Assembly: GCA_030265395.1 (NCBI GenBank)
Contig: JARFYF010000001.1
Span: 46,680,427-46,744,426, forward strand
Origin: Rhina ancylostomus
Taxonomy: Eukaryota
Length of the DNA stretch: 64,000 nucleotides
Direction: 5' to 3'
Below, one piece after another: positions 1-64,000 of this stretch. Every line of letters begins with the position of its first letter. The first letter of the stretch is position 1. The notes beneath the pieces are model-generated. The model saw nothing but the letters and a program-made list of their open reading frames with translations, was not told where the DNA came from and ran no database searches. A program made the translations under genes and the position numbers.

Positions 1-3000
1 TAGAGCGTAGAGCTGATTGATTCTCTTATTTCTGATTCTTTTGTTTTAGTTTCTTTTATCTCTTCAAGTTCTGCAGTTTTTCTAATGGTAGACATTTGGT
101 AAAAATCAGTTCTTGTCAGCTCAGGTACAAGTGATTTTGGTGCTTCCTCATCTTTACGGCGAGACATGTAGGTAAAGTAGTCACCTCCTGTAATATCCAA
201 TGTTGCATAGTCAGAGGCCTCTCCTTTGTAATTGGAACAAACAACACGATAGGTTCCACTATCTTCAACTTGGCAATCCCGAATTTCCAGTGTCAGGACA
301 CCAGTCATATCAGTAAAACGATACTTGTCGCCCTCTTGAATTTCTTTACCATTGTGGTACCACCTAACTTCAGCTTTTGGCTTGCACAGAATATTTAAAG
401 TAAATCTTGTATTTTGACCACATGGGATGCGGTGAGAACGCATTCTCAAAGTTATACGTGGACCATGGTCAAGGCTGAAAGGCTCTTGAGTAATAACTTC
501 ATATTTCCCTTCTGAAGTCCTTTGAGATTTTAGAGCAGTCTTCATTGACTCATATCGTGAAAAGATGTCAAATCTAGCAGTCCTTTCAAAGCGAGAGAGT
601 GAGCTCTCTCGAGACACTGGACTGGGTGAACGAGGGCGGGTTCTCTCGGGTGTGGGTGATCGTCTTTCTAAACCTTCAGTTTCAGGTTCTGTAGGACATG
701 GTCGAGATCTGATCTGTTCAGAAACAGGTCGCATCAATTCAATGTAAGTTGGGGAAAGTGATCTCCTCCTCCTAAGAAGCCTTGAGACAGATGGGGATTC
801 TCTACGGACATATTCCTTAACCTCGATGGCTTGTTGTTGTTGTTCTTCTTCTTCTGATTTTGTTACGAATATCTGTCTTTGTCGTCTACTTTTGATCCTT
901 TCTTTTTCCTCATGTTCCATGTACTCAAGTTCTTTTTGATAGGCAGACAATCTCTGGGCTGTAGCAACTGATCGAAGAAGCTCTTCATCTTCCTTGTCTT
1001 CCACCATTCTTTGTCTTTGCTTTGGGGGTTTATAAACCACTTTGTCATGTCGTTGCCTGAGGTCTATAAAACTTGGACCAGCTTCATATTTGGAAGGGAT
1101 GTGATATTTTTGGTAGCTGGCGTATTTTGCCTCTTGTGCTGCAGCTAATTGTGTCTGTTGAGACTTTTGCTGAAGGGCTAATAATTCAAAACGAGGAGGG
1201 CTACGGCTTGGAGGTGATGCAGAAAATCCTAGCTCAAGCTCTTCCTCAAGACGTAGTCTTTCATCTTCTATTCTCTTCATTGAGAGATAGTCATCAACAG
1301 GTAGAAGTAAATCATCATCAGTCATATCACCAAGTGATCTTCTTCTTGGTCTGTAATAAACCTCATACTCAGGAGATGGGGTTCGCCTTCGAGCTGGTCT
1401 AACTGTTTCCAGATCATCTTGCGACATTTTTGGAATTCGCCATTTGGGTTTATACTGATCAGTAAAGCGTGGCAATGGCATAACATAAAACTGCTCCCAT
1501 CTTGAAAGACGAATTCGTTTTGGTCGTTTTGTTACAATTCTTTCCAATGGTGCTGGCATTTCATATTCATCTCGTAATTTCCTATACCATTTCATGTCTG
1601 ACAATGGCACAAACTGTTTGATATCTTGATTTTCTTCAATTGCACTTGCTGCATGGACACGAGGTTCTGGAATATCATAAGGCATCTGAAGTTTCTTTTC
1701 TTTTTTCTTTACAACCTCTGAAATTTCATATTCACCTTTTACATTCTTGGTACTGACAGCTGGTTTGTACATTATTGCAGCTTCTTGCAGAGCTTGCTTT
1801 GCTACTGCTGTCAGTGGAACAGCTTCAACATCTGCAAGTATTTCTGCCATTCTGATTGTTTTGTCAATTTGTTTCTGAACATATTGCTGCCGTTCCTCCT
1901 CACTCTTATATTCACGTTTGACATAGGTCATGCGTGCAACTTTTAGATAAGCTTGGCAACTTGCAGATCCAGCACTGTTGGTAGCAGTGACTCTGTAAAT
2001 GCCAGAGTCCTCTGGTAAAGTATCCCTGACATGCAAAACATAGTAGTCCAGACCCTCATGTACAATTTCAATATTTGGACCTAATGCCAAAGCCTGTCCA
2101 TCTTTCTCCCATTTCAGAACAGGTGCTGGTGTGCCAGAAACTCTACATTCAAAACGAATGCTCTTGCCTTCCATACATTCTGCATTTGCCAACAAACGTT
2201 TAAACATTGGTCTCAAAGTGCTGTCTGCTGCAGGTGGGTGAGGTACTACAGTTAGTTTGGCTTTGCAGCTATCATCACCATATCTATTGCGAGCTTGTAC
2301 TGTGTATTCAGCATCATCATCAGTTGTTAAGTTGTGAATGATCAGTTGATAGAGGCCTTTGTCAGATATAAAAGTATATTTTGCCTCATCTTCTCCAGGC
2401 TTAATCTTTTGTCCAGATTTCAACCAAGTTACTCTTGGTTCAGGGTGAACAGTTATAGTAACACCAAATCTGACATCTTCTCCAATATATGCAGTTCGGT
2501 TGTACAAAGGCAAAGTAAATTCTGGTGGCCTTTCAAGGAGCCTCATGGCATCCACTTTACGTTTTACTCTCTTTACCTTACGTTGCATAAAGAAGTTACG
2601 AATTTCTCTTACACCACTCACAAACAGTTCAGCATAGGAACTATCTTCACCATAGTCATTTACTACTTTGCACCTGTAAGTACCATCATCCATTTTGTTT
2701 ATATCTTTAACATACATAGTTGCCAAACCATCCTGATAGGTAATTTCATACTTCTCACTGGACTCAAGTTGCCTGACACCAAAGTACCAAGTGACTTCAG
2801 TAGATTGATCGTAATTTTCTATTCTGCAGGAATATTTAACATGACCGCCTTCTTCAGCAGAAGCATGCATAACCTGTCCAGCAAGTGGACCAATTTCAAT
2901 TGGCGATATCTTAACTTTAGCAACTGTAACTCCCCTGTGGGCTATAACAGATCCACCANNNNNNNNNNNNNNNNNNNNNNNNNNNNNNNNNNNNNNNNNN

Positions 3001-4531
3001 NNNNNNNNNNNNNNNNNNNNNNNNNNNNNNNNNNNNNNNNNNNNNNNNNNNNNNNNNNNNNNNNNNNNNNNNNNNNNNNNNNNNNNNNNNNNNNNNNNNN
3101 NNNNNNNNNNNNNNNNNNNNNNNNNNNNNNNNNNNNNNNNNNNNNNNNNNNNNNNNNNNNNNNNNNNNNNNNNNNNNNNNNNNNNNNNNNNNNNNNNNNT
3201 GTACTCGGCTCTAATAATATTATCAATAACCTGTTGGTTTGTTTCAGCGATAAATGGATTAAGACCGCTAAGTAGCACATACACAAGTGTACCTACTGAC
3301 CACATGTCTGTGGCTGCATTGACCACATCATGCTGATGTAGTTCAGGTGCTGCATATTCTGAAGCAGTGAACTGGATTCTAATGTTGTCACCTGGTGTGA
3401 GTTGTCTGGCCTGTCCAAGTTCAATAATCTTAACAAAAGAGCTCTTCCTTGTGGTGTAAATTATATTCTCTGGTTTGATATCAAAATGCCCTACATTCTG
3501 ACTATGTAGAAATTCCAATGCTTCGCAAATTTGACGAGTGTAGATGATGACTTCCTTTTCAGTTAGCTCAAAGTTAGTTGTATTAATGCGCTCAAAGATG
3601 TCAAGACCTGAAATGAACTCAAAGATCATAACTAATTCTTCAAGGCTTTCAAAAGATTCATGTAGCCAAAGGATATTCCTGTGTCTAGCAATATTAAAAA
3701 TGTCAATCTCTTTCTTCACCAGTACCTGATCAGCACCTTTTATTTTCACAAACTTTGCCATGTATGTTTTCTTGCTGGTGTTTTCAATACAACGATGAAC
3801 AATACTAAACTGTCCACGTCCCAGCTCTTCAGCAAATGTGTAGCGGGTATGAAGTTCTTTAATAGTAGAATGATTGGCTTTGTCTTTAGTAATTGTCATT
3901 GATTCGTCAACCTCTTCATCATAGTTCAGAACTCTGGTCTTATCTTCTTTTGTGACTATTGGATCAGTTGGCTCTGATGGCTGGCTCTGTCCAAACTTGT
4001 TTTCAGCAATCACACGGAATTGGTAGCTAGTCTTGCCAAAGAGATTTACGACAGTGTAATGTGTATCACGTGACTGTGCTACACGTATCCACATTTCTGC
4101 TGTTGTTGCACATTTCTCAATAATGTAGTTAGTTACTTTACTTCCACCATCATTAGCTGGAGGATTCCATGTTAAAACAACTGAATCACGGGTAATATCA
4201 CTGACTTTAAGTCCTCTTGGCATGTCAGGTACATCTGCTACATCCAGTTCAACTGTTTTTTGATCTATGCCAAATCTGTTCTTGGCACACACGACATAGA
4301 AACCAGCATCTTTTATGTCAACTCCATTAGGGAATACCAGAGATGTAAAAGATCTAGTCACAATTACTTGATAATGACCATTATTATCAATGAGATCTTG
4401 TCCTTTCTGCCATGTAATTACAGGATCAGGTCTTCCACTGAAAGGAATTTTAATGCTTACTATTTCACCGCGGAGAGCATGAACAGCACCCATGCCTTCC
4501 AGATGTTTGGGTAATTGAATCATGGCAGGAA
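1..4531 (-). CDS. TTN: TTN exon 358-equivalent (Mex1), partial: Ig A169, Fn3 A170, NYD linker, kinase, M1, M2, M3, is2, M4, start of is3
   Basis: Acceptor ttctag|TTCCTGCCATG at 4531; frame stays open to base 1 (absent from the ORF track, probably because it has no stop in the window); frame is kept across the 241-N gap. Confidence 0.97.
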
Positions 4532-7500
4532 CTAGAAACAAAAAGAAATTTTAAATGTAAATACTGAAAGGCAGCAAGTGAATGTAAAACTGTGAACTTA
4601 ATGTGGTTGAAATTAGGCTTGGACAACTGTGCAAAACTAGGAGTAGTGAATTGACAGCCCACTATAATATTTTTCCCAATTAACCGATGGAAAAATGATG
4701 AAAAACAAAATCAGATAGCTTTAAAATGAGTTGCCCATTCACAATACTCATTTTGAACAACTCCTTAGACTAATTACATCCTAGATGTATTCAGAAATGT
4801 TACACAATGTTTACATAAGTTCTGTATGATACATACCATCAACATCTAAAGACACTGTTGATGAAATGGAACCTCCTTGGTTGATCGCTCTGACTTGGTA
4901 TACAGTTGCATCTTCTCCTGTGACACCAGAAATTACTAGTTGATGGTAGCCTCCCTTAAATTCCTGGATCTTTATCTTTTCACCATCAGGCTCAATTTCC
5001 TTTCCTTGTTTAAACCATTTCACAACAGGTTTGGGATTACCCGTAACTTTGCAAACGAAAGTGGCATTGCTCTTATATTTCACACTTAAATTGCGTACTT
5101 CTTCTTTAAACTGTGGTGCCTTGATAGGTACATCACACATTGGAATAACAGGATCAGATAATTCACTCCAGTCACTCTCACCGCCAAGGTTTTCGCATTT
5201 AACACGGAACTCATACTCTAAACCTTCAATGAGGCCTTTCACCGTGTAAGCTGTTTCATGTATTTCATCAGATGTTACAGCAATCCATTTATTCTGCTTC
5301 TTCTCTCGTTTTTCAAGGTAATAGTTTCTGATCTTTGCACCACCATCACTGGCAGGTGGTTTCCATGAAACCACACATGAATCCTTTGTGACAGCAGCTA
5401 TAACAGGTTTGGATGGATTCCCTGGCTTCTCTGCAGGTAGAAGTAAGTGAAATATATTACAATTCAGAATATAACACCTTGTTAGACAAGGAACAATTTA
5501 TTTTATGTAGACACTTACCATATGGACTCTTGATGATGACAACAGAGGAAACTTCCAATGGTTTACTGACACCAAACTGATTTTGAGCAGAGACACGGAA
5601 GTAGTAGCCAGCATTGTCAATGAGGTTTGCAATTCTACAAGATGTGCCAGCAATAGCAGAGGATACCAGATGCCATTGTTCACCTTCCTTGGCTTCACGT
5701 TTTTCTACAATGTAGTTGGTAATTATAGCACCTCCGTTGTCAAGTGGTGGCTTCCAACTGATTACTGCAGAATTTTTCAGCAAAGCATCAATTTCTATTG
5801 GTCCTTCTGGCATATCTGGCTTATCTGAACGGAAACATAGCTAGTATTAGATGTTTTATTTTCATGCTAAGCACTTAGTATTAATTATAATAAAACTAAT
5901 CATATGCATATACACTATTGAATATGATTACCTTGGATTTCTACGTTAAATGTTGTATCAATTGTTCCAAATGAATTGCTGAGCTGCACTTTGTATTTTC
6001 CAGCATGGTTCTTTCGATGAATATTTCTCACTACAAGGTGAGTGTAGTGCTCTGTGTTTTCTATTGAAACATTATCTGAATCTGACAAGAGTTTCTTTTC
6101 ATGGAACCAGCGAATAGCAGGCACTGGACGACCAATGTATACAACATGGATGCGAAGACTTGTACCAATGCTTACGACATACACCTCTTTTAGTGGGAAT
6201 CCAGGGTGGAATTGTGGAGCAGCCTCCAGGAATACATTGCCACTGATCTCTGTTTCACCAGCATCATTAGTAGCCTTGCAGGTATACGAACCTTCATCAT
6301 CTTGATCATCTGTTAAAATGGTGATTGAATGATTACGGCCGTCTGAACTCATTTTGTACTTGCGGCTTTGTTGCAATTCCTTTCCAAAATGGTACCACTT
6401 AATTTCTGGAAGTGGTCTACCAATGATCTGACAAGTCAGTTGGGCTGGTTCACCTAGCTTGGCAACAACTTCTGAAATTTCTTGTTTGACACTTGGTTCT
6501 TCTCCAGCTGTTGACGAAGAAGAGGAAACAAATGAGCTGGGGTAATTTATAACAGCATAAAAATTATGTTATTTAAATTAAAACAAAAAAAATACGCACA
6601 AGTCAATTTAGTCTTGATTGCCATGACAGTTCTACGAGGTCGGCTGATTCCCGTCTCATTCTCTGCAAAGACTCTGAATTCATATTCTGTGGCTTCCAGA
6701 AGTCCACCTTGTGTAAACTGTCTGTCTTTTATTCGTTCCTTACAGCATTTTTTCCAAGCACTGTCACCAGATTGGCGATACTCAACCCAATAGCCAATAA
6801 CTTCCTTGCCACCATCACATTCTGGACGGTCCCACTCAATGGTGATGCTATCTTTCATGACAGAAATTATTGTAATCTCTCCAGGTTGGCTTGGTTTATC
6901 TGTGGAAATTTAGTTACTCATTAAAATCTGGTAATTGTGTCATATTTGAAATCACACCTTTATAAATTCTACATTCATGTACTGTATTAATGTAGATCAA
7001 ATGAAACATACCAAAAGGATCCTTGCATTGTACAACATCAGATGGTGGGCTTGGATCACCAAGACCAATGTCATTCTGTGCCAAAATACGGAACTGATAT
7101 TCAGCATCTGGAACAAGCCCAGAAACAGTGTACATCGTTGTGGTAATGTGAGTCTTGTTTTGTCGCACCCACTTATCCATAGTAGATTCTTTACGATCGA
7201 TAAAATACCCAGTAACACGCGATCCACCATCATCCTTTGGTCTTGACCAGCAAAGGGTGACTGAACTCTTGGTGACATCTAGTATTTCTGGAGGATTGCT
7301 TGGAGGCTCTGGTGGATCTAGATTAACAGTAGTGAATTAACAATCACGTGCAAAGATTAAATAAATTCAAAAGATAATATATCATTTACTTAAAGATTAC
7401 TATGAACAATATTGTACTTACTCAGTGGTGTTTTTGGTACAACTGGCTCTTCTGATTTCAGAGATTTGCTAATACCAAATTGGTTTTCAGCAGAAACACG

Positions 7501-10500
7501 GAAGTGGTATTCCACATTTTCTTTCAAGCCTCTGACAACAATGGAAGTGTCTTTTACTCTAGAATCAACAGTGTACCAGGCAGTTTTGGATATTTCACGT
7601 CTCTCAACAATATACCCAATGATATCAGATCCTCCATCATCAGCTGTTGGTCTCCAACTTACTCTGACAGAACGAGCTTGAATATCATCAAATTCAAGTG
7701 GACCTTGTGGGGGATCAGGATTGCCAATTACTTTCACCTTAATGTATACTGTCTTTTTGCCGCATTTATTTTCAAGAACAAGGTCGTATGTGCCTGAATC
7801 TTCTCTGACTGATTCCTTTATCACAAGTTCAGTGTGGGTCTCAGAAGTTGCAATCATTGCACGCATGCTGATATCGCGACCTTCCTTTGTCCATTTGCAG
7901 ATAGGAATAGGTTTGCCTTTAATGGGCACTGTTAGTTTGATCGCTCCACCTTGTCTTACAATCAGGCCTTCAAGATATTGATGGTCAAGCTCATAATCAG
8001 GATACTCTGTAAGGAAAAATAACCAAATTTTATTTTAAAAAGTAAGCAAATAATATAGGAATATTATCCATTAGCTAAGTTTACCTATACCAAAAAACAA
8101 AACATAATAACACCAAATTTCAACATGGGTTCCAGGTAAAAATTGTACCTGGCTTAATTAGCATGCAAATTTGACTGTAAATTTACTGGCCCTAACTCCA
8201 CTTTCATCAATGAGAGCTCAATGATTTGCTAATGGTCTAACAGAGATCAAACTGAATCAATTGCAACAAAAGATGGAGGTTGTTTTTCACATTTATGGAT
8301 ATCTGAATTCCCCTGTATAAATAAATTCTTGTATAATTCAACAGACTTGGCTGATCATAAACATAACAACTGAAACATTTCTTACCAAGCATTTCAGTCA
8401 CTTTAACAGTTCCTGGAACATCAGCTGGCTCACCAGGACCACCGGCATTAACTGCTTTAACACGGAACCTATACTCAGCACCCTGTGGCATGTGAGTCAG
8501 GGTGTATTCACAGATCTTTGTTGGTGTTGTGTTGCATTTAGTCCATTCATACTGATCAACCTTCTGCATCTCAATAAGGTAGCCTGTGACCTTGGAACCA
8601 CCTTCCTCTTCCGGTGGACTCCAAGCAACAGATATTGATGTTCTAGTTGTGTCTGTAACTCTTGGATTCTGTGGTTTGCCAGGTGGATCTAGAGAAATAG
8701 TAAATGAAATTAGCCATACAAATTTTAATGTAATTTAGTATAAGTAAAATACATTTACAAGTGATGCTCAGTTAATTCAAATAGTGTACAACTGAGGCAA
8801 CTGAAAGTCAAGGTTTGGTCCATGGTTTGTGTTAGTTGATTTAAGTTGAGCTTACGCTGGCCACGCATGCAGGTTTAGCTCTTTTTGGCTAGTGAGGAGA
8901 AATTCAGGTAGGGATCTGTTTCTTGACTGCTATTTGATAACTCTAATGAAGGTGTATGTGGGGATGGTTCGTGAATATGGTTTGAGGTTCTCCACAGTCA
9001 AACAGATTGTAGTACTTACTGGCAATGCAAACAAATATCATCTGACACTTCCATGACCCCAAACAATTTTACCAGAGATGTGCAGTTTATTAAGGCAATT
9101 ATTCCCAACATATTAAAGAAACCTTCCTACCATGGTGGAAAATGCAGCATTTCTAAAGTTACACATCTGTTTTGGCACCAGAAAAGAAGGCAGTTTATTT
9201 AAACATTCTCCATAACTATTATCTATAAGAAATTATTAATGTTTGAGAAGCAGAATGCAAGAGAGTCAATTATAATCATGAAGAAAAAGTTTAACTAATA
9301 GATTTTCATATTTAGAAACCAACATTTAAATGAACATGTTACCTATTGGGTCCATGGCAACTGCAGATTTGGAAGGTCTACTTGGTTTGCTAGCCCCTCT
9401 GGCATTCACAGCTGTCACACGATGTTCATATTCCAATCCTTCTATAAGACCAGTGGAACGGTACCTTGTCATTGTCACAAGGACTTTGTTGACTCTCACC
9501 CATCGATCAGCTCTTAGCTCTTTACGTTCAATGATGTAACCAAGTATTGGTGAACCACCATCTTCAATTGGTGGTTCCCAGGTAATTGTCATACCATCAC
9601 GAGAGAAGTCAAATACATGAGGAGTACCAGTAGGGTCAGGCACATCTGTAGAGAAAAGAGAAATGTGCTTTGTATAAAAACATTATGATTCATAAACAAA
9701 TGGTTATAAAATATTTTAAAAAATATCATTAAACATTAGTGATTCTAAGAATTCTAATGGTTCTATTGTTTAGAAGTATATTCTCCTCAAACTATTTGTC
9801 TAATATTGTAAACATTAATATTGTAGACATTGATATTAGTTTATTTCTGAAATTGTTAGCTGTTATAAAAGTTAATGGAAGAGTATTATAATTGATCTTT
9901 ACAAAATGTAATCCATATTTTAATATCCTGGTATCTTTAATTATTGTAAAATACTCCAACTTTGCACTTACTAATGGCACTCTTGCATTCCACAATGCTA
10001 GACTGTAAGAATGATCCAATACCAAAACGGTTTGTGGCAGCAACACGGAATACATATTCGGTGCCTTCAGTTAATCTAGTAAACTTGAATGTATTCCTGG
10101 TAACAGATTCAGACACTGGTAGCCATCCTGGTCGATGAGCATCACGTTGTTCAACAATATAACCACTGATGGTGGCACCACCATCTTTCTCTGGTGATTC
10201 CCAACTGATGGTGACAGTGGTGGCATCAACTTCATCAATTTTAATTGAGCCGCTAGGTGGTCCTGGTTTATCTGTAAATTAATTAATACATTTATCTAAG
10301 ACTCAAAAAGATCATTGTACTGCCACGGGCAGTTCATCACCATATTTGTAATATTTTTTAATAGAATTTGAAGGAAAAAACTTACCAAGAATGATCACTT
10401 TGATGGATTCAGTGGTTGTTCCAGCAACATTTTTTAGTTCAAGCATGTAGTCACCAGTATCATCTATGGTAGTTTCACGCCCAGTAAGGTTGATTACCTT

Positions 10501-13500
10501 GGCTAATCTTTCAATTGTGGTCCGATCACTTTCTTTCAGTTTAGTACCTTCAAAGTACCATGATGCACCAGGAGGTGGACGTCCACTAATTGGAATAGAT
10601 AATTCAATAGGCCTACCAGCACGTACAGTGACAGTCCTTTGAGGTATGCCTGCCAAATCAATCTTTGGTATCACTGTTGGAAGAGATACAAGAATAAGAC
10701 TAATTTATGTAAAATCATTGTTGCATTCACAATACATTTCATGTCAATTCTTAATATGTAAATAACAAAATTCAGTTTAAACCTACCCCTTTGATCTTGC
10801 ACAATGACAGCAGTTACAGTCTCTCTTGGTTCACTGACACCTTTGTCATTCTGGGCCCTTACTCTGAACAGATACTGTTCAGACTCATTCAGAGAGATTA
10901 TAGTATGCTCAAATACTGTGTGTTTTAGAGTTGCAACTTTCATCCACCTTTCTGTGCCAGCTTTGCATGCTTCAATGACATAACCAGTCAGTCTGCTACC
11001 TCCATCATGCAGTGGTTTTTCCCAGGACAGTGTGACTGTGGATTTGGTGACGTCAATTACATCCAATCTCTGTGGGACCATTGGAACTTCTGAAACAAGT
11101 ACTGCATCAGCGATTTCACAAGGCTCACCGATGCCATAGATATTTTCAGGTGAGACTCTGAAATAATACATTGTACCCTCAGTAAGTCCAGTTATTCTAT
11201 AAATTGTCTTGCTGCATTTAGTTGTCACGGTCTTGAATGCTCTCATAGCAGCTTCCCGCCTCTCAATTATGTAATTGTTGACTGGTGCTCCACCATCAAT
11301 CATTGGAACATCCCATGTGATGACTACAGAATCTCTTGAGACTTCCTTCACTTTAACAGCACCAGGTGGGCCAGGCGTATCTGAGAATAGTGAAGTATTT
11401 TTTTAAAAACTTTTGCTATTTTTTAAATAATCTTGGAAAAGATGATGATGAAATAAAAGACTGAAAATATCTTGTTTTACATACCATATACTTTGACAGC
11501 TATAGTAGCTGACTTCTTGCCTGAAGGATTTTCAGCCTCAATGGTGTATTTGCCTGCATCATAGCGATTCACCTTGTCAATTACAAGCAATGTGTAAGAA
11601 TCTGTTGTATCAATAAAACCATGACTGTAGAGGTCAACACCTGGTTTACTCCAGGTTAACACTGGAGTAGGTCGACCCGACACTGACACCATTAAGCGGA
11701 GTGAGCCACCAGCTCTAACAGTGACCGTCTTTTTGAGATCGTCTGCAAGTTCAAGATCTGGCATTTCTGGAAAAATAAAATGAAATGAAATAGAGATGAA
11801 AAACAACTTGCAATATTCCAACAATAAGATCTTCAAGATGTTATTCAAAACTTTCATTGAATAAAATCTTTCTTAGGATTAAATAAACTGTCAGTTTTAA
11901 TTCCCTTCTAGTTATAATTAAACACAGGTACCAGCTATGCATATTTTATTCCAATATTAAAGGCGCTCTGTCAGAAAAATGTGAATAATCACAAGGCAAT
12001 ATGAATTGCCTCTAAAATGCCACTTACCTATTCTTTCTACTGCTTCAATTACAGCAGATGACTCACTGTATTCACTCATTCCATTAATATTGGCAGAAGC
12101 AACTCTGAAATAGTACTTCTTGCTGGTGGTAAGACCTGTAATGGTATATTCTGTATTTCTTATGTAGTCTGTAGAATGTGGTCTATACCACTGTTCCATA
12201 CTTTCCTCTTTCATTTCGAGTACATATCCAATAATATCAGAACCACCATCATACATGGGTTTTGTCCATGCTAAGCTGATACTGTGTTTGGTTGTATCGA
12301 CAACTCTTGGTGCTGAAGGTACTCCAGGTGTATCTACAATATAATTTAAATAGATTATGTTCATAATTATTTGTAAAGAGTTACAATTATAAGAAACTAA
12401 ATAAAAACGCAACACTTACATGTGGGTTCTTTGCACAGGATATATTGTGATGATTCACTTGGCTCACTGTTACCAGCTGCATTTACTGCTGTAACACGGA
12501 ACTGGTATTCACAACCCTCCATTAGATTTGTTACCTTGAGTCTAGTATCATAAATAGTAAAGTCCTTATTGACTCGAGTCCAACGTACACTTCGTTTTTC
12601 ACGTTTATCCACAAGATAATTACTAATTTCTGCTCCACCATCAGTTTCAGGTTTCAACCACTGGATAATGATGTGTTCTTTTCCAACTGTAACAACCTCT
12701 GGTTCACCAGGTGGTGATGGAATGGCTGTTTAAAACAAATGGATTTCAATGGTTTTGCTATTACATTACCAAGAGTAATAATTCTTTGAAAATGTAAAAA
12801 GAATCATCACATAGTACTTACTGTATGATTTTCTGGCCACGACTGGTTCAGATTCTAATGGCACACCAGGTCCAAACTTATTAACAGCTCTCACTCTAAA
12901 AATGTATTCATTGTTCTTTATAAGTCTTGTAACAACAGTGGAAAGAGCCATGCACTCAGCTTCAACTATTACCCAGTTAAGTCTGCTCGTCTCACGTCTC
13001 TCTACAATATAGTGTGTAATCTCTGCTCCACCATCTTCCTTTGGCATATTCCATGACAAAGTGCACTTCTCTTCAGTTAATCTGCTGATGCTAAGTGAAC
13101 CATCGCAGGGTCCTGGTGAATCTAGACGGAGTTTGAAACATGAAAATTAGGATGCATATATTGCTAATGTTGTACCTAGTTACTTTAATGTATTTAAAAA
13201 AAATACATCTTTATCTTATAACAGAAAACATACCTAGCACTTTAACATTTACAGACACAGTCTTAGCTCCACTTGGATTTTTCACAGTTAGCGTATATTT
13301 TCCAGTGTCATTTCTGTCACAGAACTTGATAATGGCAACAGCACGCTTGTTAGTGTACTGTAGAGATATCTTTTCACAAAGTTCCAGTTCTTTGCTTCCT
13401 TTAGACCAATAGACTTTAGGATCGGGTTTTCCACCAATGAAAGCATCAAGCACCAAGTCTGATCCCGCCCTTATGGTAATAATTTCTCCAAGTAACCTAC

Positions 13501-16500
13501 TGTCCAGTTCAGCTTTAGGTGGTACTGCAAATAAGAATAGAAAGCAATGAATAATTTTTGAAAAAGATGTTTTTGCTTTATCAGGAAATTGATAGATATA
13601 TGCCATATTTTTAACACCACCATACCATATTCATCTTTGCATGTGACTGGTCCAGTAGATTCAGATGGTGTACTAATTACTCCACTTGCATTCTTGGCTA
13701 AAACACGGAATTCATAAGCCTCCGATTCACTTAGTCCTGTAACAGTGTAGAAGGTATCAGAGATAGAGGTGTAGTTGCACTTCAGCCAGCGGCCATCACC
13801 AGTTTCATTATAAGGCTNNNNNNNNNNACTGAAGACCTATTAACATCTGTTACTTCTGGTTGACCTGGAGGATCTTTATACATTTAAACAAAAGTGAAGT
13901 TAAATTTCAACTGAAATCTGAAACTAGTTGCAAATATATAAATTATATTATCTCTTTTCTTATACTTTTGAGCTTACCAACAGGATTCTGAGCCATTATT
14001 AATCTCGAAGCTTCACTTGCTTTACTCAAGCCAGCTGCATTCATTGCATAAACTCTAAACTGGTATTCCAAGCCTTCCACTAGAGTAGATATTTTGTAAT
14101 GGCAATCAATACATGGTATTTTATTTTCTTTCACCCAGAGAATGCTGTTACGTTCTTTCTTTTCAATCCAGTAGCCTGTAACTTTGCTGCCACCATCATG
14201 ATATGGCTCTTCCCATTGGATAGACATGGCATTAGCAGATACAAAATTCATGACTGGCCTGGTTGGAGGGCTTGGTGGAACTACAGTATTAAGAAATAAT
14301 ACAATTAGTAAGTTTTCTCCAATTTCATTGTTCAGTATGCCTTATCAAATAAATAATTATAATTTTTGACTTACCAAATGGATGTTCAGCAACCACAGGT
14401 TTTGATTCCAATGGTTTGCTGACACCAAATCTGTTTTCTGCACAGACTCGGAAAGTGTATTCCATATACTTTGTCAAGTGTGTAACTTTAATTTGAGTGC
14501 GTTTTACACTGGAGTTGATGAGCTGCCATGCTGTGGTACCAGATTCACGTTTTTCTACGATATAGTTGGTGATATCAGTACCACCATCATCTTCAGGCTC
14601 TGCCCATGACAATACACATNNNNNNNNNNNNNNNNNNNNNNNNNNNNNNNNNNNNNNNNNNNNNNNNNNNNNNNNNNNNNNNNNNNNNNNNNNNNNNNNN
14701 NNNNNNNNNNNNNNNNNNNACATGAATCCGCAGAAACAGATGAGATACTCAAAGGTCCAGTAACTGGACCTGGTCGACCAATAACATTGACAGTTACAGA
14801 AAAGGTCTGGACTCCTGCTGTGTTTTCAAGTGTTAGGTAATATTTCCCTGAGTCACCTCTCATAGAGTCCTTTGCAGTCAATGTAGTTCTCTCTTTTGTT
14901 GTGATGATACTGACTCTATCAGTTTCCTTTAGTCTCATCTCCTCAAGCTTCCACGTTACCTTAGGTGCCGGACGTCCACTAATAGGAACATCTATAGTAA
15001 AGGTACTTCCTGATTTGCAGGTGATTGTTTGATTGGTGATTAAAGATAAGTCTGCTTTAGGCTCTATCTGTGGTTCTTTAATAATAACAGATGAAAATGC
15101 CTCCCTTGGTTCACTGTAACCAGCATTATTTTTAGCTCTGACACGGAATTCATACTCTGTATTTTCAACAAGTCCATCAACTTGAAGTGTAAGGAGTTTG
15201 GTTTGACCACCTTCAACCCAGTGATCTGAACCTTTTTGTTTCATCTCCACTTTATAACCAATAATTTGACTGCCACCATCATGCTCTGGTTTCATCCAAG
15301 CCAAGATTGCAAACGTTCTGCCTGTATCAACAATATCCAGTCTCTTCGGTGGTGCTGGCTCCTCAGTGGCTACTATAGGCTCTGTCATTTCATATGGTAC
15401 ACCAAGGCCATATTCATTTTCTGCCATGACCCGGAAGAAGTATGGCACTCCTGCAAGTTCTTGCGCTCTGAAGATCTGTCGGGTGCACTTGCTGCTGATT
15501 TCTTGCCAGCTGCGCCTACTGGCTTCACGCTTCTCAATTACATAGTGATGGATACGTGAACCTCCATCATGAATGGGAGCATCCCACATCAACGTAATTG
15601 CACCTCGAGTGACATCTTTGAATGTAATTGGCCCTGGTGGTCCTGGAGTGTCTTGCACTTTAACGGTGAAAGTAATAGACTTGCTACCATTGCTGTTTTC
15701 CACAGTAAGAGTATATTTTCCAGCATCATATCTATTGCAATCCTCTATTGTTAATGCGCTGCTCGTGTCTGTGGTATTAATGTGAACATGTACTCCAATG
15801 GATGAATCTGCTTTTTTCCAAGTGGCAACAGGAACTGGCCTACCTTGGAAGGCAACGTGTAGCTGAACTGTAGTGCCAGCTCGAACAATATGAATTTGTT
15901 TGAAACTGGCATCAGTCTCAATTTCTGGTGCTGTTAACCTATCTGTAGCTAGTACTGGAGCAGAAATTTCACAGCTTTCTCCTTTTCCTGCGCCATTAAC
16001 AGCACAGACACGGAATTTGTACTCTTCACCAGCTTCCAGTTCAGTAACTATGTACTTGGTATTGACGCATGCTTCTACGTTAACCTTCTGCCAATCTCCA
16101 AGACTGGCTTTGCACATTTCAATTGTGTAGCCAATTATTTCCATGCCTCCGTCAAAGACAGGCCGAGTCCATTCCAAACTTACAGATGTCTTTGTTGTAT
16201 CTGTGACTCTAACAATGGTAGGTGCACCTGGTGGGTTTACTGGTTCTCTACATTTAATAAGTCTAGAAATATCACTTGCGGGACCGACCCCAGCATTATT
16301 TTCAGCCATGACACGGAATTCATATTCATTCCCTTCTGTGAGGTTAGTCACTTTGAATCGGTTTTCAGTAATTGGTCTTTTGCTGGAAACTTTGACCCAA
16401 CGCAGACTCTTCTTCTCACGCCGTTCCAGGATGTAATGTATAATTTCATTCCCTCCATCTGATTTTGGTCTTGACCAAGTAAGAGTAATAGTTTCTCCAG

Positions 16501-19500
16501 AAACATTAGTTGATTCTGGTGTACCAGGTGCATCAGGCACAGCTATGAAACAAAATAAAATAGTTAACTAATTAGAACTAGTTTGACAAATAAGGACTTC
16601 CAAGTGTTTGACAAAAGAGTAGAGCATCAATTACAAATTCTGAAAAACACGTACTGTATTGTATCTGTGCAATAACTGGCTCTGAATCGATTGGTCTGCC
16701 AATGCCAAATTTGTTGACGGCTGAAACTCGGAACTGGTACTCATTCCCCTTAATTAACTTAGTGACTGTGTATGAACAGGCTTCACAATCATCACTGACC
16801 AATGCCCATGTAAGTCGACTTGTCTCACGTTTCTCTATTACATAATTGGTAATGACAGCACAGCCATCATTATCTGGTGGAACCCACCACAATGTAAGTT
16901 TCTCTCCAGTAATGTTGGTAAATCGAATAGGTCCAACTGGTGGTCCAGGAGTGTCTAAACAAAAGCAGAAATGTTAGTGCTCAGCAAGTTAACAAAAATA
17001 TTCAACACACTAAAACATTAAACTGAGAAAGTAAACCAGGTACATAAGTTGTCAACTTCCTCTAATTACCTTGAACTCTGACATGAATATCAGCTCTCTG
17101 AATGCCTGAAGCATTCTTGGCTTCCACAGTATATATGCCACGATGATCTCGGTTGCTGTCTCTAACAAAGATGGAACTAGACCCAATAGTATTGGTGATA
17201 TCCACCATCAGTCTCTTCTCAATTTCCTTTCCATCCTTATACCAGATTACCTGAGGTAATGGGCGACCTTTGATATGCACCTTGAGTCGAATACTCTCAC
17301 CAGATTTTACTGTCATGCCTTCAAAATGTTCAGCGCCAAATTCAATTGATGGTGGTACTATGAAAGAAACAGATGAGTGATTGCCAAGTTGACATTTCAA
17401 AGACATTACAACCATATACAATATCAAAAACAAACTAATTAGCTTTTATATGTACTTACTGCTTTCATCCCTTGTCATAATGTTTCCTGATGATTGAGAA
17501 GGTGGACTGACTGTTCCAACAGCATTTCTAGCAATTATATGGAATTCATAACGATCACCAGGGCTAAGGCCTGACACTGTATATTGGCATTCAGTAATAT
17601 CAACGAAGTTGCACCGCAGCCAACGGCCTCCTCCTTGCCGCTTTTCAACACTATATGCCACAATTTTACTACCACCATCACGAGGTGGTGGATCCCACTT
17701 AAGGGTTATAGTTTCTCTTGTCACATCGATATAATCTGGTGTACCAGGTGGATCTGATGAAGGAATTTTACAAGTAGTCAGGTAAAGGAATAACAATAAT
17801 CAATGTTAACTATTATGCTTTGATACAAGTAGAATTCAGCACAAAGAAGGAAAAATATTACTTACCAACTGGTGAGACAGCCAAGGTGAATTTGCTTGCT
17901 TCACTAACTGGGCTCAGTCCAACACTGTTTTCAGAATAAACTCGGAACTGATAGTCTAGGCCTTCAGTAAGTCCTAAAATTCTGTATTCTCTGCCAGAAA
18001 TAGGAGTTTTGTTGACTTTTTGCCACAAGATGCTGTTTCTTTCTTTCTTCTCAACATGATATCCAGTGACTTCTGAACCACCATCATATAATGGTGCATC
18101 CCATGAGATTGTCATACCATCACAAGTGACATTGTATACAACAGGCTTTCCAGGTGGCCCAGGAAGCCTGAACTGATGTTTTGCTATAATAGCCATTGAA
18201 TTAAGTGGCTGGCTTACTCCATATCTGTTTTCAGCATAAATTCTAAATTGATATTCTAGATCTTTAACCAGTTTAGTGACTTTAAAGGTATTCCTGGCCA
18301 CACTAGAACAAACCACTTTCCAATTTGTTTGCGAAGTTTCACGTTTTTCAATGCTGTAGCTAGTAATTTCACTTCCTCCATCATCATCAGGTGCATCCCA
18401 TGAAATTATGACACTTTCAGATTTGATTTCATCAAATCTAACTGGTCCTTTAGGCTTCGATGGTGGACCAAGGGTAATTATGGTAAAGTTGTAAGACTTT
18501 CTTGAAATTGCATTATCAAGGATCAAGGTGTATTTTCCACCATGTTCTTTCTTGACATTCTTAATACTTAATGTGACTTTATTTTCTGTTTTTGTGTACC
18601 GAATTTGTTTGCTTTCTTTTAACAGAATATTGTCTTTCTCCCATTTGATACTTGGTCGAGGTTTACCCCTATATGGCAGATCAACGTGAACATTATGTCC
18701 AATTCTTACACTAATTTGTCCTCCTGGTATTTCAGATAAGTCAGCTTCAGGTGTAATTACATAATCTTTCACAGTGATGGGTGCCGTAATAACACTATCA
18801 CTTAACCCCTTTTCATTTTTCGCAAAGACTCGGAATTCAATTACTGCTAACTCCTTTAATTTAGTAATTTCAAAGGTACAGACTTTGGAAATTCCAGCAA
18901 GCGACCATCCTTGTTCCTCTTTCAATTTCTTTTCAATTATATATTCTGTAATTATGCTGCCTCCATCATAGTCGGGTCTGTTCCATTGTAACACCACAGA
19001 AGATTTTGTTGAGTCTTTCATCACAAGATCCTTGACGGGCCCTGGTACTTCAGTGGCTTTCACTGGTTCTGAAGTCTCACATGGCTCACCCACTCCATTC
19101 TCATTCTCTGCTAATACTCGGAAAAAGAATGAGGTCTTTTCGCACAGGCTGGTAATCTTAAAAGTTGTGCTGGAACATTTGGTTGTGACGCTTGACCAGG
19201 CTCTTTTTGTCGCATCTCTCTTTTCAATGACATAATTGACAATTTCAGCACCACCATTAATAAGAGGTGGTTCCCAAACTAATGTGACTGTGCCTCTAGT
19301 CACATGCTTTACGTGCAACTTCTGACAAGGTCCCGGAGTATCAAGGACTTTCACAGTTACAAATGTTGATTTGGGTTCTCCAACACCATTTTCAATTGAC
19401 AAAACATACTTGCCAGTATCTTCACGGTTGACCTCAGGAATAGTGAGAAGCGTAGATGACTCAGTATTATGGATGGTGTATCTTTCATCAGTGTTAATAT

Positions 19501-22500
19501 TTTTCTCATCCTTTCTCCAGGTGACATTTGGATGAGGACGGCCTTTGAAAGGTATCATAATTTCTACATTTTCTCCTGTTTTTGCTGTTATGGAAGTTCT
19601 GAGTGCAACATCAAGATCAATCTCAGGCTCCTCTGTAGAATATAAATATATAAATATATATCTGAAAATATTCACATATATGTTACATGTAATCAATGCA
19701 TTCTATATATCATAGACTTACCCAGTATGTCTTTAGCCTGTACAGGTTCTACCATTTCAATTGGTTCCCCTTGACCAGCAACATTAACCGCACTGACACG
19801 GAAGTAATAGTTTACACCGTGTGTTAATTGGGACACAACATATTCTGTAGTTCTGACTTCACCCTTAGAAGTAATTACTGTCCATTGCTGTTCTTCAGCT
19901 TCCCTCTTTTCAACAACATAGCTTGTTATTGCGCTTCCTCCATCATAGACAGGTTTAATCCAGCCAAGAGTGATGGAAGATTTGGTGCTGTCCACAATCT
20001 TCAGCTTGGTTGGTTGGCCAGGTGGATCTACAAATAAGAGTGAGGGTATTTGAATGCATCAGCTGGTAAAACGTTGCTACCTTTTGCTTAATATTTGCAA
20101 GTTTCACATTAATTTTACATACCAATTGGATCAGCAGCTTTATAGAAATCAGAAGAGTCAGAGTACGGACCCTCTCCTGCTGCATTGATAGCGCACACTT
20201 GGTACTGATACTCATTGCCTTCTGTAAGCCCAGAGACCTTTTGCCTGGTATCACAGATAGGTTCTTTGGTCACCTTAAACCATCGTAGACTCTTTCTCTC
20301 ACGTCTTTCTAAGATATAGCCACGGATTTCATTGCCACCATCAACACTTGGTCTCTTCCAGCTTATAGTCATTGTTTGTTTCGTTATCATGGAAGCTTCA
20401 GGCATGCCTGGTTGCCCGGGTGTAACTATTGAAAAAAAATATTTTCAAATTAACCTTTATGTAAAAATTAAGAAGAATATTCATTGGAAAAATAACTTGT
20501 CTTGTTTTCTTACCAAATGCATTCTTAGCAATGACAGCATCAGATTCCAGTGGATCACCAACACCATATTTGTTCACACCCCGAATACGGAACATATATT
20601 CATTGCCTTTAATGATATTCCTTACAGTAACGATACAATGCTCCATCTTTTCTGAAATGAGAGACCACACAACTCGACTTGTCTCACGTTTTTCAACAAT
20701 ATAATGGCTGACAGGTGCACCGCCATCATCTGTTGGAGCACCCCAGGTGAGCGTGATCTTCTCAGCTGTAACACTCGTAAACTGCACAGGCCCAAGTGGT
20801 GGTCCAGGCTTGTCTGTGAAACAGAAGAAGAACAGTCATGCAACTCCTGAAAAACATACAGTTCCAATACTAACCTTCAATTTATAAGGGCACAATAGAT
20901 CTACATACCTAGAACTTGTAATCTGATTGTTCCTGATGCTGAGCCCATGGGATTTTTAAGCCTGACTTCATAGGTTCCACTGTTGATTCGACAGGCATCC
21001 TTAATAATTACTGCAGCAGAGTCAGTTGTGTTTTCAATAAAGACTTGTGAACTTGTCTCAAGTTCTTTACCATTTTTATACCATTCAATTGATGGCAAAG
21101 GCTTTCCAGAGACACCGACTTTAATCTTTATGGCTGAACCAGCCTTAAATTTGACAACATCCATATACTCCAAAGGCAAGTCAACCTGAGGTGCACCTAT
21201 GCATCAAAGTTAATAACAGTATTATGATTAAAAATACTAACCACAAAACCACAAAAATAATCCTTGAAATGCAACTGTATTGTTAGTGAAAAAACAATTA
21301 CCAAAGGTATCATGGCATGTTACAGGTCCAACAACTTCAGATGGATTACTTATTGAACCAATTGCATTCTTCGCAAACACGCGGAATTCATACTGTGCAT
21401 CTTGAGTCAAGCCTGATACAGTAAATTGAGTCTCAATAACATTTGTAAAGCTGGCCTTTGTCCATCTCCCGTTTGGCAAATCACGTTTTTCAACGATGTA
21501 GCCAGTAATCTTGCTGCCACCATCATAAGCTGGTTTTTTCCAGCTGAGGCTAACAGAGGTCTTTGAAACATCTGTAACACGTACATTTGATGGAGACTCT
21601 GGAAAACAAGCATGCAAGAGATTTAATTATCTGATCATATTTACAAGTATTGGTATAGCATAAGCAATAAACCATTTCTACATTGGATTGAAAAGAACCA
21701 AAGCACAATTTGAGTGAATACCTACCACAAGCATCGATTGCAAGAACTTGATCGGAAGGATGGCTGACTTTGCCAATGCCTGCGGCATTTTCTGCATATA
21801 CACGGAATTCATAGATAAGTCCACTACTGATATTTGTGACCTTTAAGTGTGTTGTACGGATAATGGTCTTGTTAACTTTCTGCCACAAAATGCTATTCCT
21901 GTCCTTCATTTCCAAATGATAACCAATCACATGGTTGCCACCATCAGAAACAGGTTCATTCCAACCTACTGTTATACTTTCCCTAGTGACATTAGTAACC
22001 CATGGAGTTGATGGAGGACCAGGTGTTGCTGAAAAATACAGGGAATGTACAGTTAGCAGTGTGAGCAGATAAGGATTAACAATAATGATTTTGTGCTTTG
22101 TTAAGCTGAATAATCATGCTGAGAAGAGTAAACAACTTACTATATGGCAATTTGACTGTAACACATGAGGAGTCAATATGATCACTGATTCCAAAACGGT
22201 TTTCAGCTTTAATGCGGAACTGATATTCCTCTCCAGTAGTCAGCTTCATGACTTTGATTAAACTTCTTGCTGCAGTAGCAGATACTTCTGACCAAGCAGC
22301 TGTGCTGGTTTCTCTTTTCAGAACAATGTAGTTTGTTACCTGACTGCCACCATCGTATGTTGGTGGTTGCCATCTCAGTGTCACACTGTCTTCAGTGACA
22401 TCACTAATACTCACAGGGCCCACTGGAGGTCCAGGTCTGTCCAGCACTACGATGTTAATGAAGGATTTTGTTGTTCCACTGGAATTGGCAGCTGTAATAT

Positions 22501-25500
22501 CATATCGACCAGAGTCACTGGCAACACTTTCTTTCAGATTCACAATAATGCTTTCTGAAGTCATTTCAGTGTTAAATCTCATGGATGACTTCACGGAAAT
22601 GCCATCTTTGGACCAAGATATTTTAGGCTGTGGCTTGCCAGAAATTGGAATTTCAAATTTTAGGTTAGATCCAGCTCGAACATAAACAGTGTTGCGTGGG
22701 AAGTTCTTCATGTCAATTTCAGGTGATTCTGAAAATAATTTGGAAAAAAAAGTAGTCTTAATTCAATGTATTCTGAGCCTAAAGCTCAGAGTGCTACTGA
22801 ACTTAAAAAAAGCCTGAAACTTCTTGTTTTCAAGTAACCACGTTAATTATAGCAACTTGCACTACAGAATGCTATTATAATTGAAAAATAATTACCAAGT
22901 TGTTCTTTAACTGTTACTGGTAGAACCATTTCCTTTGGATCACTTAGACCAGCCTGGTTTTCAGCAGAAACTCTGAAGAAATAGTCAGCATTTTGTTTCA
23001 AACCATGTATAACATGATGTGTAGTCTTCACAACTGCACATTTAATCCACTTTTGCTGGCCTTTTTCAAGAGCTTCTATAAAGTAGCTTGTGATCCTACT
23101 GCCTCCATCATGTTCTGGCTTTGACCAGGCAAGTGAAACACTGTCTTTGGTGACATTTGTAACTCCAAGTCGCTCAGGTGAGCTTGGTTTTTCTGGAAAA
23201 GAGTATAATACATTATTACTGTTTAAATTACTAGAAAAAAACAATAAATTAAAATTAGTTACTTAAAACATTTTTTTTCCACTGAATTTTGGGCATTTCC
23301 TCTGGCTTCTCCACATAAATTAAAATATTTTCTTCCTCCATTTTATTTGCACTTCACACTAAGTTGATATCTCTATTAAATGAACTGGTAAAGAATGGGA
23401 GTATATCATATTAGGAATGAGAAAAGAGATCTATACCCGACTAAAACATATATAATCCTGGGCCTTATAAAAACAGGCATTGCATAGTAGTAAAATCAAT
23501 GTAGTTGTGATGAATCTCTATAAAACACTGGTTTAGCCTCAACTACAGCATTTAGTACATTGGGAAGGATGTAAATGTTCCAGAGATGATGCAGAAAAGA
23601 TTTAGTGGGAAGTGGATGTGGAATTTCAGTTGATGTAAGTAGACTTGAGAAGCTGACTTTGTTCTCCTTTGAGTACCAAAGGCTCAGAGGTGATTTAATG
23701 GAAGCATTATTAAGGACTCAGGTAAAGTGCATAAATTAAAAATGTTTTCATTGGTGGAAGTATTAAGGCAATTTGTGAAAGAACCAGGGATGACATCTGG
23801 AAAAACCTTTTCACAATGTTATTTGTCACAATCTGGATTTCACTTTGTACTGGGCTTTAAATAGATGTNNNNNNNNNNNNNNNNNNNNNNNNNNNNNNNN
23901 NNNNNNNNNNNNNNNNNNNNNNNNNNNNNNNNNNNNNNNNNNNNNNNNNNNNNNNAATTCTCTTTACATGTTTGAATGAGTCCAATTCTACATTCTGTTG
24001 CACAATGGGGCAGAAAATAGATCCCAATAGGGTCTGTATTAATTTAAGCCACACAACCCAACATTTGGGTCAGCTATTTCATGAAGTATCTCTGGCACAC
24101 AAAAATAACAAAAGATTCTTAATGCTTAAATCAGCCCTCTCTGAGAAGCTGTGTATCATAACAATAGAGCAGTGACAGACTGGCCCAATTTTGATAATTC
24201 AGTGGATACTGGGATCCACTGAATACTAAAAAATAATTTTTTGTTAAATAAATTGATAAAACATTGTTGCGGCGCTAGACGCAGGAGAACTGTCTCGACT
24301 AACCATTTCATCTCGCACCTTCCAAACTACCAGGTTGCTCACCCTCTTTTTCCAGGATTATTTTCAGCATGGTGGCATGCCTGTTATTTTCTTCAAGCAG
24401 ACAAGCTGCTGTGAAGGCTCAACAAATACGGACAGCTCACCAATTAAGGTTAATGAAGCCCAATGCACACTTTCAGGTTGCCTTTGCCTCCCAGTTGTGC
24501 ACATACTGAGGTCACACTAGCACATCCACAGCTGCGATTGGGCATGCTAATTTTTTACCCCCACTAGTCACTACAATTATTGTACCATGTCATATTTATA
24601 TTTAAGCAATTTGCTCTTTTTTTGTGGAGCAGATGGCTCATTGTAATCCTGCAATGTGAAAATAACCAGAAACCATTTGAGAGATCACCAAGTTAATCAT
24701 TTCTACTCCTGAGAAAGCATAATTTCATTAGGTTTGTCAGTTAAGCATGGTATGCTGATATTGTGGCTTAACTGAAAAACCTAATGAAATTATGCAAAGA
24801 TTCTGTTGCTAACTCTGAGGTGTGGTATGTGGGAATGCCTCATTGCATTGTTCAATAACTTAATGAAAATATTCAAGCAACGGTAATAAATGGATAAATT
24901 ACCTGTTACTTTTACACCGTCCTTGGTCTCAATAGGTACACCAACACCAAACTCATTTTCTCCCCGGACACGGAAGTAATAAATTCCACCTTCTTGCAAG
25001 TCACTAACTTTGTAAGTAAGACGCTGACAGTTGGTTGTAACAGTGACCCATGCCTTCTTACTAGCTTCATGCTTTTCAATATGATAAGTCTTCACTCGAG
25101 CACCACCTTCAATTTCCGGTACATCCCAGTTCAGTGTTACAGATTCCTTGGTAACTTCTTTTACAGTAATAGTGCCAGGAGGTCCAGGTGAATCCAGGAC
25201 TTTGACAACCAGAGTTAATGTGGCAGTAGCTAAAATATTCTGCAGTGTTACTGTATATTTTCCACAGTCATACCTTGTTGCTTTTTCAATTGTCAGTGAT
25301 GTTTTTGAATCAGTGACCTCAATATTTCCTCTTACACGGAGATCTACATCAGGTTTGCTCCACATTACATTAGGTACTGGTTTTCCTCTAAAAGGTACAG
25401 TTAATGTAAAGGAACTTCCAGCCTTGACAATCAATGTTTTACGCATTTCATTATCAATTTCAAATGCAGGTTCCTCTTCTCTTTCTTTTGCAATTTGTGG

Positions 25501-40500: not shown

Positions 40501-43500
40501 CAGTTCTATCCATGATGTGCTGTTGGTCTCACGCATTTCAACTACGTAATTGTTTATTGGCACACCACCATCATTTTCAGGAGGCTCCCATGACAGCAAG
40601 ATATAATCAGACGAAATCTCTTCAAATTTAACAGGTCCTTTTGGTGGTCCAGGTATGTCATGAATCTGAACAGTGATGATGTCACTTACTTCACCGATTA
40701 TATTTACAGCTGTCAATGTAAATTTGCCACCGTCACTTCTCACGCATTCATTAATGTTGAGAATGGTTGAGTTTGCTGTATTTTCAATATTCACTCTCTG
40801 TGTTTGCTTCAAAATCTGGCCATCCTTTTTCCATGTGATTGTGGGATATGGTCGACCAAGGACTGGAACATCCACTTTGATATTATCTCCTGCCCTCGCA
40901 ATCACAAGCTTCTGATAAATGCCACGTAGATCAAATGCTGGAAGCATGGTTTGTTCTTTAACAAGAACTGGTCTGCTTTCTCGTGGATCACTCCTTCCAG
41001 CTGCATTAACTGCCATGACACGGAACGTATATTCATCATTTTCACTGAGATTCCTTGCAACGTAGTCTAATGTCTTTACAGTTGCCAGGGACAACCATTT
41101 TTCAGAATCTTTTTTCTGTGCCTCAAGTACATATCCTGTAATCTTGCTACCACCATCATGTTCTGGTTTTGGCCAAGCTAGACTAACAGTATTCTTTGTT
41201 ATGTCCATAATATGCAAACGCTCTGGAGCTGATGGGGCCTCAGATGCTCTTAAAGGATCAACAGTCTCAGCTGGTTCACCTATGCCATATTCATTCTCTG
41301 CCATTACTCTGAAGTAGTACTGACATCCTTCTGACAAATTGATGATCTTGAGTGAACATTTCTGACAATTAGTTGCAACGGTAGAGTATGCTTTACGTGT
41401 TGATTCACGTTTTTCTATAATGTAATTGGTTATTCTTGAACCACCATCGATCATTGGCATATCCCACTGCATTGTAATGCTATCTTTTGTTATTTCTTTG
41501 GCTCTGAGATTCATAGGTGGTCCTGGCGAATCAAGAACTTTCACATTTACAAAACCACTCTTTTTACCAGCGACATTTTCAAGACACATCGTATACTTTC
41601 CAGCATCATATCTAGTGCATTCTGGGATACGTAGGAATGTGTATGAATCTGTAGTTTCTACAGTGGCATGGCCTTTAACAGGGATGTCTCCTTTAAACCA
41701 CGTGACTTCAGGAGTTGGTCGCCCCTTGATTGGTACGAAAATGCGAATGGTTGCTCCAGCTCTGATAACAAGAGTTCTTCTTAACTCAGCATCTAACTCA
41801 AATTCAGGTCCTTCTTCACGTTCCTTAATTTCAATAACATCTTCAACTTGTGCAGGCTCACCAACACCCTCTGCATTGAGTGCACTAACTCTAAAGTTGT
41901 ATTTTTCTCCTGACTGAAGATTAGCAACAACAAATTCAGTTATTCGGAGTGCAGTGCCTGTTGTGTCTTTTACCCAGTTTTCATCTCCCTCTTTCTTGTG
42001 TTCAACTATATAGCCAATAATGTCAAGGCCACCATCGTAATGGGGTCTTCCCCAAGTCAAACTAGCAGTAGTCTTTGTTGTGTCAACCACTCTTGGGTTA
42101 GAAGGAGGTCCAGGTACATCTGTAAGAGAAAAATATTTAATTAGATTTAACAATGCCGAGATTCACGTAACAATCTTCCAAAACCGTTTAACAATAGTGA
42201 TGTAAATTTAATCCTTACATGCAACATCTTTTGTCAATACTGATTGTGATGGATCACTTGGTGGACCAAACCCTGCCTTATTCTCTGCGCTAACACGGAA
42301 TTCATACTCAGTTCCTTCATTGAGTCCAGTTACTTTATATCGTAGATCTGAGATTGGTTTCTTTGTTACTCTAATCCATCTGAGTCCTTTCTTCTCTTTG
42401 CGCTCCACAATGTACCCTGTGATTTCACTACCACCATCATTAGCTGGTCTCTTCCAGCCAATAGTAACTGTATTCTTGGTAACATTAGTCACTTCAGGTC
42501 TGCCAGGGGGACCAGGAGGACCTGAAAGAGGAATATCACAAAAGCAGTTTACATTTCTGTCAAGCCAAGTATATAAGATAAAAACAGTGCAAAGCTTCAA
42601 ACTTTAAAATAAATGGATTACCAAAACTATCCACCATCTTAACGGGTTCTGACTGTGCTGGCTCGCCAATTCCAAACTGATTTACAGCAGAGATGCGGAA
42701 GATATATTCATNNNNNNNNNNNNNNNNNNNNNNNNNNNNNNNNCAGCTTGGAACATCTTCAGCAACCAAAGTCCACAGAAGACGACTGGTTTCTCTCTTT
42801 TCAATTGTGTAAGATTTGACTGGAGAACCCCCATCTTCGGTTGGTGGTAACCAATTTAGGGTAACTTTTTCAGATGAAACATTGCTTAGTTCAATAGGTC
42901 CTGGAGGACCTGGAACATCCAACACTTTCACACGTACATTTTCTTCTTTGGTCCCGAATGGATTGCTTGCAGTGATAGTATATTCACCAGAATCTTTTCT
43001 GGTAGCATATTTAACGGACAGTGTTGAGGATGTTGGAGTTTCTTCAATGTAGACAATGTCAGAAACCTTGAAGTCTTTCCCACCCTTGGACCACACTGAT
43101 GTTGGTAGAGGTTTGCCAAGAATACTTGTAGCAGGAATTGTAATAGTATCACCAGCTTTAACTGTTAAGCCTTCTTTAACTGTTGGATCAATCACAATTG
43201 TTGGTGCCACTGCAGGGTAAAAAAAATAAAGAAGGGTATTAATAATACAAGTTTTTTCATATTTAATCATATGATCATGTAGGGTGAGAAGAGAAAATTA
43301 CGTACCATATTCATCCTGGCACATAATAGTTCCTGTTGTTTCAGATGGCAGACTAATTGCTCCTGCTGCATTCTTTGCCTTTATACGGAATTCATACTTA
43401 CAGCCCTCAGTAAGGTCATTAACAGTAAAAGCACATTCTTGAACGTTAACATGATTTGCTTTCATCCAGGTCTTTGAAGGCAGGTCACGTTTCTCAACAA

Positions 43501-46500
43501 TGTAGCCAATTAGTTTGTGACCTCCATCATATTTTGGTTCAGTCCAAATTAAGGTTACAGAGTTGCGGGTAACATTAATGACTTCAGGTTTTCCAGGAGG
43601 ATCTGAAAATAAACATTTTAGATGTCAGATGATGATTTTGACATGTATAATATGGAATAATAAATGAGCAACTGTACACTAGCTTTCACCTACCAATTGG
43701 ATCAAGAGTAGTTACAGGATGTGATGGTCCACTTGGTTTGCCAATACCAGCCAAGTTAATTGCCATAACTCTAAATTCATATTCAAGACCTTCAGTCAGG
43801 CCTGGGACTCTAAGATCCTTCATTCTTAATGGCGCCTTACTTGCTCGCTTCCAAAGGAGACTGTTTCTTTCCTTATACTCCACATGATAGCCTGTTGCAA
43901 AAAAAAACTGTTATAAAATTCTGTGTGTTTAACTATTGGTGTAAAGGAAGATATTTATTCCTTGTACCTGTGATAGGGGATCCACCAGTCCTCTTTGGAT
44001 CCAACCATGTCAGGGAGACAGAGTCATGTCTGACTGCAACTATTTCTGGCGGCAAAGGAGCATCAGGCACATCTTGGGGAAGGGGAAAGAGAAAGAGAAA
44101 CATTAATCAGCTTTAAAATAAATATTGCACCCTAATCAAAATTTAGTTGCAAAATTGATTGACGCTTACCAAATGGATGCCTGGCTATGACAGGATCTGA
44201 TTTTAATCCTTCGCCCACTCCATATTTATTTTCAGCACTGACTTTAAACATATATTCTGTTCCTTCATGAAGCCTTGTAACTTTGAATGTTGTTTTTTGT
44301 ACAGCAGAGGCACATGTTACCCATTTATTGGTGACGTTATCCCGCTTTTCCAAAATATAATTTGTTATTTCTGAGCCACCATCATCCTTCGGGGGGCCCC
44401 AGCTTAAAGTAATTGCATCTGCTGTCACTTCGTTGAAACGTAGTGGTGCAGTTGGTATTCCAGGTTTTCCAACTACTTTCACGAATATTGAAGCTTCTTT
44501 TGTGCCAGCAGAATTCTTCAAGTTAATTGTGTATTTTCCAGCATCGTTCTTTTGACATTCTCGAACTGCAAGAGTTGTATTAATTGCTGAGGATTCCACA
44601 GATATTCTTCCACTTTCTTGCAGCTGGTCTTCACCTTTCCTCCATGTTACTTTTGGTGTAGGTTTGCCACTGATTGGAATCTTTATACGGATATTACTTC
44701 CCTCTTTGGCAATGTATGTTAGGTCAGGAATGTCTCTTAGATCAATATTTGGTGGAACTATCAAAAAACAAATATGATTTAGTTCAGAAAATTCAAATTT
44801 CAATTTTTACAATTAGATTTAGAAACCATTTTTGTTTATTATTGATTGCCCAAACTGTTTTTTTTAATGGTAAAATCTTAAGACAAATTAAGAATTAACT
44901 TAACCTAGGTTCATGTATTTGGTTAAACAATTTCAAAAATATTATTTTTATAGTTAATGTCCAACACTAGCAATTATTAGAAGCACAGAGAAAATACGTT
45001 ATATATTTGACTTGTGTCAGCTTAATTATGGGGCAAATGTAATTTATTAAGCTTTGGAACTTTCTCAGCAATAATGGAAACAAATGTATCTTCTACAACA
45101 GCAACAGGAGTAGCTCATATAACTGTTTAAAGAGATTCAACTAGATCTCCACCAATTAGTACCTCACTTCCATTTACCTAATTTTGATCCATTTCACTTG
45201 ATGTCCATTTTTATACCTCTTAATTTAACTCAGCATTAGCTTATTTCTAAATGTAAGATTGCAAACCTTTGCTTCAATTTCTCCACCAGAAAAAATGTCT
45301 GGATCCATTCTGCTGAATCCATTCATCATTTCAACTATCAACTAAATTACCCACAACTTAAACACAGATTAATATATCACAAATTCATATAATGTGTTTC
45401 CATAATTTAACACACTGTTTTGAATTCATTCTGCTAAATCTGCTCTATACTCCCTCCTTCCTAAGGTGTGGTCCCCTGAGCTCAGTGCAATACACTTGAT
45501 GAGGTCTGGCCAAACCTCTATACAACTAAAGCACAACTTTCTCTCTCTCTGTTCCAATCCTTCTCAACATTCAACTAGGTTTTAGTGTTTTATGAATCTG
45601 GACATCCAAATCCATTTGAGATAGTCCTAGTCCCTTGCCATAAAAAAATATTTTATTTGTTTTTCTTTACTGTCGTTTTGCTATCTTGTTCAGAATGGTA
45701 TAAAATTATTTCTGGTACTCCGTAAAAATAATATCGATAGAGTAGTCAGATATGACATTACATTGAATCTACTGGTGATGAGGTTCCCAACTAAAATCAA
45801 AATATCTTATCTGAATATTGTGGTTTTAGTTTAAACATGTTGTTTGTCAATTAGATTATCTCATTGGGCCAAATCATCCAACAAGACAACTGCCCATGAC
45901 TTCTACATAGTTTGAAATATGCACTGCTGCTTGAACTTCAATGAACCTCAGTTGGCCCTTTGGCAAACTCTGCACCATTTGTCGATCATCTGTGCATGGG
46001 GGGAGGCTGCATAACAAATTTCAGCATGCAGCGATTATGTACACTGATTTGTCCTCCAAGGTGACTGACAGAGAAACACTTGAAGTTTCTTGGTTGTGTT
46101 TTGTCTCGGCATGGAGAGTGGCCTCATAATCACCTACCAACACCAAATTGGGCACAGCTGATAAATGTCATCAAGGCATTTCATGTCAAACAGCTGAGAG
46201 GAAGGATATATTTTTTAAAAAAGAATAAATTATATCAGCAGCCTGTTTTACCCTCTTTTATCCTCATCAATACTCTCCCCTGACTATATAAACAATGTTC
46301 AGTGCTATATTCTTTCCATATCCATTGCCTCAAGATTCCCCTGCAGACAAGATCCCAACTCTCATCTCTCCTCCCATTCCAGACTCCATTCCCTTCCCTA
46401 CCTAGGAATCCTTTCCAATCCCAAATCCCAGATTGAGCCAAATGCACTGTTCGTTCCCAGGGTCTCACTCATTCAGTGGCCTCTCACCAAACAGGAATCC

Positions 46501-49500
46501 AGATGTAGCAAAAAATTTTGGTACAACATGGATTGCTGGAAGAGAAGGTTTCTTGTACATACCATGGAACTAAGCTCCCAGGTGCTGGTGAGGGAATGGC
46601 AAGAATCCCTTTTTCCCAGTGAGTGGTGGTTTGGTGAAATACTCCCCATTTTTTTTGTTTTTTGGGAACTTGTTCAAAATCCAGGTAGTCCATGGCAGTG
46701 ATTCACAATTTTTATATTGCTAATTGCTCTTTTGCAGGTTGTAGTAGTCATGGTATCAAATGGTAGAGTGCCTCAGTTAGCATAGCAAACATCTAACAGT
46801 CATAAATGTTGGTGTTCTATTTCCATTTGGGCATGAGGACACAACCTATGTAATATTGCTGAGATCTTATGGTGAAGTTCCATCAATTTCCTTAAGTGGT
46901 TCAAGTGCATGCAAGATTCCACTGCATTATTTGACAAAGAGAATTTTCCCCAAATCCTAGAAAATATTCCTTCTTCATTGAAAAAATATAAAGGTTGTTT
47001 ATCTCAGCTCCTGCGTTTTTTTGCATATGTTTACAAGATCACACATATAATTTACTGGCTATGAAACACTTTAAATCATTCTGAGGAATATGTTAGCATG
47101 TCACTGTTTTTATTCCAGGATAAGCTATAAACATCAGTGAACTGATTGTGAAAAGTATATCATGTTGAAGTAAATAGTATCAACATTTCTTCCTCAATAT
47201 TGCTTATGCATCTCATTTCTAGTACCGCCACATTTACCTACATGACAGTAAATTTCCTCAGGGGCATACTATTGTAGTAGACTGAAAAATACTCACCAAC
47301 TTGATCCTTTGCCACAATTGTAATTTCACATGGTACACTGTATCCTGTATCATTCTGTGCTCTTACTCTAAATGTGTATTCTTTTCCTTCTTTCAGATCA
47401 GGAGCTGTAAATTGCATATTCTTGGACCTCATTAATTCACACCATGTGTCCCCTTCAAGCATCTTTTCAACAACATAACCAGTAATTCGGCTTCCACCAT
47501 CGCTGATGGGTTTCTTCCACACCAAAGTGCATGATGCCTTAGATACAGCTGCAGCTTTCAAATCTATCACTGGCCCAGGCTCCTCTGTAATAAGAAAATG
47601 TGTCATCTTAGTGAAAAAGAACTACAATATTAAGTTTTCTGTTTTACGTTCTGAAAAATAATTAGGTTAAACTATGAAGGTATAACTTTTAATTCCTTAC
47701 CTGAAGCTTTCACAGCATCTTTTGTCTCACATGGCTCACCAATGCCATACTCATTTTCAGCCAGAACTCTGAAGTAGTAATGTTTACTTTCTTCCAAGTT
47801 GATAACTCTGAAACTTGTCTTGGAACATTCAGTTGCTACAGTTGACCATGCCTTTCTTTCAGCATCTCGTTTCTCTACAATGTAATTTTTAACTGGACTG
47901 CCACCATTAATAAGAGGAGGATCCCAGGATATAACAGCATGATTTTTAGCTGTTTCCTTAACAATAAGATTAATGGGTGGACCAGGAGTGTCTAATTAAA
48001 AAGTAAAAATAAGTAAATAGTTGTCTGATTGAATAAAACAATTGGAATCAATTAGCTTTAAACTAATAAAATATTACTTTTTATTAAATAATTAACAACT
48101 TACCAAGAACCTTTACCATAATTGTATATGCCTTCACTCCACTGCTATTTTCTAAAGTTAAGATGTATTTTCCAGCATCATATTTATTCACATTCTCACA
48201 GTACAACAGCGTGTCATAATCTGAAGTTCTGATTTCAAGTCCTTGTCTATCCTTGATGTTGGCATCCATTTTAGACCAAGTAATCTTTGGTGAAGGTCGA
48301 CCTCTCACTGGCACATAGATTCTCATTGTGACACCAGCACGCAGAACAAGTACCTTCCTTAAGTCAGCATCAAGATCTGCTTCAGGAGCAACTGTTCAGA
48401 AAAATAAATAAAATCACTATTAAAATATTTAGTATGTGTATCATAATGCTGTGCACCTAACAGAGCACAGAATCAGAGTCAAATGCTTCTTCATCCTGTT
48501 ACACTACACAAAACTCTTTGGAGCTCTCTTCATCAAGGGTGTTAAAACAGAGTCTTTCAATATTTTTAAGGCAGTCGTAGTTAGAGTCTTGATAAGCAAG
48601 GTACAAAAGATCACAGGGATAGGCAAGAATAAAGGGTTGAGGTTACAATCAGAGCAGCCATGATTTTATACATGATGGAACAGATATGAGGGGCTGAGTA
48701 ACCTACTCCTGCTTTTAATTCATTTGTTTGCATATTTGCTCTTTCCCATGCCACTCCCCATGCATTATGCTCAGGAATGGTTCTGATAGCTTCCCATTCA
48801 TCCTTTCCTGTAGTTCTCCCTTGTGCAGCAACTCTGGTCCCAGGTATATAAAATAAAAGGAAAAGATAGCAAGAGGGCACAAGAGAGGTGGCGATATTAA
48901 CCATGAAACACAAAGGAGATAGTGACAGAAACCTAGACAGATTAAAAGAATGGATGTGCAGAATTTAAATTACTCTGTCAGATACTCTGTCAGACCATGA
49001 ACATTTAAAATGCTTGGGTGAAATTCCCCTCTCCATTAACCTAAATATTTGATATAGGCTAACGGGCAAAATCTTGTTGGATGCAGTCCACACTTTGCAT
49101 TCAATTGTCATAGATGCCCAAGATTACAGTTAACTTTTGTGATCATGAAGCTCCTAGTTTTATGCTTCCCTTTCTGCTGCATCTATCCTGCGAGGGAAGC
49201 AATTTCCAAGATGGAGTGATAGACCTGGGCAGTGGAAAGTAATTCCCCACCTATGGATTGCCCTGAAAACAGCTCATATTGTCAGAAGATCTGTCTGTCA
49301 GAAGACCTATTTCACAATTTTTAATGTTGGAAATAGGGGTCAGGTCAGCAATAATGAGAAAGCAGTTAAATAATAAATAATAAAAACACTTAGAATATTT
49401 GTATAAGGTAAAATAAAAAAGGAAACCATTTCAGAATCAGTATCAATTATTATCACCATCTTATAGGACATGAAATTCAAACTTTTTTCATTCAAATGAA

Positions 49501-52500
49501 TGAGGCTGCGCTAATGTACCAGGTATGGCTAGTGTAAAGCTGAGAATCCAGATACAAGGTGTACATAGCTCTTCAGCTCAGTTTGCTGCAGAACACCCAT
49601 AGATTTAATGCTGAGTCCAGGGGCTCAGCAATAGGTCAGATATATCAAAAGGTCTGGGGTATTTTATGAGATAATATTTAATTTCCAGCATGCGAGTTAT
49701 GAAACTTACTCAATATGTCTTTGGCTGTATGTTTTTCAGGCACGTCACTTGGATCACTGAAGCCTATTTTGTTAACTGCGCTTACACGGAACTGATATTC
49801 AGTTCCTTCACATAGTCCGGTTACAGTATAGTGTGTATTATGGAGGGCCTTTGGTATATTGCATTTTATCCAGTTTTCACCATCAGCACGTTTAACTTCA
49901 ACTAGATATCCCAAGATTGGACTGCCACCATCATATGCTGGTTTACTCCATGACAAGCTGATAGTACTATGAGTTGTATCAACCACTTTCGGGAAAGCAG
50001 GAGGTCCTGGAGGATCTAAATGAAAATAAAATAATTTGCATGAAAAAAAATGGTTAAAACTAAAAGACTATAATACAATATGTATATACACACGATCATA
50101 TAGCTGCTTACACTGAGGATCAAAAGCAATTGCTGCTTTTGAAGAATCACTGGGTTTGCCTGGTCCAGCTTTATTCAAAGCAATAACTCGGTACTCATAC
50201 TCAGTTCCTTCCTGAAGTCCTGTAGCTTTGACTGTTCTTTCCAATACTGGCTTTCTATTGACTTTTGACCAATTTACAGCACTTGCCTCACGTTTCTCCA
50301 GCAAATATCCAGTCACAGGAGAGCCACCATCATCTGATGGGGCTTTCCAGCTAACAGTCATATGATCTTTTGTGATGTTGCTAATTATTGGAGGATCACA
50401 TGGTCCAGGTACATCTGCAAAGAATACAGAGTAAGTATTAAATATATTTTAAATATTATAGAAATTAAAATCAAAAATAGCTACAAAGCCAATAAGTTTT
50501 ATTTACCATATGGATTTTTAGCGACAACTGAATTCGTCATTATTGGGTCACCAATGCCATACTTGTTTTCAGCACTGACACGGAACTGGTATTCATGTCC
50601 TTCAATCAGTTTTTCTACACCACACTTTGTAAATTGTAAATTAGCAGTAACTTGAGCCCAATTAGGACGGCTTGTCTCACGTTTATCAACAATGTAGTTT
50701 GTAATCTCAGCACCGCCATCCTCAAGAGGAGGTTCCCAGTTCAGAGTAACACGATCTGAATAAACATTGCTAATTTTGATAGAAGCTGGTGGGCCAGGTT
50801 TATCTATATTAAAGAGAACAGAAAATAAGATGCATTAACATTTTAGAAAAACATTTTTTACTTGAACAGGTCCATTCCTTTAAAAGCCTTGTTTTCCTCT
50901 TTTATCCATTAACCTCAAGGAAAAATATTATGTTGTTTCATTACCTTCTCAAGGAATAATGTTTATATTATTTCATTAAATATAGATGATATCTGCATAC
51001 ATATTTTATAAAGCAACTGCACAATTAACAATAGATTCATATATATGTTATATAAAGTATTATAATTTTTTTTACCGAGTACTTTAACTTTCACATTGGC
51101 TGACTTGGATCCACTCTCGTTTTCTGCAACAATTGTGTACTCTCCAGTTTCTTTCCTTTGGACACTAAATAATTCAAGTGTGCACAGATTCCTTACTCTG
51201 GCTATCTTAATGCCTTCAGCAGATGTTATTATCTTGCCATCTTTCGTCCATGTGATCTTTGGAAAAGGCTTTCCAAAGACATTAGCATCTAAACAAACAT
51301 TGGATCCAGCCCTTGCAGTGACCAGAGACTTCATGGACACACCCAAATCAATTTTTGGTGCAACTGTAAATTGAACAAAGCATTAGTGTGAATATTTTCT
51401 TCTATTTATCCATTAATATATTTTAATGTCTTATATTGCAACATCAAAAATGACAATCAAATAAAATATATGGTAAAGTGATATTAATTTGTTACCATGC
51501 TCTGCCAGGATGATCACTGGGTCTGAAAGTTCAGATGGCTTGCTTATATTAACTGCAGTCTTTGCAATAACCCTGAATTGATACTGGGCACCTTCTTCAA
51601 GACTGGTAACAGTGAATTCCTCATGAGGTACATTTAGGCAGTTGGTATTGCACCGTATCCACTTATCACCAGGTAGTTTACAGGCTTCAACGTAATACCC
51701 GATTAGTTTGCTCCCACCATCATGTTTTGGTCTTGCCCATATGAGAGATACAGAATTATTTGTCACATCAACAGGTTCAGGTTTGCCTGGTGGATCTGTT
51801 TCAGAACATCAATAGATGCTTGTTACATACAAATGCAATAATATTTAAGTTGCTTTATGAAATTAATTCAATAACTGGTTTCAAATTTTTGGGAATACTT
51901 ACCAACAGGCATCCTGGCTGTTTCAAACTCAGTTGGCTTACTAGGTTTGCTAGATCCTGCTCTGTTCAGTGCACTGACTCTGAAGGTATATTCTAGTCCT
52001 TCAATTAACCCTGAACATGGGTACTCAGTAGTACGGACAGAAGTGTCATTTGCCTTTACCCAAAGAAGACTATTTCTTTCTTTACGCTCAATAATATATC
52101 CAGTAATGGGACTACCACCATCACTTTCTGGTCTATCCCATGAGACAAACATGCAATCCTTGTTCGCCTTCGTGATATGTGCATTCCTTGGTTCACTTGG
52201 AACATCTGTGGACAAAAATAAACATTAATTATGGTCATCTCAAAAACAAGATTTTGAGACCTTAAGAAAATATGTAACTTCATAACTTACCAAATTGGTA
52301 TTTTGCAATCATTTTATCAGAGGTAAGAGGTTCTGAAACACCAAATCTGTTTTCTGCACGGACACGGAACATGTACTCATTGCCAGGGGTAAGTTTACCA
52401 ATTCTACAGTTCGTTTTAGTTACAGAAGCTACGACAGTAACCCAGTCACCACGGCTCAAATCACATTTCTCAACAACATAGTTTGTTATGTTGCTGCCAC

Positions 52501-55500
52501 CATCTTCAAATGGAATGTGCCAATTAAGACTGCATGCATCAGCATCAATTTCTGAAATGTCAAATGGAGGTTGTGGAGGTCCGGGAATATCTGAAAAAAA
52601 TACATCAAAAAAGATTCATTAACATTGCTTTTGTATAAACCAATTAATAGAAACTGATTTACTCAGCTCAAGCAAATTCAAAGCATTATGCATTTATAAA
52701 AGCAAGTATACAAACCCATTATCACTACTCGGATTTTCTGGGTGGTGATGCCAGAGCTATTTTCTGCAGAAAGACTGTAGAAGCCACTATCTTTCCTGGT
52801 AACGTCTTTGATGATGAGTACAGAAGTGTTCTTTGTCTTATGCACAACAAGCCGGCTGGATGGATCCACAACTTCTTCATTTTTCATCCACTTGCAAGTT
52901 GGTGCAGGCTTGCCAGCTACATGAGCCTCAATTCTGAGTTTCTGTCCAGCTTTGATGGTTATAAATTCCGGCATGATAATCTTTGGTGCCACTATTAGGA
53001 AAACATAGCATTAGTATTATCGTAATGCAAGAAAGGAAACCTTTGTTACTATTTTCCTAGCATGTGCTGCCAGCAGAGGATCCTAATCTTCAAAGAATTA
53101 CAGTTAAGACCCATAGTTAGGCGACATACTACAAATAAGGCATTAACCTCACGTAGGTTGCGCCTCATGATAATTGCAATGTGCTAACGTTGTGTAATTT
53201 GAAAGCCTCCTTCACAATGTTATTTTTTCCAAAAGTTTGTTTCAATTTTGATATTTTATTCATGAAGAAATATTTCCTGTTTACTTACTCAGTTGTTCTT
53301 TAATTTCAAAAAGTCCTTCAGTTTCTCTGGGCAAGCTGACCCCTACTATATTCCTAGCTGCAACTCTGAATTTGTATTTGATTCCTTCCTTTAGGCCTGT
53401 TACAAGAATATTGAGATCCTAGATTGTGGAGTATTGTGTCCAGTGTTTCTCAGATTCACCTTCTTTCTGGTATTCAATGATATAACCATCAATTTTAGCA
53501 CCTCCATCCCTTATAGGTGGTAACCATGCCAGTGAAGCACTATTCTTTGTTATATCAACAACATCCAATTTCTTGGGTGGATCTGGTTCACCTAAAAATC
53601 AAATTACAAAATTATTTTGAGACTAAATGATAAAACAATCTACAAAAAAAAATGATGAAAAAATTCTGGCAAAGCCCAGTTGTTTTTTCTTAGATTAATA
53701 AGAAAATACAAACATATTATACTTACTGACTGGATCCCTTGCTAATATTGATTTGGGAATGTCTTTTGGAACCCCAGGACCATATTGATTGACAGCAGTT
53801 ACTCTGAAGTAGTACTCGGTTCCAGGTGCTAAACCAATCACTTTGAAACTAGTTTTTTTCAAATCTTGTATCACTCTGCCCCAGGATTTCCTGTCTGCTT
53901 CACGCTTCTCCAAAATATAGTGAGTTACTGGACTACCGCCATCATTTTCAGGTAGTGACCATGACAACTGGCATCCTGTTTTTGTAACATCTGAAGCATC
54001 AAAGTCTGAGACAGGACCCGGTGTATCTGGAATTGAGAAAAAAAATCATCAATGTCAATCAACAAAAAAAACCAAAATCATAGAACATCACAGGACACCA
54101 TTAAGCCCATCAAGTCTGTGCTGTGAAGTCAGAGCAATTTAGTTAATCTCACTCAACTCTTCTCCCGTTTCCCTGAAATAATTTTCTTCTTCATCTAATT
54201 CTATTTTGAAAGCCGCCATTGCATTTGTTTCCACTATTAAGCAGTACATTTCAAATCCTAACCACTTGTAGAACATAAAAAGCTTTTCTCTTGTTGCTTT
54301 TTCTTGTTAATCACTTCAATGTGTGCCTTCAAGTGTTTATCTATTGTAAATAAGTTTGTTTGTTTGTAAGTTTGTTTTTATTTACTCTATCTGAATCCTT
54401 CCAGACATTAAGCTTTCTCAGTCTTCTCTGCCCTAATTGCAAAATGACTGCAATAAGCAACATCTACAAAATGCACTGCAATTACTTATCTCAGCAATTC
54501 CAACAGAACCTCCCAAATTTGTGACCTCTACCACTACGACAGATGAGAACATTGCCACCTGCTGATTCCCCTCTAATTCACACATCATCCTGACTCGGGA
54601 ACGTGTCCTTCGTCATTACTGGGTCTAAATCCTGAAACTCTGCTCAACAGCGTTGTAGGAGTATCTTCAACAAGAGGCCTGCAGTGGTTCAAGAAGATGG
54701 CTCACCAGCACTTTCTCAAGGGCAGTTGGAGATGGACTATAAGTAGCAGTAGCCTTGTCAGCAATATCCACATCCCAATAAAAACAAAATCCAGTCAATG
54801 CAAATTCTTGTGCTTTTTTTTCTGTACTCTTTCCTAAATCATCCAATGCTATCTGAGGTGTGGTATCTAGAATTGGATGCATTATTTGAGCCAATGCCAA
54901 ATTAGTGCTTTTATGGGTTTTGCATAACTTCTTGCCTTTTTTGCTTTGTTCTGGGGACAAATTAAAATTTACCTAGAAATTCTAGCACATACGTACATTT
55001 GAGTGTGCCTGAAGGCCACGGAAACAAAGTTTAGTTGTTAGTCCAATTCATAAATCTACAGTTCTACCTATAGCTAAAGGCCTTCTTTCCTGAGGCTGTG
55101 CTTGGGAGATGGTTGTCCACTAGCCCAAACCGATACAACAGAAGGAAGAGATGGGGTGAATATGGGCTGGGGGTGGTGGAGTGCAACAGCATTTGAAGCT
55201 GCAGTATGGGGGGGGGTGGGGTGGGGAAAAGAAGTGGCAAGAGGAAATCAGGAATAGCTAGCAGGGTTTTGCAGGGTCAGGAAGGGCTAGCACCTTGTTG
55301 TGCATGGGGTAGAGGGAGAGGTAGTACACGGAATAGTGAATTTTGGAGCGGGAAGGGCCTCAATTTGTATGGTGGCATCCTTTGGTTGACCATGAGTTTC
55401 AGTAAGGTTGCTGGGAAGGCTTTCCATTTTGCTGTGGAAACCTCCAAGAGTTTATATATGCACTTCATTAAGCTTGCAAGCCTTCCAGTCTGGCACTGCA

Positions 55501-58500
55501 GTTCGAAGATTACTTTGTCCCAGGACTGGCCAGTGGCAGATGCCCCCAGCTTAACATGGTCCAAGTTCCCATTCAGTGCTCCAAAATCATCATGTGTGGC
55601 ACTGTCGTGGAAATCACAGTGAGTTGCAAGGATGATGCAAAGTGACCTGAAAATGGTTTTCTCATATTTCATTCTGAAAAATTGCAGTTGCATAATGCTG
55701 AGAAAAATGTTATGTAATTGAATTTCTAGGCTTGTGTTTTATTGGGTCAGATTGTGATCCTCTTCAGCTCATGAATCCGGAGAGAACTGCTAATGAACAG
55801 CATTACAGCATACTGTAGGTTAGTGCTTTCCTGATTTTTGCACCTGTACACAGCAGCACAGCAATATAAAAGGAATTGGAGGTCAGCTGCCGTGTATTTG
55901 ACTACCAGGACTGAGTTCAGGGGCAGAAAGTAAGGGGTCAGATACACTTTGTAACTGGCTGTCTAGCTTAATGCCAGCTGTGGTAAGCTTATTTTCTTTA
56001 TTTTAATTATTATACTTTTACCTAATTTATGTCAATTGCGTGTGCTTTTAAATTTGTTATTTTTAATTTTTGAAATAATTTTTACATATTGAGTTGATTA
56101 AATTTATTTCAACTGGTTTTAAATCTCTGATTATCAGAGAAACAGTTAAGGGTATTTGAACGGTCTGAGAGCATGACCTCAGAACCCACTGCCTTAGGCA
56201 GCTCCATTTTATGGGATGCTTGGGACAGCGAGGTGTTCTGCTCAAACTAGGTGTGCAAGATCTCTCTTCTTTGAAACTGTTCCATTTAGCTTGTTTTGTC
56301 TCTCTTCATTCACCCTACCAAAACAGATCACTTCACGTGTTTTTGGATTGAATTTCATATGCTTTGGGTTCACCTAATCTACCTTTTTTTCTTATTCAAT
56401 ATCCTGACAACCTCCTCTTGAAGCACATGAAGTCTATTTGTATCTTCCTCGCTGCTATCTGTTACTATCATGACACTTGCAACTTTTCAATCATTTTCAA
56501 AATTTCAGAATATTGTTCTATGCCCCCAAGTCCAAGCTATTAATGCTATCGTTGGTAGCAGTGGTTCCAGCACTGAAGAACACCACTAAATCCTTCTTTC
56601 CAGTCCACAATCCTCTGTTTTCTATCCCACAGCCACTTGAACATATGCTGCAACTGCCATTTTTATTCTAATTTAGTCAAAAAACCTATTATGTGTTACT
56701 TTATCAAAGTCCGTATTCATGACATCAGCTGCCACATCCTTAACCATTACCTCATCAAAAACCTCAATCAAGTTAAGAAAATATAGTTTGCCCAAAACAA
56801 ATTCATGTTAATCATTCATTTTCATTTTATTCTTACTCAAGAAGTTATTAATATTCTCCCAGGTTATTTTATGCATGTCCAGTACCACATTAAATTTACT
56901 GGCCTTCAATTTCCAAGTTTATTCTTCCCTAATTTTTTGTACTTGAGTGGAACATTTGCAGGCTTTCAATTCATTATTCCTCTAATCATAGGAGAATTGA
57001 AAAATTTTAGCACCTCTGTAGTACATACATTTACTTTCCTCAGGAATCAGACACACCTCATCTGGCTATGGGTGAATTTTTTGTGTGTTGCTCTAGATTC
57101 CAGCATCTGCAGAATCTCTTGAATAACCATATACAGTACTTTCTACTTCTCTAGTGCCTTCTTTTTACCCTTGTTTAAAATTTCATTCAATGTCCTCATA
57201 ACTTCGTTGTTTTGTGTGTCTTTGTTAATATCTACTGGTAATCAGTTGGCAACTAATTAGTTCCTCAGCCAGTAAGTTTCTTCTTTGGTCCTTTTTATCT
57301 GCTGACACTTGTCATTAATGTATCCAAAGAGCACTTTTTGTTTCCCTTTTTATCTTAGCCATCAACTTATTCTTCTATTGTCTTTCCATTGCACTATCAT
57401 GTTTCTGTCATGTTACATGCAACTCCAATTTACCTGAGCAATCTTTTCTCAATTACCTGGAGCATTTTTATGCCAGGGTGCTCCTTATCCTTGTCCAATA
57501 CAATTTAAATCTTATACAACATGACCAACAGTTGAGATAATCCCCCAATACAGCATTCTTCACTTGACCCATATCATTTCCCAAGATTAGATCCAACAAC
57601 ATGTCCTTCCTCTTGAGACAAGAAATGCAGCAATCAAGAAATTTCCCTGAACATATCAGAAAATCTTCCCCCATAATCAAATCAAATCAAGAAATAGAAC
57701 TCAAAAAAAAGTACTCACCTAAAACTTTAACATTCACAAACACAGCCTTTTCACCTGCTGCGTTTACAAGTGTCAACGAATATTTGCCAGAATCATCACG
57801 AGTACTATCAGGAATGACAAGGAAAGTCATTGTGTCGATCAAATCTACTTGACCCTTTCTAACAACGTTGTCTATTCCAATTTTCCTCCAGGTAACTTGA
57901 GGTGCTGGCCTGCCTCTGATGGTGGCAAACAATCTGATAGGACATCCTGCTCTGACAGTTAAAACCTTTCTCAGGCTTGCATCTAAGTCAATCTCTGGTG
58001 GTTCTGAAAAAGATCCATTTTATGAAAGAAATTACTTTCTTGATGCAAAGAATATTATCACATTAAACATATTTCATTATGCCATAAAGGAAAGAAAGGT
58101 AAAACACAGTGCATACCTAAAATCTCTTTCGGAGATACTGCTTCTTTAAGTTCAGCAGGGCGACCAATTCCGACCTGATTCTGTGCATAAACCTTAAATT
58201 CATATTCTTGTTTCTCATCAAGGCCACTCGTAGTAAACTGAGTTACAACTAGCTGAGCTGCAACATTACATCTCGTCCATCCTTCTTCAGGAGTCTTACT
58301 GACACCTTTCGGTCTCATTTCAACAACATAACCAGTGACGGGAGAACCACCATCATATACAGGCTTTGTCCAGCCAAGAGTAATGGAGGTCTTTGTACTA
58401 TCAATCACCTTCAGGCCACTTGGTGGACCAGGAGGTTCTGTGTACAGAAAAACAGAATATTAATTAGGAGAATGTGGTGTGAGTGATGAGAAAAGCAATC

Positions 58501-61500
58501 AAACTTATTGTTTATAGAAAACTGACTTAATGATAAAAATATACATACCCATAGGATCCTTTGCTAATACTGGTCTCGAAGGTGGACTTGGTTCTCCTAA
58601 TCCAACTTCATTTTCAGCTTTGACACGGAACTGGTATTCATGATCAGGAATTAAATTTGTAACTTTCATTCTTCTTTCTGGGATTGGACTCTTGGTGATT
58701 GCCACCCATCTAACAGATCGTTTTTCTTTCTTCTCCAATATGTATCCTGTGATTGATTTTCCACCATCATCTTCTGGTGGATTCCATACAACAGTCATTT
58801 CTTCCTTGCTGACTTTGGTGACCTCTGGTGCATCTGGAGGACCAGGTCTGTTGAACTGTGTCCTAGCTACAATTGGCTTAGTTTCTGCTGGTGGACCTGT
58901 ACCTATTTTGTTTTCTGCACGCACTCTGAATATGTATTCATTTCCTTCAATCAAACGAGTGACATTCGCATATTCATTAATTATAGAAGTAGAAAATACA
59001 GACCAGACCATTCTTTTGCTTTCGCATTTTTCTAGAATATAGTTTTGGATTTCACAGCCACCATCATCTGCTGGCGGGTCCCAGCTGACTCTACACCTAT
59101 CACTTGCAATGCCAGATACTTTCAGATTTCTGACTTCACTTGGTACATCCAGAACATTCACAGTAGCATAAGCTGTGAAGGAACCAGCTGGATTGGTTGC
59201 AGTGATTGTATATTTACCACTGTTTTCTCGCTTAGATTTAGTTACAATTAATCTGGATGCGTCAGCAGTTGTTTCAATCTTAGCCCGGGGTGATCTGCTA
59301 AGATCAATTGCATCTTTGTCTTTTACCCAAACAACTTCTGGTTGAGGTTTGCCTCTCAGTGTAGCCTCAATTCTGAAAGTTTCACCTGCTTTTACAGTTA
59401 ATATTCCAGTAAGCTTTAGATCCAAGACTGGTTTTTGCACTTCTGGTTTGACAATAACATAATCAGTCTTCACCCAATTGCTTTCACCGCCTTCATTCTT
59501 GGTTTGAACTCTAAACTGGTAACTCTGGTTCTCAATACATTTGTCAACCATGAAACTTGTCTCTTTAATACTTCCTTTGTGCATTCTTTCCCATTCATCT
59601 GAGTCCTTTAATCTCCTCTCAACATGATAGGACAGGTTAGGGCTACCACCATCATAATCAGGTCTTCTCCATTTAAGTAGGACAAATGTCTTTCCTATAT
59701 CAGCAACATGAAGGTTTTCTGGTTCTCCAGGCTTTTCAACAGGATCAATTGCTAAGATTGGTGTTTTAGTTTCAATTGTTGGACCTAGTCCGACTTTGTT
59801 TTCTGCACATACACGGAAGAAGTACTCGTGATTTGTTGTAATTTGAACTTTGACCACACGTTTAGTTAAATCAGATGAGATCAAAGACCATCCTCTCTGA
59901 CTGGGTTGACGGCTTTCTGCTATGTAGTTAGTAATTTCTGAGCCTCCATTATCATCTGGATTCTCCCAGGAAAGCATACAGGAATCTTTAGTGACATAGC
60001 TTGTCCTGATATTCTTACAAGGGCCAGGTCTATCAAGGACATTGACAGTAACAGAGGCCTGAACTTGTCCACTATTATTTTTGGCAACGACATGGTATTT
60101 ACCATGATCGGCTCTGGTTGCCTCTTTAATAAAGAGCTGTATAACAGGATAGTCATTATGAATCTCTGTACGTTTGCCAGCAACAAGTACCTTGCCTTCT
60201 TTTGACCACGTAATTTCTGGATCTGGTCGGCCTTTAACACGTCCTGTTATCGCAATAGTTTGTCCTACACGAACTGTGATTAGGTCACGGCAAACAATAT
60301 CAAGTTCCAGCTCTGGAGGATGAAGAATATCTTTTGCAATTACAGATTCTGGCAGCTCCCTTGGTTCACCTTCACCAACGATGTTGGCAGCCTTTATACG
60401 GAACCTGTATTCATTTCCTTCAATAAGGCCGGGTACTCTAAAAGCACACTGTGTGATTAAATCATCTTTATTAATTCTATTCCACTTTGTAGTGTCAGCT
60501 TTCTGACATTCTACAATGTATCCTAAGATTGGGCTGCCTCCATCATTGCTGGGCTTTGTCCAGACTAAGTCAACAGTTTCTCTTGACTTATCTTTCAGTT
60601 TAGGATTGATAGGTGGCCCGGGTAGTCTTATAGGACGGATTGCCGAGACTAGATCAGAGATTGGTGATGGTTTGCTTATACCAGCAATATTTTCAGCAAA
60701 TATTCTGAATTCATATGAATTACCTTCAAAAAGTCCAACGGTTCTCAATTTTAGATCTAATATTGGTGTCTTATTCACACGGATCCATTTACCAGTTCTT
60801 TCCCTACGTTCCATTATGTAACCAATAATTGGGCTACCACCATCATATTTTGGTACACCCCAAGAAACTGTAACTGCATTTTCTGTTACATCATAAACAG
60901 CTGGCTTAGTAGGTGGGCCTGGAACATCAAACGCGTACTTGGCTATGGTCGGTTTAGACTCTAATGGTTCACCAATACCAATTTTATTTTCAGCTCGAAC
61001 ACGCATAATGTATTCACAGCCTTTCTGGAGACGTGGAATTTTAGCTTGGGTACTTGTGCTTCCAGAGGTAACTATACCCCAGGTTTCCTTCTTAGTTTCT
61101 CGTTTCTCAACAATGTAATTCATAACAGGGCTTCCTCCATCATCCTTAGGTGGACGCCAAGAGATGATCATATGCTGTGGTGTTACTTCAAGGATATTGA
61201 TTGGACCAACTGGAGGGCCTGGAATGTCCAGGACGATCAAGTGTAGAGCCACTGACTTACTACCAGCTGGATTGGAGACAGTAAGTATATATTCACCAGT
61301 ATGTTTTCTGGTGCAATCCTTGATTGTTAACATAGTAGAGTGGTTGTCAGTGTCAATCTTGTAGCTGCCTTCTGATTTAAGTTCAGTACTGTCAGTGACC
61401 CACTTCACCGAAGGAGTAGGAATACCTCTCATTAAAGCAGGAAGTTTGACAGTGCTGCCAGCCTTCACGACAAGACCTTCAATCAAACTTACATCAACAT

Positions 61501-64000
61501 CCACTGATGGTGACACTATAACACAAAAGCATAAATGAATCAATGTATATCAAGGAAGTGACAATGAAATAAAGAATAAAAGCAATGGAAAGAACAAAGC
61601 AAGTAAACAACCAACCCAATTTCTCCTGACAAAGTACAGGTACAGTTGTATCTGGACGACTGAGCCCAGCTGCATTTTGAGCTTTAACACGGAACCTGTA
61701 TATCTTCCCCTGTTCTAAACCAGTTACAACACATTCAGGTATGCTAACAGTTTTGAACTTTATCCAGTCTTTTGCTCCTTCTTCCTGGTATTCAATTAAA
61801 AATCCTGTGATTTCTGAACCCCCATCACGATCTGGGTAATTCCAAAGAAGAGATACCTCAGTCTTGTCCACATCAACATGGTGCAAGTTCTTAGGTGGGC
61901 CAGGAGGAGCTGTAAAAATAAGCAACAATCTGATAAGTTAAATGTTGTGGGTATAAATACTATGAGCTTTCAAATGAAATTGTCAATCTCAGCAAATAAC
62001 AACTTACATATTGGATCAATGGCCTTTATAGGTTTTGTTGATTCAATAAAGCTGCTTCTACCATACTGATTTTCAGCAGCCACACGGAACAAATACTGTG
62101 TGCCTTCCATTAAGTACTTAGCCATAATGCTGGGCTTTTTGCTTGTGGATGAGATAGGGATCCATTGAGGAGTTGCAACATCTCGTTTTTCAATTATATA
62201 GTTAGAGATAACAGCACCACCATTGTCTTCTGGTTCCTTCCATGTCAGATAACATGAATCACTTCTAACTTCACTAATATTCAAGTTACGTGGTGGACCA
62301 GGTTTATCTGAAAATGATTAACAGTTTCCTGTTAATTTAATTACTGAACAAATCAAGTTGATTCAAATTGATACAACTCTCATGTTCCATTCATATTACC
62401 TAATACAGTAACAGTACAAGCAGCACTCTTGCTACCAGCTTCATTCTCAACAGTTAATGAATAACATCCACTGTCATCTCTGACAGTATTAAAGATTTCA
62501 AGCTTGCTGCTCTTTGGGGTACTTTCAATGTCAGCTTTTTGTGGTACTTCCTTGTCATTCTTTTTCCACATGATCTTTGGAATTGGCATTCCTTTTATGG
62601 CTGCACTGAGGGTTAAGATAGTTCCTGCTTTTATGTTTACACATCGAGCCATGTTGGCATCTACAAACAAGTCTGGAGCCTCTGCAAAGGAAATAAGAAA
62701 GCTTTACATGTACAGAACCAATTGCACAGAACAAGATTCATTGCAAAACTTTTCAATGTGGAGTGATCCTGTATGTCACTTACCAAGCCTGTCTTTTACT
62801 TGGACAGGATCATGAACGTAAGCTGGATCTGATTCACCAGCTTGATTGACTGCGAAAATCCGGAATTTGTAGGTATCACCTTCAGTAAGATCTGCCACCT
62901 TAAAATGAAGGTCAGGACAGGACTCTGGTGTTTGATTGGCTTTCTTCCACTCTTCATCACCAACTTTCTGGTATTCCACTAAATATCCCAATATTCTGCC
63001 TCCTCCATCATGACGAGGAGGTTGCCAAGATAANNNNNNNNNNNNNNNNNNNNNNNNNNCTGCTTGAGGAGTAACAGGTGGACTTGGTTTAACTGAATCA
63101 AGAATAAAATAGTGGTCATAACAAATCTTACAAATACATCAGAATTGTTATTTCAAATAAAAGAAAGAAATAGATATAAATTGAATATACCTATTGGATC
63201 TTTTGCAAAGAAGGGTTTAGATGGTGGACTAGGGTCACCAACTCCTATTTCATTTTCTGCGGACACACGGAATTCATATTCACAGCCTTCAAGGAGATCA
63301 GTTACAGTAAACTGGGTATCTGGATAAATTGGCTCTTTGGATACTTTTAACCAGCGATGGGACATTGTTTCTTTCTTTTCCACAATATATTTAAAGATGG
63401 GCTTGCCACCATCCCGTGGTCGATTCCAAACAACCAGAGCAGAATCTTTAGTAATATTTTTTACAACTGGTTGTTCTGGTGCTTCAGGAACCCCTTCAGA
63501 GAAAAGAATTAAAACCAACTAAGTAAAGAAATTAACCAAAATTCCTTACTGCTACACAACAGTTTATAAACCCATTAATAAGAGACAGAACATATTTGCT
63601 ATTGCCATACATAAATAACATCTTATTTTATTATTGAAACAATAATATCTTTAAATGCAATACACTATGAAACTATAAATTGTCATATTCCAGACAATAA
63701 AAGATAGAAAACACACTTGATTTTTAAATTTACTTTTCTCAATATTTCCTTTTATTGACTTCCATCCAATCTGTTAGAAAACTCTGAGGTCTAGCACTTA
63801 CTGTAACGATCTTTGGCTTTAACTTCTTCTGAAAGCAATGGGTCACTGATTCCATACATGTTTTCTGCATAGATACGAATAATATACTCCCGGCCCTCAA
63901 TTAATTTTGGAACTTTGCAAGATGTCTTTGTAGTTGAAGTAGTAACAGGCATCCAGAGCTCTCGGTTTGCATCCCTCTTTTCAACAATATAATTAGTGAT
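1..64000 (-). CDS. TTN: Titin (connectin), partial multi-exon gene: distal D-zone, complete C-zone, P-zone, kinase, M1-M4; open at both window ends
   Basis: Tandem Ig (PxVxWxK...DxGxY) and Fn3 (PGPP...W..P..DGGS.I..Y...YEFRV.A.N..G) domains in the titin super-repeat order, followed by the kinase and M-band sequence ([35 protein letters not shown]); 61 exons splice in frame. Confidence 0.99.
3200..3843 (-). other. TTN: Titin kinase domain (visible part; C-lobe end and most of the regulatory tail fall in the N gap 2959-3199)
   Basis: Manual translation: [18 protein letters not shown]...TYMAKFVK...VKKEIDIF...[12 protein letters not shown]...KIIELGQAR...[12 protein letters not shown]...TDMWSVG. 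Confidence 0.97.
4837..5430 (-). CDS. TTN: TTN exon 357-eq: Fn3 + Ig (594 nt)
   Basis: cag|AG acceptor, G|gtatgt donor; ORF 4811..5374. Confidence 0.93.
5519..5824 (-). CDS. TTN: TTN exon 356-eq: Fn3 (306 nt)
   Basis: cag|AT, G|gtaagt; ORF 5457..5813. Confidence 0.93.
5932..6507 (-). CDS. TTN: TTN exon 355-eq: Ig + Ig (576 nt)
   Basis: cag|CT, G|gtaatc; ORF 5915..6376. Confidence 0.93.
6600..6899 (-). CDS. TTN: TTN exon 354-eq: Fn3 (300 nt), last domain of C11
   Basis: cag|AT, T|gtgcgt; splicing gives KTKLTSGEEP. Confidence 0.92.
7012..7317 (-). CDS. TTN: TTN exon 353-eq: Fn3 (306 nt)
   Basis: tag|AT, G|gtatgt. Confidence 0.92.
7422..8006 (-). CDS. TTN: TTN exon 352-eq: Ig + Fn3 (585 nt)
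   Basis: cag|AG, A|gtaagt; ORF 7390..7929. Confidence 0.93.
8386..8688 (-). CDS. TTN: TTN exon 351-eq: Fn3 (303 nt)
   Basis: tag|AT, G|gtaaga. Confidence 0.92.
8762..9030 (+). mobile_element. Degenerate ancient SINE-like remnant in intron 350
   Basis: Stretch ggctagtgaggagaaattcaggtagggatctgtttcttgactgctat...ctccacagtcaaacag resembles, from memory, a tRNA-headed SINE common in shark/chimaera genomes (UCON3-like); not verified by search. Confidence 0.35.
9343..9645 (-). CDS. TTN: TTN exon 350-eq: Fn3 (303 nt)
   Basis: cag|AT, G|gtaaca; ORF 9326..9643. Confidence 0.93.
9972..10271 (-). CDS. TTN: TTN exon 349-eq: Fn3 (300 nt)
   Basis: cag|AT AAA CCA GGA (DKPGPP...), A|gtaagt; not in the ORF track in the correct frame. 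Confidence 0.92.
10386..10673 (-). CDS. TTN: TTN exon 348-eq: Ig (288 nt)
   Basis: cag|TG, G|gtaagt. Confidence 0.93.
10787..11380 (-). CDS. TTN: TTN exon 347-eq: Fn3 + Fn3 (594 nt)
   Basis: cag|AT, G|gtaggt. Confidence 0.93.
11485..11766 (-). CDS. TTN: TTN exon 346-eq: Ig (282 nt), first domain of C11
   Basis: cag|AA, G|gtatgt. Confidence 0.93.
12028..12333 (-). CDS. TTN: TTN exon 345-eq: Fn3 (306 nt)
   Basis: tag|AT, G|gtaagt. Confidence 0.93.
12420..12725 (-). CDS. TTN: TTN exon 344-eq: Fn3 (306 nt)
   Basis: cag|CC, T|gtaagt. Confidence 0.92.
12822..13121 (-). CDS. TTN: TTN exon 343-eq: Fn3 (300 nt)
   Basis: tag|AT, A|gtaagt. Confidence 0.92.
13234..13524 (-). CDS. TTN: TTN exon 342-eq: Ig (291 nt)
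   Basis: cag|TA, G|gtatgt. Confidence 0.93.
13626..13873 (-). CDS. TTN: TTN exon 341-eq: Fn3, interrupted by an under-sized 10-N gap
   Basis: aag|AT CCT CCA GGT ([16 protein letters not shown]) ... gap ... [18 protein letters not shown]...KDEY G|gtatgg. Confidence 0.85.
13978..14280 (-). CDS. TTN: TTN exon 340-eq: Fn3 (303 nt)
   Basis: tag|TT, G|gtaagc. Confidence 0.92.
14375..16542 (-). CDS. TTN: TTN exon 339-eq: Fn-Fn-Ig-Fn-Fn-Ig-Fn (2,064 nt after closing the false gap)
   Basis: tag|CT, G|gtaagt; ORFs 14555..16540 and 14325..14723 join as [12 protein letters not shown] when the 100-N gap and its 4-nt overlap are removed. Confidence 0.92.
16655..16954 (-). CDS. TTN: TTN exon 338-eq: Fn3 (300 nt)
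   Basis: tag|AC, A|gtacgt. Confidence 0.92.
17070..17357 (-). CDS. TTN: TTN exon 337-eq: Ig (288 nt)
   Basis: tag|TA, G|gtaatt. Confidence 0.92.
17460..17753 (-). CDS. TTN: TTN exon 336-eq: Fn3 (294 nt)
   Basis: cag|AT, A|gtaagt. Confidence 0.92.
17866..19632 (-). CDS. TTN: TTN exon 335-eq: Ig-Fn-Fn-Ig-Fn-Fn (1,767 nt)
   Basis: cag|AG, G|gtaagt; ORF 17858..19696. Confidence 0.94.
19722..20027 (-). CDS. TTN: TTN exon 334-eq: Fn3 (306 nt)
   Basis: tag|AT, G|gtaagt. Confidence 0.92.
20123..20425 (-). CDS. TTN: TTN exon 333-eq: Fn3 (303 nt)
   Basis: tag|TT, G|gtatgt. Confidence 0.92.
20514..20813 (-). CDS. TTN: TTN exon 332-eq: Fn3 (300 nt)
   Basis: cag|AC, G|gtaaga. Confidence 0.92.
20909..21196 (-). 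CDS. TTN: TTN exon 331-eq: Ig (288 nt)
   Basis: tag|GT, G|gtatgt. Confidence 0.92.
21302..21598 (-). CDS. TTN: TTN exon 330-eq: Fn3 (297 nt)
   Basis: cag|AG, G|gtaatt. Confidence 0.92.
21726..22028 (-). CDS. TTN: TTN exon 329-eq: Fn3 (303 nt)
   Basis: cag|CA, G|gtaggt. Confidence 0.92.
22141..22728 (-). CDS. TTN: TTN exon 328-eq: Ig + Fn3 (588 nt)
   Basis: cag|AA, A|gtaagt. Confidence 0.93.
22896..23192 (-). CDS. TTN: TTN exon 327-eq: Fn3 (297 nt)
   Basis: cag|AA, G|gtaatt. Confidence 0.93.
23445..23868 (+). mobile_element. Decayed CR1-clade LINE, 3' part of ORF2 (intron 326)
   Basis: ctataaaacactggtttagcctcaact...ggaaggatgt...gcagaaaagattta...gagaagctgactttgttctcctt...aggctcagaggtgatttaat matches the CR1 C-terminal pattern LYKTLVRPxLE...ERVQKRF...LEKLGLFSL..RRLRGDL, with indels. 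Confidence 0.7.
24717..24795. repeat. Inverted repeat / hairpin, 30-bp arms (29/30 paired), 19-nt spacer; Eulor1-like
   Basis: Arm 1 24717-24746 gcataatttcattaggtttgtcagttaagc; arm 2 24766-24795 gcttaactgaaaaacctaatgaaattatgc. The hairpin is directly visible; the family assignment is from memory only. Confidence 0.9.
24903..42119 (-). CDS. TTN: TTN giant exon (326-equivalent): Fn3 + five complete 11-domain super-repeats (C3-C7) + Ig + Fn3; 17,217 nt as assembled, 17,106 nt corrected
   Basis: cag|AT GTA CCT at 42119, G|gtaatt at 24903; uninterrupted ORF 24790..42153. Confidence 0.97.
42219..42521 (-). CDS. TTN: TTN exon 325-eq: Fn3 (303 nt)
   Basis: cag|GT, T|gtaagg. Confidence 0.92.
42622..43209 (-). 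CDS. TTN: TTN exon 324-eq: Ig + Fn3 (588 nt, includes 32 N)
   Basis: cag|TG, G|gtaatc. Confidence 0.92.
43306..43602 (-). CDS. TTN: TTN exon 323-eq: Fn3 (297 nt)
   Basis: cag|AT CCT CCT GGA, G|gtacgt; translated manually. Confidence 0.91.
43694..43891 (-). CDS. TTN: TTN exon 322-eq: C-terminal two-thirds of an Fn3 (198 nt)
   Basis: cag|GC TAT CAT, G|gtaggt. Confidence 0.91.
43968..44072 (-). CDS. TTN: TTN exon 321-eq: N-terminal third of an Fn3 (105 nt)
   Basis: aag|AT GTG CCT ([35 protein letters not shown]), G|gtacaa; 105+198=303. Confidence 0.88.
44170..44757 (-). CDS. TTN: TTN exon 320-eq: Ig + Fn3 (588 nt)
   Basis: tag|TT, G|gtaagc. Confidence 0.93.
45095..45645 (-). mobile_element. 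Highly decayed CR1-clade LINE 3' end (intron 319)
   Basis: ccttcctaaggtgtggtcccc...gaggtctggccaaacctctatacaactaaagcacaacttt is the reverse complement of the CR1 ORF2 end (V.L.LY..LVRPHL...WSP.LRKD); acaggagtag...attcaactagatc resembles the 3' UTR. Confidence 0.55.
46745..47105 (+). mobile_element. Deu-domain SINE remnant (SacSINE1/AmnSINE1-like)
   Basis: caagattccactgcattatttgacaaagagaattttccccaaatcctagaaaatattccttcttca and ttactggctatgaaacactttaaatcattctgagg resemble the DeuSINE core and tail as recalled. Confidence 0.5.
47297..47584 (-). CDS. TTN: TTN exon 319-eq: Fn3 (288 nt)
   Basis: cag|AG, G|gtgagt. Confidence 0.93.
47701..47991 (-). CDS. TTN: TTN exon 318-eq: Fn3 (291 nt)
   Basis: tag|AC ACT CCT GGT, G|gtaagg; translated manually. 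Confidence 0.91.
48104..48391 (-). CDS. TTN: TTN exon 317-eq: Ig (288 nt), first domain of C2
   Basis: cag|TT, G|gtaagt. Confidence 0.92.
48500..48736 (+). mobile_element. CR1-clade LINE 3' terminus (5'-truncated copy, intron 316)
   Basis: gagtctttcaatatttttaaggcag...tcttgataagcaagg...gttgaggttacaatcagagcagccatgat...gaggggctgagtaacctactcctgcttttaattc has the IFKxExDxFL ORF2 end followed by the typical chondrichthyan CR1 tail (recalled). Confidence 0.7.
49710..50015 (-). CDS. TTN: TTN exon 316-eq: Fn3 (306 nt)
   Basis: tag|AT, A|gtaagt. Confidence 0.93.
50112..50414 (-). CDS. TTN: TTN exon 315-eq: Fn3 (303 nt)
   Basis: cag|AT, T|gtaagc. Confidence 0.92.
50507..50803 (-). CDS. TTN: TTN exon 314-eq: Fn3 (297 nt)
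   Basis: tag|AT AAA CCT GGC, G|gtaaat; translated manually. Confidence 0.91.
51076..51363 (-). CDS. TTN: TTN exon 313-eq: Ig (288 nt)
   Basis: cag|TT, G|gtaaaa. Confidence 0.92.
51496..51795 (-). CDS. TTN: TTN exon 312-eq: Fn3 (300 nt)
   Basis: cag|AT, G|gtaaca. Confidence 0.92.
51903..52205 (-). CDS. TTN: TTN exon 311-eq: Fn3 (303 nt)
   Basis: cag|AT, G|gtaagt. Confidence 0.92.
52291..52590 (-). CDS. TTN: TTN exon 310-eq: Fn3 (300 nt)
   Basis: cag|AT ATT CCC GGA, G|gtaagt; translated manually. Confidence 0.91.
52716..52991 (-). CDS. TTN: TTN exon 309-eq: Ig (276 nt)
   Basis: tag|TG, G|gtttgt. Confidence 0.91.
53289..53591 (-). CDS. TTN: TTN exon 308-eq: Fn3 (303 nt)
   Basis: tag|GT GAA CCA GAT, A|gtaagt; translated manually. 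Confidence 0.91.
53727..54026 (-). CDS. TTN: TTN exon 307-eq: Fn3 (300 nt)
   Basis: cag|AT, A|gtaagt. Confidence 0.92.
54075..57680 (-). mobile_element. Fragmented fossil CR1 LINE (endonuclease end - RT - 3' UTR), split by later insertions; pieces ~54075-54435, ~54810-54950, ~56240-57680
   Basis: ORF 57468..57680 (GEDFL...[16 protein letters not shown]...LGDYL) matches the CR1 APE endonuclease C-terminus; degenerate SGV(PQG)SVLGPLL at ~56557-56588; 3' UTR-like atcatagaa...ccattaagcccatcaagtctgtgc at ~54077. Confidence 0.7.
54450..54790 (+). mobile_element. HER1-like LINE 3' end (tail shared with elasmobranch HE1 SINE), nested in the CR1 above
   Basis: catctacaaaatgcactgca...gtgacctctaccac...cacacatcatcctgact...ctgcagtggttcaagaagatggctcaccagcactttctcaagggcagtt...gccttgtcagcaatatccacatccc + A-rich tail; family recalled, not searched. 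Confidence 0.6.
57719..58003 (-). CDS. TTN: TTN exon 306-eq: Ig (285 nt), first domain of C1
   Basis: cag|AA, G|gtgagt. Confidence 0.93.
58117..58437 (-). CDS. TTN: TTN exon 305-eq: Fn3 (321 nt), last D-zone domain
   Basis: cag|AA, G|gtatgc. Confidence 0.92.
58549..61515 (-). CDS. TTN: TTN exon 304-eq: Ig-Fn-Fn-Fn-Ig-Fn-Fn-Ig-Fn-Fn (2,967 nt)
   Basis: tag|TG, G|gtatgt; ORF 58505..61543. Confidence 0.94.
61616..61909 (-). CDS. TTN: TTN exon 303-eq: Fn3 (294 nt)
   Basis: cag|CT, G|gttggt. Confidence 0.91.
62008..62307 (-). CDS. TTN: TTN exon 302-eq: Fn3 (300 nt)
   Basis: cag|AT, T|gtaagt. Confidence 0.92.
62400..62681 (-). CDS. TTN: TTN exon 301-eq: Ig (282 nt)
   Basis: cag|AG, G|gtaata. 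Confidence 0.92.
62784..63092 (-). CDS. TTN: TTN exon 300-eq: Fn3 (309 nt, includes 26 N)
   Basis: cag|TT, G|gtaagt. Confidence 0.91.
63191..63493 (-). CDS. TTN: TTN exon 299-eq: Fn3 (303 nt)
   Basis: aag|GG GTT CCT, G|gtatat. Confidence 0.88.
63802..64000 (-). CDS. TTN: TTN exon 298-eq, partial: Fn3
   Basis: [67 protein letters not shown]|gtaagt. Confidence 0.92.

Follow-up and report, generated by a model that had tools for sequence, protein, structure and literature searches.

The titin kinase (TK) domain encoded in the DNA analysed here (the window, a stretch of 64,000 nucleotides) carries Lys at position 129 and Ala at position 170, which raises the question of how its catalytic Asp127 is controlled and whether the domain is an active kinase. 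In human TK, the catalytic and P+1 loops read HFDIRPEN and FTAPEYYAPE, and Tyr170 and Arg129 belong to one network with Asp127 (Gautel 2011, PMC3114093). An earlier note on this DNA had proposed that the two residues act as a joint lock that is absent from this lineage, that the two sites may co-vary, and that inhibition by tyrosine would be a later or lineage-specific feature.

On its minus strand, the window carries a vertebrate titin gene, of which the 3′ part is present. The kinase sits between the Fn3 domain A170 and the Ig domain M1 in the large M-line exon of titin, which has its acceptor AG at 4533-4532 and continues past the left end of the window. The domain was matched by phmmer to human TK (1TKI, E 1.3e-114) and to the medaka TKb structure 9QJ2 (E 5.5e-106). 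Since the alignment to 1TKI was gap-free (query residues 13-232, chain residues 1-220), positions 129 and 170 correspond exactly to the human numbering. The domain retains Met34, Lys36, Glu51, Asp127, Glu147-Leu-Gly, Gln150, and the YD motif of the linker; the bulky AxK residue (Met34), ExG in place of DFG (ELG), and the linker YD are features of vertebrate TK as a pseudokinase group. The window has neither the Tyr170 and Arg129 of a human-type, tyrosine-blocked TK nor the small AxK residue and DFG aspartate of an active twitchin-type kinase, and Ala and Asp stand at AxK and DFG in 107 of 118 outgroup rows. The Ser in place of the third Gly of the glycine-rich loop is common to the homologues P0013 and P0341 and also occurs in some teleost rows having Lys129. 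Upstream of the kinase, the A169 loop at 4497-4508 reads KHLE where the human sequence has KTLE, a determinant of MuRF1 binding (PMC4042850), and P0013 has Tyr at the place of this difference.

Features of the titin kinase region in the window, with the residues and codons read at each
Feature	Position	Strand	Reading and basis
Titin M-line exon (A169, A170, linker, kinase, tail, M1 onward)	1..4531	minus	open frame 3..4550
YD motif of the N-terminal linker	3918..3923 (NYD 3918-3926)	minus	translation; motif defined in PMC12862963
Titin kinase domain, readable part (1TKI residues 1-220)	3201..3860	minus	phmmer, gap-free
Glycine-rich loop GRGQFS	3804..3821	minus	Ser as third Gly; translation
MAK motif	3753..3761	minus	Met34 (3759-3761; pseudokinase mark) and Lys36
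Catalytic loop HFDIKPEN	3465..3488	minus	Asp127 GAT 3480-3482, Lys129 AAA 3474-3476; codons script-read
ELG motif and Gln150	3411..3422	minus	ELG 3414-3422; Glu147 replaces the Asp of DFG (pseudokinase mark)
P+1 loop, includes ASEYAAPE	3342..3371	minus	Ser167 (3360-3362), Tyr169 TAT 3354-3356, Ala170 GCA 3351-3353
N run	2959..3199	none	241 N; 81 unread codons, reading frame kept
Tail arginine position (human R306, second Arg of R-7x-R)	2943..2945	minus	reads Ile (ATA)

The 241-N run leaves the last part of the C-lobe and the greater part of the regulatory tail unread, and the identity to P0013 is 91.7% and 88% on either side of it. It is likely an assembly gap, because the contig of the best-matching run, X1, ends at 2936. 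The other eight N runs in the window measure 10 to 181 bases, which is the pattern of a gappy low-coverage assembly. Run X1 contained all 128 sampled words of 3200-4500 and, being possibly the window's own source, is not independent; no RNA run was found among the listed runs matching these words.

With nine N runs in the window and an X1 contig depth of about 5-6 over 2300-2936, the codons for Lys129 and Ala170 could be suspected to be sequencing or assembly errors. However, Lys129, Ser167, and Ala170 are common to the window and to P0013, P0203, and P0204 (92% identical; the three belong to one 90% cluster and were counted as a single relative), P0341 shares Ala170, and a change from Tyr to Ala (GCA) requires at least two base changes. 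Thus, we regard both codons as real, because a relative at 92% identity has the same residues, and give practically no credence to errors at these sites. The script reading of the codons and the gap-free numbering agree with what the earlier note had read at positions 129 and 170. Elsewhere in the catalytic loop, His125 is replaced by Leu (LFDIKPEN) in P0013, P0203, and P0204, by Cys in gadid TKb, and by Asn in some frogs, snakes, and mammal-like rows, and Asp127 is replaced by Glu (HFEIKPDN) in P0149 (Salmo trutta) and P0220.

Neither the loss of Tyr170 nor Lys129 is new, both having been published for other vertebrates, as the earlier note had guessed for fishes. In a survey of 320 TKs from fish and 139 from mammals, Dorendorf et al. 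(2026, PMC12862963) found that 96.4% of the mammalian sequences have the P+1 tyrosine; its share was 28.6% and 46.7% in the two TKa groups, no TKb had it, and the authors concluded that inhibition by tyrosine is not general. Lys129 in birds was noted by Gautel (2011, PMC3114093), and the Lys129 and Ala170 pair itself is found in seven rows of Table S1 of PMC12862963 (pipefish, cod, grenadier, and herring TKb). The main point is therefore already published, and the new content is one lineage beyond those published: the survey in PMC12862963 covers teleosts and mammals, and 12 genus names of non-teleost fishes were looked for in its table without a match. No paper on the tyrosine of shark TK or on chondrichthyan TK was found in a search that lay mostly outside subscription papers, and the accessible part of PMC12198301 contained nothing on residues 129 and 170.

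Co-variation of the two sites was examined in two sets of sequences. Our own set held 340 proteins, 218 of them at an identity of at least 55% and 209 with both sites aligned (9 were dropped); it is biased, as it was drawn from the best matches listed (the best 120 of 205, and the best 150 of 534 at E up to 1e-30) and clustered at 90%. All four combinations occurred among the 209 rows: Lys129 with Tyr170 in 16, Lys129 without Tyr in 16, Arg129 with Tyr170 in 32, and Arg129 without Tyr in 143, the remaining 2 having His with Tyr. The residues other than Tyr were Ala (8) and Cys (8) next to Lys129, and Ala (99), Cys (28), Ser (13), Phe (2), and Thr (1) next to Arg129. The pooled trend ran opposite to the proposed coupling (p 0.0004) and was carried by birds. 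Lys with Tyr was found in 13 of the 15 bird rows having both sites, in one turtle, and in mormyrid TKa; Arg with Ala was found in medaka TKb and in P0341, an 86% relative from the window's own clade. In a tree of 60 hand-picked rows, the vertebrate rows showed at least 10 Lys/Arg changes at 129 and 7 Tyr/non-Tyr changes at 170, and of 8 independent pairs that differ at 129, about 1 spoke for the coupling, 1 spoke against it, and 6 showed no change at 170.

The second set was Table S1 of PMC12862963, in which motif counts gave 19 Lys129 rows and 413 Arg rows, other spellings not being counted; these counts match the percentages of the paper inexactly, and one row labelled TKb has Tyr. At position 170, the 19 Lys129 rows had Ala in 7, Cys in 7, Tyr in 4, and Ser in 1. 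Lys129 was present in 15 of 243 non-Tyr versus 4 of 207 Tyr rows (p 0.03), which is the direction of the proposed coupling; without mammals, the counts were 4 of 73 Tyr versus 15 of 238 non-Tyr rows (p 1.0).

A single lock, in which loss of the tyrosine goes with Lys129, would agree with the shared Asp127 network of human TK, with the Lys and Ala of the window and P0013, with the invertebrate outgroups, which mostly have Lys with a small or aliphatic residue, and with the trend in Table S1. That trend, however, rests on mammals and vanishes in fish alone, and our own set shows the opposite. The Lys and Tyr rows from birds, the turtle, and mormyrid TKa also speak against such a lock, as do the 99 rows with Arg and Ala and P0341, and the independent pairs were without trend. 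The power of the test was low, at which a weak coupling may go unseen, but nothing in these sequences points to coupling; co-variation of 129 and 170 is not supported, and we consider the joint lock very improbable. What stands of the original proposal is that this sequence has no contact between Tyr170 and Asp127 and that the contact is limited to certain lineages (PMC12862963); its extension to Arg129 fell away. Position 167, Ser in the window and Pro in human TK, appears to be a better candidate for coupling with 170 than 129 is, with only 4 independent pairs: Pro167 accompanied Tyr170 in 48 of 50 rows, and a residue other than Pro accompanied Ala170 in 107 of 108.

The window, P0013, and P0341 formed a clade with support of 100/100 that is separate from tetrapods and from bichir plus teleosts, so that the window is not a member of the teleost TKa or TKb groups. 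AU tests rejected neither a place of this clade outside bony vertebrates (p 0.26) nor one beside tetrapods (p 0.17). Because the three lineages are 85-91% identical over 770 columns and about 77% identical to tetrapods, similar to the 76% P-zone identity of elephant shark versus human (PMC12241362), the clade likely represents cartilaginous fish; among the matches listed, there was no named shark, ray, chimaera, coelacanth, lungfish, or lamprey TK. Another homologue, P0215, is 67-69% identical to the window clade and to tetrapods alike and less so to teleosts. It has Arg129, Phe170, LAK, and EFG. Support for placing it outside jawed vertebrates is weak (66/49), and it may come from a jawless fish.

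The history of the two residues was traced by single-column parsimony on fixed trees under four tree settings. At position 129, Arg was placed at the root of jawed vertebrates and at the root of the window clade in three of the four settings, and a tie between Lys and Arg resulted without P0215. Since parsimony favours an Arg root and P0341 keeps Arg129 with Ala170, Lys129 is likely derived, a recent reversion within the window clade, rather than ancestral. At position 170, which is Ala in all three lineages of the clade, the root of jawed vertebrates was Ala or Ser when invertebrate outgroups were included, Tyr requiring one step more; without these outgroups, it was a tie that includes Tyr. 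Tyr170 was present in all 22 of the named amphibian, reptile, and bird rows in which the site was aligned (25 rows, 3 without the site), which shows it to be tetrapod-wide rather than mainly mammalian. The view of the tyrosine as a later or lineage-specific feature thus holds as to its restriction to lineages, whereas a later origin would be favoured by only zero to one parsimony step.

The remaining part of the question concerns the regulatory tail. The sequence that directly follows the N run is GGSVIAHRG, in which Ile occupies the site equivalent to human Arg306. This site is Arg in 118 and Lys in 10 of the 128 readable homologues, and the closest relatives (P0013, P0203, P0204, and P0341) are among those with Arg. 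The [R/K]H[R/K]RYY motif and the first Arg of R-7x-R, which in the window lie under the N run, are present in P0013 and P0341. The seven codons beside the N run (2937-2958) contain three differences from the closest relative (Ala to Ser, Arg to Ile, and Gln to His). We compared the contigs of 4 of the 24 listed runs over 2300-2958, leaving out the small-share runs X12-X24; differences near the ends of the compared pieces were counted without positions, and base 2944 itself was not displayed. The X1 contigs match exactly yet end at 2936, so X1 leaves the 22 bases 2937-2958 uncovered. The last contig of X2 is clipped at 2943 and has 4 differences near its ends, and X3 and X6, which span the stretch, have 5 and 4 differences near its ends, above background (rough p 0.0003-0.03). 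The three residue differences are likely edge errors, and the Ile codon is likely an error of the gap edge.

Taken as read, the Ile codon, together with Lys129, the canonical residue in active relatives, and the ASEYAAPE sequence, which resembles the P+1 loop of twitchin, would give an unguarded, more twitchin-like active site that has kept some catalytic activity. This is very unlikely, as Met34 and Glu147 are kept and all 128 homologues have Arg or Lys at the tail position; moreover, the Ile is separated from the N run by 14 bases and falls in the stretch not covered by X1 and marked by the clipping of X2 and by the end differences of X2, X3, and X6. Slightly less probable still is the fuller version, in which both guards of the aspartate were lost (Tyr170 to Ala and Arg306 to Ile) and Lys129 was regained, leaving a twitchin-like site with residual phosphotransfer despite Met34 and Glu147.

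How Asp127 may be held is suggested by known structures. In medaka TKb (9QJ2), the second Arg of the tail R-7x-R lies on the catalytic Asp, as in twitchin kinase; the contact is between Asp159 and tail Arg338 and was termed an interaction switch (PMC12862963). Judging by the structures of medaka TKb and twitchin kinase, a TK without Tyr170 would have its catalytic Asp salt-bridged by the second tail Arg, and the regulatory tail would plug the active site. For the window, this contact can only be carried over from the homologues, because the tail is mostly under N and the readable codon gives Ile. Tyr169 would not be expected to take the role of Tyr170, judging from medaka TKb with its identical EYAAPE loop.

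As to activity, twitchin kinase was inactivated by A34M and by D147E, singly, and human TK and its Y170E form are inactive (Bogomolovas et al. 2014, PMC4042850). By analogy with the twitchin mutants, Met34 and Glu147 would each block phosphotransfer, whatever stands at 129 and 170, so neither Ala170 nor Lys129 would turn catalysis on, and, since both residues remain, loss of Tyr170 need not mean released inhibition. The window TK is thus likely still a pseudokinase without phosphotransfer. Position 129 flips between Arg and Lys many times, a single base change being sufficient; a coupling of Arg129 to other deviations is a speculation in PMC4042850. Human TK senses force and acts as a scaffold to which MuRF ligases and autophagy receptors bind (PMC12862963), a role that the window TK may have as well. 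We conclude with considerable confidence that the window encodes an ordinary vertebrate TK orthologue, likely of a cartilaginous fish, with Ala170 and Lys129, which is likely a pseudokinase scaffold plugged by its tail and with Asp127 likely held by the tail arginine.

The presence of Ala170 in all three lineages of a clade that is neither teleost nor mammalian is relevant to the age of Tyr170. Human TK mutants carrying R129K could not be made soluble (PMC4042850), and a domain that has Lys129 and Ala170 by nature could be used in their place; cod and pipefish TKb already provide this pair, however, and TKa forms with DFG are the more promising ones for activity. If the Ile at 2943-2945 were true, both guards of Asp127 would be gone.

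Among known systems, medaka TKb (9QJ2) shares with the window MAK, ELG, EYAAPE with Ala at 170, and the NYD linker motif, but it has Arg129 and is a teleost duplicate, whereas the window has Lys129 and lies outside the teleost and bichir clade. The pipefish, cod, grenadier, and herring TKb forms have Lys129 and Ala170 together with Met34 and Glu147, like the window, yet they are separate lineages, and in those from gadids His125 is replaced by Cys. Human TK (1TKI, 4JNW, 6YGN) has Met34, Lys36, Glu51, Asp127, Glu147, Gln150, and Tyr169 in common with the window and differs from it in Arg129, Tyr170, Pro167, EFG, and the third Gly of the glycine loop. Avian TK has Lys129 like the window but Tyr170, LAK, and EFG. 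Twitchin kinase (1KOB, 3UTO), the active invertebrate homologue, has Lys129 and Ala at 170 (1KOB) like the window, and its tail Arg lies on the catalytic Asp, a contact that would probably be found in the window TK as well; it has the canonical AxK and DFG and is hence active, whereas the window has Met34 and Glu147.
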